Assembly: GCA_046753765.1 (NCBI GenBank) | Contig: JBHHUN010000008.1 | Location: 1 to 39,508, forward strand | DNA length: 39,508 nucleotides | Direction of reading: 5' to 3' | From: Candidatus Dojkabacteria bacterium | GTDB lineage: Bacteria; Patescibacteriota; Dojkabacteria; B142; OLB20 | In this document: piece after piece, positions 1 through 39,508 of the stretch | Layout of the letters: the number at the start of each line of letters is the position of its first letter | How positions within the stretch are numbered: the first letter of the stretch is position 1 | Notes under the pieces: generated by a model | Databases searched by the model: none | Told to the model about the DNA's origin: nothing | Seen by the model: only the letters and a program-made list of their open reading frames with translations | Made by a program: the position numbers and the translations under genes

Positions 1-155
1 CGCGAAAAAAACGTCGCCAGGTAATGACTACCAAGGTGATTAAATGCAGTATCACCCAGGGCACAGCTTGGGATCATCATTAGTACTGCCAGTAATCGAC
101 AAATCCTCTGGCGAGGTCTGCGACTTGTTTCAGGAGGAGTATTGTGTTGCTCCAT
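1..155 (-). CDS. Possible hypothetical protein, 5' part only (runs off the window)
   Basis: ATG at 155 opens MEQHNTPPETSRRPRQRICRLLAVLMMIPSCALG..., with no stop before the window edge. Confidence 0.4.
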   Translation of the reverse strand, partial: MEQHNTPPETSRRPRQRICRLLAVLMMIPSCALGDTAFNHLGSHYLATFFS

Positions 156-271
156 AATATACTTGGTATATCACTATTGTACCATCTCGTATGTACAGAT
201 ATGAAGATATTTCAGTCAAATTGCTTGTGTCTAGGCAAGATATAGTGGAGAGAAGAAGCTATCCTACTCTG

Positions 272-343
272 CTGGTCGGACAGGACTCGAACCTGTAATC
301 TCCCGGTTAACAGCCGGGTGCAATACCATTATGCTACCGACCA
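272..343 (-). tRNA. tRNA-Asn(GTT)
   Basis: Cloverleaf TGGTCGG...CCGACCA-G, anticodon arm CCCGG-CTGTTAA-CCGGG, T-loop TTCGAGT; no encoded CCA. Confidence 0.95.
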
Positions 344-374
344 ACAGAATAGACAATTTGTTCTCTCATGATGT

Positions 375-430
375 AGCCGGGTTCAATGCCGTTATGGCTA
401 TTTATTCCAACGTAGTCGGAACCGACCGAC
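375..430 (-). repeat. Degenerate copy of the 5' half of tRNA-Asn carrying a palindromic insertion (405-421)
   Basis: agccgggttcaatgccgttatg..accgacc matches tRNA agccgggtgcaataccattatg..accgacc; interrupted by ttccaac-gta-gtcggaa. Confidence 0.8.
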
Positions 431-454
431 AATCAGAACTAGCTCCAACCCTAT

Positions 455-480
455 AAAATAAAAAATCCCCTTTCGGGGAT
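455..480 (-). terminator. Intrinsic terminator (3:4 hairpin of the attenuator)
   Basis: Minus strand reads ATCCCC-GAAA-GGGGAT followed by TTTTTATTTT. Confidence 0.85.
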
Positions 481-511
481 CATTCTGACTTCAACAACCA
501 AAATAATCCCG

Positions 512-559
512 CTAGGAGGTATTATTCTGATTATTGTTAGTTACTTTTATTGTCTTCAT
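512..559 (-). CDS. Asn-rich leader peptide MKTIKVTNNNQNNTS
   Basis: ATG at 559, TAG at 514-512; 5 of 6 consecutive codons are AAC/AAT. Confidence 0.75.
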   Translation of the reverse strand: MKTIKVTNNNQNNTS

Positions 560-568
560 GCTGCTCTG

Positions 569-597
569 ATTTAACCATCTGACAGGTCGTTTGTCAA
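569..597 (-). promoter_or_regulatory. Sigma70-type promoter for the leader/tRNA-Asn transcript
   Basis: TTGACA (597-592), 17 nt spacer, TTAAAT (574-569), 9 nt before the leader ATG. Confidence 0.65.
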
Positions 598-770
598 CTA
601 ACCCCATCCTCTACCAACTTTCTGTGAGTAGAACTCTCACACAAACTGCAAAATGAGATCAAATTTTCCTACATTTTTACCATACATCTTATTGACTTAT
701 GATATACACCCCTGGTATATTGTTGTCTCCTGTGGCAAGCCGGATCTCCTTCCATTTTTACAAAACTATC

Positions 771-2501
771 ATGAGGCAGCTACTAAGGCTGTTCTACCAG
801 TTTAACCTTCGTTATAAAAAGGCCTTCATCAGCGGGTTAAGTTTGACTGTGCTGGGCGCAATCGCCTCTAACTTCTCAAATTTCTTTTATAAGTTTTTCG
901 TTGATTCTCTGCAGGGATTTAAGCTTGAAGATACGCTGATAATCCTAGGTGGACTTGTTCTGGTGAGAATAGTGGTCCTGATCCTTCAGAATACTGCTGA
1001 CATAGTTAGCGATATCTTCATTATCCGGGCAGCACGCGATGTAAGACTTAAAGTATTCTCACATCTACACAAACTCGATTTCAGCTTCCATGCTAACAAA
1101 CACAGTGGTTCGCTGATTTCTGCAATGAAGAGAGGCGATGGGGCCTTCTTTAGCTTCAATATGCAAATCAATCGCAATCTTCTCAGAGTAATTATCGATT
1201 TCGGCTTCATTGTAATCACATTTTCATTGATTGATGTCAGGTTCATGTTCGTGGTACTTGCGATAGTCGCCGTCAATCTAATTATCGCACGATTCCTGGT
1301 AAGGCTGAACATTGTTAAAAGAAAGCTGTTAAACAAAGAGGAGGACGACATCACTGCAATCATCGTCGACAATATGATCAACTACGAAACCGTGAAGTAC
1401 TTCGCCAAAGAGGGATTCGAGGAGAAAAGAATGGAAGATCAGTATAGCAGATGGTACACGGTGATTTGGGAATATGCAAACACCTTCCGACTCATAAATG
1501 TTTCAACAGGATTTCTCTCGATAGTTGGATCAGCAATCGTGATCCTTTTGGCTCTGTTCAAAACAACGGCTGGAAACATGTCACTTGGCGAATTTATTTT
1601 AGTGGTTACATTCCTAGCCACATTCTTTCCTAGACTTACCGAAATGATCTATCAGTTTCGCGAGATCGCGAAGCACTACACTGATCTCGAGAAGTACATT
1701 GGACTTCTTAATGAACCTGTTACTGTCGTCGAAGCTAACAATGCCCTAACCCTCAAAACTATCAAGGGTAAGATCCAATTTAAAGATGTTCACTTCAAAT
1801 ATCACAAAAGAGAGAATATTCTCAATAACTTTAATCTGGTCATTAAGCCTGGCGAGTCGGTTGCATTTGTCGGAGCATCGGGTGCCGGAAAAACAACACT
1901 CGTTAAACTTATTCTCAGGTTCTACGACATTGACAAGGGCACAATCCTGATTGACGGAAAAGACATCAGCAAGGCGACCAAGCAAAGCCTTCGTAATAGC
2001 ATTGGAATAGTCCCGCAAGAGCCAGTGTTGTTTAACAACACCATTGCTTACAACATAAGCTATGCAACTACTAAGGCAAACAAGAGTGGAATAGTGAACG
2101 CTGCAAAACTGGCAAACCTGCACGATTTTATCGACTCCTTGCCAGAGAAATATGACACTTTTGTTGGGGAACGAGGTATAAAGCTTTCCGGCGGACAGAA
2201 ACAACGGCTCGCAATCGCGCGGATGTTCATCGAAGATCCACCAATTATTGTCTTTGATGAAGCTACCAGCCAGCTGGACTCTGAGTCAGAGAAACTCATC
2301 CAGGACGCATTCTGGAGAGTTGCAAAAGATAAGACAACGATTATTATCGCTCACAGACTTTCAACTATTATGAAGGTCGACAGGATTATTGTCCTCAAGG
2401 ATGGGAAGATAGTTGAACAGGGTAAACATGAAGAACTAATCAAAAAGAAAGTCGGGGTCTATAAGGGGTTATGGGAGTTACAGCGCGGGGGGATGATATA
2501 A
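771..2501 (+). CDS. ABC transporter, fused permease/ATP-binding (ATM1/MsbA-like exporter)
   Basis: N-terminal TM helices, Walker A GASGAGKT, LSGGQKQR signature, DEATS, IAHRLST; start may be 699. Confidence 0.92.
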   Translation: MRQLLRLFYQFNLRYKKAFISGLSLTVLGAIASNFSNFFYKFFVDSLQGFKLEDTLIILGGLVLVRIVVLILQNTADIVSDIFIIRAARDVRLKVFSHLHKLDFSFHANKHSGSLISAMKRGDGAFFSFNMQINRNLLRVIIDFGFIVITFSLIDVRFMFVVLAIVAVNLIIARFLVRLNIVKRKLLNKEEDDITAIIVDNMINYETVKYFAKEGFEEKRMEDQYSRWYTVIWEYANTFRLINVSTGFLSIVGSAIVILLALFKTTAGNMSLGEFILVVTFLATFFPRLTEMIYQFREIAKHYTDLEKYIGLLNEPVTVVEANNALTLKTIKGKIQFKDVHFKYHKRENILNNFNLVIKPGESVAFVGASGAGKTTLVKLILRFYDIDKGTILIDGKDISKATKQSLRNSIGIVPQEPVLFNNTIAYNISYATTKANKSGIVNAAKLANLHDFIDSLPEKYDTFVGERGIKLSGGQKQRLAIARMFIEDPPIIVFDEATSQLDSESEKLIQDAFWRVAKDKTTIIIAHRLSTIMKVDRIIVLKDGKIVEQGKHEELIKKKVGVYKGLWELQRGGMI

Positions 2502-2581
2502 GTTCGAGGTAACGACACGAAGTACTTGGTATCAAATAGCAAGTTCTGTAAACTAAACACATAAATTCACCACACTCCACT

Positions 2582-2956
2582 ATGGCAAAATCTATTGCTG
2601 AGCTTACCCGCATCATTTGTAATTTCACTGAAGAGAGGGGATGGACTAATAATGATCCTAACCAGATTCTCTCATCAATTTTTATCGAGCTGGGAGAGCT
2701 TGCCGAGCATTATCAATGGCAGTCCGAATTTACGAAGCTATCCGCTTCTAAGAAAAGAGAAATTGGTTATGAGTTTGTCGACGTCATATTCTATCTATTC
2801 AAACTTGCAGAACGATCTGGAATTGACATTGAGAAGTACTTTGACGAAAAAGTTCCAAAACTGGAAAAGAAATTCCCTGTTGGTATCGATACTATTGGCT
2901 ATAATAAGGTGAAGCGTGAATACAGAAAGAAAGGGCAAAACAAGTTGTACACATAG
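2582..2956 (+). CDS. MazG-like nucleotide pyrophosphohydrolase
   Basis: FTEERGW, ELGELAEHYQW and EFVDV motifs. Confidence 0.8.
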   Translation: MAKSIAELTRIICNFTEERGWTNNDPNQILSSIFIELGELAEHYQWQSEFTKLSASKKREIGYEFVDVIFYLFKLAERSGIDIEKYFDEKVPKLEKKFPVGIDTIGYNKVKREYRKKGQNKLYT

Positions 2957-2964
2957 TTTGTAAA

Positions 2965-3022
2965 TGAGTCGGGCGAGACTCGAACTCGCAACCAATCCCG
3001 ACTAGGGTCGGGACTGCTCTAC
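2965..3022 (-). repeat. tRNA-Lys-derived copy with the anticodon arm replaced by a palindrome
   Basis: 2965-2996 is identical to 3284-3315; then cccgac-tagg-gtcggg replaces ggcttaaaaggcc, followed by actgctctac. Confidence 0.9.
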
Positions 3023-3262
3023 TAATTCACTCACCTTCTTCCTGCTCTTCCATCTTTTGATCTGAAGCTCTCGCTTTTTGGCTTCGGTTTGCGAAACAAT
3101 TTCCTCTGAATACACTAACTCCCAATCTCCTGGTTGTTTCCGTGTGTACTTACTCTTATGAAGTCCTTTCTGATGCTCTGACAACCGCTTCTGAAGGTCA
3201 GTAGTGCTTCCGATATAGTACTTGTCTATGACAGCATTGTAGAGGATATATACGTGGAAGAT
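3002..3262 (-). CDS. Small GIY-YIG nuclease (UPF0213-like); start codon uncertain
   Basis: HVYILY..YYIGSTTDLQKRLSEH..SKYT..W.LVYSE..EAKKRELQIKRWKSR; the expected start position reads ATC and the in-frame TTG at 3310 lies inside the tRNA. Confidence 0.88.
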   Translation of the reverse strand: MFHVYILYNAVIDKYYIGSTTDLQKRLSEHQKGLHKSKYTRKQPGDWELVYSEEIVSQTEAKKRELQIKRWKSRKKVSELVEQSRP

Positions 3263-3283
3263 CTTAATGAGGTAAAAAATAAG

Positions 3284-3355
3284 TGAGTCGGGCGAGACTC
3301 GAACTCGCAACCAATGGCTTAAAAGGCCACTGCTCTACCATTGAGCTACCGACCC
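3284..3355 (-). tRNA. tRNA-Lys(TTT)
   Basis: GGGTCGG...CCGACTC-A, anticodon arm GTGGC-CTTTTAA-GCCAT, TTCGAGT; no encoded CCA. Confidence 0.95.
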
Positions 3356-3578
3356 AATGACTCATGATTTTTTACTCCATTATTCTTTAAAGATCTCTAA
3401 CTCGCTTCCAATCCCGACTAAGGTCGGGACTGCCTATCCACTAACCCTACCGACCCAATGACTCATTTATCTTTTACTCCATTATTCTTTAAAGATCTCT
3501 AACTCGCTTCCAATCCCGACTAAGGTCGGGACTGCTCTACCATTGAGGCTATCTATTCCGACTTGTCGGAACCGACCC
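3346..3578 (-). repeat. ~102-bp tandem direct repeat containing two pseudo-tRNA-Lys modules and three palindromes
   Basis: 3346-3433 is nearly identical to 3447-3535; palindromes at 3412-3429, 3514-3531 and 3556-3571. Confidence 0.9.
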
Positions 3579-3579
3579 A

Positions 3580-3936
3580 CTAGTAAATCGCATTCTTAAT
3601 GTGCTTTAGTTTATCAATCGAACCTGAACTGGCTACCACTCCAACAAAATCAATTCGCCAGTCAGCATCCTGCATCTCATTCCTCATCATCCAAACCCTG
3701 CACGTCTTTATTAGTGTCTGTCGTTTCTTGCTCGTGATCGTCTGCTCAAGCCTGATATAGTTCTCATTCTTAAGACTTTTTACCTCAACAAACACCAATT
3801 CACTTTGTTCTCTTGCAATTATATCAATTTCTCCACCCCTGATGGTAAAGTTGCGCTCAATTATTTGATATCCTGCCGAGCGCAGATAGCTTGCAACCTT
3901 TCCTTCAATCTGTTTTCCCCTCTTCCTTTTATTCAT
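3580..3936 (-). CDS. yraN: YraN/UPF0102 family endonuclease
   Basis: ERNF..GGEIDIIA..LVFVEVK..WRIDFV; typical position after rnhB. Confidence 0.88.
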   Translation of the reverse strand: MNKRKRGKQIEGKVASYLRSAGYQIIERNFTIRGGEIDIIAREQSELVFVEVKSLKNENYIRLEQTITSKKRQTLIKTCRVWMMRNEMQDADWRIDFVGVVASSGSIDKLKHIKNAIY

Positions 3937-4579
3937 TAATACCTATCTTTAGCTGAGACAACATCTCACTTATCGGCTTAAAGCTCTTTCTGTGCAGCTC
4001 AGATGCACCGTGAGTATCGAGAGCTTTTAGATGATGTGGCGTTGGATATCCAACGTTACTGTTAAATCCGTAGTGACGATAGTCTTTGTGTAGATCACGC
4101 ATTAATTTATCCCTGAATACCTTCGCCAGTATTGATGCACTAGCGATCGAATAGTGCAGCATATCGCCACCAATGATCTGCATGGTATTCTCACCAAAAT
4201 TGGTGGCAAACCTACCATCAATTAGGAAGAACGTTTCAGGTGATTGAAAATTCTCGATAATTTCAAAGATCTTCCGCTCGACTGTTTTGCCAACTCCTGA
4301 GGTATTGATGCATTCAAGCCCCCCTGCGAGAGTAAGATGCTCGTCATCACTTAGAAGGCATTGGAGCTTTTCACGCTTCACTCGTGTAAGTCTTTTCGAG
4401 TCGTCTACCCCACGTCTGATCTTAGAGGATGTACCAAAAACAAAGCCACTCACAACTACTGGACCGGCCCAGGCTCCTCTGCCAACCTCATCAATCCCCA
4501 CAATTCTGGAGTATCCTTTTCTGAGTAGTTGAAGTTCGAAGCTACTTGTCAGCCTTCTCTTTTTTTTCGGCTTTGGCAT
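3929..4579 (-). CDS. rnhB: Ribonuclease HII
   Basis: [37 protein letters not shown] motifs; start at ATG 4579 is inferred. Confidence 0.93.
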
Positions 4580-5006
4580 CTGGTTTAGGGTCTCCCTCAG
4601 TTTTTTTCTTCTCCTCTTCATCTTCGAAGTCGCTCTCCGCAAATATTCCATCACCAATCTCACCACCCTCCGAGACCTTCAAAGCTTTCTTGCCAACACG
4701 ATCACGCATGTAATACAGTTTTGATCTGCGCACCTTACCTTTTTTTACAACTTTGATCTTTGCTATGTTTGGACTGTAAAGAGGAAAAATCTTTTCAACA
4801 CCTATCCCTGAACTGATCTTGCGTACCGTAAATGTTCTCCGCGTCCCCGAACCCCTGATAGACAAGACAATTCCCTCAAATACCTGAGTTCTTTGTTTAT
4901 CGCCCTCTCTAACAATAACGTTGACTGCAACAGTATCGCCAACCCCAAATTTAGGCGTCTTCCTTAAAAAAGGTTTTTCAATTGTCAGTAAGATATCTGT
5001 ACTCAT
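4542..5006 (-). CDS. rplS: 50S ribosomal protein L19
   Basis: [39 protein letters not shown]; charged C-terminal extension. Confidence 0.97.
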
Positions 5007-5105
5007 TGGTAATTTGCTTGTAATGGCAGCAAGGGAATTTCTCAACTAAACCTACTAATTTTACCATCAATAGCTCTTTTTAACAACGCATTTGGCAGAG
5101 CAGAC

Positions 5106-5420
5106 CTACCTGTCAAGATCCATTGACTGAGATAGAGCCTTAATCTCACGGAGCTCTCTGCGGATATCTCTAAGCATGATCTCCACTGCACGTAAACGTG
5201 ACGAGATTTTATAATCTTTTGGGTCAGTCCCTAAGAAGAAAGTTATCGGTTTCTTGAACAGGTCAGCAAGCTTCTGAAGCTTATCTATAGGTGGGCTGAT
5301 TCTCCCTGATTCATAGCCAGAGATTGTTTTGTCGGAGACACCCAATGATACACCTACTTGCAACTGTGATATCTTGGCCTCTTCGCGAGCTAATTTTATT
5401 CTACCTCCCAGTGTCTTCAT
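5106..5420 (-). CDS. XRE-family HTH transcriptional regulator
   Basis: LGGRIKLARE..SQ..LGVSDKTISGYESG..P. Confidence 0.88.
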   Translation of the reverse strand: MKTLGGRIKLAREEAKISQLQVGVSLGVSDKTISGYESGRISPPIDKLQKLADLFKKPITFFLGTDPKDYKISSRLRAVEIMLRDIRRELREIKALSQSMDLDR

Positions 5421-5431
5421 GAGCTTATAAT

Positions 5432-6076
5432 TTAGAGTTTATTTAATGCTTGTTTGATATTGTCATAAGAGTATCCTTTGCGCATCAGGTACTCAGTCAA
5501 TTTTTGCTTTAGATCTCTCTCATTGAGCCATTTTTGTTCGAGACCTTTCAACTTCTTTTTTGCTAAACGCTCAATTGTTTCAACCTCTTCAGATCCTGGA
5601 TATTCTTTGGCAAGAACATCTCTGATGATCTGATTGTCTATTCCTTTTCTTGCGAGCTCAGCTGTTAGCTCTCTTCTACTTCTCGTCTTAAATTCCTTAC
5701 GGTTTTTGACCCACCAAAGTGCAAATTCATCATCATTCAGATAGCTTTTCTTTTTTAACAACTTCAGTACATCATCTCGAACAACCGCTGCTAATCCTTT
5801 CTCGACTTTACGTTTCATTAGTTTCTGAGAAAGATAGTCTCGTATCTCTTTTTCTGATCTTGGTCTGCTTGATATTAAATTTAAAGACCTTGTAATCAGA
5901 GTTGCTACAAGGTCATCTTTTTGAATTCTGGTCAGATCTTCTTCCGCAAGCTGTTTACCAACAAACAACCCCTCTTCAATCAGAATACTCTCTTCTACAC
6001 TAAAAGTGTACCTGTCGTCAAGAAATATTGCTATTTTGTTACCACGCTTATTCCTCAGTAACTTAGATACTTTCAT
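5432..6076 (-). CDS. recX: Recombination regulator RecX
   Basis: RPRSEKEIRDYL, YLNDDEFA, ELARKGI, YLMRKGYS. Confidence 0.9.
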   Translation of the reverse strand: MKVSKLLRNKRGNKIAIFLDDRYTFSVEESILIEEGLFVGKQLAEEDLTRIQKDDLVATLITRSLNLISSRPRSEKEIRDYLSQKLMKRKVEKGLAAVVRDDVLKLLKKKSYLNDDEFALWWVKNRKEFKTRSRRELTAELARKGIDNQIIRDVLAKEYPGSEEVETIERLAKKKLKGLEQKWLNERDLKQKLTEYLMRKGYSYDNIKQALNKL

Positions 6077-6101
6077 TTACTTACAATCTCTTCGGGCTCT
6101 A

Positions 6102-7082
6102 TCAATAGTTAAGTATATACATCGCTTTCAACAATGCACCTGAACCATCGTGACCTGTAAGCGCAGCAACAGGATTTAGAAGATTTGCCAACTTAAGTGA
6201 TAGTGTATTGAAGCTGTTTTCCTGCGCATCGTACCTTATTATGGCTGGATCATCAAGACCAGCGATCTCCATTATCTTTTCGATGGCTTGCTCCTGTTCG
6301 CCAAGGGAATCTACCAGCCCATTATCCATTGCCTGCTTTCCGCTGTACACACGACCATCAGCCAAAGGTATAACCTCTTCGGCAGTTAACCCCCGGCCAT
6401 CAGTGACAACGCTTATAAAATTGTCGTAGTAATCATCGGCCACTGTCTGGAGAAGCTTGTAACCTTTGCTTTCGCGATCATCAAGGTCTTCGAGTACTTT
6501 GAGGTTGCCATCTGTATTTGAGATTTTAATCTCCTGAACACCAAGTTTTTCATACAGCCCCGTAATGTCCAGCTGTGAAAAGATGACTCCTATGCTTCCA
6601 GTCAGTGTCATCTCTGAAGCAACTATATGGTCTGCAGGTGCTGAGACGTAATAGCCACCTGATGCGGCGACATCTTCCATCAGCACAACAAGTGTCTTCC
6701 CCTCATCCCTGAAATCCTGGATTTTATTGTAGATTCTGCGGGTCGCGTATACTTCTCCACCAGGCGTGTTCACCCTGAGCAGGATTGCTTTTACAGAGTC
6801 ATCCCTTCGCGCCCTCTCTATAAGGGAGATAACACTGGTTGCCATATCAGGTCCTGTATTGCCCCAGATATCACTGACCTCCGTGCTTGTAATTACCTCA
6901 TCGATATCAATAACCGCAATTTTTTGACTTGCGTCGCCAGTAAACAGAGTTGTTGTTTCAACACCTGAAACGTACCCCTCTTCAAGAACGGCATACATAC
7001 TAAAGGCCAAGAAACAACAGAAAGCTAGTATGGCCAATAAGGTCACAACCACCACAATTGCAAGTACAACTTTTTTTGACAT
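6102..7082 (-). CDS. sppA: Signal peptide peptidase SppA (S49)
   Basis: NTPGG, AASGGYY, TGSIGV, ADGRVYSG..GLVD; N-terminal TM; start at ATG 7082. Confidence 0.92.
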   Translation of the reverse strand: MSKKVVLAIVVVVTLLAILAFCCFLAFSMYAVLEEGYVSGVETTTLFTGDASQKIAVIDIDEVITSTEVSDIWGNTGPDMATSVISLIERARRDDSVKAILLRVNTPGGEVYATRRIYNKIQDFRDEGKTLVVLMEDVAASGGYYVSAPADHIVASEMTLTGSIGVIFSQLDITGLYEKLGVQEIKISNTDGNLKVLEDLDDRESKGYKLLQTVADDYYDNFISVVTDGRGLTAEEVIPLADGRVYSGKQAMDNGLVDSLGEQEQAIEKIMEIAGLDDPAIIRYDAQENSFNTLSLKLANLLNPVAALTGHDGSGALLKAMYILNY

Positions 7083-7206
7083 CGTATTTTCGAAATTAAA
7101 GTAGAACCAGTTTATTATACACCCAGTCAAATGCCAAGCAATTGACTGTAGATTTATCTCTTTTTCATGTAGAATAAAACCACTAAACTTGCACACGCTA
7201 CTGCCA

Positions 7207-8259
7207 ATGCTGAAAAAGTATGACGCACTTACAGCAGTTTTCGTACTTATCTTTTGGGTACTGTCACTGATTGTCGGTGGTTTGTATCAGAAGATGCGGA
7301 TAGCGAGCTCCTCACCCACCGATATCTTCGCCCCATTTGCTCCAGAATATGTCTCAGCTTTAGACGTCACACCTCCTGAAGTTCTCGCTCTCAATGATGT
7401 CGATCCAACCTTTTATGATTCTGCCAATGTTCAAATAACCACTAACGAAGAGCTGGACGTTACTTCTCTCGCTCCATACAATTACGGACTCCTCGATACA
7501 GACAGTGGCCAGTTTACATATAAGGTTGAAGTAGATGATCTGGATCATGGAGATAATCAAGTTACTCTAAACTTAACCGATGAAGAGGGAAATACTAATC
7601 AACACCAGTTCACAATAGAGCGATTCTCCATCAATAAGTGCCTACTCAAACCAGACAGAGAGGTATCAACATTTCCACATCCAAACGCGCTGGACGCAAT
7701 AATTGACAAGTATCACAAGGTGTCGGGGAATTACTATCCATTCCGGCTCGTGAATGCTGGGTTACATGGATTACCCGTTTACGGGAGCGCATACCTACGC
7801 CAGGTGGCACTGGATCCACTAAAGAAAATGATTGGTGACATACAAAAAGCTGGAATACACGTCACAATAAGCTCCGGTTTCCGTAATTTCAATTCACAAC
7901 AACGAGCCTACGACTATTGGAAGAGCATTGTAGGTGCGGAGAAGGCAAATGACTATGCCGCCTACCCCGGTCATAGCGAGCACCACCTTGGAACAACAGT
8001 TGACCTACTTACAAATGAGAATGGTTTGGCAGTCGGACCGTCATTTGACAACACCAAACTGGGCACCTGGCTTCGCAAAAATGCCTTCAAGTACGGATTC
8101 ACAATGTCATACCCGAAGGGAAAGAAAAATATCACTGGCTACAGCCACGAAGGCTGGCACTGGCGATACATTGGACCTAAACATGCAGCCGAAATCAAAA
8201 AACTTAAGATATCCCCAACCGAGTACCTGTACAATCTACACTCGGTTACGTGTGACTAA
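7207..8259 (+). CDS. D,D-carboxypeptidase, M15B (VanY-like), membrane anchored
   Basis: SGFR, PGHSEHHLGTTVD, EGWHWRYIG. Confidence 0.88.
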   Translation: MLKKYDALTAVFVLIFWVLSLIVGGLYQKMRIASSSPTDIFAPFAPEYVSALDVTPPEVLALNDVDPTFYDSANVQITTNEELDVTSLAPYNYGLLDTDSGQFTYKVEVDDLDHGDNQVTLNLTDEEGNTNQHQFTIERFSINKCLLKPDREVSTFPHPNALDAIIDKYHKVSGNYYPFRLVNAGLHGLPVYGSAYLRQVALDPLKKMIGDIQKAGIHVTISSGFRNFNSQQRAYDYWKSIVGAEKANDYAAYPGHSEHHLGTTVDLLTNENGLAVGPSFDNTKLGTWLRKNAFKYGFTMSYPKGKKNITGYSHEGWHWRYIGPKHAAEIKKLKISPTEYLYNLHSVTCD

Positions 8260-8319
8260 ATTGTTTCAACCCCCTTATAAATAGTACAATTGCTTTATTT
8301 GTCTCGTTGTTTAGGCAGT

Positions 8320-10683
8320 ATGCGAATTGGAATCGATGTTACGTTTTTATTTGACCAGTACTCTCATAGGGGGATTGGCTACTACGGCCGAGAGATTGTC
8401 TCAAGGCTTGTCGCTGACACAGATCACACTTGGATCTTATTCGGCTTCAAAGACTTGCAGCACAACCTGTCTGAGCTTGGGTTACGAAAGAAGAAGAACA
8501 TCAAATTTGTATCCCTTGGGAGATCCAGAAGCTCTAATCCATTCAATGTTCTTTTCTCCAAACTTTTTTACAATCGAAAGATCAAAAACGCCAAATTAGA
8601 CGTTTACTTCACACCGCATTTCGAAAGAGGAATCCCGCTTGGAGCGACGAAAATAGTTGTAATGATGCATGACGTCATACCCTATGTTACTGGACACTAT
8701 TCCGACAAAGGGGGACTTACAAATTTTTTAAAAGGTTTGTTTTATAGGTACAATCTCAGAAGGGCCAGGAAAGCGGATGTTGTTTTGACTAACTCCGACT
8801 TTTCAAAAAGGGAGCTAATACAGAAGGCCGGTTTTAGCTCGGACGTAGTAAGCCGGATTCATCTTGGAATAAGTGAGCGCTTCCGTATCAAAAATATTTC
8901 AGCAGAGGCCAGAGAGATTCGAAGGGTTTTAATCATGTATAAGATTACAAAGCCCTACCTTCTTTACTACGGCGGATTTGAAAACAACAAAAACGTTTCA
9001 TCACTTATAAACGCCTTTGCTATCGCTTCACAACGTCACCCTGATCTTAAACTTGTTCTTGCGGGCAAAGACTTCAAGGTCGGGTGGGATAACAAACCTG
9101 TACCCCAGTCGGAGGCCGCAAAATCTATACTGGGGATGATCGGTGAGCTGAAATTGCGCCATAAAGTTGTAATAACCGGTGAGGTCGAAGAGAAGCACCT
9201 TCCATTGATTCTCAGTAACGCCAAGGCATTTATTCACCTATCAACGTATGAAGGTTTTGGATTTTCTGTCCTTGAAGCGGGAGCCGCAGGAGTCCCGGTC
9301 ATTGCCCCTAGGCGTTCAAGTTATCCGGAAGTGTTGGGCGAAAGCGCTAGATTTGTAAGAGCAGATGATCCTGACAACATCGCCTCTGTAATCCAGGACA
9401 TTCTTCAGGACGAAAACTTGCGAAAGCGGCTCCACAAAGAAGGTATCTCTAATGCCGAGAGATTTCGCTGGAGCGAGACACTTCGGGCGACACTCTCGGA
9501 GATAGAAAGGATTGGGGAGGAGATCACTCCCATAAAGATTGCCTATGTTATCCCCTACTTTCATCCTTTCAAAGGTGGTGCAGAAAATAATGCTCTTGAG
9601 CTTGCATCCAGAATGGTTAAACTTGGACACAAAGTGACAGTATTTACATCACAGATCCTAGGGGAGGAGCATGAAAAAGACGAGACGTACGCCGGGATTC
9701 AGATTCGACGTTTCAAAAGATTAAACAAGGCATACTATCTCGGGATCTATCCGGGCTTGTTACCAGCGCTCCTAATGTCACGTTTTGACGCAATTCATGT
9801 GCACGGGTTTGGATTTGTTTGGCAGGACATAGTTATGTTTCTAAAAAGGATATTCTCCTGGCGATGTAGACTCATTAACACGCCTCATGGCCCATTTATG
9901 GCTCATTCTTCGTATTCATTTGGCCAAAGACTGATGCGCGCAGTTTACACTCAATTTCTTAAGATCCTCCTCCCATGGACATACCATGCTGTAATCGAAG
10001 TCAATCCAACACAAAGAGATTGGATTAAAGGATATAGAATCAATCCCAAAAAGATCTTCTATATCGCGAACGGAATACCCGAGGTACTTACAAAAGTCAT
10101 ACCTACAAACAAGGTCGAGAAGGATTTCGGACTAAAGAACAGGTTTGTTATCTCTTTCATCGGTAGATTTGAAAAGTACAAAGGTTTTCAGGATCTGATC
10201 CGTGCATTCTCAGAGATAAAAGACAGCAGAAAAAGCCTCAGGGTCGTGGCTATTGGCCGTGAGGGGCAGTATCTCAACAAAATCGAGTCTATGATTGATG
10301 ATCTAAAGCTCCGAAATCAGGTACTTGTACTCACCGATGCAAGCGATAAAATAAAGGAGCAGATATTAGAGCTGTCCGAGATTTTTGTGCTCCCGAGTCA
10401 GTGGGAAGCATTTGGAATAAGCATTCTTGAGGCAATGGCCAAGGGGAATGCTATAATCTCAACCCGGACCGAGGGTGGAGAGTTCTTGATAGACGAAGAG
10501 AAGAACGGGTTACTCTACGATTATGGTGACGAGAAGGAGCTACAAAACCACTTAACACGACTCATTAATGACAGATCTCTTAGAAAAAAGATGCAACTGG
10601 GGAATCGCAACAAAGCAGAGGAATTTACTTGGGAGAGGGTAATTGTCAATTACAATAACTTAATCAGACATCTGACACGCTAA
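8320..10683 (+). CDS. Tandem double GT4 (GT-B) glycosyltransferase
   Basis: Two GT4 halves, with EGFGFSVLEA and EAFGISILEAMA motifs. Confidence 0.9.
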   Translation: MRIGIDVTFLFDQYSHRGIGYYGREIVSRLVADTDHTWILFGFKDLQHNLSELGLRKKKNIKFVSLGRSRSSNPFNVLFSKLFYNRKIKNAKLDVYFTPHFERGIPLGATKIVVMMHDVIPYVTGHYSDKGGLTNFLKGLFYRYNLRRARKADVVLTNSDFSKRELIQKAGFSSDVVSRIHLGISERFRIKNISAEAREIRRVLIMYKITKPYLLYYGGFENNKNVSSLINAFAIASQRHPDLKLVLAGKDFKVGWDNKPVPQSEAAKSILGMIGELKLRHKVVITGEVEEKHLPLILSNAKAFIHLSTYEGFGFSVLEAGAAGVPVIAPRRSSYPEVLGESARFVRADDPDNIASVIQDILQDENLRKRLHKEGISNAERFRWSETLRATLSEIERIGEEITPIKIAYVIPYFHPFKGGAENNALELASRMVKLGHKVTVFTSQILGEEHEKDETYAGIQIRRFKRLNKAYYLGIYPGLLPALLMSRFDAIHVHGFGFVWQDIVMFLKRIFSWRCRLINTPHGPFMAHSSYSFGQRLMRAVYTQFLKILLPWTYHAVIEVNPTQRDWIKGYRINPKKIFYIANGIPEVLTKVIPTNKVEKDFGLKNRFVISFIGRFEKYKGFQDLIRAFSEIKDSRKSLRVVAIGREGQYLNKIESMIDDLKLRNQVLVLTDASDKIKEQILELSEIFVLPSQWEAFGISILEAMAKGNAIISTRTEGGEFLIDEEKNGLLYDYGDEKELQNHLTRLINDRSLRKKMQLGNRNKAEEFTWERVIVNYNNLIRHLTR

Positions 10684-12365
10684 TGGGAGCAGGAGGAAGA
10701 AAACAAACCGTCGAGATTATTTACGAGAAGATTCCACCAATAATCACTTACATCCTCATTCTTTTTCCATTTTGGGGCGGTTTTGTTCTGCCCTTCGCAA
10801 CTGCTTATTTCGTAATCATTTTCAACGTATTTTTTCTGTACAAATCGATATCATTCTCTGTATTTTTTGCAGTAAGCCTTATCAAGATCAGGCAAACTGA
10901 AAACATCAACTGGCTTTCTAGGTTGGAATATCTGGATACCCCAAAGGAAGCCCTCGAAAAGCTGGAGCTTAAACTAGAACAATTGGAAATTTTGAGCTTT
11001 GCTGATCTTAAGAAAGATAAACGACTCCCCCTTTTTATACGACGATACCTGTTCAGACGCGCGAAACGTAAGGTTACCAGCTTTATCAAGGGTGAGATCT
11101 CGAGGATTCAGAGACTAAAGGAGCAGAAACTCAACTTTGACTGGAAAGAGCTACATCATATTGTAATCATCCCCCATTGGAAAGAACCAAAACACGTTCT
11201 TGATCACACATTGAATACCATTAAAAACTCAAACTACCCCACAAAGAGGATATCTATTGTACTTGGTGCCGAAAAGCGCGATTCAACCGGACTTAAGATT
11301 TCAAACGAATTAAAAAACAAATACAAAAAGCACTTCGAACAGATCTGGGTTACTAACCACGAACTTACTGAGGATGAAATTGTCGGGAAGTCGTCAAACA
11401 TGGCGTATGCAGGAAAGATCGCGAAGAAAAAAATCGACAAATTGGGCTGGGATCTTAAGAAAGTTACTGTTACTAGCTGCGATGCAGACTCACAGCTTCC
11501 GAGGAACTATTTTGCAAATGTTGCATACAATTACGTAACGATGAAAGACAGCATCTACAAATACTTCAACGCAGCCGTAGTTTTGTATGCAAATATCTGG
11601 AGACTACCCTTTTATGCTCGAGTTAAAAACTCAATGTCCAGCATTTACAACGTTGGTAGACTTGTGAGAACCGACAAGCTTGTTCCTTTCTCGACATACA
11701 CGACTTCTTTCTGGTTAATAGATAAGATCGGTTATTGGACGCCAACGATCACCCCGGAAGACTTCCATATTTTCTTTAAGGGTCTGTTTAGGTTTCCTAC
11801 AAAGGTTTCGACGATTCCGATTTATCAGAAAGTAATGGCCGATGCAGCTGAGGGCGAGACTCATCTAGAAACGATCAAGAACAACTATTTTCAAGAACGA
11901 CGATGGTCGTGGGGGATTTCCGATGATGGGTGGCTACTTAGAAATGTTCTAAAAAAAGTGTTGAGTGGCGATATTAAAATTGCGATGCTATATCGTTCTC
12001 TTCACGTTATGTTTGACCATATCATCGGGCCGGTTTCTGCGATTATCATACTTGTTGGAGGTAACATCCCGCTTCTGGTTAACCCAAGCTTTGCTGCCAC
12101 AACGACGGGCATTAACCTCCCGCGCATATCATCCTTCATGATCCAAATGACCCTTTGGTTTCTTCTGGTTACCATTTTGATGGACCAGTACCTGAAGCCT
12201 AAAAAACCCGGAAAGACAAACGTTATCAAGAAATTTTTCGAGTTGTTCGAATGGATTATTCAGCCATTCGTAGGGATAATTCTGGTTGCGATACCAGGCA
12301 TAGAAGCTCACACAAGACTCCTGTTTGGAAAATACCTCGAATACTATCTGACTAAGAAAAAGTAG
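10683..12365 (+). CDS. Membrane GT2-family glycosyltransferase
   Basis: GKSSN, CDADS, TPED, QERRWSWG, flanking TM helices; TAATG coupling to the upstream gene. Confidence 0.85.
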   Translation: MGAGGRKQTVEIIYEKIPPIITYILILFPFWGGFVLPFATAYFVIIFNVFFLYKSISFSVFFAVSLIKIRQTENINWLSRLEYLDTPKEALEKLELKLEQLEILSFADLKKDKRLPLFIRRYLFRRAKRKVTSFIKGEISRIQRLKEQKLNFDWKELHHIVIIPHWKEPKHVLDHTLNTIKNSNYPTKRISIVLGAEKRDSTGLKISNELKNKYKKHFEQIWVTNHELTEDEIVGKSSNMAYAGKIAKKKIDKLGWDLKKVTVTSCDADSQLPRNYFANVAYNYVTMKDSIYKYFNAAVVLYANIWRLPFYARVKNSMSSIYNVGRLVRTDKLVPFSTYTTSFWLIDKIGYWTPTITPEDFHIFFKGLFRFPTKVSTIPIYQKVMADAAEGETHLETIKNNYFQERRWSWGISDDGWLLRNVLKKVLSGDIKIAMLYRSLHVMFDHIIGPVSAIIILVGGNIPLLVNPSFAATTTGINLPRISSFMIQMTLWFLLVTILMDQYLKPKKPGKTNVIKKFFELFEWIIQPFVGIILVAIPGIEAHTRLLFGKYLEYYLTKKK

Positions 12366-12381
12366 CCTCGTTTGGCCCAGC

Positions 12382-12754
12382 TTATCTCATTTTTGGGAGT
12401 TTATATTTCACACCAGACATATTTAGCGCTAGAACAGCAGCGATAAACGCTAGTGAACACATTACAGAGCTTGTAAGACCGATATCCATTCCTGCTGAGG
12501 TACTTCCTCCCTGAAATCCTCTCTAGAAAATACACCCCAAGAGGTGGAAGGAACGTTGCAGAAATAGCAGCCAGATGCACAAAAAACTTCTCCCCTGTTA
12601 TGAAAAACAGGAATTCACCAAACTGGTAGGAAGCCAAGAAGATCAGAAAGAAAGTAACCGACTTTTTAAGCAATCTCCCATTACGCCAGACATATAGGGC
12701 AAACGCATATTCAACTAGGGCTATTATAAGTGACCTTAGTATTAGTGAGTCCAT
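12382..12754 (-). pseudogene. Multi-TM membrane protein with apparent internal deletion/frameshift
   Basis: About 3 TMs from ATG 12754; after KYLS the hydrophobic sequence continues in another frame (GMDIGLTSSVMCSLAFIAAVLAL..., stop at 12382). Confidence 0.55.
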
Positions 12755-12840
12755 AGAACAGACATGATAAGGCTTATCTCCGCTGACGGCAAATTTAAAC
12801 TCCGGGAAAACTTTGTTATAATTGATTCTCCTCGTATTGA

Positions 12841-12927
12841 GCAGACGTGGCGGAATCGGTAGACGCGCTACCTTGAGGGGGTAGTGGGAGCAATCCCGTG
12901 GAGGTTCAAATCCTCTCGTCTGCACCA
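12841..12927 (+). tRNA. tRNA-Leu(GAG)
   Basis: GCAGACG...CGTCTGC-A-CCA, anticodon arm CTACC-TTGAGGG-GGTAG, long variable arm; TGTTATAAT upstream. Confidence 0.95.
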
Positions 12928-12950
12928 TTAGGGCAAATGAAACATGCAAA

Positions 12951-14261
12951 ATGTCTAAGTTAACGATCAAATCGTTTAAAAGTAGTGCTGAAAAGATCTT
13001 TGCTGATAGAGCACTTCTATTGCATATCGTAGTTGTTGCCGGTTTCTGCCTCTCCTTTATTGTTTTCACCTACATTTACAGGCTTCCCTCTATCAAATAT
13101 GACGCTCAAGGATATTTAAACACTGCAACGAACCTTATCGACTACAAAAAAGGAGGTGCATTTGTAGTTTTATTAGCCCCTTTCATAAACACAGGCTTTG
13201 AAAGCTACTGGGCAGCACTTAGCATTAATCTGCCGTCCTGGATTCTGATAGGTTTCACTTTTTGGATCCCTTCTAAATATGGGATTGACAAACGAATTCA
13301 ACTACTAGCCACTCTCCTGTTAATACCTATTGGTTTCTGGGCAACGGGTATCTCGCATGTCACTGTGACAGAGATTCTTCATATTGCACTCATCCTTTTT
13401 GGAGTCACACAACTATTCAGCTATTTCTACTTCAAAACTAAATTTGCACTGATATTCTCTGTATTTTCACTCGGATTAGGACTAAGTACTCGTCTACAAT
13501 CTTGGCCGGCTTTCTTTATTGTTACACTTCTTACTGGAGTCTTGTATCTGAGAACAAAAAGAGCTGGCATAAACAAACAGGCGATCATATTAGCAAAACT
13601 ATTTATTGCGATGGTAATCGTATTGACTTCTTCATTTCTCATCGAAACATCACTAAGAGAGTACTCGCGGAAAGATGACTGGTTCAAGGTATATGGTAGA
13701 GCAACTATATACACAGGACTGTTCTCCACACAGTGCGGCGAATTCAGTAAAACGGCCATAGTTAAGCTCAGGTCGGAGATTGACCTCACCATAACTGAGA
13801 TCTTTCAAAAAAATCTCTCCGAAATGGGTCCACACAAAGTAGCTTCAGTGTTCGTATGCAAGTTTAACAAGTTCTTTGAGACCAGCGGATATTCTTTCAC
13901 AAACATGGAACAGGTACGTGTTGAGGCCAAGATCGGAAGCCCGCTAGATGCCCGGGCCACCTTGCTCGATATGGCTGCACACATCGAAAACTTTCTAATA
14001 AGAAGCCTTAGATTTGGACAATTTATCCTCCTCATTTTTCCTGCATTAGCAATACTTGGAATTAAAGAATTCGAAAGGTTTAAAAACAAACACCTGCTTC
14101 TTGCAATTGCTGTACTAGGGAGCTACTTCTGTTTACTAATGCTACTTGAGTTAAGCTCAAGATACGTGATCCCACCAACAATATTTACTACACTTATCCT
14201 TTTGTACGGGAATAATAAGCTGAAGATCCCACCATCGAAAAAAACTCTCCGTGGGCGTTAA
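12951..14261 (+). CDS. Polytopic membrane protein, possibly a GT-C glycosyltransferase
   Basis: Many TMs, YDAQGY after the first TM, late RY(V)IP motif. Confidence 0.6.
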   Translation: MSKLTIKSFKSSAEKIFADRALLLHIVVVAGFCLSFIVFTYIYRLPSIKYDAQGYLNTATNLIDYKKGGAFVVLLAPFINTGFESYWAALSINLPSWILIGFTFWIPSKYGIDKRIQLLATLLLIPIGFWATGISHVTVTEILHIALILFGVTQLFSYFYFKTKFALIFSVFSLGLGLSTRLQSWPAFFIVTLLTGVLYLRTKRAGINKQAIILAKLFIAMVIVLTSSFLIETSLREYSRKDDWFKVYGRATIYTGLFSTQCGEFSKTAIVKLRSEIDLTITEIFQKNLSEMGPHKVASVFVCKFNKFFETSGYSFTNMEQVRVEAKIGSPLDARATLLDMAAHIENFLIRSLRFGQFILLIFPALAILGIKEFERFKNKHLLLAIAVLGSYFCLLMLLELSSRYVIPPTIFTTLILLYGNNKLKIPPSKKTLRGR

Positions 14262-14346
14262 CATGCAGTCATATCGAACAGAGTCCTGTTTCATCTTGCA
14301 TGCTTATTTTGCTATAATCGGCTTACGTTTTGACAATCTGGCTATT

Positions 14347-14423
14347 GGGACCGTAGCTCAACTGGTTAGAGCACTCGCCTGTCACGCGAGAGGCTGCGAG
14401 TTCGAATCTCGTCGGTCCCGCCA
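14347..14423 (+). tRNA. tRNA-Asp(GTC)
   Basis: GGGACCG...CGGTCCC-G-CCA, anticodon arm CTCGC-CTGTCAC-GCGAG. Confidence 0.96.
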
Positions 14424-14457
14424 GTAATTATCCTCATAGGGTGGACACCACGGCACA

Positions 14458-14988
14458 ATGAAAAATGCGATCATCCTTCAAGGTTGGTACCAAAAAACTA
14501 ATGCTAACTGGTATCCCTGGTTGAAGGATCAGTTGAGATCTAAAGGCTACGAAGTTCATCTTCCAGACCTCCCCACTATTCATACAGACAGACCAGATCT
14601 TCAAATCCAGCTGGATTACCTCTTCGACAATCTCGAAGTCAATCGAGATACTATCCTCATCGGACACAGCCTTGGATCCCTTCTGGCGCTGAGGGTTGCA
14701 GAAAAGGTGGAATTGGACAAGATCTTCCTGGTTGCCGGATGGGACTTTAATGACCTTACCGAAGAACATCAGCTATTTTGGGAAAAGCCGGTTAACCACA
14801 GCAAAATCATTGAAAACGTTGGGGAGATATACTGCTACAGCTCTGACAACGATCCGTATATCACTGCTTTCCACGCTGAGGAAATGTGTAAAAGATTGAA
14901 AGGCACCTTTGTTTTAGTTGAAGGTGCGGGGCACTTCACGACCAAAGATGGCGTTACGAAAATTGACCGTTTAGTACAATACCTTTAG
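14458..14988 (+). CDS. Alpha/beta hydrolase (RBBP9/YdeN family)
   Basis: NWYPWL, GHSLG, SDNDPY, GAGHF. Confidence 0.88.
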   Translation: MKNAIILQGWYQKTNANWYPWLKDQLRSKGYEVHLPDLPTIHTDRPDLQIQLDYLFDNLEVNRDTILIGHSLGSLLALRVAEKVELDKIFLVAGWDFNDLTEEHQLFWEKPVNHSKIIENVGEIYCYSSDNDPYITAFHAEEMCKRLKGTFVLVEGAGHFTTKDGVTKIDRLVQYL

Positions 14989-15004
14989 AAGTTAGACTGC
15001 AGTT

Positions 15005-15565
15005 ATGGCAATAAAAAAATGGAAAACACTTTCAGAAGAAGATGTATCCCCTGACAAATGGTTCCCTGTTTACAAACACAAGGTCGAACTTGCAAATGGG
15101 AAGATAATTGATGACTTCTATGTTGGAGATTTCGGGCAATGTGTACTGATTGTTCCGATACTCAAGACGGGTGAAATGGTACTGGTGAAACAGTATAGGC
15201 AAGCAGTCCAAGATACACTTATCGAATTCCCCGAAGGAAGAGAAAAAGCTGGGAAGGATGGAAAGACAACTGCCTGTGAAGAACTTTTGGAGGAGACCGG
15301 AATTGAGGTCGCACCTTCACGAATGGAAAAAGTAGCGGTCTTTGCCCCTGAACCATCAAAAATGATCTATAAAGTACATTTATACCTAGCTAGGAATCTC
15401 GATTTTAATGCTTCCCAAAAACTAGACCCAGAGGAGGAGATAGAAATACTAACCTTCAAACCAAAAGACCTGCTTAGAAAGATCAAAGAGGGTGAGATTT
15501 GGTCTTCAAATACTGTAGCAGCGACCTTGCAGGTATTCTTGATGTACCCAGAAATATTTAAATAA
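15005..15565 (+). CDS. NUDIX hydrolase (ADP-ribose pyrophosphatase-like)
   Basis: LVKQYR, EFPEG..ACEELLEETG Nudix box. Confidence 0.88.
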   Translation: MAIKKWKTLSEEDVSPDKWFPVYKHKVELANGKIIDDFYVGDFGQCVLIVPILKTGEMVLVKQYRQAVQDTLIEFPEGREKAGKDGKTTACEELLEETGIEVAPSRMEKVAVFAPEPSKMIYKVHLYLARNLDFNASQKLDPEEEIEILTFKPKDLLRKIKEGEIWSSNTVAATLQVFLMYPEIFK

Positions 15566-15566
15566 A

Positions 15567-16145
15567 ATGGATATCACCTCCAACCAGGAATACAGCAATA
15601 AGAAATTTAACAATCTATCAATTGATAAACTAGACGATGCACGCTTTGAAAACTGTGATTTCTCAAACTGCGAATTCTCGAGCGCGAAGTTCTACGAGTG
15701 CAGCTTCGAAGACTGCAGATTTCGAAACTGTGATTTCAGCAACGCAGAACTTAATCAGTCAAAATTAAACGACTGCGAGTTTGAGAATTGTAAGCTTATT
15801 GGAATCGATTGGAAACTAATCAGAGACGAAATGGGTTTTGAGGTAGAGTTTAAGAAATGCGATCTCAGCTTTGGTGTTTTTGAGAACATTGATCTCACAA
15901 GAGTGAAATTCCTAAAGTGCAAGATCCATGAAGCAGACTTCAGCGGTGTAAAAGCCAAGGGTGTCAGCTTCTATGGTTCTGACTTGCACCACAGCAGGTT
16001 TGACAAATCAGATCTTCAGAACGCTGACTTTCAAACGGCACGCAACTACATATTCGATCCTTCAGACAACAAGATCAAGGGTGCAAAATTCGATCAACCT
16101 GAGGTTCTGAATCTGCTTAGATACTTTGAAATTGAGATTGAATGA
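15567..16145 (+). CDS. Pentapeptide repeat protein
   Basis: Repeated FENCDFSNC-type pentapeptides. Confidence 0.9.
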   Translation: MDITSNQEYSNKKFNNLSIDKLDDARFENCDFSNCEFSSAKFYECSFEDCRFRNCDFSNAELNQSKLNDCEFENCKLIGIDWKLIRDEMGFEVEFKKCDLSFGVFENIDLTRVKFLKCKIHEADFSGVKAKGVSFYGSDLHHSRFDKSDLQNADFQTARNYIFDPSDNKIKGAKFDQPEVLNLLRYFEIEIE

Positions 16146-16202
16146 TGTCACTCAGATATCTAATTAACGACATGTTACAGCTGGAGCCAGCGATGGATCT
16201 AG

Positions 16203-16684
16203 CCCAAAAAGTATTCGAACGCAGAGCTTCTACTGGACACACTCAAAGCAAAAGGGCTCGGAGTTGATGGCATCGATAGCGTATTCCTTTCTCACTATCA
16301 CCCCGATCACATCCTTAATATCAGGCTTTTTCCCGAACACACAATTTACGATGGTGACACGATATACAAAGACGACCATGAGAGTTTTTTGAAGATAAAA
16401 TCCCAGGGACAGACATCAAGGTGTTACCAACACCTGGTCATGCTCACGAACACACGGCTTTGGTTGTAGAAGTAAATGGAAAAGTATACGTTGTTGCTGA
16501 GGATGTTTTCTGGTGGTGGGACGGTGAACAAAAATCGAACACTGTTAAAGATCTTATGGAACTTGAGGACCCTTTTGTCAAGGATAAAGAGGCACTTAAG
16601 AGATCAAGGAAAAAGGTTCTAGAGATTGCGGATTTTATTATTCCTGGACATGGAGTGATGTTTAGAAATCCCGCGAAGGAATAG
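16203..16684 (+). pseudogene. MBL-fold metallo-hydrolase, 5'-truncated and frameshifted
   Basis: SHYHPDH frame from 16203 (preceded by a stop); frameshift at the T6 run 16385-16390 into the frame containing TPGH and IIPGHG. Confidence 0.8.
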
Positions 16685-16693
16685 CCTTTGAAG

Positions 16694-17062
16694 TTATCCT
16701 TTTGAGTGCTTACGCTTTTTTTCTTCCTTTTTGTCCAGCATCTCAAAAATCGTCACTAGTATTGAAAGAAGCAGACTGAAGATAAATGCCCACAGTGGGC
16801 CTGCCAGCTGAAAACCTGGAACAACTGCATCTGCTAAAATCACGATCACGGTGTTTATAACCAGTACAAACAACCCCAAAGTGAAGATAGTTAGAGGAAG
16901 GGTGAGAATCACCAGTATCGGTTTAACGATTGCATTAAGAACGACAAGTACCGCTCCAACAACAACAGCTGTCAGGAGAGTATCAACTGTAACACCAGGA
17001 AGAATCAGCGTGACAAGAATCACGGCGATCGCATAGATTATAATTTTTGAGAGTATTCGCAT
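16694..17062 (-). CDS. Phage-holin-family (YvlD-like) 4-TM membrane protein
   Basis: LNAIVKPIL..LTLPLTIFTLGLF..VIN..VPGF. Confidence 0.85.
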   Translation of the reverse strand: MRILSKIIIYAIAVILVTLILPGVTVDTLLTAVVVGAVLVVLNAIVKPILVILTLPLTIFTLGLFVLVINTVIVILADAVVPGFQLAGPLWAFIFSLLLSILVTIFEMLDKKEEKKRKHSKG

Positions 17063-17107
17063 AATACCTTCTCATATTATACAATCGTTTATGTTATCTA
17101 TTCAACA

Positions 17108-17857
17108 ATGAATGTTTACTTTCTTGGCGTTGGTGAAGCATTTGATGAGACCCTTCCAAATAATTCCCTACTCGTGCAGAGAAATGGTTACAAATTGATG
17201 CTCGATTGCGGATTCTCGATCCCTGACGAGCTTTGGAAATACAACAATGATACAGATTTGATTGATGCAATTTTCGTCAGCCATACTCATGCAGATCACT
17301 ACTTTGGCATTCCCGCACTATTTACCAGGTGGCTTGAGGAAGAACGCGAAAAGCCAGTAAGCATCATAACAACAGAAGAAAACATTGACCTCTTGCAACA
17401 GCTTTTAGATTTCGCATACAGAGACACACGCAATTACTACAAGTTTGATATAAACTTCATCAGTGTCAATAAGTCCCAACAGATTCAGGTTGGTGGCATA
17501 GATCTCGAATTTGCAGAGACTGACCACACTGTCTCAAATCTTGCTGTTAAAGTGAGTGATGGCGAAAATACACTTGTCTACAGTGGAGACGGGATACCCA
17601 CTAGAGAGTCCGAAGAGCTCTACAGAAGCTGTGACTTACTTGTTCACGACGCTTACTACTGGGACAAAAAAAGTTGGGGACACCCACTGATAAAAGATCT
17701 CATCCCAATGGCCAACCGCCTTAATGTAAAAGCGCTAGCTCTAACTCACCTCGAAAGAGACTATCGCAAAAATGAAATTGAGAAGTTACAAGAAGAGATT
17801 AGAAAAGAAGATATCAATGTGTTTGTCCCTAAGCCCGGAGATACATTTGAATTCTAG
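17108..17857 (+). CDS. MBL-fold hydrolase, RNase Z-like
   Basis: LDCG, SHTHADHYFG, YSGD, LLVHD, LTH. Confidence 0.85.
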   Translation: MNVYFLGVGEAFDETLPNNSLLVQRNGYKLMLDCGFSIPDELWKYNNDTDLIDAIFVSHTHADHYFGIPALFTRWLEEEREKPVSIITTEENIDLLQQLLDFAYRDTRNYYKFDINFISVNKSQQIQVGGIDLEFAETDHTVSNLAVKVSDGENTLVYSGDGIPTRESEELYRSCDLLVHDAYYWDKKSWGHPLIKDLIPMANRLNVKALALTHLERDYRKNEIEKLQEEIRKEDINVFVPKPGDTFEF

Positions 17858-17858
17858 C

Positions 17859-19799
17859 TTACTTGTGCTTCCACTCCCAAACACCCTTCCAGTCCTTTGT
17901 CTGCTCTGGCGTTAACCCCTGGATTCTTTTTACCATCATCTTTGCAGGCTCATCATTGGGAAGTTCTAAAAACTTGGCCTGAGCCTCTTTAAACTGCCCC
18001 CCAGCATAAAGATTAAACGCATCGTGATAGACGGCCGTCTCCGCAATCGCTTGTTCAGTCTTAGGACGTGCTTCGTATAGTTTGACCGCTTGGTTCTTTC
18101 CTTTAACCTTTACACTGTCAAGCATTCTAAAAACGAAGCTCTCATTTTTTATTTCCAACTCTGCGATAACATTTTCTGTAACGATAACACCAACTTTATA
18201 CTGTTTAGTAAGCCCCTCAACCCTGGATGCCAAATTGACTCCATCACCAATAAGTGTATAGTCAAATCTCTTTCGACTTCCTATGTTGCCAACGATCATT
18301 TCATCTGTGTTAATCCCTACACCTACTTTGATCTCTGGAAGGTTTGGACGCTGCTTGTTAAACTCGATCAGACTTTGCTGCATTGCAAGTCCTGCTCTAA
18401 TTGCCAGTATCTGGTGGTTGGCGTCATCGAGTGGAGCGTTCCAGAACGCCATTATTGCGTCACCTATGAATTTATCAATAGTGCCTTGATTTTGCAGGAT
18501 CACGTTCGTTTGCATGTCGAAATAGTCATTAGTTAGCGTTATCAACTGCTCAACAGAGAGTTTCTCAGAAACCGTAGTAAATCCTCTAATATCGCTAAAC
18601 AGAACAGAGATTATCTTTTTCTGTCCGCCGAGCTCTAACTGACCAGGCTTCTTGACCAGCTGATCAAGAAGCTCAGGATTGACATACCTCTCAAATGCCT
18701 TTTTTATGAAACGTTTCTCTTTTGACTCAACGAAGTATTTGTACCCGATATAAAAGACATAACTTACACTGAGCAGGACATTTGCAGTGAAAAACGGCCA
18801 GTTAAGCCCGCCAAGGTAGATGATAATCCCAAGAATATTGAGAGCAATCAGTGCGCCAATAAAGATCCCAAACTCATAGATATTTTTCTTAATCCGTTGA
18901 TATATTAGTAGTATCACTGAGGTAACTGCAGCCATGATCATAAGCAAAGTTACTCCGCTCATTGTGTTTCTAAACTGCCCCTGAATGAACGAATTAAGAA
19001 TACTTGCGTGGATCATCACTCCTGGCGTTGTCCTGCCTAGTACGTCTGTGAAGTTGTCCAGTAGATTACTTTTAAGGTCAATCGGAGTAGCACCGACAAG
19101 TAGGATTTTGTCCTCTAACTGACTGGGTTCAAACTCATTATTGTAGATATCTTTGAAACTAACATACGTGAAATCTGCGCCGGAGTAGTTGAAAATTAAA
19201 TTCCGCTCGTGCGTTATCCCGCTTGCCACTGTTACCTGTTCACCGCATTCTGGCGTATCGACTGCACTTAAGAACTGGCGATAGACTGTTGCTGAGAAAC
19301 TAAGGTTACACTTCCCGTCAATTTCACTTGCTATTGTTGTTCTTCTGATCTTACCATCACTATCAGGCACAAAATTCACGTAGCCATGCTCTACTTGCCC
19401 GGAAAAGAATCCACTCTCAAGAAGTTCCCCATCAACCAACTTGCTACCAAGTACAACCGGGAACTCAGACTCTATTAAGGCTATCTCAAACTGCTCATCG
19501 CCCTCACGCTCTTCAAAAAAAAGAATGTCCATTGCCACCGCCTTGGGTTTAGCCACTTCGAGATTGTCAATAAAATCTGCAAAAACATCTCTTGTCCACG
19601 GCCATGCACCGATATCGGTCAACGTGGCGTCGTCAATCCCAATAACTACAATTTCGGAGCTAGGTGGAAGCCCTCCCTGTAGTCTGTCCCAAAATAGATT
19701 GTTTAAGCTCCATAGAAAGGGAATACTAAACACAATCCAGATCAGTGCCAAAACAACAAGATTGGAAAGAAGGGGGCGAAAGATCTTAGTTAAGTTCAT
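17859..19799 (-). CDS. CHASE2-domain class III adenylate/guanylate cyclase
   Basis: IGIDD..GAWPW (CHASE2), 3 TMs, FSDIRGFT, DKFIGDAIMAFW, GDGVNLASRVE. Confidence 0.93.
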   Translation of the reverse strand: MNLTKIFRPLLSNLVVLALIWIVFSIPFLWSLNNLFWDRLQGGLPPSSEIVVIGIDDATLTDIGAWPWTRDVFADFIDNLEVAKPKAVAMDILFFEEREGDEQFEIALIESEFPVVLGSKLVDGELLESGFFSGQVEHGYVNFVPDSDGKIRRTTIASEIDGKCNLSFSATVYRQFLSAVDTPECGEQVTVASGITHERNLIFNYSGADFTYVSFKDIYNNEFEPSQLEDKILLVGATPIDLKSNLLDNFTDVLGRTTPGVMIHASILNSFIQGQFRNTMSGVTLLMIMAAVTSVILLIYQRIKKNIYEFGIFIGALIALNILGIIIYLGGLNWPFFTANVLLSVSYVFYIGYKYFVESKEKRFIKKAFERYVNPELLDQLVKKPGQLELGGQKKIISVLFSDIRGFTTVSEKLSVEQLITLTNDYFDMQTNVILQNQGTIDKFIGDAIMAFWNAPLDDANHQILAIRAGLAMQQSLIEFNKQRPNLPEIKVGVGINTDEMIVGNIGSRKRFDYTLIGDGVNLASRVEGLTKQYKVGVIVTENVIAELEIKNESFVFRMLDSVKVKGKNQAVKLYEARPKTEQAIAETAVYHDAFNLYAGGQFKEAQAKFLELPNDEPAKMMVKRIQGLTPEQTKDWKGVWEWKHK

Positions 19800-22191
19800 T
19801 GAAATAACTGGTTAAGAAGATATCAGAACCACCGTTTGTTGTGTGGTGATCGAATCCTTCTGTATCGTCAAAATCTACATTTGTTCCTTTAAAATCCCCA
19901 ACAACAAACAGGTCTGAATCGACGACATGGATTCCTTCACCGTGGGCATCGTCTCCACCGAAAGAACGTGTGACAACATAACTACCATTGGTGTCATTTA
20001 ATTTCGTCACGAACACGTTCGCTATCCCTTCTGACGAATGCGGATCAGTGATTGCACCTCCGGCACTCCCAAATTCTACCGTACCATTGAAATAGCCTGT
20101 GGTATATACCGAACTGATCCTGTCTGAACTGATATCATTCCCTATGTCTGATCCTGTAGAGCCAAAGACTCTAGTCCAGCGGTGGAGGAGTCCTGAGTCC
20201 AAGCTTGTAATAAATATATCTTCGAGTCCATTTGAAACATGAATCTCAGATCCTTCTGGTGCGGCAAAGTTTACTGTGTCTTCATAATGCCCCGTGACAA
20301 AAAGATTTCCGATATAGTCAGAAGTTACTGCCCTACCTGCATCTTCACCGTTCCCCCCAAATGTCTTTGTTCCCATATAGAGTCCGTCATCAAAGGATTG
20401 AGTTACAAAAGCATCTCCTGCTCCAACCGCAAAGTGCATGTCTGTAAGTTCTGGATCGTGATTAAAGTCTACACTACCATGGAAAACTCCTGTTGTCGTT
20501 ATAACACCAGTATTATCAGCGTTGATTCCGAACCCCTCATCGTCAAGAGTATTGCCGAATGTTGCTGTCCAAAGATAAGATCCGTTCAAATTAACGCCAG
20601 TGATAAAAGCATCCTTTCCACCATTTGATATATGAACGTCCGCCTGGCCGAATGGGTCGAAATCTACGCCGGTACTGCCATCCAGAATTGCTCCGGTAAC
20701 GAAAATCTTATCACTAGAAGTGATAGTGATGTCATTTGCAAAGTCAGGATAAATATATGATCCAAACGCTTTTACCCAGGCAAAATTCCCATCATTCAGG
20801 AACTTCGCAATGAACACGTCGGCATCACCATTTGAGTTAAAGATGGCCCCACCAACACCCCCCTGGTCAAAATCAACGCTACCAAAGAAATGTCCTGTGA
20901 TATATACATCTCCAAATCCATCAGTTGCCACTGCAAAAGATTGGTCATCCCCAGTGCTGCTGCCAAATGTTCTTGTCCAAGCATAGCTACCGTCAGCATT
21001 AAATTTTGTCAGAAACACATCATCGCCACCATTTGAGCTATGCAGGTCAGGTTGGGCGATTCCTGCAGTCCCCGAGATTGTTCTCTCAAAATCAACGTTC
21101 TGACCCCTGAAGCTGCCAGTCATAAATACGTTGCCTGCAATATCGGTCGTGACCTCAAATGCATGGTCATTATCAGTTCCGCCGATCGTACTTGTCAGTA
21201 TATAAGCCAGGTCTTGAGGGTCAGGAGTTGGTGTAGGTGAAGGTGTCGGAGTCGGTGTTGCTGACGGTGTTGCCATTGGTGTAACAACCGGTGTGGGCGA
21301 AGTGGTCGTTGTTGGTGTTGGGGTTGGAGTTGTAGTCGGTGACACACTGTCAACGAAGTCAAGAACCTCAGCACAGTTAAGCTGCTGCGTTCCGGCAACA
21401 CACTCAACATAATCCTGCCAATCCTGATCTTCATCGATATGCTCCTCAATAAGTGCTATCAATTCAGTGGCACTTGCGATATCAGTCAGCACATCACTAT
21501 CATTTTCAAACTCTTCGTCTGCTGTTAGGATAATCTCGTTAAATGATTCCGGTAAATTTTTCAGTGTAAGAGTGATATCATCTTCTCCAACGTAGCAGGT
21601 GGTCACGCCCAACACCGTCACCTCACAGCCAAATTCGGTCCCCCTTACAGATGCAACTGTATTTGATGTTTCAATTGAATAGTCAGCTGAACCGAACAAA
21701 GACTGCACACTACTCCAGGTGCGTCCTAGGAATTGCTCTATGTTTATTAGCAAGTTGCCATCAGCATTTTCATCATATGCGCTTATTTCAATATCAGTGT
21801 TTTTGTCTAACGTGATGACAGAGCTATCCTCAAATACAATGTAACCCGTTGCACTATCGTCTGTTCGTACACGGTCACCCTCTCTGATTTCAACTTGGTT
21901 GGTATTAATCTCAATCTCTTCGCCATCCCTGACCACTGTCACTTCAGGACTTGCAATATTTAAGATGGCTACTTTTACCTCAGGGGTTGGAGTTACTGTC
22001 GCTAGATCACCTTCAGTGAACGTAACATCACCATCTGCTGTTGTAGATTCATCACTGGCGGGAGAGCTTGCACTAATAATCCACACTGCTAAACCAACGG
22101 CTGCTGCGAGAAGTACAACTACCAGGATAAGCAAACCAGCACGGCTTTCAGGTTCATTACTTCCTTCTTGTTGCTCTGAGGTTCCATTCAT
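19786..22191 (-). CDS. Membrane-anchored FecR-domain protein with Pro/Thr linker and beta-propeller (SBBP-like) repeats
   Basis: GDRVRT..ASVRGTEF (FecR), TPTP linker, repeated D..GN(V)F.TG.F...VDF..DVF.TK units; start may be 22242. Confidence 0.8.
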   Translation of the reverse strand: MNGTSEQQEGSNEPESRAGLLILVVVLLAAAVGLAVWIISASSPASDESTTADGDVTFTEGDLATVTPTPEVKVAILNIASPEVTVVRDGEEIEINTNQVEIREGDRVRTDDSATGYIVFEDSSVITLDKNTDIEISAYDENADGNLLINIEQFLGRTWSSVQSLFGSADYSIETSNTVASVRGTEFGCEVTVLGVTTCYVGEDDITLTLKNLPESFNEIILTADEEFENDSDVLTDIASATELIALIEEHIDEDQDWQDYVECVAGTQQLNCAEVLDFVDSVSPTTTPTPTPTTTTSPTPVVTPMATPSATPTPTPSPTPTPDPQDLAYILTSTIGGTDNDHAFEVTTDIAGNVFMTGSFRGQNVDFERTISGTAGIAQPDLHSSNGGDDVFLTKFNADGSYAWTRTFGSSTGDDQSFAVATDGFGDVYITGHFFGSVDFDQGGVGGAIFNSNGDADVFIAKFLNDGNFAWVKAFGSYIYPDFANDITITSSDKIFVTGAILDGSTGVDFDPFGQADVHISNGGKDAFITGVNLNGSYLWTATFGNTLDDEGFGINADNTGVITTTGVFHGSVDFNHDPELTDMHFAVGAGDAFVTQSFDDGLYMGTKTFGGNGEDAGRAVTSDYIGNLFVTGHYEDTVNFAAPEGSEIHVSNGLEDIFITSLDSGLLHRWTRVFGSTGSDIGNDISSDRISSVYTTGYFNGTVEFGSAGGAITDPHSSEGIANVFVTKLNDTNGSYVVTRSFGGDDAHGEGIHVVDSDLFVVGDFKGTNVDFDDTEGFDHHTTNGGSDIFLTSYFNELN

Positions 22192-22198
22192 GCGTCTT

Positions 22199-22879
22199 TT
22201 ACGCTGGTTGTTGTAGTTTGTCTTTTGGCTGTAGGTGTCCATCCTCAGGGACGGGGTGGGATTTTTTCTCTAAATCCTCAATAAACCTCTTTGTCAAAAG
22301 CTGAACGAGGTAGAACCCAAAGGATGGATTTTGATAGTAGAGCTGCATTATCTTATCCTGAGTGATTGAATAGGCTACGATGTCGCTGACTGCAATTGCT
22401 TGTGCAGTCCTTTCATTAAAAGGGGAAAAAATCCCCATCTCTCCCATAACCTGTCCTGCCCCAATCACAACGCCAACTTCTCCAAGTCTGACGTTTCCGC
22501 TCTGAATGTAGTACATTTTATCGGCAGGATCACCTTTTTTGAAAATGATGTCGCCATTCTTGAACGACTCTTTTGTCATATATTTGACCATCCAGTCAAA
22601 CGAGAAGCCCCCCTGAGATGATTGCTTCACCTTCTTAATCAGATTTTGCATCTGGATCAAACGGTATATGTTGAGCGGAAAGAGGAATAAATGGAGAATC
22701 AGTACTGGATAAAGCTGACCAAAGAAACCGTAGGTTATGAAAGCGATATTACTAGCGATAGCAATGCGACGCAGGGGAATCATAGTCTTCATCAGGAAGG
22801 TGATACCCACCAAAATCGAGGCTACGTAACCTATTATGGTAACGACATCGTTAGTGATTATGTTTCCAAAATCCAGCAT
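22199..22879 (-). CDS. Membrane-bound cyclic nucleotide-binding domain protein
   Basis: N-terminal TMs (MKTMIPLR..SNIAF), then IFKKGDPADKMYYIQSG..GEMG..RTA. Confidence 0.88.
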   Translation of the reverse strand: MLDFGNIITNDVVTIIGYVASILVGITFLMKTMIPLRRIAIASNIAFITYGFFGQLYPVLILHLFLFPLNIYRLIQMQNLIKKVKQSSQGGFSFDWMVKYMTKESFKNGDIIFKKGDPADKMYYIQSGNVRLGEVGVVIGAGQVMGEMGIFSPFNERTAQAIAVSDIVAYSITQDKIMQLYYQNPSFGFYLVQLLTKRFIEDLEKKSHPVPEDGHLQPKDKLQQPA

Positions 22880-22971
22880 CTGAGTCCCTCTAACCAATGT
22901 ACTGCTGCGGCAGCGTTATTAAAAGATAGCAATTAAACATGACAACGTCAACGAGCGATGTATCTTTAGAT

Positions 22972-24108
22972 TTACGCTGAATAGCTTGAAAGCAATAGAT
23001 TTGGTGTAACGGGATCGGTATAGATCTCGTTAATGAAGGCCTTTTCATCGGTGACGTTCTTGTAGATGCGCATCAGAAAATGGAATGCGGGGTAATAGAT
23101 TGCTGAGTACCTCCCCCACTGTGTGTTTGTTGCAAACTTGTGAATGTTCTTTTTGGATTCATCTGAGAGTCCAAATTTCGAAAGGAGCGTTTCAATCTCA
23201 GTTTTTCCAGCATTGTCTGCGAAATGCATAAATGCAACGGCATTTTGTAGCGCGAGCTCCAAGTGATAGTATGCCATCACTAGCTTTAGATCATATGTGT
23301 CCGGGAGCAAGCCGAATATATACGGTGCCGCCTCTGCGATTGCCTCACTCATAAAAGTCTGCGGACTGTAAGTCAGCACAAACCCATGTTCTGCCCTGCC
23401 TTCCTCGATTAGCATTCGATCTTTAAGCGTAAGCTCCGTATGGTGCCCACCATACCCTTCATGAATTGCTAGCCTAGTGATACCAAGATCAGTAAATTCA
23501 GTATCTGTATTTACACTGAGCTTGGATCTAAACGGAGCCACATGTTCAGTAAAGGCCGTCCATGGCCTGCGACTGACTGTTTTAATCTCTAGACCCTCCT
23601 CTGTTGGATAGTAAAACCTGTCGGTAAGCTTTTCCTTTATCTTTCCAATCTGCTCTGTGATTTGCTTCTGCACAGAGCGTGAATTCACCCTTCGTTTCTT
23701 AAATGTGTCCTGTCGAGTGCTTCGAGCTTTGGATTCCAGCTCCGAGATCTCTTTATCTAGCCGGGAAAGCTCAATCTCTGAGACTCTCTCGATGTGTATT
23801 CCAAAACAGCTACTTAAAAATTCTTCAAGTGGGACTTCCGATTCCTCCTTATCAACACTCCTAAGTTGATGAGTGATCGACTGTAAAAGCTCATTCAAGT
23901 AGATCTTTCTCCGAGAATCCGTAAGAAGTGAAATCTGAGAGTTAATCTCGAAGGTCTCTTCCTCAAGATCGATTGTTTTCGGCAACTGCCCCAGAATCTC
24001 CTTAATGATTTCCTTATCAATCCAATTCTCAGAAACTGCCCCTGGCGAGAGCTTATTGAGGTACAGCGCCAGGCTAAATAGTTGTCTACTTGCTTTATCA
24101 ATCTCCAT
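22972..24108 (-). CDS. Hypothetical protein, DUF885-like putative metallopeptidase
   Basis: HEGYGGHH motif and downstream EAIAE. Confidence 0.55.
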   Translation of the reverse strand: MEIDKASRQLFSLALYLNKLSPGAVSENWIDKEIIKEILGQLPKTIDLEEETFEINSQISLLTDSRRKIYLNELLQSITHQLRSVDKEESEVPLEEFLSSCFGIHIERVSEIELSRLDKEISELESKARSTRQDTFKKRRVNSRSVQKQITEQIGKIKEKLTDRFYYPTEEGLEIKTVSRRPWTAFTEHVAPFRSKLSVNTDTEFTDLGITRLAIHEGYGGHHTELTLKDRMLIEEGRAEHGFVLTYSPQTFMSEAIAEAAPYIFGLLPDTYDLKLVMAYYHLELALQNAVAFMHFADNAGKTEIETLLSKFGLSDESKKNIHKFATNTQWGRYSAIYYPAFHFLMRIYKNVTDEKAFINEIYTDPVTPNLLLSSYSA

Positions 24109-24156
24109 ATCCCCATGCTAGCCAAGATTTGGGAAATATGCAATATCGCCGGAGTA

Positions 24157-24462
24157 TCAAAACTTCTCGATTACGTACTCATTTTCTCGCATCCATTCAT
24201 TATGCCACTCTTTCGTGCTCATGCAGCATATACCTGATCTTAAAATCGGCTGTAAGCCCCGTTTTGCGCTTTCTGTATCCATTCTGTCTGCATATTCTTT
24301 TCCTTTCTTAGTGAGCTGTTACTTTGAATTGCTCTTACTGACATACCCAGCTTTTACCAAAGTTGAGACATGATAAGTGAAATGATCTGAACTGAGTCCA
24401 CTGATATTCATATCAGTGAATCTTGAACCCGGATTGAATAACAGTTCCCTGAGAATATGCAT
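24157..24462 (-). pseudogene. Winged-helix protein remnant with an in-frame stop
   Basis: MHILRELLFNPGSRFTDMNISGLSSDHFTYHVSTLVKAGYVSKSNSK*QLTKKGKEYADRMDTE...; TAA at 24321-24319. Confidence 0.7.
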
Positions 24463-24521
24463 CTGTAGGTATATGTATCAGTTATAACACGCATGTATAT
24501 GGGAAACTAGTGAAATTGATT

Positions 24522-25415
24522 TCACTGAACGAACCACCCTTCGCGGATCTGAATTGCATCGGCAAACCCATCGAGCTTGTTTTCAACTATCCATCCCAAG
24601 GGTGTATTATCAACGTCAACACCAATGTAGTTGGCTACGAAATTTGAATAACTATTTGGGTCGTTCTGATCTGCCGCAGGTGCATACTTGCTGAACATAA
24701 GTCTCAGCGAACAACCACCATTCGCACATTCAGGGTTGTAAGAGGAATGGGCACCATCAGCTATAGCTTTCAGATATGCCTTGAGTCCGTTTCTACCGTA
24801 GATATAGTTGCTAAACATCATATACTGCGATGCCGGATAAGGACCATTGCTACCACACGGAGCTGTTCCGCCGTAAGCAACTATAAGGTCAATTCTGCTT
24901 TGGGAGTATCGGATGTTCCCCGGATTGTTATTTTGACACGCCCATCCAAGGTACCCTGTCGTCTCGCCTTGCTCGAACCTGCAGTATGACTCGCCAGCGT
25001 TACATGGTATACACGCCATCGTACTGACGGGACAGGCATTTGGACTTATTGTTGGAAATGGTTGGATATCATAGGTTGGAGTTGGGGTCGGACCACCACC
25101 CTGAGTCTGTGCACCAGCGACAGAGGGGGCACTCTTCTTAACTTCTGGTTGAGGTTTCTTGCGTTTTGGTTTTGGTGAGGGCGTTGGCTGCATCAGCTCC
25201 TCAGCAACAATCGCATTAGAGTTGATTACAAGCTGCTCTGAGAACAACGCCGCGCTTCTGGCAACATTCACAAATGTTGAGCGTTTGAAGATATTATTAG
25301 AATCCAGATGAATGACAGAGTTTCCAAGAAAAAGCGCCACTATTGCCAAAACAACTGTAACTGCAAGATGTTTTTTTGTCGCCGTCGTCATTAAGCTTCG
25401 GTCCATCTTGTACAT
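24522..25415 (-). CDS. Membrane-anchored protein with a Cys-rich segment and NNNPGNI domain (putative lysozyme-like fold)
   Basis: TM, Pro/Thr linker, C-x5-C-x2-C-x6-C, NNNPGNIR, KYAP..NDPNSY, AIQIREG. Confidence 0.6.
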   Translation of the reverse strand: MYKMDRSLMTTATKKHLAVTVVLAIVALFLGNSVIHLDSNNIFKRSTFVNVARSAALFSEQLVINSNAIVAEELMQPTPSPKPKRKKPQPEVKKSAPSVAGAQTQGGGPTPTPTYDIQPFPTISPNACPVSTMACIPCNAGESYCRFEQGETTGYLGWACQNNNPGNIRYSQSRIDLIVAYGGTAPCGSNGPYPASQYMMFSNYIYGRNGLKAYLKAIADGAHSSYNPECANGGCSLRLMFSKYAPAADQNDPNSYSNFVANYIGVDVDNTPLGWIVENKLDGFADAIQIREGWFVQ

Positions 25416-25448
25416 TGTAAAAGCTGGCGTACAAAACTACAAGCCAAA

Positions 25449-25643
25449 CTACAGATCGACCGTAATATCAAACCCTTCGACTGGATTTACATCATCTTTT
25501 GGGGATTCTCCACCTCTCTGAGATTTAGGAGCCGACCTTCTTTTCTTTTCACGCTTCAGCTTATCCTGATAGGCTTTGACCATCACAGTTACAACAAATG
25601 AAATCGTTCCACTTATAGCTGCGATTAACAGTATTTCTCCCAT
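25449..25643 (-). CDS. Small single-TM hypothetical protein
   Basis: N-terminal hydrophobic helix followed by a basic tail; packed in the operon. Confidence 0.6.
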   Translation of the reverse strand: MGEILLIAAISGTISFVVTVMVKAYQDKLKREKKRRSAPKSQRGGESPKDDVNPVEGFDITVDL

Positions 25644-25650
25644 GACCTAA

Positions 25651-25911
25651 CTAGTTGAAATCATCCTCTGAAACTTCGGGCAGTGAATTTTCAAGATCTT
25701 CAAGTGTCGTCTCCAGCTCATTAATAAGCTCATCCGCTTCACTGTCTGATTCGATTGCACTGCCGTCGTCTGAATCAAGGTCACTTACCCGAACTTCATT
25801 TACTTGCGTACTGCCTGTGTCAGTATCACTTTTCTCCTGAAAAAGGTTACAGGCACTCAACCCTAAAAGGATCACGACTGAAAGGGCCACTACTGTTACT
25901 TTTGATCTCAT
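25651..25911 (-). CDS. Small acidic putative lipoprotein
   Basis: Signal peptide ending LSAC; acidic body. Confidence 0.65.
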   Translation of the reverse strand: MRSKVTVVALSVVILLGLSACNLFQEKSDTDTGSTQVNEVRVSDLDSDDGSAIESDSEADELINELETTLEDLENSLPEVSEDDFN

Positions 25912-25929
25912 CGCTAAGATATTTAATAA

Positions 25930-26553
25930 CTAATTTGATTCTAACTGCCCAAAGGCGTCACGAAGCTCAGGGACAATCTCATCCTTAAAGATATCAACTG
26001 CAGCCCTTATGTGCTCTTTAGCGCTTTTGAAGCTCGCGTTAGCCTGAGTGATGAGATCCTTTGGATTTGCCTCATCGTTGTGGCAGATCAGGTCAATCGC
26101 CTGACTTAATAGAGAGATCCCTTCTTCAATATCCTGTTTTGCTAACCCCTTCTGTTCACTAAACCTTGCCACTGCAGCCTCTAGATTTGCAGTGTCAATA
26201 TTCTGCTCTTTCAATCTATTAATCGTCGAGTTTAGTTTGTCCTCAACCTTATCCAATCTGCTTATCAGCCTTCCTTTATTGCCTTCTAAAATATCAATCA
26301 CTCTTTGCACTACCGACCGCACACGTTCACATCTCATCTCTCTACGCTCTTCGCGCCTATCTTCCCTATCCTGTTGCCTCGCCTCCCTGTCTTCTTGTCT
26401 CTGTTCGACTGTTTCTCCTTGATCATGCGTATGATCAGGGTCTTCATCGTCGGTGTGTGCCACAGCCGGAACCACAAATAGTGCTAAAGGCAGTGTTATC
26501 AAGAGTATCACGAGTGATGCTCCGCGTAACTTTTTATGTAACAACATTTCCAA
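25930..26553 (-). CDS. Secreted helical/coiled-coil hypothetical protein
   Basis: Signal peptide (AVA-H), R/E-rich helix, two Cys. Confidence 0.65.
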   Translation of the reverse strand: MEMLLHKKLRGASLVILLITLPLALFVVPAVAHTDDEDPDHTHDQGETVEQRQEDREARQQDREDRREERREMRCERVRSVVQRVIDILEGNKGRLISRLDKVEDKLNSTINRLKEQNIDTANLEAAVARFSEQKGLAKQDIEEGISLLSQAIDLICHNDEANPKDLITQANASFKSAKEHIRAAVDIFKDEIVPELRDAFGQLESN

Positions 26554-26594
26554 GCGGTAATATATTAACTATAATAGTAAATTAACTCAGATCT

Positions 26595-27191
26595 ATGAAA
26601 AAAACAATATCTATTAACCCAGGCAAGCCGAAAGAGTTTGTATGGACGCTTCTTCTAAAACCGAAGACTTTTGTAAGTAACTATCTACCTTTCAGTAGCA
26701 AAAGTTTTGCTGTTGTGCTGTTTATTTCTATGATCCTGGTTGTATTGCTGTATGGATTCAGTGACTATATTCTGCTTTCCGAAACAAATTCCTTTGAGTT
26801 ATCAGATACAATTTTGTTTTCGCTGCAAGCGTTTGTAATTCTAACTTTTATCGCATTCGTACTAATAACGGCTTACTATCTTGGCCTTAAGATCTTCAAG
26901 ATTAAACTACCTTTCCGATACATCCTTGCATCGATGCTCTTTATTTCACTAGTCGGATTCATTCTGGATAAGCTCTTCTTCGTTCTTCTTCTACTAATTG
27001 GCAGAATACCCGACTCGACACAGGTAGTGAACACCGTCCTTCTAAATGACCTTGTTATCATCTTCTTTGGTGCTTGGCAGGCAATATATATGGTTGCAGT
27101 TGTTAAATCCAAGGCAAAGATCACGGAGCAAATTGAAACAGTAATACTGCTGTCTTACTTGATGCTGACTCTGATGGCTCTTCGCCCCTGA
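26595..27191 (+). CDS. Membrane protein, Yip1-like
   Basis: LLLKPKTF followed by about 5 TMs. Confidence 0.55.
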   Translation: MKKTISINPGKPKEFVWTLLLKPKTFVSNYLPFSSKSFAVVLFISMILVVLLYGFSDYILLSETNSFELSDTILFSLQAFVILTFIAFVLITAYYLGLKIFKIKLPFRYILASMLFISLVGFILDKLFFVLLLLIGRIPDSTQVVNTVLLNDLVIIFFGAWQAIYMVAVVKSKAKITEQIETVILLSYLMLTLMALRP

Positions 27192-27203
27192 TGCATCGGG
27201 AAG

Positions 27204-28487
27204 TCAGCTTTGCAGTTGAACAAATCCCGCAACTGCTGCCCCTCTCAGCCCAGAGTCTTTTACAGCTTTTATCCTGATCGTAGTTCCGTTTAGTATCCGT
27301 GACATCTTTTGCACTAGCATCTCCTGAAATCCAGGGACGAAGTTTATGACCGATCCGTCAGCTGCAACAATAAGCTCGTGCTCGGAGCCACCAAACTTTA
27401 CAGCACCTGCAAGCTCCGCCGCGACTAGATCTGTCGCTCTGTCAATAAGTTGTTCTGCTATTTTTGTTAAGTATTCACGCTGCATCTGCGATAGCTGGAT
27501 ACCACCTCTCTCTTCAATCGTATCGTAGTCTCCTTTTAAGATCATAGAGATCAGTTCACCCTCAATCTTGCGGAAAGCCCTGAACATATTCATATCTCCC
27601 TCGCCAACAATTGCCATAGCATAAAGCAGAAGCTTGTAAAGATACCCACCAGCAATCTGAATCTCTGAAAACTTCTTAAGATCAACACTCTCCTCTTCAG
27701 ACAAATTCAGTCTCTCTAACTTGAGTCTGAGATCCTCAAGATACAGCCTGGCTGGTTTTGAGAGAGACTTCATTATCTGCTTAACTCTAAAATATGCAGA
27801 TTCAGTGTTGTAGATATTTCCGTGCGTATCAGTGATTCCAATATTGTATCCTGTTCCAACCACTACCGAGGCAGAGGCTTCCTGGTCTGCAAGCAGCAAC
27901 GCAACAACATCATTGAGTGTAACCCACTTTTCGAAGGCAATACCTGATGCTACAAAGCCATTGCGAAGCCTTTCGGAGATATTAACTGAGGAGCCACGCA
28001 CAATGAATCCTTTACCCCAATCATCACTGTGCCCTTCCCTGCTGGCATCGATGTGGCTATTATTTTTAACAATTTTGGCAGGATAGGAAAAAGTAAACCC
28101 CAGAGCTTCCGGTCTGACCTGCCCATATCTCTCAAGAAACTTTTTTACATACTCACCAACATATTTACTGTATTCGTCCATAGCCAATTCTGTGCCTCTA
28201 AATTGATTGTGTTCTATCTCTGTTCCTTCAACTAATTTCACCTTTCCACTCATTAGTCTGTACAGACCCAACCGAACATTTGTACCACCAATGTCCATTG
28301 CCAGTACCGTTGCATCCGTAGGCGTCAGATCACGCTTTGCCAAGTGGCTGGGAAACATAGATAGAGTTGAATCGCCAGATTTACCTATTGCATTGCTGGC
28401 ATGGGTTTGATAGTCGGCAGCGAGCTGCTTTAACTCAGAAAGAGTGAAAGATTCAAGCTTAAGATCAACGAAGTCAACCAGTCCCAT
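27204..28487 (-). CDS. Hexokinase (eukaryote-type hexokinase family)
   Basis: LAMDIGGTNVR, GFTFSYP, WGKGF, LNDVV, VVGTGYN, NTES, DGSV, SGLRGAA. Confidence 0.85.
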   Translation of the reverse strand: MGLVDFVDLKLESFTLSELKQLAADYQTHASNAIGKSGDSTLSMFPSHLAKRDLTPTDATVLAMDIGGTNVRLGLYRLMSGKVKLVEGTEIEHNQFRGTELAMDEYSKYVGEYVKKFLERYGQVRPEALGFTFSYPAKIVKNNSHIDASREGHSDDWGKGFIVRGSSVNISERLRNGFVASGIAFEKWVTLNDVVALLLADQEASASVVVGTGYNIGITDTHGNIYNTESAYFRVKQIMKSLSKPARLYLEDLRLKLERLNLSEEESVDLKKFSEIQIAGGYLYKLLLYAMAIVGEGDMNMFRAFRKIEGELISMILKGDYDTIEERGGIQLSQMQREYLTKIAEQLIDRATDLVAAELAGAVKFGGSEHELIVAADGSVINFVPGFQEMLVQKMSRILNGTTIRIKAVKDSGLRGAAVAGFVQLQS

Positions 28488-28527
28488 TTAAATTCCATTA
28501 TTTGTACCAGTATACTAATTTGAAGCC

Positions 28528-29394
28528 TTATAGCAAGATGAAACGGAGGTTGTCACTGTTGTCAGCATTCTCAGGTAGTTGCTCAAACTGCCAGTCTACC
28601 AATAGATAGTATCCCTCGGGTGAGCCAGTGACGGTACCATCCTGATCTTTGGTCAGCAGCCCCGAAGCGAGTAGATGCTTCCCGGGTTGATCCGAATCTG
28701 GGGTGTACTTGACCCAGATTTCATCCCCGTTGCCTGCGGCCTCAAGAAAAGTTGGGATAAGGCGGGAGAATTTGTAAATCAACCTGAAAATGTTATCTGC
28801 CTTGGGTTTGATATCAACGCCGACAATACTCGCATTCACTCCAGGCACACTTACACTAGTTTTAACCGCGGGGATAAAGATGTCTCCACTACCATCATTA
28901 ACCGCTACAGCCTGAGGTTTAATTATCACCTCTCTGTCCTCAAAAAAGCCCCAGGTTGTATTTACAGAGATCATCTTGCTCTCGGGAAGTGATCCATTGG
29001 CTTTAATCGTGACTTCAGACACTTGTGAGAGTGGTGGATAAGCTTGGGATGAAAGTTGGGCGACGTTAATCGTTTTTGAGACACAGATATCGCAGATCTG
29101 TTCACCGGAACCCTTCGTACCATCCTCATTACTATCTAAAAAAATTTGAATCCTCCTGGTTGATAACCCCTCCACATGCTCCGGAATAGATGTAGGTGAG
29201 GGTGTGGGTGTAGACGTCCCTTCAATGGCTTCCTCAGGTTTACCTGTTGTCTCGTCAGTCGGGGTTGTCTCTGTACGAACGTTAATAAAGTAGCCGATAG
29301 CTACAAATACTGCTGCCACAATTAGAAACAGCACAAAAAACTTGGGACTTGTGCTACCTTTTTTTCTTACACGCTTCGCTGGAGTGTCATCCAT
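28528..29394 (-). CDS. Single-TM surface protein, hypothetical
   Basis: TM, TPTP linker, FLDSNEDGTKGSGE (SdrD-like motif). Confidence 0.6.
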   Translation of the reverse strand: MDDTPAKRVRKKGSTSPKFFVLFLIVAAVFVAIGYFINVRTETTPTDETTGKPEEAIEGTSTPTPSPTSIPEHVEGLSTRRIQIFLDSNEDGTKGSGEQICDICVSKTINVAQLSSQAYPPLSQVSEVTIKANGSLPESKMISVNTTWGFFEDREVIIKPQAVAVNDGSGDIFIPAVKTSVSVPGVNASIVGVDIKPKADNIFRLIYKFSRLIPTFLEAAGNGDEIWVKYTPDSDQPGKHLLASGLLTKDQDGTVTGSPEGYYLLVDWQFEQLPENADNSDNLRFILL

Positions 29395-29553
29395 TTGTAG
29401 TTGAATCTTCAAACAAAAGAAGGCAATAGCCTTCGCGAATCATTAAATAACCTATTTTTTGATATAATGCAACATAACCCGGTGAGATTTCGCAATTTTA
29501 GAAATCGTTAAGAATTCTGAGTTACAATCGCCCCAAATTTTACCACAAAGCCC

Positions 29554-30228
29554 ATGAGTTCGATCCTGATTATTGAAGACAATGTTTCCTTAGCTGAAAG
29601 CATCAAAGAATACCTGGGCAACAAAAGTTACAGTGTAACACTTTGTCCCGATGGCGAATCAGGTCTAGAAGTCGCCAGAGAGAGAGAATTTGATCTAGTT
29701 GTGCTTGATCTGATGCTTCCCGGCAGAGATGGGATTTCTGTTTTAAAAAGTATGAGACTCGAAGATATTGATGCGCCATTACTCATTCTAAGTAGTAAAA
29801 GTGAGCTGGATGAAATCTGTGAAGGGCTTGAACACGGAGCAGATGCGTATCTTACTAAGCCGTTTAGTATAAGGGAGCTGAAGGCACGTGTTGACGCATT
29901 GCTCAAACGTCCTCCAACACTAAGATCTGCAGTGATAAAGATTGGAGACCTCACTATCGATACAAACACACAACTTATTTTCCAGGACCAAAAACAGATA
30001 GTTTTGCGCAAAAGGGAGTTTGAAATCGTTCGCTTTTTGGCAAAAAATGCAGGAAGAATTATCACTCGTGATCAGTTACTCAATAATATCTGGGATCCGG
30101 CAAGTGAACCATACTACGGAACAATCGATGTACACATCAGCAACATAAGGAGAAAATTCTCACAACAAGGAAAGAACGATCTTATCGAAACCGTTCATGG
30201 AAGAGGGTATATGATCACACCTGCTTGA
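29554..30228 (+). CDS. OmpR/PhoB-family response regulator
   Basis: ILIIED, LDLMLPGRDG, GADAYLTKPF, IETVHGRGY. Confidence 0.95.
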   Translation: MSSILIIEDNVSLAESIKEYLGNKSYSVTLCPDGESGLEVAREREFDLVVLDLMLPGRDGISVLKSMRLEDIDAPLLILSSKSELDEICEGLEHGADAYLTKPFSIRELKARVDALLKRPPTLRSAVIKIGDLTIDTNTQLIFQDQKQIVLRKREFEIVRFLAKNAGRIITRDQLLNNIWDPASEPYYGTIDVHISNIRRKFSQQGKNDLIETVHGRGYMITPA

Positions 30229-30814
30229 GACCGTAGTACGCTGCATATAGTCTCTGGATAATGGTGACAAGACCAAACGCAGACAAAACAATCATACCTA
30301 GCTCCGGAACATTAAAACCCATCACCTCTGTATCGGGTAGCACTGTATAAACTAGAAGAGATAAAGCAATAATAAGAATACGCTCTGGTCTTTCGATAAT
30401 GCCTATATCAAATTTCAGCTTCACTTTCGAGGCGAGTTCAGCGCGGGAGCGTATATAACTAGTTAAATAGGCTGTTACAAAAGCGGCTATCACAATCTCC
30501 CACCTTACCAAACCCGCAAACCCAAATGCTGTTATAAGTAAAGCGTCGGTAAAACGGTCTACAGTAGAGTCAAGTAAGCCGCCAAAGGCACTAACCTTTC
30601 CTTTCTTTCTTGCAACAATACCGTCAAAAAAATCAAGCCCAAAGCCAATCGTGCTGATGAGTGCTGCAATGTAGAAACCTTCGAACAAAAAGACAAAAAA
30701 TAAAATCGCGGGTATAATACTCGAGAGAGTAATAATATTAGGATCAAGTTTAAGTAGTGGACCGGCAACAGCAGCAGTCTTTGGCTCAATTGCAGGTTTT
30801 AATTTGCTAAACAT
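30215..30814 (-). CDS. CDP-alcohol phosphatidyltransferase (PIP/AIP synthase-like)
   Basis: DFFDGIVAR..G..SAFGGLLDSTVDR signature, SYIRSRAE, GIIERPER. Confidence 0.9.
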   Translation of the reverse strand: MFSKLKPAIEPKTAAVAGPLLKLDPNIITLSSIIPAILFFVFLFEGFYIAALISTIGFGLDFFDGIVARKKGKVSAFGGLLDSTVDRFTDALLITAFGFAGLVRWEIVIAAFVTAYLTSYIRSRAELASKVKLKFDIGIIERPERILIIALSLLVYTVLPDTEVMGFNVPELGMIVLSAFGLVTIIQRLYAAYYGLKQV

Positions 30815-30868
30815 ATGTTAGTCTCTAGATTTTAGAATTTGACGTTATTGTAGCATTACTTGAGTACG

Positions 30869-31804
30869 ATGGAGGATACCAAATTTGAGACAAAATTGCA
30901 GCGTTATGCGATATATTCTCCAAAAGAGATAAACGAGTCCCCAATCGATTATATCTTCGATGGCCTTAAGCTTGAGATGTTTGGTAAAGGTATGCAGGCT
31001 CGCACCTATAAAATCAAAGGGAAAGACTGGGTCGTCAAAGAAGGAAGGTGGGATTTGGACCTCTCGGTACTGTTTGGCGGTAGCAATATTCCGTTTCCGG
31101 CGACAATCACTGCAAAGGTAATGAATCTTTTCTCATTTACCTTTCTACCTGACAAAAAAGAAATTGCATATCAATATAAGATGTACCTGACTTTCGTGAA
31201 GTACTTTGGTTACTTCCGTAAAGACGGACGGTATTTCCATCCGCAGAGATCACTGTTGCTCGGAGAGCAGAAGCGAATACGTGATTCACTCTTAGATCTT
31301 AAGCCGAAGATCGAAAAGAAGTACAAACTCAAATTTAATAACAAGATCGACAAAATCCTCACTTCCAACCACAAGTACCACAATTTTTTACCAAAGGAGT
31401 ACTTACTTTTTGGGCAAAGTATCTCACCTGAAAACAAGGGTAAACCAACTTATTTCATCGTTCAGGAATTTATCAAAGGAGAACTTCTACACGATACCGA
31501 AAATGAAGAGCTATCAGATCAGGTTTTAAGCCAGTTGATTATTCTAATCTATCTGATACTTGTGATGCATATGAAAGACCATCTGCTGCCTGACACAAGG
31601 CCGAGATATCCGCTGCTTGAAGCTAATGATTGGCTCACCAAAACCGACAACATCATTGTTTCAAAAAAACGACTGACATTTATTGACACAAGGTGGTTCT
31701 GGGACACAAGGGGGAACTTCATAAAAAGGGGCGGAATCATTCCGGTACAGATTATCAGGCTCGCAAAATACTATTTAACATATCTTTTGGATGATGTTGC
31801 ATAA
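30869..31804 (+). CDS. Hypothetical protein with protein-kinase-like motifs
   Basis: FGKGMQ..Y..WVVKE, QEFIKG, PD..DNIIV, FID. Confidence 0.55.
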   Translation: MEDTKFETKLQRYAIYSPKEINESPIDYIFDGLKLEMFGKGMQARTYKIKGKDWVVKEGRWDLDLSVLFGGSNIPFPATITAKVMNLFSFTFLPDKKEIAYQYKMYLTFVKYFGYFRKDGRYFHPQRSLLLGEQKRIRDSLLDLKPKIEKKYKLKFNNKIDKILTSNHKYHNFLPKEYLLFGQSISPENKGKPTYFIVQEFIKGELLHDTENEELSDQVLSQLIILIYLILVMHMKDHLLPDTRPRYPLLEANDWLTKTDNIIVSKKRLTFIDTRWFWDTRGNFIKRGGIIPVQIIRLAKYYLTYLLDDVA

Positions 31805-32348
31805 ACTGTTCTTTGTAATCTGGTTTTTTCTACCGGCCGCACTTGCTAATACTGCCCCAGTTGTTGTTTCGAAAGTTCCATTCCTGAAGAAGTTCACTCA
31901 ACCAGTCGATTTCGGAAAAAGCTGGAGAGGAAAAAGAATCTTTGGTGACCACAAAACGATACGTGGTTTTGTAGCAGGTATACTCACTGGAATAGGGATC
32001 GCGCTGTTACAATTACACTTTTATAATGCATCCGCTGATCTGCGCGATCTAATTCCGATCGATTATAATGAACTCAATGTAGCATTATTCGGAGGTATCA
32101 GCGCTTTTGGCGCCCTGCTGGGAGATTCTGTAAAAAGCTTTTTTAAGAGGCGCTCAGGGGTTAAGCCTGGACAATCCTGGTTTCCATTTGATCAGGTCGA
32201 CTATATTTTTGGAGGGGTGCTTGCTACGATGCTATTCCTTCGCCTTGAATATGTCGATTACCTCTTGCTCTTCGTTGTATATTTCATCCTCCACCCACTC
32301 TCAACAGTCACCGGTTATCTGCTTAAGCTAAAAGACTCTCCAATATAA
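31791..32348 (+). CDS. CDP-archaeol synthase (CarS)-like cytidylyltransferase
   Basis: PA.LAN..PV, PVDFG..IFGDHKT.RG, GD..KSFFKRR, PFDQVD. Confidence 0.88.
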   Translation: MMLHKLFFVIWFFLPAALANTAPVVVSKVPFLKKFTQPVDFGKSWRGKRIFGDHKTIRGFVAGILTGIGIALLQLHFYNASADLRDLIPIDYNELNVALFGGISAFGALLGDSVKSFFKRRSGVKPGQSWFPFDQVDYIFGGVLATMLFLRLEYVDYLLLFVVYFILHPLSTVTGYLLKLKDSPI

Positions 32349-32671
32349 TGCGTATCGGGATCGACATTGTTGATATTGACGACTTTCGAGATCAGCTTAG
32401 CAAGACTTCCGGTGGATTGGCCAAGAAACTTTTCAGTGCAAGCGAGCTATCAGATAGAAGCACTCAGAGCCTCGCCGGAATATTCGCTGCCAAGGAAGCG
32501 ATTATCAAAACAGGACTTTTCACGAAAGGTGAGTGGCTGAAAATCAAACTCGCAAACGACGCTGACGGTAAACCGAAGCTTCGCAATAAGCTCCAGGCTG
32601 GAACCAAACTGGATATTTCAATCTCACACACAGAGAAAACTGCCGTTGCTGTCGCCATACTCCACAGTTAA
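32348..32671 (+). CDS. acpS: Holo-ACP synthase (4'-phosphopantetheinyl transferase)
   Basis: GIDIV, AGIFAAKEAIIK, GKP, ISISH..AVA. Confidence 0.9.
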   Translation: MRIGIDIVDIDDFRDQLSKTSGGLAKKLFSASELSDRSTQSLAGIFAAKEAIIKTGLFTKGEWLKIKLANDADGKPKLRNKLQAGTKLDISISHTEKTAVAVAILHS

Positions 32672-35205
32672 CGGAGTTGGTACTTCTCTTTCAGCCCCAA
32701 GATCGATTCCCAGATCATTTTCTTAGCCGCATCATCGTTAGTAAAGCTCTCTACCTTAAAGCTGTCACCGACAGCAACAGATACATCTCTGTCAGCTGAG
32801 AAGTTAGGGATGTACTTTGTCGGTGTATCGGGAGTAAAAATCTTCGACCACGTCTGTTCGATGTAACATGGAACAATTGGAATATCAGTTGCTTTCGCTA
32901 TAAAGGCTGCGCCGTCCCTAACCTGTCTTATGTCATCATCGTTGAGAGTATTCTCACCCATGGGTACAATTAACATTGACATACCCTTATCCAAGAGTGT
33001 CCCAATTTTTTCGAATGTTTCTTTGATGTGACTCCCGCTTTTATCCACCGGTATTGCGCCGGCAAAGATCTCCTCTAGGAAGCCATATTTTATTCTGTCG
33101 ATCCCCTTCCAAAATTGAGATGATGCCACCAGAAAAGTGTTTCTAAGCTCACGATTATTAAGTGCAGACATAATAGTCAGAAGGTCATAGGGCCCTGGGT
33201 GGTTGGCAATGTATATCGCCTGCTTCTGTCGTAATTTATCAGCGTTGATGACTTTAACATTTGTTACAAGTCTTAGCCCGGGAAAGATTAACAAGCGAAG
33301 AGCGATAACGCGTATCAACTTTATAAACCATCCAAACTGCCATCCAGCGAGCTCAATGTTGTGTTTGTTGACTTTTGGACTAGCTTTGACAAGCTCACAC
33401 AGATCTTCAAATGTTGTGTTGGCATCGATCTGATTCTCGTCAATTTCTGTTGAAAACTCTTCCTCCAGAAGAGTGATTATAGAAAGTCGCTTCAACGAAT
33501 CAATCTTTAAATCTCTCCCCAGAACAGAGTTTTTCTTAACTCTATTGAGTGGCAGTGAGCATACAAATGCAACGATGTCCCTCGTTTTCGTCAGTTCAAT
33601 AGGACTCCCTTTATCATCTTTTGTAAATGTTTCAATAATACCCTTCTCTATTATCTCCCGTGCTTTCTCCTCTATTCTTTTACGGATCACCTTGAGAGTT
33701 GGTGTCCGGGGAAAGTCTTCTTCAGGCCACTCCACCTGATAACTTATCTTTTGACTTACTTCAAGCTTTTGATTCGCCCTCTCAATCAAGCGGTCGATAT
33801 CTGAGTTTGGCCGATCAGGTATGATCGTTGCTGCAACAAACACTGTCTTATTTTCAAGATAGGGAAAAACAACGGCATCTTTAATGCCTTTAATCTGGCG
33901 CAACTGATATTCGATGTCTTCGGGGTAAACCTTTTCGCCAGTCGACAGAACGATTCTAAACTTCTGCCTTCCCTTGAGGACAAGATTTCCGTTCTCATCA
34001 AACGCACCGATATCCCCTGTTTTGAAGTATCCTTCTGAGTCAAACACCTGCTTATTTAGGTCATCCCTCTCATAGTACCCGGAGAAAACGACATCCCCCT
34101 TTATTAAGACTTCACCTTCGTCTGTAAATTTGATATCAATGCCAGGGATTGGTTTACCTGAAGATCCGATAACGTTATTTTCCGGGGTGTTCATGGTTAC
34201 TACAGCAGTTGTTTCTGTAAGGCCGTAGCCTTCAATGATATCTACCCCAAATAAGCTCCAGATCCTCTGAACCCTTTTATCGATCTTAGCTCCACCAAGT
34301 GTCACCATCTCCAGTTTTCCACCAAACTGTTTGAGTATCGGGGAAAAAAGTATCCGTCTGCCGAACCTCGGCAGATATACACTTATCCGCAGCATGAGGC
34401 CAAACAACCAGCCCATTTTGAACCGCTTGAATTTGTAGATAATCCTGTTGGTAAAGGTTTTGAGAGCTTCTGGTACAAGCACAAGGTGTGTAACCTTATA
34501 CTCATTTAGCGATGTTGAGATTACCGAAGAGGTTAATCTACTGACATAAAATATCGTCACACCATACTTCAGTGGGTATATTAGACTGACAATCTGTTCG
34601 TAGATATGGCTGTATGGGAGTATCGAAAGCATTCTTGAGTGCTTCTTTATCGAGATCGCCTGCTGGAGAGTCTCTACCTCAGTGATGAAGTTTTTACGAT
34701 TTAGCATCACCCCCTTGGGTTCACCCGTTGTGCCCGAAGTGAACATAATCTCAAGGAGGTCATCGCCCTTTAGATCTGTTCTAAATTCGGCTTCGTCAAG
34801 GTTGCGAGCATAATCGAAGATGTGTTCAATATTAACAACCTCTATATCGGTGCCAACCAGTGATGGCAGGAAAGTCGATTTCAGTATCAGATCAGGTTTG
34901 ATCCAACTTAAGTATTTTCCTATGAGGTCAGTAGATGACTGCACACTTGCGGGCACTACCACAATCCCCTCCAAAATGCAGGCAAGATATGCAAGTGTCC
35001 ATTCTGGCATGTTGGGTGCCCAAAACAGCACCTTGCTCCCCTTATCGAGCTTTTTGGACTTAAAATACGTGATCAGCGTGCGGATCAACTCGAGTGATTG
35101 GGCGTAAGTATACCCTGAGTAAAAATACTCGCGTTTAATCTTAAGTAACAGGTGCTCAGGGTGTCTCTGAAGTGACTGAACGATGTACTCGCCTAGCTTA
35201 TCCAT
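32668..35205 (-). CDS. Fused long-chain acyl-AMP ligase / acyl carrier / PlsC-type acyltransferase
   Basis: FTSGTTGEPKG, GYGLTET, FKTGDIG; IDSL carrier serine; ANHPGPYD (NHx4D). Confidence 0.88.
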   Translation of the reverse strand: MDKLGEYIVQSLQRHPEHLLLKIKREYFYSGYTYAQSLELIRTLITYFKSKKLDKGSKVLFWAPNMPEWTLAYLACILEGIVVVPASVQSSTDLIGKYLSWIKPDLILKSTFLPSLVGTDIEVVNIEHIFDYARNLDEAEFRTDLKGDDLLEIMFTSGTTGEPKGVMLNRKNFITEVETLQQAISIKKHSRMLSILPYSHIYEQIVSLIYPLKYGVTIFYVSRLTSSVISTSLNEYKVTHLVLVPEALKTFTNRIIYKFKRFKMGWLFGLMLRISVYLPRFGRRILFSPILKQFGGKLEMVTLGGAKIDKRVQRIWSLFGVDIIEGYGLTETTAVVTMNTPENNVIGSSGKPIPGIDIKFTDEGEVLIKGDVVFSGYYERDDLNKQVFDSEGYFKTGDIGAFDENGNLVLKGRQKFRIVLSTGEKVYPEDIEYQLRQIKGIKDAVVFPYLENKTVFVAATIIPDRPNSDIDRLIERANQKLEVSQKISYQVEWPEEDFPRTPTLKVIRKRIEEKAREIIEKGIIETFTKDDKGSPIELTKTRDIVAFVCSLPLNRVKKNSVLGRDLKIDSLKRLSIITLLEEEFSTEIDENQIDANTTFEDLCELVKASPKVNKHNIELAGWQFGWFIKLIRVIALRLLIFPGLRLVTNVKVINADKLRQKQAIYIANHPGPYDLLTIMSALNNRELRNTFLVASSQFWKGIDRIKYGFLEEIFAGAIPVDKSGSHIKETFEKIGTLLDKGMSMLIVPMGENTLNDDDIRQVRDGAAFIAKATDIPIVPCYIEQTWSKIFTPDTPTKYIPNFSADRDVSVAVGDSFKVESFTNDDAAKKMIWESILGLKEKYQLR

Positions 35206-35244
35206 AAATACCACTATACAGTACCCCGGGATATTATCAAGCGA

Positions 35245-35928
35245 CTACTTTGCGGGGAACGTAACCGTGAAAGAGGCTCCTGCAGGCACGAGGTTGCTCA
35301 CTGAAATCCTTGCATTCATTTCAGAGAAGATCTCTGCAGCTGTGTACAAGCCACGCCCTCTGTTTTTAGATTTGCTTGAGACAACACTCCTGAACAATTC
35401 CTTCCTGACCTTTTTAGAGATACCAGGGCCTGAATCGCTAATCCGCATAGTAAACTCTTTTGGGGTTCGAGTTGTGGATACTTTTATCATCTTTGGCTCT
35501 CTCTTACTATTTTCGAGCGCCTCAATAGAGTTCAGCAGCAGGTTTGATACAGCCCTTTGGAACGTCGAAAGGCTGGCTGTGAGCATTTTGTCATCATTAA
35601 AGTCTGCCTCAATGAGTATACCAGCAAGGCTACATCGCAATTCAAAGAAGCTCAGGAGCTTTGACAGCTCACTCACTACAGAAAAAGAGCTCTTGATAGC
35701 ACCGTCAGAACGCCCCTGTCTTGAATCTACAATGATTCTGTTCACCTGATTGATGCCGATCATTGCCTTTTCAAGTTTTTCAACAAGTAGCGACTTCTGG
35801 TCGTCCTTGAGCTCTTCATAAACAAGATCAAGGCTGATCTGAACAATCGTCAGAGGGTTTGCAATATCGTGGAGCAGTCTTTGCATTTTATCTGTATATG
35901 GTTTTTTGTTTTTCTTTTCTGCCTGCAT
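35245..35928 (-). CDS. Cytoplasmic histidine kinase lacking a sensor domain
   Basis: HDIANPL, NLLLNSIEA, DSGPGI, GRGLY. Confidence 0.85.
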   Translation of the reverse strand: MQAEKKNKKPYTDKMQRLLHDIANPLTIVQISLDLVYEELKDDQKSLLVEKLEKAMIGINQVNRIIVDSRQGRSDGAIKSSFSVVSELSKLLSFFELRCSLAGILIEADFNDDKMLTASLSTFQRAVSNLLLNSIEALENSKREPKMIKVSTTRTPKEFTMRISDSGPGISKKVRKELFRSVVSSKSKNRGRGLYTAAEIFSEMNARISVSNLVPAGASFTVTFPAK

Positions 35929-36047
35929 CGATCTTTTCCGCTGGATCGGGCAGTATCAGAAATATACATTTCAAAGTCATCTTTTGCATTGTGCTGCAAT
36001 ACAAATTTCGTGGAAATTTGGGTGTTTTTGTGTAATATTAAGTTGAG

Positions 36048-36935
36048 ATGCACAAATCTGAACAAGTAACACGCAGATTTCGCAAGGTAATCACTACTTT
36101 GTTACTGATCTGGTCGCTGCAATTACTTCGTGGTGACCAGCCTCTACCTGGTGGATACGAATTGCCACCAGCGGCACCGGATAAAACAGATATATTCGAT
36201 GGGAAGTACCAGGAAGGGGCATTTTCGCATCTTGGGATGATAGATATCCTGGAAGAGACACAGGAGCTTTCAACAGATCTTTCAGCACGACAGTTAGTTG
36301 CAGCCATAGGTGATCTGGCCAGACCCTGGAGCGAGAATGCCAATCCGGTAGAGTCGCTGGAAGATGAAAGCACGAAGCTGGATTTCAAGTGATAGATGGG
36401 ACTCTTGTCCCTACTGATACGGGGGGCGACCCACTTCAAAGGCTAAATACAGAAGAACTCCAACAGCTGGGAGAAGAGATGCCATGGGAGGATATTTCAA
36501 ATGATGATCTTGAAATTGAGATCTATGAACCTTACGATGATTTCTCTAATAGGGAGCGCATGGCAGAATTTGCCAGAGAAAACCCCAGTGTTGTGTTCGT
36601 AACTGCGGCTGGGAATATTCACAGCTTCGCCCCTCTTGGAGGCGAACGCCCACCAAATCTACTGACAGTCGGCGAGTTATTCCACTCCAGCATGCTTTTT
36701 TAAGACCACTGAGGTCATCTTCGGAAATGCAGATGTCTACTTTGACTTCGATAGTGTGAACGCCGAAGAATTAGTTGATTTTTTCACAATACAGTACACA
36801 CATCAGGAAACCATTAATACACATCTGGGGGTTCCTGTACGTACACCTGACGACAGATATCGTGATGCCAGTATCGAGGAGAGGACAATCAGGGTGATCG
36901 ACATTGGAGCGTTTATTGATACATACAAAAGGTGA
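36048..36935 (+). pseudogene. Probable single acidic secreted protein split by two frameshifts
   Basis: ORFs 36048-36392 and 36389-36703, plus a start-less open frame 36702-36935 following the T6 run at 36696-36701. Confidence 0.5.
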
Positions 36936-37003
36936 CTCCACACCTGCAGGATTATTCCGCGATCCAGACGAATGTGCTACAATCAATCTGCTGCAAGGCT
37001 ATT

Positions 37004-37076
37004 GCGCGAATAGCTCAATGGATAGAGCAACTGCCTTCTAAGCAGTAGGTTGCAGGTTCGAATCCTGCTTCGCGCA
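37004..37076 (+). tRNA. tRNA-Arg(TCT)
   Basis: GCGCGAA...TTCGCGC-A, anticodon arm ACTGC-CTTCTAA-GCAGT. Confidence 0.95.
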
Positions 37077-37153
37077 TATTTTTTGACTGGAACACTGATC
37101 TACTTTTGACTTTCGAAGTAATTTCTCTTATGCTTGTAGCAGAACTATTTTAA

Positions 37154-38059
37154 TTGATTTTTGTCTTGTTGAAGTTCGCCAGGAAAACTTTCACAATTCT
37201 TCTTTCCTTTATCTTCCTCTCACAGACATTTCTTTCAGTAGTAACAGCCCAATCAATTCTTGGAATGGATGTAAGTGATTCACTCTACGCTACGGCAAAC
37301 TCGGGTATTGGATTAGCTTTCCTTGGAAAGAGTATCGCTCTTCCGGGAGGTAATGCTACAAACGACATCTTCCCTGTATATCAGGATAGCACTGATGATA
37401 GTGCACTCGCTGCTGCTCCAGATCAAAGGAAGTTCCCGCCCATTGAGGGGGAAGTTCTTGGGCGAAGGATTGAAAATTGGAAGAAGAGAGGATTTAAGTA
37501 TTTCGCGGGAGGAATTCAGTTGTGGCTCAGGAGAGAGGATTACTACTACGGGAAGTGGCTTAATGCACGGGCAGGTGTGAACGAGATAGACAGGCTCCCG
37601 GTGATTACACCGGGTAAAAAGATCAGTTTGATTGGAAACGGATACCTGACTCTTAGCCCTTACCGTGGATACGTGCGCCCACCAGGAGGATACTATTATG
37701 GCTCAGGGCTGTGCTGGTCCGTGAGTGCTCTGGGAGGACTCTTGGATAACGCAAACAGACGTTTCAAAAAGAAGTATGGCTTTCCCATGTTTGCATATCA
37801 GCCAGGCGACAGACGTGGCCACGGTCACAACTACAAAACATACTCTCATAGCAACAAGGGCTGGGGGTACACTGTAATCAAGGTACGTAGCGGGATAGGG
37901 CAACAGGACTACACTTTCCAGCTTAATCCGCGAATAAAGTACACACCGGGGATAAAAAACCTCAAACTCAAGATTATACTCTGGGCTGGGAAGAGGAATA
38001 AAAAGGGGTATCTTGGACAGACCGTCGGGGGGCATATCTACACTAACATCAAGCTCTAA
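37154..38059 (+). CDS. Secreted hypothetical protein with a VanW-like motif
   Basis: Signal peptide; YGSGLCWSVSAL resembles the VanW GGGxCQxSxxL motif; start uncertain. Confidence 0.5.
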   Translation: MIFVLLKFARKTFTILLSFIFLSQTFLSVVTAQSILGMDVSDSLYATANSGIGLAFLGKSIALPGGNATNDIFPVYQDSTDDSALAAAPDQRKFPPIEGEVLGRRIENWKKRGFKYFAGGIQLWLRREDYYYGKWLNARAGVNEIDRLPVITPGKKISLIGNGYLTLSPYRGYVRPPGGYYYGSGLCWSVSALGGLLDNANRRFKKKYGFPMFAYQPGDRRGHGHNYKTYSHSNKGWGYTVIKVRSGIGQQDYTFQLNPRIKYTPGIKNLKLKIILWAGKRNKKGYLGQTVGGHIYTNIKL

Positions 38060-38371
38060 CGGGATGCTCCCAGAGCTTCTCCCAGTATTGTTCCAGTGAC
38101 ACTGTTGAATCCTCGGGTAAGCCTTGAAGCCATAGCGCTGGCCTCTCTTGGTGGTTTCTGTCATCTGACCTGCAAGCGATCTTATAGCCACTCTTCTTTC
38201 GACAGGATCCGTTGGTAATTCAGCACTAATTCTGGCAACCTCACTAACAAAACGTTCGTCAGCCTCACGGGTGTTTTCAGACGCCCCGGCCAGTTTTTCG
38301 AGTGCATCAAAGACACCGTCTCCTATTCCCGGTTGATCCAGAAGTGCATTGGCAAATACTTCCGTAGTCAT
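37703..38371 (-). CDS. Hypothetical protein; only the N-terminal ~100 aa is plausible
   Basis: ATG at 38371 with a helical N-terminus; the remainder overlaps the + strand gene in antisense. Confidence 0.35.
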   Translation of the reverse strand: MTTEVFANALLDQPGIGDGVFDALEKLAGASENTREADERFVSEVARISAELPTDPVERRVAIRSLAGQMTETTKRGQRYGFKAYPRIQQCHWNNTGRSSGSIPLELDVSVDMPPDGLSKIPLFIPLPSPEYNLEFEVFYPRCVLYSRIKLESVVLLPYPATYLDYSVPPALVAMRVCFVVVTVATSVAWLICKHGKAILLFETSVCVIQESSQSTHGPAQP

Positions 38372-38463
38372 GTTTTGCGGGCTTAAGTGCGAAGATTATA
38401 GTAGAGATGTGCTTTCGGGCATGTATTTAATTGGATTGATACTCAACAGGTTTGGTATAATGA

Positions 38464-38521
38464 GGTTGTTGTATCCCGATTATCCATGAAGGTGGAGTAA
38501 TCGGAGGCAGCGGTTTGTGGT
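38464..38521 (+). repeat. Degenerate 5' half of tRNA-His with the D-arm replaced by a hairpin
   Basis: ggttgttgta-[tcccgattatcca..tggagtaatcgga]-ggcagcggtttgtggt versus tRNA ggtgactgta-gctcagctggttag-agcatcggtttgtggt. Confidence 0.65.
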
Positions 38522-38596
38522 GACTGTAGCTCAGCTGGTTAGAGCATCGGTTTGTGGTACCGAGGGTCGTGGGTTCGAATCCCTCCAGTCACCCCA
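38519..38596 (+). tRNA. tRNA-His(GTG)
   Basis: G-1 plus GTGACTG...CAGTCAC-C-CCA, anticodon arm TCGGT-TTGTGGT-ACCGA; one T-stem mismatch; TGGTATAAT at 38453-38461. Confidence 0.93.
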
Positions 38597-39508
38597 ATTG
38601 ATAGTTTTAGGAGCAGAAACGACTTCAACCATTGAATCCCAAGGTTTTTGAAAGTTCCAACGCACCTCTTTGTTATTTAAAGTTATGTTCTCTCCGATTT
38701 CAAGTATGATTTCCCTCTTTTGCTGAATCGATCCCTCCTCAAAGGCTTTGTCTATTGATCCCAATTTTTCGAAGAGAAGTTCCAACCTATCTCTGATTTC
38801 TTTTCTTGAATATGTACTATCCTTTCGAAGCTCTTCTAACCGCATAACCTCTTGATTGATCTCCTCCTTTTTGGACAGATATTCTTCTTTCGATAATTCC
38901 TCTGAAAGCCTTAACTCAAGAAGTTTATTCTGCTTATCTAAGGCTAAATTAATCTGCTTCTCAATGTCAGCTCTTTGTTCGACTTCTGATTTGAAAGAAT
39001 CTTCCAGATATTGGAACGTGTAGTTCTTCAGTTGGGCCAATCTTTCAGGACTGATTCGAATCATTCTGCATTTCTCATAGAAATACTCATTAAGATAGTT
39101 CTCTGTAACAGGAGGATTACCACAATTACCCTTTCTTTTAGTACAAGAATAGTATGTATATTCTTTCCCATTGGGTTTTATCTTTGTGTAAGCAGTAATA
39201 GACAAGCCACATCGGTCGCACTTCATTACTCCTTTGAATGCATGATCCCTTCTTCGGAATATTGGTTTAGTTTTATCATCCAATACATCTTGAAGAACCT
39301 TCCACTTTTCCATAGATACCAGTGGTTCCCATGTTCCTTTGACTTCGGGATAATCCCCATAACGAAGCACCCCAGCATACACAGGGTTTCTAAGCATTCT
39401 ATGCACCATACTTTTCGTAAAGTACCTTCCTTTTCGTGTCTTAATACCCCACTCCTTTAGCAGTAGTGTCGCCTGAGAGAAATTGTCCCAATGACATTAG
39501 AAATTACG
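38531..39508 (-). mobile_element. Large serine recombinase (recombinase + Zn ribbon + coiled coil), C-terminal part; edge of an integrated element
   Basis: LRNPVYAG, WEPLVS..W..Q, KCDRCG, YYSC..C; its C-terminus WGDWRDSNPRP is the antisense of tRNA-His. Confidence 0.85.

What the first reader, a model, noticed from the sequence alone, without database searches (positions are those of the whole stretch)
272..597. Asn leader-peptide attenuator directly upstream of a tRNA-Asn gene
Seen on the minus strand: promoter TTGACA-17-TTAAAT, a 15-codon ORF MKTIKVTNNNQNNTS, and three mutually exclusive helices. These are 1:2 (CAATAATCAGAATAAT/ATTATTTTGGTTGTTG), a 13-bp 2:3 antiterminator (GGGATTATTTTGG/TCAGAATGATCCC, includes G-U pairs), and a 3:4 terminator (ATCCCC-GAAA-GGGGAT plus U tract). 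Established: this is the trp/his/pheST attenuator layout, where stalling on the control codons frees segment 2 and a ribosome at the stop codon masks it. Unusual: the control codons are Asn, and the first intact gene downstream (~110 nt) is tRNA-Asn(GTT), which reads those codons. Inference: a feedback loop in which shortage of Asn-tRNA raises transcription of the tRNA itself. I know of no described example, but cannot verify novelty.
Basis: partly seen in the sequence, partly recalled or inferred. Interest (0 to 1): 0.92.

Follow-up and report, generated by a model that had tools for sequence, protein, structure and literature searches.

The report
Asparagine-sensing attenuator controlling a tRNA-Asn gene
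A tiny asparagine-rich reading frame and a switchable terminator sit in front of a second asparagine tRNA gene, here and in dozens of related ultra-small bacteria, so the cell probably makes more of this tRNA when ribosomes stall for lack of charged asparagine tRNA.

Summary
On the minus strand lie TTGACA-17-TTAAAT, a 15-codon ORF (MKTIKVTNNNQNNTS), three mutually exclusive helices, an intrinsic terminator and tRNA-Asn(GTT).

It is not chance. The same layout was read out in 32 leaders from relatives in one class of Patescibacteria-like small genomes:
- Helix 1:2 and the terminator covary (86% of cells paired against 44-57% when slid; 21 of 26 pairs changed on both sides).
- Before the terminator's 3' arm exists, its 5' arm pairs upstream in 31 of 32 leaders.
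- The start codon lies 5-9 nt after the -10 box in 30 of 32, which suggests a leaderless leader ORF.

1. The controlled tRNA is a divergent second type (acceptor UG...), found beside a canonical, leader-less tRNA-Asn (UCC...).
2. In relatives the tRNA is followed by asnS (9 loci), gatC-gatA (2), a GatA-like amidase (1) or an Asp-tRNA(Asn) ligase (1). The same leader precedes an AsnRS-type gene directly in 2 genomes.
3. Tyr, Met and Val leaders of the same build exist in relatives.

Here the contig ends 270 nt after the tRNA. No RNA data exist, so regulation is inferred. No described precedent was found in ten library searches.

The parts
592..597 (-). -35 hexamer TTGACA
   Evidence: Read directly. 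A -35/-10 pair stands in the same place in relatives.
569..574 (-). -10-like hexamer TTAAAT, 17 nt after the -35 and 9 nt before the ATG
   Evidence: Read directly. It was not listed by the promoter scan because position 2 is T. In 30 of 32 leaders a -10-like hexamer ends 5-9 nt before the start codon.
512..559 (-). Leader ORF of 15 codons plus TAG: MKTIKVTNNNQNNTS. Likely leaderless.
   Evidence: The 32 leaders in relatives have 13-19 codons and 4-9 Asn each.
521..538 (-). Control codons AAC AAU AAU (CAG) AAU AAU. Bases 536-521 also form segment 1.
   Evidence: The third bases of the Asn codons covary with segment 2 (pairs 24/82, 27/79, 30/74, 39/65).
492..510 (-). Segment 2. GGG (510-508) pairs with CCU of the last codons, and 507-492 pairs with segment 1. 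Bases 510-498 are the 5' arm of the antiterminator.
   Evidence: Helix 1:2 covaries.
476..488 (-). Segment 3: the 3' arm of the antiterminator, overlapping the 5' arm of the terminator
   Evidence: With a ribosome mask on the Asn codons, the fold pairs it with 510-498.
453..481 (-). Intrinsic terminator: stem 481-475/470-464, loop GAAA, U tract to 453
   Evidence: The terminator helix covaries: 94.9% of cells paired and 6 of 7 pairs changed on both sides.
344..452 (-). Spacer with a decayed tRNA-Asn fragment (375-396). No convincing promoter.
   Evidence: 20 of 22 bases match the tRNA-Asn of G016. The only promoter-like site on this strand (356-328) has its -10 inside the tRNA.
271..343 (-). 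tRNA-Asn(GTT) of the divergent type B: acceptor U1-A72, G2-C71, G3-C70, discriminator G73. No CCA is encoded.
3..155 (-). Start of the next ORF (51 aa visible, hydrophobic N-terminus). It runs off the contig end, so whether it belongs to the unit is unknown.
   Evidence: No Pfam match. Two weak promoter-like sites lie before it.

Best explanation
This is a ribosome-mediated (leader-peptide) transcription attenuator that senses Asn-tRNA(Asn) and gates transcription into a tRNA-Asn gene.

Proposed mechanism:
1. Transcription starts a few bases before the AUG, so the 15-codon leader is translated as a leaderless or nearly leaderless message.
2. When charged tRNA-Asn is plentiful, the ribosome runs to the UAG, which lies one base before GGGAUUAUUUUGG. 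There it masks segment 2. Segment 3 then pairs with segment 4, and RNA polymerase terminates at about 460-453.
3. When the leader is not translated at all, segments 1 and 2 pair and the terminator also forms.
4. When charged tRNA-Asn is scarce, the ribosome stalls on the five Asn codons. This covers segment 1 and the CCU that caps it. Segment 2 is then free to pair with segment 3 (the antiterminator), and polymerase reads on into tRNA-Asn.
5. The product reads the very codons that sense it, which closes a negative feedback loop.

What is shown and what is inferred:
- Shown by sequence and comparison: the parts, their mutual exclusivity, their conservation and covariation, and their linkage to tRNA-Asn, asnS and gatC-gatA.
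- Inferred: translation of the leader, the 3' end at the terminator, and the response to Asn-tRNA shortage.
For: 1. All parts are present at the stated coordinates.
2. Recurrence. A covariance model hit 17 of 24 genomes of the window's order at E<=0.01. On inspection, 13 of them carry an Asn leader beside tRNA-Asn. The model hit 32 of 151 genomes of the class at E<=0.001, concentrated in the own order and in family f13 (19 of 27). In a phylum-wide sample it hit 2 of 151, both from the same class.
3. Covariation on 28 aligned leaders: 86.1% of cells paired against 44-57% when slid. 21 of 26 pairs changed on both sides, and 0 of 500 shuffles reached the observed values. The 11-sequence set gave the same picture.
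4. Coding signature. AA of the Asn codons is nearly invariant, while the third base switches C/U with compensation in segment 2. The leaders hold 4-9 Asn in 13-19 codons, against 4.6% Asn in long ORFs of this genome.
5. Switch behaviour. With a ribosome footprint on an Asn codon, the terminator is lost from the minimum-energy fold in 19 of 32 leaders, against 2% of shuffled linkers. Before the 3' arm is transcribed, the terminator's 5' arm is at least 60% paired upstream in 31 of 32, mean z = -3.8. With the ribosome at the stop codon, the terminator forms in 11 of 11.
6. No room for a promoter of the tRNA's own: the gap is 20 nt or less in 9 of 29 loci and 35 nt or less in 16 of 29.
7. Functional coherence. 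The same leader directly precedes asnS in G007 (NF003037, 494.9 bits against a cut-off of 414). In G090 it precedes a class II Asp/Lys/Asn-type synthetase gene. The tRNA is followed by asnS in 9 loci and by an Asp-tRNA(Asn) ligase in 1, by gatC-gatA in 2 and by a GatA-like amidase in 1.
8. Leaders of the same build but rich in Tyr or Met precede an aromatic amino acid hydroxylase and a SAM hydroxide adenosyltransferase.
Against: - There is no expression evidence of any kind: no listed sequencing run is RNA.
- The -10 hexamer here is weak (TTAAAT, no A at position 2), and the promoter scan did not call it.
- There is no Shine-Dalgarno motif, so translation depends on leaderless initiation. That is inferred from spacing only.
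- In 13 of 32 leaders the full-length minimum-energy fold kept the terminator even with a stalled-ribosome mask.
- A column-based count of five antiterminator pairs was inconclusive: 65.7% paired against 57-60% when slid.
- Here 116 nt separate the terminator from the tRNA, so a weak unrecognised promoter in the spacer cannot be excluded for this locus.
- Eight or nine relatives carry the same tRNA type without a leader, so the control is dispensable.
- The alignments used for pair counts were fitted to the model's structure, which leans towards it.
Confidence: 0.82

Rival explanations
1. The attenuator is real, but selection acts mainly on protein genes of Asn-tRNA supply (asnS, gatCAB, aspS). 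The tRNA is a co-transcribed passenger, and in this genome the true target lies beyond the contig end or has been lost.
For: - In 13 of 29 leader-tRNA loci the next gene is asnS, gatC-gatA, a GatA-like amidase or an Asp-tRNA(Asn) ligase.
- The leader precedes asnS in G007 and an AsnRS-like synthetase gene in G090 with no tRNA between.
- The window's contig ends 270 nt after the tRNA.
Against: - The tRNA is the only gene common to 29 of the 32 leaders that were read out.
- In at least 10 loci the next gene is unrelated to Asn, for example an SDR-like or a membrane protein judged by reading.
- In this genome asnS (C32) and gatCAB (C22) have their own leader-less promoters.
- The visible downstream ORF has no aaRS or Gat features.
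Confidence: 0.1
2. The short ORF with its terminator is a stand-alone small gene or small RNA, and the tRNA is transcribed from its own promoter. Their adjacency would then be without regulatory meaning.
For: - In this window 116 nt separate the terminator from the tRNA.
- The terminated ~100-nt transcript could exist as a stable RNA, as is known for the trp leader RNA rnTrpL of Sinorhizobium (seen only as an abstract in the listing).
Against: - The gap is 2-18 nt in 9 loci.
- An antiterminator overlapping the terminator is conserved. A plain terminator would not need one.
- The scan found no promoter-like site in the spacer that could start upstream of the tRNA.
Confidence: 0.04
3. The switch does not depend on translation. 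The RNA would bind uncharged tRNA-Asn (like a T-box) or a metabolite, and the open frame would be incidental.
For: The Asn-codon run is also a helix arm, so nucleotide conservation alone does not prove coding.
Against: - No T-box or any other Rfam family matches at the gathering score, or convincingly at E<=10.
- Frame, start-codon spacing and stop-codon position next to segment 2 are kept in 32 leaders.
- Variation sits at third codon positions.
- Sister leaders carry Tyr, Met or Val runs that match their downstream genes.
Confidence: 0.03
4. A chance combination of an AT-rich short ORF and a terminator.
For: AAU-rich sequence pairs readily with AUU-rich sequence in a 42% G+C genome.
Against: - It recurs with covariation in over 30 genomes.
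- In a scan of the whole genome for short ORFs followed by terminators, this was the only candidate with 5 of 7 codons for one amino acid.
Confidence: 0.01

Closest known systems
pheST attenuator of Escherichia coli (pheM leader peptide), named from my own knowledge
   Same: A leader peptide rich in the cognate codon. Helices 1:2, 2:3 and 3:4 ending in an intrinsic terminator. The target is part of the aminoacylation machinery rather than a biosynthetic operon. In relatives the Asn leader also precedes asnS.
   Different: Here the first, and in this window the only visible, controlled gene is a tRNA. The control codons are Asn. The leader ORF appears leaderless, with no Shine-Dalgarno motif. 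The host is a Patescibacteria-like organism.
trp, his, leu and thr operon leaders (Rfam Trp_leader, His_leader, Leu_leader, Thr_leader; names recalled)
   Same: The same logic of ribosome stalling at control codons choosing between antiterminator and terminator. The general model is described in PMC1183508 (abstract seen in the listing) and in PMC3082878 (passages read).
   Different: No sequence or structure match to any Rfam family. The target is a tRNA gene, not amino-acid biosynthesis.
[quoted passage not shown] 2012; seen only as a reference in PMC4206432)
   Same: The physiological aim is the same: Asn-tRNA(Asn) supply genes are switched on when tRNA-Asn charging falls.
   Different: A T-box binds uncharged tRNA directly and needs no translation. 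Here a translated leader senses the charged tRNA through ribosome speed, and a tRNA gene itself is under control.
His leader peptides before hisS paralogues in bacilli (PMC2965389, passages read)
   Same: A leader-peptide attenuator in front of an aminoacyl-tRNA synthetase gene outside Proteobacteria. It shows that such leaders arise repeatedly.
   Different: A different amino acid, phylum and sequence, with no tRNA gene involved. That paper's passages mention no attenuator before a tRNA gene ('tRNA gene': 0 occurrences).

Membership tests
Ribosome-mediated (leader-peptide) transcription attenuators | A short ORF with a cluster of codons for the sensed amino acid | tested here: met
   5 Asn in 15 codons here. 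The 32 leaders of relatives hold 4-9 Asn in 13-19 codons, against 4.6% Asn in long ORFs.
Ribosome-mediated (leader-peptide) transcription attenuators | An intrinsic terminator between the leader ORF and the regulated gene | tested here: met
   Stem 481-464 plus U tract. The terminator helix is 94.9% paired, with 6 of 7 pairs changed on both sides.
Ribosome-mediated (leader-peptide) transcription attenuators | An antiterminator (2:3) that excludes the terminator, and an upstream helix (1:2) that excludes the antiterminator and includes the control codons | tested here: met
   Constrained folds and 1:2 covariation. A column-based count of antiterminator pairs alone was inconclusive.
Ribosome-mediated (leader-peptide) transcription attenuators | A stop codon placed so that a terminating ribosome masks segment 2 | tested here: met
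   UAG lies 1 nt before GGGAUU. A mask at the stop codon gives the terminator in 11 of 11 leaders.
Ribosome-mediated (leader-peptide) transcription attenuators | The leader is translated, and translation is coupled to transcription | tested here: inconclusive
   No Shine-Dalgarno motif. The start codon lies 5-9 nt after a -10-like hexamer in 30 of 32, which fits leaderless initiation. No ribosome or RNA data exist.
Ribosome-mediated (leader-peptide) transcription attenuators | Read-through rises when the cognate aminoacyl-tRNA is limiting | not testable with these tools
   This needs Term-seq, a reporter or an in-vitro coupled assay.
Curated Rfam leader families (Trp, His, Leu, Thr, Phe leaders) and the T-box | A match to the family's covariance model | tested here: not met
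   Only tRNA reached the gathering score in the window. At E<=10 nothing in 445-600 was credible.
tRNA-Asn | Cloverleaf, GUU anticodon, G73 discriminator and U1-A72 | tested here: met
   ARAGORN, Rfam at 71.5 bits, sequence read. The identity elements are taken from PMC9976931 (passages) and PMC4206432 (passages).

The most novel reading that the evidence does not exclude
These bacteria keep two tRNA-Asn species. A canonical one (UCC acceptor) is made constitutively. A second one (U1-A72, G2-C71, often G3-C70) is made only when ribosomes stall on Asn codons. Its acceptor end looks like tRNA-Gln and carries the G2-C71 pair that is a minor tRNA-Asp determinant.

The induced tRNA would be the preferred substrate of the non-discriminating AspRS and GatCAB. 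The attenuator would then switch the cell from charging free asparagine (AsnRS) to making asparagine on the tRNA. That would be a tRNA gene acting as the inducible first step of an amino-acid pathway.
Probability: 0.2. Interest if true: 0.9.

Novelty: new variant of a known kind. Interest (0 to 1): 0.8.

Why it matters
- Leader-peptide attenuation is a textbook mechanism, yet its known targets are amino-acid biosynthesis operons and a few synthetase genes. A conserved case whose controlled gene is the tRNA that reads the control codons would be a direct homeostat for a single tRNA species. It would be a rare example of gene-specific transcriptional control of a bacterial tRNA.
- It would show that ultra-small, uncultured Patescibacteria-like bacteria, thought to have few regulators, use ribosome-mediated attenuation (Asn, and also Tyr, Met and Val leaders), seemingly on leaderless messages.
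- The pairing of the leader with a second, divergent tRNA-Asn, and with asnS or gatC-gatA, gives a testable handle on why many bacteria keep both routes to Asn-tRNA(Asn).

Tried and rejected
- **Rfam.** Scans at the gathering score and at E<=10 on window 1-800 found no known RNA family in the leader.
- **Own-genome scans.** Two scans for short ORF plus terminator were crude. The first missed the window's own leader because of a too strict -10 rule. The second found it as the only 5-of-7 case but missed the C15 leaders. I use them only as a rough background.
- **MAFFT alignments.** The leader alignments were not structurally consistent. I built model R1 from three sequences (A2) and re-aligned to it instead.
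- **Antiterminator pair count.** The column-based count was inconclusive because registers shift between sequences. Register-free folds replaced it.
- **Recalled precedent.** I half-remembered that E. coli tRNA-Phe genes have a Phe leader. The K-12 pheV region shows a promoter directly before the tRNA and no leader ORF. pheU was not checked. The two old papers I tried by DOI are not held.
- **Sequencing runs.** No RNA holder is listed for window 200-700. The holders are DNA runs of one hydrothermal-vent metagenome sample that may be the source. I laid no reads.
- **Literature.** Ten full-text searches listed no paper whose title or abstract start describes an Asn leader peptide, a leader-peptide attenuator before a tRNA gene, or attenuation in the candidate phyla radiation or Patescibacteria. 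Subscription journals and supplements are not covered, so this does not prove novelty.
- **L021.** Its ORF after the tRNA looked GatC-like by eye but has no Pfam hit, so I dropped that claim.
- **Taxon name.** The L19 search in named genomes gave only ~55% identical hits titled Saccharibacteria, Dojkabacteria or Peribacteria. This supports 'Patescibacteria-like' and no finer name.
Full report
**The observation.**
These are TTGACA (597-592), a 17-nt spacer, TTAAAT (574-569), and an ORF at 559-512 encoding MKTIKVTNNNQNNTS. Then come the 16-bp helix 1:2 (536-521 with 507-492) and the 13-bp helix 2:3 (510-498 with 488-476). The terminator is GAUCCCC-GAAA-GGGGAUU (481-464) with a U tract to 453. 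tRNA-Asn(GTT) lies at 343-271 (ARAGORN; Rfam 71.5 bits). The free RNA folds into 1:2 plus the terminator at -33.2 kcal/mol, z = -3.58, with 0 of 200 shuffles as stable. The terminator scan finds the hairpin. The promoter scan does not list the promoter, because its -10 has T at position 2.

**Where the window comes from.**
The window is the first 39.5 kb of contig C8 of a 1.26-Mb assembly in 69 contigs, 94% complete. Window position 1 is therefore a contig end. Only 270 nt follow the tRNA, including the first 51 codons of an ORF with no family match. The closest named L19 sequences, about 55% identical, come from records titled Saccharibacteria, Dojkabacteria and Peribacteria. The organism is thus a small-genome bacterium of the Patescibacteria or candidate-phyla-radiation kind, and I name it no more finely than that.

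**Recurrence in relatives.**
- A BLAST of window 620-260 against 60 relatives found the tRNA, and in four genomes also the leader region next to it.
- Reading 350 nt upstream of 28 tRNA-Asn loci showed an Asn-rich short ORF plus terminator in 11 of them, with a degenerate twelfth.
- I built a covariance model from three well-aligned leaders (R1). It recovered all 11, and I rebuilt it from those (R2).
- R2 hit 17 of 24 genomes of the window's order at E<=0.01. On inspection, 13 of these carry an Asn leader beside tRNA-Asn. The hits in G005, G009, G014 and G015 are leaders rich in other amino acids.
- In a sample of the class, R2 hit 32 of 151 genomes at E<=0.001. The hits were concentrated in the own order and in family f13 (19 of 27). 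There were none in f9 (0 of 46), f5 (0 of 11) or f8 (0 of 9).
- In a phylum-wide sample it hit 2 of 151, both from the same class.
- Of the 16 newly fetched loci, 13 have an ARAGORN tRNA-Asn downstream. One has a tRNA-Asn cut by the contig end, one ends 209 nt after the leader, and one has a synthetase gene instead.
- Two class hits (G032, G077) and the second hit in G057 were not inspected.

**Structure and coding signature.**
- On 28 leaders aligned to R2, 86.1% of cells pair, against 44-57% when the partner is slid by 1-3 columns. Of 26 pairs, 21 show changes on both sides, and 0 of 500 shuffles reach any of the five measures. The 11-sequence set gave 87.0%, 18 of 26 and 0 of 500. These alignments were fitted to the model's structure, which favours it. 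The slid controls and the terminator arms, which differ outright between genomes (GGGAU/AUCCC, GGAGAC/GUCUCC, CGGGUAUUU/AAAUACCCG, GAGAGGUAG/CUAUCUCUC; read), argue that the signal is real.
- The variable columns of helix 1 are the third bases of the Asn codons. AAC and AAU alternate while the partner in segment 2 changes G to A (pairs 24/82, 27/79, 30/74 and 39/65). The two A's stay nearly invariant. A sequence that must both encode Asn and pair would show exactly this pattern.
- The 32 leaders I read out have 13-19 codons and 4-9 Asn each (mean 6.6; 150 AAU and 60 AAC). Long ORFs of this genome hold 4.6% Asn.

**The switch.**
- With the first bases masked as a ribosome footprint (A-site codon plus 12 nt) on the first or middle Asn codon, the minimum-energy fold is the antiterminator. 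With the mask at the stop codon it is the terminator, in 11 of 11.
- Over 32 leaders, a mask at the middle Asn codon removes the terminator from the full-length fold in 19, against 2% of controls with a shuffled linker.
- When the RNA is folded only up to the point where the 3' arm of the terminator starts, which is the state that matters during transcription, the 5' arm is at least 60% paired with upstream sequence in 31 of 32. The energy lies on average 3.8 standard deviations below shuffled linkers.
- A count of five antiterminator pairs by alignment column was inconclusive (65.7% against 57-60% when slid), because the register differs between sequences in that alignment.
Helix 1:2 therefore caps the antiterminator's key bases.

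**A leaderless leader.**
In 30 of 32 leaders the start codon begins 5-9 nt after a -10-like hexamer, mostly TATAAT or TAAAAT. Only 1 of 32 has a Shine-Dalgarno-like motif. This genome's asnS and gatC also start a few bases after a TATAAT box. Leaderless initiation is an inference from spacing, and nothing here shows translation.

**What is controlled.**
- The U tract ends 20 nt or less before the tRNA in 9 of 29 loci, and 35 nt or less in 16 of 29. In those loci the tRNA can only be transcribed through the attenuator.
- In this window the gap is 116 nt. It contains a decayed tRNA-Asn fragment (375-396, 20 of 22 bases identical to the D-arm/anticodon stem of G016's tRNA). Its only promoter-like site has its -10 inside the tRNA.
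- Beyond the tRNA the next gene varies:
  - asnS in 9 loci and an Asp-tRNA(Asn) ligase in 1.
  - gatC-gatA in 2 loci and a GatA-like amidase in 1.
  - Unrelated or unidentified genes in the rest.
- In G007 the same kind of leader directly precedes asnS (NF003037, 494.9 bits against a cut-off of 414). In G090 it precedes a class II Asp/Lys/Asn-type synthetase whose N-terminus resembles those AsnRS.
- The element is thus the switch of a small Asn-tRNA(Asn) supply regulon, and the tRNA gene is its most constant member.
- In this genome asnS (C32) and gatCAB (C22) have no leader.

**Two kinds of tRNA-Asn.**
- This genome has two tRNA-Asn(GTT) genes. The window's has acceptor UGGUCGG. A canonical one with UCCGAGG lies on contig C17, has no leader and follows directly on an ORF.
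- Across the fetched loci the split is clean. All leader-linked tRNAs begin UG (28 distinct sequences). None of the 17 UCC-type loci has a leader hit near the tRNA at E<=1; the one weak hit, in L199, lies about 950 nt downstream of its tRNA. Eight or nine UG-type genes lack a leader.
- Many genomes of the order hold both types. Of five f13 genomes examined, only one showed a UCC-type gene by BLAST.
- Both types keep U1-A72 and G73. According to PMC4206432 (passages) and PMC9976931 (passages), U1-A72 is what GatCAB recognises, and anticodon plus G73 define Asn identity. The latter review lists G2-C71 as conserved in bacterial tRNA-Asp and a minor AspRS determinant. It lists U1-A72, G2-C71 and G3-C70 for tRNA-Gln.
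- This genome encodes AsnRS, a second partial AsnRS-like gene at a contig start, an Asp-tRNA(Asn)-type AspRS, GatA, GatB, GatC and an AsnB-like protein. No AsnA was found.
- That the induced tRNA feeds the AspRS/GatCAB route is my speculation. It fits the acceptor features and the gatC-gatA linkage. The more frequent asnS linkage fits it less well.

**Mechanism, and how sure.**
I take this to be a classical ribosome-mediated attenuator that senses Asn-tRNA(Asn) and feeds back on the gene of a tRNA-Asn (confidence 0.82). Shown: the parts, their exclusivity, conservation, covariation and gene linkage. Inferred: the transcription start, translation of the leader, termination at 460-453, and the response to shortage.

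The rivals are:
- Protein genes are the main target (0.10). This does not exclude the main reading.
- An independent small gene or small RNA, with a separate tRNA promoter (0.04).
- A switch that does not depend on translation (0.03).
- Chance (0.01).

**Comparison with what is known.**
It works like the pheST, trp and his leaders, and like the His leaders before hisS paralogues in bacilli (PMC2965389, passages). Its physiological aim matches the tRNA-Asn-responsive T-box reported for Clostridium acetobutylicum (known to me here only as a reference in PMC4206432). It matches no curated RNA family.

Ten full-text searches listed no paper whose title or abstract start describes an Asn leader peptide, a leader-peptide attenuator before a tRNA gene, or attenuation in these phyla. 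A precedent I half-remembered, E. coli pheV, is not borne out by the K-12 sequence. The library lacks most subscription journals and supplements were closed, so I rate it a new variant of a known kind rather than claim a first.

**Side finding.**
The model also picked up leaders of the same build with other control codons:
- NNNYYYYY before an aromatic amino acid hydroxylase (G014).
- MMM before a SAM hydroxide adenosyltransferase (G005).
- NYYY before a GCS2-like protein (G009, G015).
- VVVVV before an unknown ORF (G018).
- In this genome, weaker leader-like elements before a class I LysRS (C2) and in tandem on C15.

Leader-peptide attenuation therefore seems to be a general device in this lineage.

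Noticed in passing
window 344-452 (minus strand), core 375-396: The spacer between terminator and tRNA holds a decayed fragment of a tRNA-Asn gene, 20 of 22 bases identical to the D-arm/anticodon stem of G016's tRNA. Partial tRNA-Asn copies also sit before the intact gene in L050, L017, L018 and L104. These loci seem prone to duplication or insertion.
   Followed up: partly
G000 contig C15:20392-20491 (-) and the ~170 nt after it (locus L033): Two leader-like ORFs in tandem, each followed by a hairpin and U tract: MNTNTNNTYWYIC and MVTRINISTEYYYWYSYSHWGVF (rich in Tyr and Trp). They lie upstream of a 445-aa ORF with no Pfam match.
   Followed up: partly
G000 contig C2:58933-59030 (+) (locus L032): A leaderless-looking short ORF (MDHTYLKHKHTLYS) with terminator, just upstream of a class I lysyl-tRNA synthetase gene (Pfam tRNA-synt_1f, 283 bits). 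It has only two Lys codons, so its role as a Lys leader is uncertain.
   Followed up: partly
L047 (G014:C10:8775-8880, -): Leader MTVNLTNNNYYYYYAFAG with terminator, before a biopterin-dependent aromatic amino acid hydroxylase (Pfam Biopterin_H, 116.9 bits). This looks like a Tyr-sensing attenuator for making Tyr from Phe.
   Followed up: partly
L049 (G005:C1:408475-408578, +): Leader MKNYTLIQKFMMMYSPPGS with terminator, before a protein with a SAM hydroxide adenosyltransferase C-terminal domain. This looks like a Met-sensing attenuator for a SAM-cleaving enzyme.
   Followed up: partly
L051 (G018:C2:75901-76020, +); L045 and L048 (G009:C4, G015:C39): A Val-run leader (MNQIFLNNNVVVVVEPRLSGG) before an ORF with no Pfam match. 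A conserved leader (MNKQIFVKIFNYYYSH) before a 482-aa protein with a weak GCS2 (glutamate-cysteine ligase family 2) match.
   Followed up: partly
L017 (G015) and L022 (G005), the 350 nt upstream of tRNA-Asn: Two tandem copies of a ~90-nt element with a conserved hairpin replace the leader in front of the UG-type tRNA-Asn. In L017 a copy of the tRNA's first ~16 bases lies between them. L013 and L024 hold related pieces. This could be a mobile element or another regulatory RNA.
   Followed up: no
L092, L097, L102 (family f13), between terminator and tRNA-Asn: A conserved ~45-nt hairpin-forming element lies in the spacer of three loci whose spacers are long (97-286 nt).
   Followed up: no
G000 contig C43:7-801 (+): A second AsnRS-like gene: the C-terminal 265 aa, 323 bits to the asparagine-tRNA ligase model. 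It starts at a contig edge and its upstream region is not assembled. This genome may have two AsnRS.
   Followed up: partly
window 3002-3310 (-), next to tRNA-Lys 3283-3355: A small ORF whose translation (..YYIGSTTDLQKRLSEHQKG..) looks like a GIY-YIG-type nuclease domain. The motif is recalled and was not tested with a family search.
   Followed up: no

Follow-up and report, generated by a model that had tools for sequence, protein, structure and literature searches.

A palindromic insert shared by 5' fragments of tRNA-Lys and tRNA-Asn genes, and its likeness to the hairpins of a tRNA-associated GIY-YIG nuclease family

Introduction

In the genome of a Candidatus Dojkabacteria bacterium, the genes for tRNA-Lys and tRNA-Asn are each preceded by partial copies of their own 5' halves, and one such fragment at each locus is interrupted at the same point by a short palindromic segment. 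This raises the question of how so similar a segment came to lie at the same position in copies of two different tRNAs. An earlier note on this DNA had proposed an element of about 21 nt, with sequence- or structure-specific targeting, acting in trans 3 kb from a nuclease gene. Here, the two loci are compared with those of relatives, with the nuclease family to which the neighbouring gene belongs and with the tRNA-associated hairpins that accompany this family. The window, i.e., the whole stretch of DNA analysed (39,508 nt), is contig C8 of a genome of 1.26 Mb in 69 contigs, with 44% G+C.

Organization of the tRNA-Lys and tRNA-Asn loci

Both loci are read on the minus strand (Table 1). In this orientation rplS, rnhB and yraN are followed by unit A, unit B, tRNA-Lys(UUU), the GIY-YIG gene and a 3' copy of tRNA-Lys, and, 2.9 kb from this locus, a 31-nt spacer separates the 5' pseudo-copy Asn' (427-375) from tRNA-Asn (343-271). 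In unit A the anticodon arm is replaced by a second hairpin, and the tRNA-Lys 3' end and trailer are repeated in inverted form as the tail; unit B lacks the insert at A9-G10 and has a diverged D arm. Hairpins of the form TCCCGAC-N4-GTCGGGA are found on both sides of the nuclease gene, two of them upstream (3514-3531 and 3412-3429) and one at the stop codon (2996-3013). None of the fragments is scored as a tRNA: ARAGORN and Rfam call only 271-343 and 3283-3355, and Rfam at E up to 1 returned nothing besides these two intact tRNAs. The ORFs between or beside the fragments are the GIY-YIG gene, a MazG-like gene, an ABC transporter gene (read from sequence) and yraN. Duplication of an integrase att site at a tRNA was considered and rejected, as the repeats are 5' halves and there is no integrase among the neighbouring ORFs.

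Table 1. Features of the two tRNA loci in the window.
Feature	Position	Strand	Remarks
Intact tRNA-Asn(GUU)	271..343	-	ARAGORN and Rfam; orthologues 82-88% identity in relatives
Asn', 5' pseudo-copy of tRNA-Asn, positions 1 to about 33	375..427	-	A9-G10 swapped for 24-nt segment
Imperfect palindrome TTCCAAC-GTA-GTCGGAA	405..421	.	Minus strand TTCCGAC-TAC-GTTGGAA; one G-T mismatch
3' pseudo-copy of tRNA-Lys	2965..3021	-	D-loop part, hairpin 2996-3013, T arm, acceptor 3' strand
Small single-domain GIY-YIG nuclease gene	3002..3268	-	PF01541 E 2.5e-17
Intact tRNA-Lys(UUU)	3283..3355	-	ARAGORN and Rfam
Unit B, second 5' pseudo-copy of tRNA-Lys	3357..3467	-	Hairpin 3412-3429 at anticodon site
Unit A, outermost 5' pseudo-copy of tRNA-Lys	3468..3579	-	23-nt replacement at A9-G10
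Hairpin TCCCGAC-N4-GTCGGGA	3514..3531	.	In place of unit A anticodon arm
Perfect palindrome TTCCGAC-TT-GTCGGAA (Lys copy)	3556..3571	.	7-bp arms, 2-nt loop
yraN (UPF0102) gene	3580..3936	-	Conserved upstream neighbour; marks ancestral tRNA-Lys site

Some further details of these tRNA genes deserve mention. The tRNA-Lys gene is flanked by imperfect inverted repeats (3245-3290 and 3357-3397 of the window; also found in locus L002), and the leader directly upstream of it, which ends in AGATCT, repeats the tRNA 3' end and trailer in inverted orientation; the same inverted relation of leader to tRNA 3' end and trailer, read by eye, holds for 18 of 19 bases in genome G021. Since units A and B end in inverted copies of the tRNA trailer, they were considered as possible relics of opposite-strand cassettes. 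Contig C17 (10003-10075) has another tRNA-Asn(GUU) gene, with a D arm, variable region and T arm identical to those of the tRNA-Lys(UUU) of this genome; it is unlike the tRNA-Asn of the window, which is of the type common to relatives.

Homologous inserts at A9-G10

Alignment and direct reading of the minus strand show that unit A and Asn' match their parent tRNAs through T8 and again from C11. In place of A9-G10, each has a segment of 23-24 nt with the form TCCGAC-loop-GTYGGAATARATAGC, namely TCCGAC-AA-GTCGGAATAGATAGC in the Lys copy (23 nt) and TCCGAC-TAC-GTTGGAATAAATAGC in the Asn copy (24 nt). On the plus strand, the Asn copy reads GCTA TTTA TTCCAACGTAGTCGGAA CCGACC (397-427) and the Lys copy GCTA TCTA TTCCGACTTGTCGGAA CCGACCC (3548-3578), in agreement with the letters that the earlier note had quoted; its view that the inserts are homologous and occupy the same tRNA position is borne out by the alignment, with A9-G10 replaced in both. 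An alternative description is an insert of 20-21 nt after position 7, together with one extra C after TAGC in both copies, and this common C argues that the whole segment arose once. Over 32 nt the two versions are about 84% alike. The junction is the same in both; there is a TAG-A-TAG repeat, with no clean duplication.

The parent tRNAs had also been said to share their 5' sequence, and this sharing turns out to be exclusive: GTCGGTAGC stands at the 5' end, after the first one or two bases, in just two of the 42 tRNAs of the genome, tRNA-Lys and tRNA-Asn. When the Asn region was used as a query, the Lys insert was the only other match in the whole genome (86% over 35 nt, E 9.3e-4). The resemblance is thus not a matter of chance, given this match and the presence of GTCGGTAGC in these two tRNAs alone. 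As for an assembly artefact, units A and B have about twice the neighbouring depth, as expected of a two-copy repeat, and are collapsed into short contigs, so that repeat assembly is delicate here; both inserts are nonetheless bridged, with 0 gaps and no joints, by public contigs of four runs of one sample. These runs are probably the source of the assembly itself and hence exclude a gross artefact without being independent support. Taken together, chance or misassembly is a most improbable origin for the likeness of the two inserts. No insert-free form was seen among the contigs examined from these four runs.

The palindromes differ in how well they fold. For the TTCCGAC hairpin of unit A, the DNA fold is weak (-4.8 kcal/mol, z -1.1 to -1.5), and 16-31 of 200 shuffled sequences did as well; the DNA fold of the Asn copy prefers an alternative pairing of GTCGG with CCGAC. 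Both results count against the reading favoured below, in which the segment is a hairpin of the nuclease family. The TCCCGAC-N4-GTCGGGA hairpins are far more stable, both in unit A (-8.9 kcal/mol, z -4.3) and in the 3' copy (2996-3013; -9.7 kcal/mol, z -5.1), with 0 of 200 shuffles as good in either case.

These folds also bear on a possible role at the RNA level, whereby the insert would pair with the leftover 5' acceptor strand or fold on itself, sparing the real tRNA competition, or would mark a processing site. Such a role would suit the location of both fragments, just upstream of a live tRNA and on the same strand, the Asn copy moreover following an attenuator terminator; it would also suit the Asn palindrome, which is fully paired only if G-U pairs are permitted, and the pairing of leftover GTCGG with the CCGAC of the insert in the fold of the Asn copy. 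However, the fold energies are no better than those of shuffled sequences, unit B does without an insert, and the arm sequence, besides its pairing, is conserved across phyla, which points to recognition by a protein or as DNA. An RNA-level role therefore seems improbable as the explanation of the inserts, and could in any case coexist with the reading that we favour.

The fragments lie at the ancestral tRNA sites

Comparison with relatives indicates where the two tRNA genes originally stood. Unit A begins 1 nt after the yraN stop codon, exactly as the intact tRNA-Lys does in one relative (G003), and in two others (G011 and G007) the intact tRNA-Lys starts within 5-6 nt of this stop codon. Asn' follows the attenuator terminator by about 30 nt, at the place of the intact tRNA-Asn of relatives; the distance from the leader-peptide stop to tRNA-Asn is 171 nt here versus 60-81 nt in four relatives, the excess corresponding roughly to Asn' plus the spacer. 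Both hairpin-bearing fragments are therefore at the original gene sites, and the working tRNAs are downstream of them.

The same comparison accounts for the proximity of the two loci. In G001, G003 and G011, tRNA-Asn and tRNA-Lys are 4-7 kb apart, and their closeness in the window is inherited synteny, not the spread of an element. With the two genes being ancestral neighbours, the suggestion that the element had acted in trans over 3 kb is not upheld; an earlier cassette at tRNA-Asn, or the transfer of a patch by recombination, explains the two-locus pattern equally well. Between tRNA-Asn and the contig end, a stretch of 270 nt, neither a nuclease gene nor a 3' relic was found, which counts against our favoured reading, and tblastn at E up to 10 detected no decayed nuclease gene near tRNA-Asn.

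The leader upstream of tRNA-Asn (455-559, minus strand) is of some interest in itself. It contains an Asn-rich open frame, MKTIKVTNNNQNNTS, at 559-512, followed by three mutually complementary segments that allow alternative hairpins and then by a terminator at 481-464. A comparable Asn-rich frame is present in seven of nine relatives (L116, L118-L122, L124) and, in four relatives read by eye, the sequences of the leader segments differ with complementarity kept. From these sequence features, it looks like a leader-peptide attenuator governing the tRNA gene.

The nuclease gene

Over residues 19-91 of a 102-aa frame, the product of the gene following tRNA-Lys matches the GIY-YIG domain (PF01541, E 2.5e-17), and its homologous core of 88 aa has 36 invariant columns among four aligned relatives. 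Its stop codon lies inside the loop of the next hairpin (2996-3013). The frame has no ATG, GTG or TTG start after tRNA-Lys, the only canonical in-frame start being located inside the tRNA gene, and relatives read ATG where the window gene reads ATC. This lack of a canonical start codon makes present-day activity of the nuclease uncertain and counts against our favoured reading. The nearest solved structures are those of the UPF0213 proteins 1ywl and 1zg2. The NCBIfam model TIGR01453 gave 27.5 bits for a cut-off of 56.05, with residues 6-40 alone matched; a free-standing homing endonuclease of the Seg or group I intron type was rejected on this sub-cut-off score and on the presence of a nuclease core without a DNA-binding extension.

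The assembly has no other small stand-alone GIY-YIG gene. The only further close relative (41% identity) is the C-terminal GIY-YIG part of a 265-aa frame at 5488-6285 of contig C30 (L111 934-1731), whose N-terminal part was read by eye as GNAT-like; no tRNA was called on this contig.

A hairpin family accompanies relatives of the nuclease at tRNA genes

Relatives were collected with an alignment of the window protein and three relatives, yielding 80 loci from species genomes of Flavobacterium, Pedobacter, Acidobacteriaceae, Saccharibacteria, Dojkabacteria, Shapirobacteria and others. ARAGORN called a tRNA in 66 of these loci, with 86 calls on the strand of the gene and 0 on the other, and in 63 of the 80 a tRNA is directly beside the gene (at most 200 nt upstream, overlapping, or at most 100 nt downstream). 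The hairpin pattern of the family, T[CT]CCG[AG][CT]-loop-complement, was matched perfectly 162 times, in 69 of the 80 loci, and not once in reversed sequence; a perfect hairpin lies within -45 to +110 of the stop codon for 79 of 106 ORFs. The genes occur in tandem arrays of up to 5-7, each ORF being followed by a 3' pseudo-tRNA in which the family hairpin stands for the anticodon arm, and the ORF stop codon is often found in the hairpin loop or is formed by U8-A9-G10 of the pseudo-tRNA. Within the class to which this genome belongs, relatives of the nuclease gene are present in 79 of 221 genomes, with up to 11 matches per genome, and 24 of 35 ORF matches, from the 30 loci fetched within the class, adjoin a tRNA.

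The position of the hairpins relative to the tRNA is also informative. A local tRNA served to position 129 of the 162 perfect hairpins; the remaining 33 are in loci without a called tRNA. Seventy-six of the 162 clearly replace the anticodon arm, 19 belong to arrays of 5' units and about 12 stand between the T stem and the acceptor strand, each of these last with a short tail starting with C. None of the 129 placed hairpins has its left flank in the acceptor strand, which counts against our favoured reading. Displaced 5' halves of tRNA-Glu cassettes also have insertions near the start of the D stem: in L099 this is a family hairpin with TCCCGAT, and in L093 and L152 other palindromes. Across the family, arm sequence follows the cassette lineage and not the local tRNA, TCCCGAC being associated with 13 different acceptor 7-mers; on these grounds, a family-wide dependence of the hairpin arms on the local acceptor stem was rejected.

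Two side observations were made on these loci. The hairpin pseudo-tRNAs are miscalled by ARAGORN as tRNA-Glu, Ala, Cys or Phe (L031, L039, L063, L069, L089), because the 7-bp stem with its 3-nt loop can pass for a stem of 5 bp closing an anticodon loop of 7 nt. In addition, a second palindrome family, CCTGCCT-loop-AGGCAGG, is found in T loops and D loops of pseudo-tRNAs (L002, L003, L005, L110), and in some relatives adjoins a TCCCGAC or TTCCGAC hairpin.

Distribution of the palindrome

The earlier note had called for a genome-wide palindrome search, with random scatter as the outcome that would speak against it. Within this genome, TTCCGAC-N2-4-GTCGGAA occurs once and TCCCGAC-N4-GTCGGGA three times, and all four of these perfect 7-bp matches are at the tRNA-Lys locus; random scatter was not seen. 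With the looser pattern YCCGAC..GTCGGR there are eight matches, five of them within tRNA fragments. In total, the 1.26 Mb hold one perfect and one imperfect copy of the TTCCGAC type, and five of the TCCCGAC type; four of these five lie in tRNA fragments, and the fifth, on the small contig C66, has a 6-nt loop and is in no recognisable tRNA context. The fourth tRNA-associated TCCCGAC copy is a TCCCGAC-N3-GTCGGGA hairpin in the T loop of a tRNA-Phe 3' relic on contig C2.

Two other repeats were noted during this search. At 17639-17849 of contig C2, tRNA-Phe is followed by a partial T-arm copy, the hairpin TCCCGAC-TTT-GTCGGGA, a further stretch of about 57 nt and 20 nt repeated from the tRNA 3' end; judged by its sequence, this arrangement appears to be a relic of such a cassette that lacks the gene. 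The other repeat, about 175 nt long, with hairpins of its own and ending in the last 20 nt of tRNA-Glu, occurs at C13 25757-25931 and C11 1810-1983, on different contigs; one of the copies directly follows tRNA-Glu.

Outside this genome, the bare motif carries little information. TTCCGAC-N1-5-GTYGGAA was found in 11 of 221 genomes of the class versus nine for the reversed control and is thus not enriched, the matches being mostly unrelated and two of them lying in rRNA genes. These two, recognised by eye, are a 16-nt palindrome, TTCCGACAAGTCGGAA, at 1501-1516 of both L018 and L019 (G061, G032), and may be a helix tip or an insertion. None of the 220 other genomes of the class has the segment in the same tRNA context and site, and a metagenome scan with the acceptor strand plus palindrome string, in a collection that may lack records close to this genome, gave three matches, all in unrelated, mostly coding, surroundings and none in tRNA context.

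Two of the ten foreign TTCCGAC matches are nevertheless informative, and both come from the same order. In G022, TTCCGAC/GTCGGAA arms replace the anticodon arm of a pseudo-tRNA right after a GIY-YIG gene, and in G020 these arms are found next to tRNA-Asn, within the T loop of a 3' relic. The link between the palindrome and the nuclease family, which had been supposed from the window, is hence also seen in other genomes.

Origin of the inserts

The notion of an independently mobile element of about 21 nt fares less well. In this account, which we regard as quite unlikely, a palindromic element would insert site-specifically at GGTCGG^TAGC and be mobilised in trans by the nuclease 3 kb away. It would agree with the identical junction in two different tRNA copies, with the single small stand-alone GIY-YIG gene of the assembly (the other close match being a GNAT fusion) and with the second-site hairpins with short tails of other cassettes. 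Yet there are just two copies in 1.26 Mb, the site is occupied in tRNA context neither in the 220 other genomes of the class nor in the metagenome scan, no contig is without the insert, and the copies have diverged at about 5 of 32 positions, which makes the events old. Moreover, GIY-YIG enzymes are hydrolytic nucleases with no known strand-transfer activity. A miniature mobile element of the MITE or REP type was rejected on copy number and on the lack of a dispersed repeat family in the genome.

The reading that we favour combines displaced original 5' halves, the cassette hairpin motif and a site set by the shared GTCGG, and as a whole we would give it an even chance. For the order of events, we infer that a cassette targeting tRNA genes, with a tiny GIY-YIG nuclease gene at its core, brought in replacement tRNA copies downstream, and that the palindrome-bearing Lys and Asn pieces are the original tRNA 5' halves, which stayed at their ancestral positions. 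The segment of 23-24 nt at A9-G10 would be a copy of the cassette family hairpin and, by analogy with the Ssn nucleases discussed in the last section, this hairpin would be the ssDNA recognition site of the nuclease. Hairpins would be installed at junctions between the arms of disabled tRNA copies, usually at the anticodon arm, sometimes at the junction of T stem and acceptor and here at the start of the D stem. That two tRNAs received it at the same site could be ascribed to GGTCGGTAGC, which only these two have: its GTCGG is also the 3' arm of the hairpin, which may have allowed homology-guided insertion or the copying of a patch between loci.

The hairpin arms are at the same time the acceptor-stem sequence of exactly these two tRNAs, which also fits an origin by local fold-back or template switching. 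Repair or replication would have re-copied the tRNA's own GTCGG in inverted form (GTCGG-TT-CCGAC-AA-GTCGG), gene conversion by way of the common 5' sequence would have carried the product between the loci, and the likeness to cassette hairpins would be coincidental. We hold this to be unlikely, if deserving of some weight. Besides the identity of CCGAC/GTCGG with the acceptor stems of the 2 of 42 tRNAs concerned, it draws on the competing GTCGG/CCGAC pairing in the DNA fold, on the extra C and tail common to both copies, which indicate one origin and copying instead of two insertions, and on a possible MAFFT alignment in which the sequence following the palindrome is a degenerate repeat of the tRNA 5' end; once CCGAC is given, agreement of the outer two bases with the family pattern has, by our estimate, a chance probability of about 1 in 8. 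On the other hand, fold-back of GTCGGTA predicts TACCGAC and TTCCGAC is observed, the tail AATAGA is left unexplained, cassette hairpins with identical TTCCGAC/GTCGGAA arms occur with unrelated acceptor stems in G022 and G020, and the locus already has three family hairpins and the nuclease gene.

A bolder form of the favoured reading can also be envisaged, in which the hairpin is a portable module recognised by an ssDNA nuclease, and repair triggered by the nuclease and guided by microhomology writes it into tRNA copies where cloverleaf arms meet, one gene thereby remodelling, in trans, all tRNAs that match the arm. We view this as doubtful; the matching tRNAs would here be the only two of the genome that bear GTCGG.

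Significance

The family to which the window gene belongs is a large branch of tiny GIY-YIG nuclease genes located at tRNA genes in Patescibacteria, Bacteroidota and Acidobacteriota and flanked by disabled tRNA copies in which the hairpin is conserved. The new detail is the position of a hairpin at the start of the D stem. Its presence in exactly two tRNAs, whose acceptor strand is the same as the hairpin arm, gives a concrete handle on how hairpins might be installed, and the Lys and Asn inserts form a ready natural pair of candidate substrates for the nuclease. If the hairpin-writing proposal is true, the system would be selfish and self-rescuing, and would reshape the tRNA loci of different bacterial phyla. 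In practical terms, hairpin pseudo-tRNAs are an annotation pitfall, as illustrated by the ARAGORN miscalls in several genomes.

Comparison with known systems

Several known systems share some of these traits. Mobile endonuclease ORFs of fungal mitochondria provide one likeness, as the selfish insert supplies a replacement gene end and the host gene stays intact, and the GC-cluster palindromes of the same organelles provide another, being small, GC-rich and peppered through non-essential sequence. These systems, likened here by description, differ in their organellar setting and in their nuclease families and palindromes.

Seg proteins are larger than the window nuclease and have a DNA-binding domain, where here the nuclease core of about 88 aa stands alone, and we know of no hairpin motif or hairpin-bearing pseudo-tRNA described for Seg. 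What the SegB-type homing endonucleases of phage tRNA clusters have in common with the present locus is a GIY-YIG gene among tRNA genes, with relatives that differ in gene presence or absence, and neighbouring DNA whose duplication or amplification it promotes (PMC13096335).

No description of tRNA-embedded cassettes of this kind was found in a literature search. The enzymes of IS200/IS605 and REP/RAYT elements are HUH/Y1 transposases that form covalent intermediates, and the enzyme considered here has a GIY-YIG fold. Unlike these elements, the genome also has no dispersed repeat family. The resemblance lies in a small gene bracketed by short palindromes that are recognised as ssDNA hairpins, and in gene-less palindrome copies that can be acted on in trans (PMC11893778).

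The Ssn nucleases were characterised only in 2025 (Chenal et al., 2025, PMC11893778). As described there, they are single-domain GIY-YIG proteins of about 94 aa (CDD family cd10448) that bind and cut ssDNA alone, beside hairpin repeats with ATTCCCGC/GCGGGAAT arms; the layout is often NTS-gene-NTS, and the sequence of the arms matters while that of the loop is free (PMC11893778). Some differences are evident. The published degenerate SRM pattern, HGTCWYN(0-2)YYVSBRHN(0-5)WNVSBRGN(0-2)RNCYNB (PMC11893778), does not match the cassette hairpins: it gave four matches in the genome versus 1-7 in five shuffles, none at hairpins, and in related loci it matched in one of 80, again not at hairpins. There are 5-6 hairpins per genome here, unlike the hundreds of Ssn repeats, and they lie within tRNA-gene fragments, with 0 occurrences of tRNA in the main text of that publication (PMC11893778). 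The similarities are nonetheless clear: the window nuclease, of about 90 aa, is likewise small and consists of a GIY-YIG domain alone, its gene stands between short hairpin repeats with the arm core TTCC(C)G...C(G)GGAA, and arm sequence matters besides structure, with a free loop sequence (PMC11893778). By sequence features alone, the Ssn ssDNA nucleases with their NTS/SRM hairpins would thus be the closest published system to the cassettes described here.

Follow-up and report, generated by a model that had tools for sequence, protein, structure and literature searches.

A small GIY-YIG nuclease cassette with hairpin-bearing tRNA copies recurs at bacterial tRNA genes and looks like a widespread selfish element

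The window analyzed here is a 39,508-nt stretch of a Candidatus Dojkabacteria genome (1.26 Mb), and the locus of interest lies on its minus strand. An intact tRNA-Lys(UUU) gene (T1, 3284–3355), the sole functional copy, matches Rfam RF00005 at 75.1 bits (E 3.4e-16); ARAGORN assigns it the anticodon ttt, and a cloverleaf fold was computed. It is followed by a GIY-YIG nuclease gene (approximately 3262–3002, within a stop-to-stop frame of 3002–3334) and by a pseudo-tRNA-Lys (copy C, T2, 2965–3022) belonging to repeat family D1, in which 32 nt (2965–2996) are 100% identical to 3284–3315 of the intact gene. Copy C comprises, in order, the D-stem 3′ strand, a hairpin, the variable loop, the T arm and the 3′ acceptor strand, the hairpin occupying the position of the anticodon arm. 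This replaced arm, detected by pattern search and folding, has the form TCCCGAC-N4-GTCGGGA and reads TCCCGACTAGGGTCGGGA on the plus strand (2996–3013); the adjoining D-stem part, CTGCTCTAC (3014–3022), stands in the same order as in the tRNA. The folded hairpin has a 10-bp stem, and the z-score for 2965–3030 is −4.85. In a search of positions 2400–4200, copy C gave no Rfam match at E ≤ 1, the intact tRNA being the only one recognized. The first-pass annotation had described a nuclease enclosed by an intact tRNA-Lys and an arm-replaced copy, and the 32-nt identity, the hairpin and the matches to RF00005 and PF01541 bear this out.

Two further tRNA-derived units lie upstream of the intact gene, both on the minus strand. 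Unit B (3395–3456; repeat families D1–D3) consists of the 5′ half of a pseudo-tRNA-Lys, in which the D arm has diverged, together with a hairpin at 3412–3429 and a degenerate start of the T arm; the spacer that follows it (3356–3394) repeats the leader of the intact tRNA. Unit A (3497–3578), found through repeats and pattern search, is likewise a 5′ half with a degenerate T-arm start, its hairpin spanning 3514–3531, and carries an extra small hairpin inserted after the acceptor 5′ strand (TTCCGAC-TT-GTCGGAA on the plus strand, 3556–3571). Units A and B share 89 nt at 96.6% identity. The first-pass annotation, which took 2965–3355 for the whole structure, missed both. The intact tRNA is bracketed by an imperfect inverted repeat (I1; 16 nt, 88% complementary) with one arm in the trailer (3265–3280) and the other at 3367–3382.

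Immediately upstream, outside the cassette, is a UPF0102/YraN gene (3580–3936, minus strand; PF02021, E 6.8e-23), which served as the synteny anchor for comparing tRNA-Lys sites; the YraN-tRNA-Lys order also occurs in G001, G002, G003, G006, G007, and G011. Unit A begins 1 nt past the stop codon of YraN, the place of the native tRNA, as relatives with empty sites show: there the intact gene lies 1–6 nt past YraN. The neighboring genes encode, by Pfam, an ABC transporter, a MazG-like protein, UPF0102/YraN, RNase HII, L19, an HTH protein, and RecX. The inserted segment measures no more than about 320 bp, and the Pfam check of neighboring genes revealed no integrase, as had been noted earlier. 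A promoter scan of 2900–4000 found no separate sigma-70-like promoter. The one terminator-like match in the scan of the same interval is the T arm of the tRNA.

The frame at 3002–3310 (minus strand) matches PF01541 with an E value of 2.5e-17 (63.4 bits against a cut-off of 22.6), and GIY-YIG and T5orf172 are the only Pfam matches of the protein. Homologs begin with an ATG that aligns with an ATC at 3262–3260, 21 nt past the tRNA; counted from there, the protein has approximately 86–87 residues. The first-pass annotation placed the gene start about 20 nt past the tRNA, which holds for the aligned codon but not for a canonical start: from the 3′ end of the tRNA (3284) to the conserved N-terminus of the nuclease no ATG, GTG, or TTG occurs, and the only canonical in-frame start is a TTG at 3310, inside the tRNA. 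Because an ATC replaces the ATG, the cassette in the window may be decaying. The last seven codons overlap copy C, the protein ends in VEQSRP, and the stop codon TAG (3004–3002) sits in the hairpin loop, as first described.

Residues Tyr6, Tyr17, Gly19, Arg27, His31, Glu66, and Lys70 are invariant in 31 relatives of the same clade (clade B, below), the window protein included. Following what is established for I-TevI and UvrC, we take the invariant Tyr, Arg, His, and Glu positions to be catalytic, and their conservation counts in favor of a nuclease that is probably active. The closest solved proteins are the UPF0213 protein BH0048 (1zg2, E 5.6e-16) and 1ywl (1.2e-13); the match to SLX1 (7cq2) has an E value of 7.6e-9 and that to I-TevI just 1e-4. 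No NCBIfam family matched above its own cut-off; the group I intron endonuclease family TIGR01453 reached 27.6 bits against 56.05, over the N-terminal 35 residues only. As judged from these matches, the nuclease is a domain-only protein of UPF0213/SLX1 type of approximately 85 residues. Proteins of this group are 79–100 residues long, with the catalytic domain spanning them nearly end to end and C-terminal tails that are read-through of tRNA sequence; the additional domain for DNA binding or specificity that I-TevI and the Seg proteins possess is absent from them. A collection of 50,697 phage records yielded two weak nuclease matches only, and no sign of phage carriage.

The assembly was examined with Logan unitigs (31-mer) from four DNA runs of one sample in one study, for which no RNA run is listed. 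Unitigs of all four runs tile the locus with 0–4 differences; they break at the 32-nt repeat, so that the order of the pieces is not proved by them and variants are not ruled out. The unitig with the nuclease frame has the same depth as its flanks, and the one common to Units A and B (3370–3433) has 2–3 times flank depth, which is compatible with at least two units. Among these unitigs, broken at the repeat, there was no joint, empty-site form, excised form, or circle junction. Misassembly is unlikely.

The arrangement recurs well beyond this locus. Small GIY-YIG frames were surveyed in 41 related genomes, with all matches except about four taken in. A tRNA gene lies within 60 bp of 40 of the 110 frames, on the same strand in every case (40/40), where random expectation, calculated for the window's own genome, is 1.4%. 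A quick tree of the proteins (103 rows, 98 columns) splits them into two clades with an SH-aLRT value of 90, and all 36 tRNA-adjacent frames that entered the tree fall in the clade of the window's protein (clade B, 36/54 rows, against 0/49 in clade A). Fisher's test for clade against tRNA adjacency gives p = 1.8e-14, a value that overstates the association because the rows are related. The remaining 18 of the 54 clade B rows have a tRNA at 61–300 bp (nine) or none (nine, some at contig ends). Sub-clades of clade B follow tRNA identity (Lys-UUU, Asp, Ser-GCU, Pro, Cys, Glu, and His), with some switches. Clade A consists of YhbQ-like ‘GKGSKYVRSR’ proteins, roughly one per genome.

Across phyla, 63 of the best 80 relatives, mostly from Bacteroidota, have a same-strand tRNA within 80 bp, and a replaced anticodon arm is found at 49 of the best 80. 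The frame stands between an intact tRNA and a partial copy of that tRNA. The duplicated tRNA blocks are 27–36 nt long, 100% identical, and end at anticodon-arm boundaries; they match the tRNA of their own genome even where the tRNA sequence differs between genomes. At many loci the duplicated part is the 5′ half, and the content of the insert is alike in more than 100 loci. Many copies are truncated: with the T arm or the 5′ strand of the acceptor missing, they cannot take on the fold of a tRNA mimic. The same architecture is present in finished chromosomes of cultured Bacteroidota; in this phylum the downstream copy is a near-full cloverleaf that ARAGORN calls as a tRNA, and a terminator lies between the tRNA and the nuclease gene. 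Close and distant homologs alike are thus accompanied by flanking tRNA genes, fragments of the same tRNA, and a hairpin of the TCCCGA...TCGGGA type, the association that the first-pass annotation had proposed looking for.

The hairpin itself is strongly patterned. The window contains three matches to TCCCGAC-N4-GTCGGGA where 0.01 are expected, and 58 of 60 distinct replaced arms are hairpins of the form NN-CCG-N...N-CGG-NN. Their outer pairs covary (TA/CG 35, TA/TA 15, GC/GC 5, CG/TA 2), and the loop beyond the conserved stem measures 3–8 nt. The exchange is close to base for base, an arm of 15–17 nt giving way to a hairpin of 15–20 nt, and a CCG...CGG hairpin replaces the arm in copies of tRNA-Lys, Asp, Gln, Arg, Val, Met, and Pro. 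The window's genome has five strict copies, four of them at tRNA loci (three at the locus described here and one between tRNA-Val and tRNA-Phe), and five of its seven hairpins with a stem of at least seven pairs lie within 270 nt of a tRNA gene. A control set of 80 loci chosen by YraN in a metagenome scan, from distant relatives of at most 43% identity, gave two GIY-YIG matches and no replaced arm beside its 14 tRNAs, a small sample. Hairpin copies at 10 other loci gave no match to RF00005 at E ≤ 0.01, only intact tRNAs being recognized, and the hairpin copies examined with Rfam fell into none of its families. A second hairpin family, CCTGCCTGC...GCAGGCAGG, was seen in D- or T-loops of pseudo-copies in several relatives, and a pseudo tRNA-Phe of the window's genome has a hairpin in its T-loop.

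Because its sequence is conserved across phyla and its pairs show compensatory changes, the evidence argues for the hairpin being a selected cis element rather than a random scar. Of the earlier suggestion that the copy is an immune or scarred target, this conservation speaks against the random scar, and immunity stays as one of two candidate roles: the hairpin would be either a binding site of the nuclease or a cleavage-immune version of its target. Three explanations of the hairpin were considered and dropped. Derivation from the acceptor stem of tRNA-Lys, with which it shares CCCGAC/GTCGG, fails because other tRNA types carry the hairpin without that match; fold-back repair fails because the hairpin has the same sequence at unrelated tRNAs; and retention as coding sequence fails because G007 reads the hairpin in a different frame.

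Sites adjoining YraN display the cassette in alternative states. The tRNA-Lys site is empty in G001, G003, G006, and G011, so that the empty loci sought by the first-pass annotation do exist beside the same YraN neighbor; it bears a footprint only in G002 and G022, and is filled in G000, G007, G013, G021, and G032. This is presence/absence polymorphism at an otherwise conserved site, as looked for in homing endonucleases. Occupancy varies inside one genus, and the window's genome has footprints at tRNA-Gly and tRNA-Phe. In genomes of approximately 1 Mb the number of copies goes up to about 5–7, at different tRNAs. Nuclease genes also occur as tandem copies that are 100% identical, and arrays reach nine units. 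Some sharing of occupied sites by close species fits plain vertical descent, an example being tRNA-His, where G005 and G009 have sites of 95.8% identity.

We consider the most probable explanation to be a selfish cassette of the homing type, in which tRNA halves act as homology arms and one tRNA is kept intact. A minimal selfish element associated with tRNA genes, as first proposed, is the best reading because of the flanks of the homologs, the empty sites, and the lack of an integrase. Cleavage, mobility, and the role of the hairpin are what we infer, along the following lines. The nuclease would break the cognate tRNA gene, and the break would be mended by homologous recombination using the tRNA-derived arms of the cassette; the recipient would thereby gain the nuclease gene and a hairpin copy while retaining one intact tRNA. 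By analogy with SegB, repeated breakage and out-of-register repair could generate tandem arrays of nuclease genes and hairpin-bearing pieces, and Units A and B may be products of such repair. The nuclease may make or recognize the hairpin.

Several observations sit uneasily with this explanation. A catalytic domain with no DNA-binding domain leaves target specificity to be explained, which counts against homing, and it is awkward for simple homing that an intact, presumably cleavable tRNA always stands beside the nuclease gene. An immune scar alone does not predict a hairpin conserved in sequence and pairing. The nuclease gene in the window has no canonical start at the start position of its homologs, which also counts against the reading. 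It is tempting to speculate that the tRNA arms flanking the hairpin form a swappable specificity module for the domain-only nuclease, making this a nucleic-acid-guided form of homing, although we regard this variant as quite improbable. The protein would hold the hairpin, in RNA or single-stranded DNA, as a handle, and the 27–36 nt of tRNA sequence next to it would guide the cut by pairing with the cognate tRNA gene, so that a new tRNA target would need only recombination of the arms. Such a system would parallel the transposon-encoded guide-RNA nucleases in function while being unrelated to them, the fold here being GIY-YIG.

Two alternatives to the homing-type cassette deserve comparison at some length, each of which we hold to be unlikely. 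In one, the hairpins form a class of their own, small mobile palindromes that are rich in GC, resemble the GC clusters of mitochondria, and colonize non-essential pseudo-tRNA copies; the cassette would do no more than make the copies and would have no specific tie to the hairpin. The second hairpin family in D- or T-loops of several relatives, the extra TTCCGAC..GTCGGAA insertion in Unit A, and the T-loop hairpin in the pseudo tRNA-Phe of the window's genome speak for this view. Yet the anticodon arm is swapped nearly base for base, not invaded at varied places, and recent, 100% identical tandem copies already contain the hairpin, which moreover seldom occurs outside tRNA loci in the genome of the window (five of seven within 270 nt) and absent at the 14 tRNAs of the small YraN control. 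The other alternative, to which we give a similarly low weight, is a module beneficial or addictive to the host, in which a hairpin-bearing, tRNA-like transcript and the nuclease work as a functional pair (an RNA-protein regulator, a toxin-antitoxin-like system, or a defense) that stays beside tRNA genes so as to be co-expressed. Conservation of hairpin sequence and pairing across phyla, the near-full cloverleaf of the Bacteroidota copy, strict same-strand orientation, and the lack of a separate sigma-70-like promoter at 2900–4000 all suit it, and type III toxin-antitoxin loci come to mind because a nuclease gene is preceded by arrays of repeats. It is hard to reconcile with truncated copies that cannot fold as tRNA mimics, with the terminator that parts tRNA from nuclease gene in Bacteroidota, and with patchy presence, including empty and footprint-only sites; a copy number of up to about 5–7, at different tRNAs, in genomes of about 1 Mb is a better fit to a parasite than to housekeeping.

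The other explanations carry far less weight. That the locus is what remains of an ordinary integrase-mediated islet, inserted at the tRNA-Lys 3′ end and leaving the GIY-YIG gene as residual cargo, is very improbable. A direct repeat of the 3′ part of the tRNA does flank the insert, as at the attL/attR ends of tRNA-integrating islands, against which stand the lack of a nearby integrase, an insert of about 320 bp with the same content in more than 100 loci, the duplication of the 5′ half at many loci, and a conserved hairpin in place of the anticodon arm. It is just as doubtful that the hairpin copies work as non-canonical tRNAs, for instance in suppression or frameshifting by way of odd anticodon loops: ARAGORN labels some of the copies Stop(tta), SeC(tca), Lys(ttt), or Ile(tat), or assigns two- or four-base anticodons to them, whereas their loops vary from 3 to 8 nt beyond the conserved stem, many are truncated, and RF00005 does not match them (E ≤ 1 in the window, E ≤ 0.01 at the 10 other loci). 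An artefact of collapsed or chimeric tRNA repeats, conceivable in a metagenome-assembled source whose repeats exceed the unitig k-mer, has a negligible chance of being the explanation, given that unitigs of four runs tile the region with the nuclease-frame piece at flank depth and that finished chromosomes of cultured Bacteroidota have the same architecture.

Since the layout is found beside many tRNA genes and in several bacterial phyla, the cassette gives the impression of a widespread selfish element. In the main text of openly accessible articles, a search met no account of the hairpin or of GIY-YIG genes accompanied by tRNA duplicates; one article (PMC8565304) mentions only a different GIY-YIG exonuclease. 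If the reading is correct, a common and overlooked selfish element targets tRNA genes without destroying them, its carriers including both bacteria of candidate phyla and cultured Flavobacterium, Pedobacter, Mucilaginibacter, and Polaribacter. The proteins labeled ‘GIY-YIG nuclease family’ or UPF0213-like are a large group to which no role has been assigned, and one clade of them would gain one. A catalytic domain of 85 residues would have to find many different tRNA genes, for which the hairpin beside swappable tRNA arms would be a testable candidate. ARAGORN calls hairpin copies tRNA-Lys, Ile, SeC, ‘Stop’, or undetermined, and such copies would probably contaminate tRNA gene sets. The arrays would, in addition, make tRNA loci hot spots of rearrangement.

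Among known systems, SegB of T-even phages differs in being a phage protein, which we take to be longer and to include a DNA-binding part, whereas the cassette protein is a catalytic domain of about 85 residues encoded on bacterial chromosomes. In the accessible portion of one account, SegB is a free-standing GIY-YIG homing endonuclease in a tRNA gene cluster, ‘frequently associated with tRNAs’ and reported to cut within tRNA-containing sequence, and drives tandem amplification of the segment made up of tRNA and nuclease gene, via homologous recombination and dependent on nuclease activity (PMC13096335). The likeness, as far as that portion goes, lies in a GIY-YIG nuclease gene among tRNA genes; the same portion describes no counterpart to the partial tRNA copy with a hairpin-replaced anticodon arm (PMC13096335). 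The UPF0213/YhbQ/YazA proteins and SLX1 provide the best matches to the cassette nuclease among solved structures. SLX1 differs in carrying a zinc-finger domain as well and in its need for SLX4. Unlike the cassette nuclease, the YhbQ-like proteins of the same genomes belong to the other clade, with no tRNA-adjacent member among 49. YhbQ and YazA are grouped with Slx1, a structure-selective nuclease, in the accessible part of a review, which mentions no tRNA link (PMC7017083).

The islands that tyrosine integrases insert into tRNA genes share with the cassette an intact tRNA at one end and a partial tRNA repeat at the other. The cassette differs in having no integrase, a length of about 320 bp, duplication of the 5′ half as well, and a hairpin-replaced arm. 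REP/RAYT systems, to which the first-pass annotation likened the locus, likewise pair one nuclease-type gene with a small palindrome. In those systems the RAYT enzyme is an HUH/Y1 transposase, and the REP palindromes occur as many dispersed copies. The analogy fails because the enzyme here is a GIY-YIG hydrolase, not an HUH transposase, and because the palindromes are not dispersed (five strict copies in 1.26 Mb), the hairpin being confined to tRNA-derived copies. The atp6 element of Allomyces, one of the free-standing GIY-YIG elements of fungal mitochondrial genes, is reportedly accompanied by a replacement copy of the end of its host gene. Its target is said to be protein-coding and its copy to carry no conserved hairpin; as in the cassette, the nuclease gene reportedly travels with a partial copy of its target, leaving behind an intact gene and a displaced fragment.

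The tRNA-Lys locus of the window lies on the minus strand and opens with a UPF0102/YraN gene (3936-3580). This is followed by two pseudo-tRNA-Lys pieces, Unit A (3578-3497) and Unit B (3456-3395), each comprising a tRNA-Lys 5' half, a hairpin and a degenerate T-arm start; by an intact tRNA-Lys(UUU) (3355-3284; Rfam, 75.1 bits); by a GIY-YIG reading frame ending at 3002 (PF01541, E 2.5e-17); and by a partial tRNA-Lys copy, copy C (3022-2965), into which the frame extends. A MazG-like gene follows copy C on the opposite strand. The first-pass annotation had read copy C correctly: its 3' 32 nt match tRNA-Lys exactly, its 15-nt anticodon stem-loop is replaced, between two tRNA-matching blocks, by TCCCGAC-N4-GTCGGGA, and its tRNA-derived and hairpin sequence encodes the nuclease tail V-E-Q-S-R-P and the TAG stop. 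The D-stem 3' strand is also common to copy C and the intact tRNA. The hairpin occurs three times in the window (0.01 expected), folding with a 10-bp stem in Unit A, Unit B and copy C alike. Unit A starts 1 nt past the YraN stop codon, the position at which intact tRNA-Lys begins in undisturbed relatives (1-6 nt past YraN), so that a pseudo-copy has taken over the native tRNA 5' end and the functional tRNA stands ~220 nt further on.

Unit A holds an extra small hairpin (3556-3571, TTCCGAC-TT-GTCGGAA on the plus strand) directly after the acceptor 5' strand; a tRNA-Met copy in Chitinophagales (L124) carries a TTCCGAC...GTCGGAA stem in place of its anticodon arm. The intact tRNA-Lys is flanked on both sides by an imperfect 16-nt inverted repeat (3265-3280/3367-3382, 88% complementary), which may be a processing stem; similar leader-trailer complementarity is seen in the related genome G021. 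Elsewhere in the window (12841-14423), a 436-aa membrane-protein frame lies between tRNA-Leu(GAG) and tRNA-Asp(GUC), the same pair that in G019 (L022) encloses a clade-B GIY-YIG gene (see below) and hairpin-bearing tRNA-Asp copies.

A protein search across 41 genomes (the window's own and 40 relatives) gave matches in 31, and a profile built from all but about four of these matches returned 110 GIY-YIG frames. The nearest ARAGORN tRNA is within 60 bp on the same strand for 40 of the 110, at 61-300 bp for 12 and beyond 300 bp for eight, and 50 have none in flanks of 650-1500 nt per side (shorter at contig ends). By comparison, 1.4% of random 260-bp intervals in the window's genome have a tRNA within 60 bp on either strand. 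In the adjacent cases the tRNA is downstream of the frame 26 times out of 40, the stop codon often lying 7-54 nt inside it, and upstream 14 times (gaps 5-30 nt). A quick LG+G4 tree (103 rows, 98 columns, frames <75 aa excluded), in which many forks are unresolved, splits the proteins into two halves (SH-aLRT 90). Clade A (49 rows) combines a YhbQ-like type, present at about one gene per genome, with a multi-copy type. It has no tRNA-adjacent row, and the three rows at 150-273 bp have the tRNA on the opposite strand. Clade B (54 rows), which includes the window's protein, has 36 tRNA-adjacent rows, nine at 61-300 bp and nine with no tRNA in the flank, some of the latter being at contig ends or second tandem copies. 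Its sub-clades track tRNA identity (Lys-UUU in G000, the window's genome, G013, G021, G007 and G032; also Asp, Ser-GCU, Pro, Cys, Glu and His), with switches such as Arg-UCU within the Lys-UUU group.

Residues Y6, Y17, G19, R27, H31, E66 and K70, which match the GIY-YIG catalytic set known from I-TevI and UvrC, are invariant in 31 clade-B proteins. The cassette protein is too small to hold a DNA-binding domain, and among solved proteins it comes nearest to two of the UPF0213 group and to the SLX1 nuclease domain. A review (PMC7017083) assigns YhbQ and YazA to the Slx1 family of structure-selective nucleases. Cassette frames borrow their stop codon from the tRNA-like sequence, terminating at a TAG or TAA triplet in the D-loop, at positions 8-10 (TAG) or in the loop, with tails such as SSVG and SSAG as a result. 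In the window, no canonical start codon is present between tRNA-Lys and the conserved N-terminus of the frame: ATC (3262-3260) stands where all close homologues have ATG, and the sole canonical in-frame start is a TTG (3310-3308) within the tRNA T arm. The gene may therefore use a rare start codon, or be decaying or freshly inactivated.

The tRNA fragments that the first-pass annotation had expected beside homologues are present, the frame of an adjacent locus having an intact tRNA at one end and a partial copy of it at the other, all in one orientation. The order is either tRNA, frame, 3'-part copy (Type I: the window, G021, G013, G007, G032) or 5'-part copy, frame, tRNA (Type II: e.g. Arg, Lys-CUU, Asp, Pro and His loci). 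Identical blocks of 27-36 nt (100%) end at the anticodon-arm borders and match the tRNA of their own genome despite T-arm differences between genomes, which suggests that the insertions were independent or that gene conversion continues but never restores the anticodon arm. Tandem nuclease genes occur in G021 (100% identical), G022, G002 (three copies), G005 and G014. The YraN-tRNA-Lys site is filled in five genomes. Empty sites, also anticipated, were seen in G001, G003, G006 and G011 ("not found with this query"; genomes 84-94% complete), while G002 and G022 retain a footprint, a solo 5' half with hairpin upstream of the intact tRNA, at which no nuclease gene was found with this query, with the same completeness. 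Under the same terms (not found with this query; 84-94% complete), occupied tRNA loci differ between species of one genus. The window's genome has two further footprints without a nuclease gene: a tRNA-Gly 5' fragment with hairpin (contig C4, 17349-17374), 58 nt upstream of tRNA-Gly(UCC), and, between tRNA-Phe and tRNA-Val, a 3' fragment of tRNA-Phe whose T-loop holds the hairpin (contig C2, 17716-17732).

Replaced arms were sought with 9-nt anchors flanking the anticodon arm of every intact tRNA, a search blind to hairpin sequence. It gave 133 rows, comprising 25 second intact arms and 108 unlike the wild-type arm; with one over-long match (>30 nt) dropped, these reduce to 60 distinct replaced arms. 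All but two of the 60 (58) are NN-CCG-N...N-CGG-NN hairpins with loops of 3-8 nt. Their two outer pairs are TA/CG (35), TA/TA (15), GC/GC (5), CG/TA (2) or contain a mismatch (one), and the pair after CCG is A-T (49), T-A (4), C-G (2), G-C (1) or non-standard (2). The invariant core and the compensatory changes around it mark the hairpin as a selected, structured element, and the suggestion that the copy is a scarred target does not hold in the sense of a decaying scar. Coding constraint was considered as a cause of the conservation and ruled out, since G007 reads the hairpin in another frame. In a small control, none of 14 tRNAs in 80 loci chosen by YraN has a replaced arm beside it. Some pseudo-tRNA copies of relatives (L014, L015, L030, L044, L049, L084, L086, L112, L005, L019) carry, inserted in the D- or T-loop, hairpins of a second GC-rich family, CCTGCCTGC...GCAGGCAGG, which is absent from the window's own genome. 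The longest TCCCGAC...GTCGGGA palindrome of that genome (9-bp stem) is at 1635-1654 of C66, a 1.9-kb contig in which no tRNA was detected.

The cassette extends well beyond these relatives. When one genome per species was screened with an alignment built from six close proteins, 427 relatives emerged; among the best 80, the majority are Bacteroidota (Flavobacterium, Pedobacter, Polaribacter, Mucilaginibacter, Chitinophagales), some Acidobacteriota and Leptospirales or Spirochaetota, and a few candidate-phyla bacteria (labelled Dojkabacteria, in G007's contig range, Saccharibacteria, Roizmanbacteria, Gracilibacteria or Campbellbacteria). Of these 80, 63 lie within 80 bp of a tRNA, without exception a same-strand one and most commonly an upstream tRNA-Val(UAC), and 49 have at least one replaced hairpin arm. 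Bacteroidota loci have an almost full-length downstream copy, with a terminator after each tRNA or tRNA-like unit; one Mucilaginibacter chromosome has at least nine 77-nt units upstream, then an intact tRNA-Val. Hairpin pseudo-copies in Bacteroidota (L155, L156, L159, L168, L169, L131, L190) are reported by ARAGORN as tRNA-Lys(ttt), Ile(tat), Stop(tta) or SeC(tca), or with anticodons of two or four bases, and tRNA annotations are probably contaminated with such copies.

That the layout is an assembly artefact is close to inconceivable. Four runs of a single sample yield unitigs that tile the region with 0-4 differences, and the frame-holding piece has the same depth as its flanks (17.1 versus 12.1 and 15.9; 30.3 versus 26.3 and 27.3); this is a consistency check only, because 31-mer unitigs are too short to bridge the 32-nt repeat. 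Recurrence of the architecture in finished chromosomes of cultured bacteria is the stronger argument. A unitig common to Units A and B (3370-3433) has 2.1-3.4x flank depth in runs X1 and X2; the population may be mixed for unit number, or some of the depth may come from other organisms.

The sequences establish the layout, its tie to a single protein clade, the duplicated target, the empty, footprint and array states and selection on the hairpin. The locus is probably a selfish, recombination-based cassette. The nuclease would break the cognate tRNA gene, and repair from a cassette-bearing copy through the tRNA-derived arms would copy in the nuclease gene and hairpin copy, one tRNA staying intact. 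Crossover or strand invasion 5' of the hairpin would give Type II and 3' of it Type I, and out-of-register repair would add units to form arrays. The hairpin may serve as a binding site for the protein, as a target version that is immune, or as both; about half of our confidence in the selfish cassette goes to its being the protein's own recognition site, a tentative assignment. It is unlikely that the hairpins are independent mobile palindromes, and we are similarly doubtful that the locus is a host-useful or addiction-type RNA-protein module. No integrase is found near the window's tRNA-Lys locus, as the first-pass annotation had stated, and a remnant of an integrase-mediated island is very improbable. 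Equally hard to credit is that copies with a hairpin for an anticodon arm are odd but functional tRNAs.

Rfam and NCBIfam hold no family for the cassette, and full-text searches, with subscription journals and supplements outside their reach, found no description of its architecture; within that literature the domain-only nuclease, the chromosomal location across several phyla, and the duplication of the target with a conserved hairpin in the anticodon arm's place appear to be new. Free-standing GIY-YIG homing genes linked to tRNA genes are a kind already known, from phages. The nearest precedent (PMC13096335) is SegB, encoded in the tRNA cluster of T-even phages: the tRNA-segB segment is amplified by recombination and the nuclease activity of this GIY-YIG homing endonuclease.

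Follow-up and report, generated by a model that had tools for sequence, protein, structure and literature searches.

We have described here a lipid gene cluster in a Candidatus Dojkabacteria genome, and we favor, with somewhat better than even confidence, the reading that it comprises two lipid-salvage modules that happen to abut in this genome, and not one co-conserved unit; this confidence applies to the whole explanation, including the inferred substrates and the lipid role of the kinase-like protein. Module A is a conserved core of a kinase-like protein, a CarS-like CTP-transferase and a CDP-alcohol phosphatidyltransferase, and module B is a rare, separately conserved operon of AcpS and an acyl-AMP ligase–ACP–PlsC-like fusion. 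The genome (Dojkabacteria/WS6, CPR) is 1.26 Mb, 94% complete and in 69 contigs, and the window is the whole 39,508-nucleotide stretch that was analysed. Open reading frames and, for all but the kinase-like gene, Pfam matches bear out the positions and identities of the five genes in an initial annotation, the kinase-like gene being identified by its fold, and the homologues and syntenic loci belong to Dojkabacteria/WS6, in keeping with the CPR taxonomy it had assumed.

Table 1. Genes of the cluster and its two flanks, with coordinates in the window.
Feature	Position	Strand	Length	Basis
OmpR-type response regulator (flanks cluster)	29554..30228	+		Pfam Response_reg + Trans_reg_C
CDP-alcohol phosphatidyltransferase, inositol-phosphate-like	30215..30814	-	199 aa	PF01066
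Protein-kinase-like (PKL) fold protein, proposed lipid kinase	30860..31804	+	314 aa	Structure model
CarS-family integral-membrane CTP-transferase, proposed CDP-lipid synthase	31791..32348	+	185 aa	PF01864
AcpS-type 4'-phosphopantetheinyl transferase	32348..32671	+	107 aa	PF01648
Acyl-AMP ligase–ACP–PlsC-like acyltransferase fusion, Aas-like	32668..35214	-	848 aa	Pfam domains
Small histidine kinase (flanks cluster)	35245..35928	-		HATPase_c

Positions 29500-36000 show no differences from spanning contigs of sequencing runs X1 and X2, although both runs come from a single sample, possibly the source itself, and so do not support the assembly independently; a short contig of run X4 bridges the CarS/AcpS junction. 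The kinase-like and CarS-like genes overlap by 14 nt, which makes translational coupling probable, the CarS-like and AcpS genes have 1 nt in common (TAATG), and the convergent AcpS and fusion genes overlap by 4 nt at their ends. The likely start of the kinase-like gene is the ATG at 30869 (P0001 has 311 aa), and database gene calls place the fusion ATG at 35205 (P0121, 845 aa), where the initial annotation had ended the cluster. There is a promoter-like site at the fusion gene (35240-35213) and a terminator-like site past the stop of the 199-aa transferase gene (30196-30174).

The conservation of these genes was counted in related genomes, whose counts are not independent of one another. Of 14 relatives' CarS loci, 10 have the kinase-like gene next to CarS-like, and of 33 loci of the kinase-like gene in Dojkabacteria, Peribacteria and Gracilibacteria, 25 have CarS-like no more than 4 kb away, with three of the remaining eight being contig ends. 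Among 41 relatives, the kinase-like gene is present in 11 of 15 CarS-positive genomes (and absent from four) versus 2 of 26 CarS-negative ones; in a phylum sample of 201 genomes it occurs in three, all CarS-positive, and was not found in 30 of the 33 CarS-positive genomes. The kinase-like gene is not generally required with CarS-like, and one genome (G002) has an intact kinase-like copy and no CarS-like that we could find. The initial annotation had left this gene outside its pathway, but no other gene accompanies CarS-like as constantly. A CDP-alcohol transferase is present in 30 of the 33 CarS-positive genomes of the phylum sample versus 37 of the 162 with neither CarS-like nor CdsA, and in 20 of the 33 the two genes are at most 1.1 kb apart.

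AcpS directly precedes the fusion gene in all six other fusion-bearing genomes (G002, G007, G069, G101, G199 and G216), five of which lack CarS-like; of the seven genomes with the fusion, only this one (G000) and G007 have it. Neither AcpS nor the fusion lies beside CarS-like in any of the 14 relatives' CarS loci, and 13 of the 15 CarS-positive relatives have no PF01553 acyltransferase. The initial annotation had staked its reading in advance on co-conservation of the five genes, and this part of it falls with these counts, although the gene identities, the CPR host and the absent canonical genes stand. A single linear pathway in which AcpS, the fusion, CarS-like and the CDP-alcohol transferase belong to one dedicated unit, with lysolipid, phosphatidate and CDP-diacylglycerol as the stages between fatty acid and phospholipid and with the kinase-like protein incidental, has coherent chemistry, and all of the genes are inside 5 kb with overlapping ends, with AcpS co-directional with the kinase-like and CarS-like genes and the fusion the sole PlsC-type acyltransferase of the genome. 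However, CarS-like is linked far more tightly to the kinase-like gene than to the fusion, and together with the separate operon and the 14 loci this leaves the linear pathway unlikely.

Module B is Aas-like and probably re-acylates lysolipids. E. coli Aas (2-acylglycerophosphoethanolamine acyltransferase/acyl-ACP synthetase) joins an AMP-forming fatty-acid ligase to a PlsC-type acyltransferase, and lipid-scavenging bacteria have stand-alone acyl-ACP synthetases; the logic of these enzymes is that a free fatty acid is activated on a carrier and a lysolipid is re-acylated. The fusion joins the same two parts, and the whole protein has Aas (NF006386) as one of its best NCBIfam matches (163 bits), although far below the equivalog cut-off of 1221. 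It departs from Aas in its reversed domain order, with the ligase first, and in bearing its own carrier domain instead of free ACP, with a dedicated AcpS encoded alongside. Its Pfam domains are AMP-binding (199.8 bits), AMP-binding_C_3 (32.2), PP-binding (27.5, the sole such domain detected in the genome) and Acyltransferase (56.3), the last preceded by a hydrophobic segment (627-651) and on its own scoring 41.9 bits against TIGR00530 (cut-off 103) and 39.8 bits against NF006386. Among nine proteins of the same architecture, TSGTxxPKG (159-168), NH-x4-D (671-677) and P751/G753 are invariant, and the DSL serine of the carrier domain is present in eight. Each of the three domains has its catalytic motifs conserved. 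AcpS matches ACPS (PF01648, 44 bits, E 2.5e-11) and TIGR00556 (55.3 bits, cut-off 45.35), and is above threshold for its curated NCBIfam model, whereas the specific assignments of CarS-like, the head-group enzymes and the fusion are sub-threshold. AcpS would prime the carrier domain, the ligase domain would load it with a free fatty acid via acyl-AMP, and the PlsC-like domain would move the acyl group onto a lyso-lipid, as in E. coli Aas; in this organism, module B could supply module A.

The ApCarS-like fold and the invariant residues of CarS-like suggest that it is catalytically active. It matches PF01864 (91 bits, E 1.1e-25) and falls just below the cut-off of the CarS equivalog NF003114 (137.4 versus 148 bits), its sole sequence match in the PDB is A. 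pernix CarS (5GUF, E 2.2e-13), and the same structure is the top fold match of its model (pLDDT 91.7; TM 0.67/0.78), followed by TmCdsA (TM 0.41). Residues D112, S116, K119, R120, D134 and D137 are invariant among 41 CarS-like sequences, and GD-x3-SF-x-KRR...DQ-x-D is common to CarS-like and 5GUF. The archaeal CarS proteins (A. pernix and A. fulgidus) are alike in family, length (~180 aa) and predicted fold, and their pathway likewise continues with CDP-alcohol phosphatidyltransferases, but CarS-like is bacterial, scores below the equivalog cut-off and adjoins bacterial-type head-group enzymes and a kinase-fold protein, with no GGGPS, DGGGPS-type or G1P dehydrogenase partners detected in the genome. 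Bacterial CdsA (T. maritima 4Q2E/4Q2G) is of the same superfamily and has the role proposed here, supplying CDP-lipid to PssA, PgsA, Pcs and PIP-synthase-type enzymes, and CarS-like partly matches its C-terminal signature (PF01148 positions 169-231, 32 bits); unlike CdsA, it is ~100 residues shorter, with a weak fold match, and scores 20.7 bits against NF008635 (cut-off 385).

By its gene context CarS-like is most likely the CDP-lipid supplier, since the neighbouring head-group enzyme switches class while the kinase/CarS-like pair stays. The initial annotation had CarS-like replacing CdsA, and although the supply of CDP-lipid is retained, a simple replacement is not: in a passage of one review (PMC9385802, with reference to Jain 2014), the purified CarS of A. 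fulgidus favours DGGGP, makes poor use of phosphatidate and fails to complement an E. coli cdsA mutant, and this counts against CarS-like making CDP-diacylglycerol from phosphatidate. Neither this genome nor 40 relatives gave a canonical CdsA; of the 201 genomes of the phylum sample, 33 have CarS-like and six have canonical CdsA, and the overlap of zero is not significant, with about one expected by chance.

The 199-aa transferase matches CDP-OH_P_transf (PF01066, 60 bits, E 4.7e-16), has several hydrophobic segments, and contains DFFDGIVAR...GGLLDSTVD, which we take to fit the CDP-alcohol family motif D-x2-D-G-x2-A-R...G-x3-D-x3-D, present also in its best NCBIfam matches, the archaeal archaetidylinositol-phosphate (AIP) synthase (NF040950, 137.7 bits) and the phosphatidylinositol-phosphate (PIP) synthase of the mycobacterial PgsA1 type (NF045883, 96.8 bits). 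It is below both cut-offs (180 and 170 bits, respectively), and unlike in those systems this genome has no detected inositol-1-phosphate synthase and the cluster has no phosphatase gene. The enzyme beside the kinase/CarS-like pair is AIP/PIP-synthase-like in Dojkabacteria, PssA-like in code-25 Gracilibacteria, with phosphatidylserine decarboxylase (Psd) adjacent in three of four annotated loci, PgsA-like in Peribacteria (L040, L059), with PgpA adjoining CarS in L038, and phosphatidylcholine-synthase-like in L042 and L046. All of these classes consume CDP-lipid, and the constant partners would thus act on the common lipid part.

In module A, the soluble kinase-fold protein would phosphorylate a scavenged lipid alcohol to give a lipid phosphate (most plausibly phosphatidate, from diacylglycerol), the CarS-family membrane enzyme would turn lipid phosphate and CTP into CDP-lipid, and the CDP-alcohol phosphatidyltransferase, here inositol-phosphate-like, would then add the head group. 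Gene identities, folds, conserved catalytic motifs, gene linkage and the failure to detect the canonical pathway genes are observations, whereas we infer every substrate named here, the lipid target of the kinase and any supply of module A by module B. Kennedy-type logic runs from a kinase to a cytidylyltransferase to a CDP-alcohol phosphotransferase, and neighbouring genes here encode these three types of reaction; unlike in that logic, activation is expected on the lipid instead of the head group, because the cytidylyltransferase is of the membrane CarS type.

The kinase-like protein most likely phosphorylates the shared lipid part, a role equal to that of the bacterial diacylglycerol kinases DgkA/DgkB, which convert diacylglycerol to phosphatidate. 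It falls outside DgkA (PF01219) and DAGK_cat (PF00781), shows a protein-kinase-like fold and is part of a family with no Pfam model and no description as a family: neither it nor any of 44 members has a Pfam or NCBIfam match at E up to 5, and the family has few members (123 proteins; 88 representatives among 1.84 billion). All top structural neighbours of its AlphaFold model (pLDDT 90.5) are PKL folds (Foldseek probability ~1.0; VIA Z up to 9.2, with values to about 9 near that tool's background for such models), including RIO, haspin, PKR, PknG, ArkI, COQ8/ADCK3 and APH, with no lipid kinase among the neighbours listed. The protein looks like an active enzyme in that G44, K60, D245, N264 and D276 are invariant in 44 family sequences; placed on the predicted secondary structure, these include the Lys of beta3, the Asp and Asn of the catalytic loop and a DFG-like Asp. 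The catalytic loop has a conserved insertion of ~13 residues (P248, W258, T262, D263) not seen in the listed protein kinases.

It is also conceivable, if improbable, that the kinase-like protein makes a polar acceptor (e.g. inositol phosphate from inositol) or is a regulatory protein kinase, with CarS-like and the transferase using imported phosphatidate. The structural neighbours are all protein or small-molecule kinases, inositol-phosphate synthase was not found in the 94%-complete genome, most CarS-positive CPR genomes lack the kinase-like gene, and two-component genes flank the cluster; in two syntenic genomes (L013/L017, L027/L028) the response-regulator gene is directly upstream of the kinase-like gene and the histidine-kinase gene directly after CarS-like. 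However, a 14-nt overlap with CarS-like would be unusual for a regulator, the catalytic-loop insertion sets the protein apart from the listed protein kinases, and linkage to CarS-like persists across inositol-phosphate, serine, glycerophosphate and choline types, which argues against a head-group-specific role.

Apart from the proposed kinase step, searches of the genome gave no other source of phosphatidate. PlsX, PlsY, DgkA, DAGK_cat, GGGP synthase and G1P dehydrogenase were not found, a search for fatty-acid ketosynthase (KAS) gave only a thiolase, and GpsA gave a match of only 20 bits, although absences from a 94%-complete genome in 69 contigs are not proof. The thiolase aside, this agrees with the lack of fab, plsXY, cdsA and GGGP synthase that the initial annotation had expected.

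An isoprenoid substrate, with CarS-like retaining the archaeal preference and acting either on scavenged archaeol re-phosphorylated by the kinase or on a self-made prenyl-glycerol lipid, is very unlikely. It would suit the strong preference of archaeal CarS for geranylgeranyl substrates described in part of PMC9385802, the near-threshold CarS score, the higher AIP- than PIP-synthase score of the adjacent transferase, the genome's archaeal-type HMG-CoA synthase/thiolase/DUF35 set, one polyprenyl synthase and one generic UbiA prenyltransferase, and the hydrothermal vent metagenome label of the sequencing runs with this DNA. Against it, besides the undetected GGGP synthase and G1P dehydrogenase, the UbiA protein scores 29 bits against DGGGP synthase (cut-off 353), the cluster adjoins a fatty-acid ligase and an ester-forming acyltransferase, partners in other lineages are bacterial-type (PssA/Psd, PgsA/PgpA, Pcs-like), saturated archaetidic acid is reportedly disfavoured by archaeal CarS (same passage of PMC9385802), and CPR-attributed lipids are described as fatty-acid based in part of one field study (PMC7242380).

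That module A makes a minor lipid-linked compound (e.g. a surface-polymer lipid anchor) and not bulk membrane phospholipid has very little probability, since other lineages have Psd and PgpA adjacent, a sign of ordinary synthesis of PE and PG, although the 37 of 162 phylum-sample genomes with a CDP-alcohol transferase but no CDP-lipid synthase indicate that the transferase family has other uses in the phylum, and the sub-threshold assignments leave some room for it.

With two abutting salvage modules as the preferred reading, this is a tiny-genome bacterium that is seemingly unable to make membrane lipids de novo, and in which two gene sets probably rebuild scavenged pieces into phospholipids.

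The lipid genes of the window are best explained as two salvage modules, one for CDP-lipid head-group assembly and the other for an Aas-type re-acylation of lysolipids, a reading that we hold with slightly more belief than doubt. The initial annotation had proposed a single five-gene route of phospholipid assembly with the CarS-like protein in the place of CdsA. All five ORFs are present as it described them, and Pfam names four of the five, but the single route finds support only in part, in that neither the fusion nor AcpS lies beside the CarS-like gene in any of the 14 relatives' loci examined, and the cluster is divided into a kinase-like, CarS-like and CDP-alcohol transferase module and a second module of AcpS and a ligase-ACP-acyltransferase fusion. 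The kinase-like and CarS-like genes overlap by 14 nt, the CarS-like and AcpS genes have one base in common, and the AcpS and fusion genes are convergent with a 4-nt overlap. Between positions 29500 and 36000 there are zero differences across the contigs of two runs of one sample, which is possibly the source. In NCBIfam, the transferase, CarS-like protein, AcpS and fusion all score under the curated function-level cut-offs.

Features of the lipid cluster and of other loci discussed in the text (window positions unless a fetched locus, L, is named)
Feature	Position	Strand	Basis or remark
Hexokinase-family gene (Hexokinase_1 + Hexokinase_2)	27204-28487	-	
OmpR-type response regulator	29554-30228	+	
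CDP-alcohol transferase, CDP-OH_P_transf	30215-30814	-	Pfam
Kinase-like 314-aa ORF	30860-31804	+	no Pfam or NCBIfam profile match
CarS-like + partial CTP_transf_1 match	31791-32348	+	Pfam
AcpS, ACPS	32348-32671	+	Pfam
Fusion, AMP-binding + AMP-binding_C_3 + PP-binding + Acyltransferase	32668-35214	-	Pfam
Small histidine kinase without membrane segment	35245-35928	-	
tRNA-Arg	37003-37077		
tRNA-His	38520-38596	+	
292-aa ORF	38531-39409	-	recombinase-like by our own look at the sequence
Second AIP/PIP-synthase-like CDP-alcohol transferase, 233 aa	L067:4412-5113	+	contig C18 of the window's own genome; NF040950, 92 bits
CTP_transf_1 member, 205 aa	L024:9253-9870	-	contig C3 of the window's own genome; profile positions 59-195 only
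HMG-CoA synthase, thiolase and DUF35/OB-fold protein	L025:266-2765		contig C2 of the window's own genome
Second fusion copy of relative G002	L062:8220-9152	-	
Metallophos_2	L012:5064-5855		
CapA-like metallophosphoesterase	L048:6936-8000		code 25
Divergent PAP2 (DUF212)	L045:6253-6675		

The identity of the CarS-like protein is supported by both sequence and fold. It scores 91.1 bits against PF01864 (cut-off 22), covering positions 2-173 of 175, and 137.4 bits against NF003114, the CDP-archaeol synthase equivalog, which is under the cut-off of 148; relatives' CarS-like proteins score 110-123 bits against the same model. Matches to CdsA profiles amount to 32.3 bits for PF01148, at positions 169-231 of 264 only, and 20.7 bits for NF008635 (cut-off 385). 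The structural model (pLDDT 91.7) has the five-helix intramembrane fold of ApCarS and places 5GUF at rank 1 (TM 0.67/0.78, rmsd 3.5 over 166 columns), with CdsA as the second fold match at a TM of 0.41. The only PDB sequence match is A. pernix CarS, aligned over 176 residues and sharing the motif GD-x3-SF-x-KRR-x-G...DQ-x-D, and D112, S116, K119, R120, D134 and D137 do not vary across 41 sequences. More than 2,500 relatives are found at E below 1e-5, some of them filed under Chloroflexota; two such database proteins (P0224 and P0236, from Ktedonobacteraceae and Limnocylindrales MAGs) are 53% identical to that of the window and reflect either a bacterial CarS branch beyond the CPR or mixed bins. 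The presence of the gene is itself on record, since public entries already title CPR members of the family "CDP-archaeol synthase".

The main argument for function comes from what is constant and what varies around this gene. For 14 CarS-positive relatives, the DNA surrounding the CarS-like gene (up to 20 kb) was searched with the window's proteins; the kinase-like gene adjoins CarS-like in ten and the CDP-alcohol transferase in seven. When each species was represented by a single genome, a scan for the kinase-like gene gave 33 loci, among them some filed as Peribacteria/Peregrinibacteria (15), "Saccharibacteria" (5), Dojkabacteria/WS6 (4), Gracilibacteria (4) and "Gammaproteobacteria" (1); in ten of the 33, coding density indicates that TGA is a sense codon. 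In 25 of the 33 CarS-like is no more than 4 kb from the kinase-like gene; of the remaining eight loci, three sit at a contig end. Typing of the neighbours at 20 of these loci with Pfam and NCBIfam revealed different transferase partners. At four code-25 loci the kinase-like gene is followed by a PssA/archaetidylserine-synthase-like transferase and then by CarS-like, with a phosphatidylserine decarboxylase converging on CarS-like in three; two Peribacteria loci (L040 and L059) have a PgsA-like partner, placed directly after the kinase-like gene in L059, and in a third (L038) PgpA adjoins CarS-like; two others (L042 and L046) have a phosphatidylcholine-synthase-like partner (179-191 bits), and the Dojkabacteria loci an AIP/PIP-synthase-like one (153-159 bits). 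No lipid gene was found nearby at L034, L044, L045 or L047. The transferase classes in all of these lineages take a CDP-activated lipid as donor, which argues that the CarS-like protein is the supplier of CDP-lipid, and the constancy of the kinase-like/CarS-like pair beside a variable head group suggests that the kinase-like protein works on the lipid side. The CDP-lipid role of the CarS-like protein, assigned by context, is the firmest step of the proposal, and the lipid-kinase role of the kinase-like protein the weakest.

Genome-wide counts bear on the same question; they are given as counts and not as tests, the related genomes being non-independent. Among 41 relatives, a CDP-alcohol transferase is present in all 15 that are CarS-positive and in 6 of the 26 others, and the kinase-like gene in 11 of 15 CarS-positive and 2 of 26 CarS-negative relatives, the latter two being G002, with an intact ORF, and G029, with a weak match. 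In a sample of 201 genomes of the phylum, a CDP-alcohol transferase occurs in 70 (30 of 33 CarS-positive, 3 of 6 CdsA-positive and 37 of 162 with neither), and in 20 of the 33 it is no more than 1.1 kb away from CarS-like. The kinase-like gene was found in only three of the 201, all CarS-positive, and most CarS-positive CPR genomes are without it. PF00781 (DAGK_cat) was not found within 50 kb of CarS-like in any of the 33 CarS-positive genomes, nor at any of six annotated CarS loci lacking the kinase-like gene, and many weak PF00781 matches may be NAD kinases. In the same sample 33 genomes have CarS-like and six have a full-length CdsA, with none having both; we do not take this mutual exclusivity as evidence, as about one overlap in the six would be expected by chance, and it is only compatible with the replacement of CdsA.

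Several other genes accompany the pair. In the window, the lipid genes are bracketed on one side by an OmpR-type response regulator and on the other by a small histidine kinase. In syntenic loci the same two genes flank the kinase-like/CarS-like pair directly, and in two genomes the run of response regulator, kinase-like, CarS-like and histidine kinase is uninterrupted by any further gene; a two-component system may thus control the pair. In two WS6/Dojkabacteria loci (L027 and L028) the wider gene order is that of the window: hexokinase comes first, then a 294-aa membrane protein and the response regulator, then the kinase-like and CarS-like genes and finally the histidine kinase. The position of the hexokinase-family gene upstream of the pair is also kept in L013/L017. 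Phosphoesterase-type genes recur near kinase-like or CarS-like genes at three loci of other lineages, with Metallophos_2 between CarS-like and the transferase (L012), a CapA-like metallophosphoesterase upstream of the kinase-like gene (L048) and a divergent PAP2 (L045), and these could be lipid-phosphate phosphatases or head-group removers. Toward the contig end, the 3' end of a 292-aa ORF overlaps tRNA-His, and this region may be an integration site.

The CDP-alcohol transferase scores 60 bits against PF01066 (cut-off 22), and its sequence DFFDGIVAR...GGLLDSTVD fits the CDP-alcohol phosphatidyltransferase motif, D-x2-D-G-x2-A-R...G-x3-D-x3-D. Like the CarS-like protein, it is a predicted multi-pass membrane protein. 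The NCBIfam scores are of inositol type: the archaetidylinositol-phosphate synthase model gives 137.7 bits (cut-off 180) and that of phosphatidylinositol-phosphate synthase 96.8 bits (cut-off 170), each short of its cut-off. No match to myo-inositol-phosphate synthase (PF07994), which would supply the inositol-1-phosphate acceptor of such a transferase, was found in the window's own genome. A second AIP/PIP-synthase-like transferase is encoded elsewhere in this genome, where it adjoins ZnuA and a YqeG-like HAD phosphatase.

For the kinase-like protein, the label "kinase-like" holds at the level of fold only. The ORF is blank in Pfam and NCBIfam, a PDB profile search with the family gave nothing relevant, and the ESM Atlas returned only unnamed clusters and generic kinase folds. 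When 44 members were compared with Pfam at E up to 5, no family was common to more than four, and the sole kinase family was represented by one Pkinase match at E 0.12; membership by profile in the described kinase families (Pkinase, APH, RIO1, ABC1/UbiB, Kdo, DgkA and DAGK_cat) was not found. The model built from 44 homologues (pLDDT 90.5) has PknG, PINK1, FIKK, COQ8A and ArkI as Foldseek neighbours, and VIA-align gives RIOK3 and haspin at Z 9.2, followed by PKR, Rio1/2, ArkI, ADCK3 and APH, the top row having a Z of 9.2 and an rmsd of 4.1 over 178 aligned residues. All of the neighbours listed have protein-kinase-like folds, no established lipid kinase is among them, and the Z scores are near the stated background of the tool. 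G44, K60, D245, N264 and D276 are invariant in 44 sequences, and in the model G44 would correspond to the glycine loop, K60 to the beta3 lysine and D276 to the metal-binding Asp, with D245 and N264 as the probable catalytic-loop Asp and Asn separated by a conserved insertion. The fold together with K60, D245, N264 and D276 places the protein in the protein-kinase-like superfamily, and it has no membrane segment besides a buried core helix. The family numbers 123 proteins in a 90%-clustered collection, and a set of 1.84 billion proteins yields 88 representatives when clustered at 50% identity. All of these representatives are about 300 aa long, except for fragments and a single repetitive protein of 2103 aa that matches over a short stretch; members are titled hypothetical wherever the sources give names, and among the named homologues those of Candidatus Dojkabacteria / WS6 are the closest. 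Apparent fused forms (532-aa and 687-aa ORFs at L034 and L041) were rejected as artefacts that arise when GC-rich DNA is read in alternative or upstream frames, and the kinase-like gene of G002 is not a pseudogene, one TGA having been flagged in the search and yet the ORF being intact.

The second module consists of a carrier-priming enzyme and its apparent client. AcpS scores 55.3 bits against TIGR00556 (cut-off 45.35) and 46.6 bits against the acpS equivalog TIGR00516, under its cut-off of 59.8. Its only client found in the window's own genome is the PP-binding domain of the fusion, the sole one in that genome, and the fusion is likewise the genome's only PF01553 acyltransferase. Aas has an acyltransferase followed by a ligase and uses a free ACP, whereas the domain order of the window fusion is ligase, carrier and acyltransferase, and its score against the Aas model NF006386 is 163.3 bits with a cut-off of 1221; the fusion is thus Aas-like and not an Aas by equivalog or architecture. 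Against PF01553 (LPLAT / PlsC superfamily) it scores 56.3 bits (cut-off 23), and its acyltransferase domain scores 41.9 bits against the AGPAT model TIGR00530 (cut-off 103). There is one hydrophobic segment, ahead of the acyltransferase domain. Fusions of other genomes are 27-32% identical to that of the window and keep the adenylation P-loop TSGTxxPKG and the acyltransferase NH-x4-D and P-x-G motifs; N671, H672 and D677 of the catalytic NH-x4-D motif are invariant in nine proteins, and the carrier DSL serine is present in eight of the nine. When 5.8 billion proteins were searched by a word-based method with its C-terminal 319 residues, only two other proteins appeared, both of the same architecture. 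The PF01553 family is present in 4 of 41 relatives, as is AcpS, and the phylum sample of 201 contains five genomes, including that of the window, in which a reading frame some 840 aa long matches the acyltransferase family. AcpS is directly ahead of the fusion in all four of the other phylum-sample genomes fetched and in the relatives G002 and G007, the G007 gene being split by a contig end, and because the order is kept in six of six other genomes we regard AcpS and the fusion as a conserved two-gene operon. CarS-like is missing from five of these six. A second fusion copy in G002 has no AcpS beside it and adjoins a family III CoA-transferase.

The genome of the window comprises 1.26 Mb in 69 contigs and is 94.4% complete. 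PlsX, PlsY, DgkA, DAGK_cat and patatin gave no match in it, GpsA reached 20 bits only, under its cut-off, and the only ketosynthase-family match is a thiolase; such absences are failures to find in an incomplete genome, short of proof, and the controls matched in the expected model genomes. A PF01148 search found no canonical CdsA in this genome or in 40 relatives, its only matches in the genome being the CarS-like protein and a 205-aa protein encoded between alanyl-tRNA synthetase and MurB. Similar ORFs occur in the genomes G001 and G003, and our guess from its context is that the 205-aa protein could act as a CTP-dependent polyprenol kinase and not as a CdsA. Elsewhere in the genome of this CPR bacterium the thiolase, a DUF35/OB-fold protein and an HMG-CoA synthase of archaeal type (482 bits against NF003274, over the cut-off) are encoded in a row, the three proteins that in archaea open the mevalonate pathway.

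As to the substrate of the CarS-like protein, in a 2022 review (PMC9385802) purified A. fulgidus CarS is described as highly selective for DGGGP over phosphatidate and A. fulgidus CarS as not complementing an E. coli cdsA mutant, with weak selectivity for ether versus ester bonds and for glycerol stereochemistry in crude membranes. Given the reported selectivity for DGGGP, use of acyl phosphatidate by a bacterial CarS would be a specificity change. An alternative is that CPR bacteria with a CarS-like protein handle isoprenoid lipids. However, no match to GGGPS (PF01884) or G1P dehydrogenase (PF13685) was found in the window's own genome and its single UbiA protein, at 29 bits, is not DGGGPS-like, so that the GGGPS, DGGGPS and G1P dehydrogenase that would stand alongside an archaeal CarS are not seen, and a fatty-acid ligase/acyltransferase adjoins the CarS-like cluster.

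Returning to the two salvage modules, we rate both as belonging to known types, the one to CDP-lipid head-group assembly and the other to re-acylation of lysolipids as in Aas, with only the kinase-like component outside described families. Taken jointly, and put forward tentatively as something we think possible but would not bet on, the orphan kinase would be a new class of lipid kinase that with a bacterial CarS provides a CPR route from neutral lipids to phospholipids, with the fusion repairing lysolipids. The kinase-fold family would phosphorylate diacylglycerol, monoacylglycerol or even archaeol; CPR bacteria could then turn neutral lipids from other cells into phospholipids with self-chosen head groups, independently of de novo synthesis, and in the window's organism the self-contained ligase-ACP-acyltransferase would mend lysolipids for the same route. 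Our literature searches, supplements apart, found no discussion of CarS in the CPR, of the kinase-like family or of a ligase-ACP-acyltransferase operon; Coleman 2019 (PMC6431249) mentions neither CarS nor CPR, and PMC11452946 has no lipid terms.

The CPR/Patescibacteria are described in two sources (PMC7242380; PMC13293708) as a large share of bacterial diversity with normal lipid membranes but incomplete lipid pathways, and where these bacteria obtain their lipids is there still termed unresolved. The first of these, a survey, reports no ACP-dependent enzymes in CPR, to which the carrier-containing Aas-like enzyme with its own AcpS is an exception. The review PMC9385802 presents CarS and CdsA as separating archaeal from bacterial lipid worlds, a view that would need qualifying if the CarS-like protein accepts acyl phosphatidate. 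The locus offers for cloning a CarS-family enzyme whose context points to it as the source of CDP-lipid in the absence of CdsA, a linked kinase-fold family without described relatives, and a carrier-bearing Aas-like enzyme with its AcpS, and it thereby brings the question of the origin of CPR membranes down to a handful of ordinary enzyme assays.
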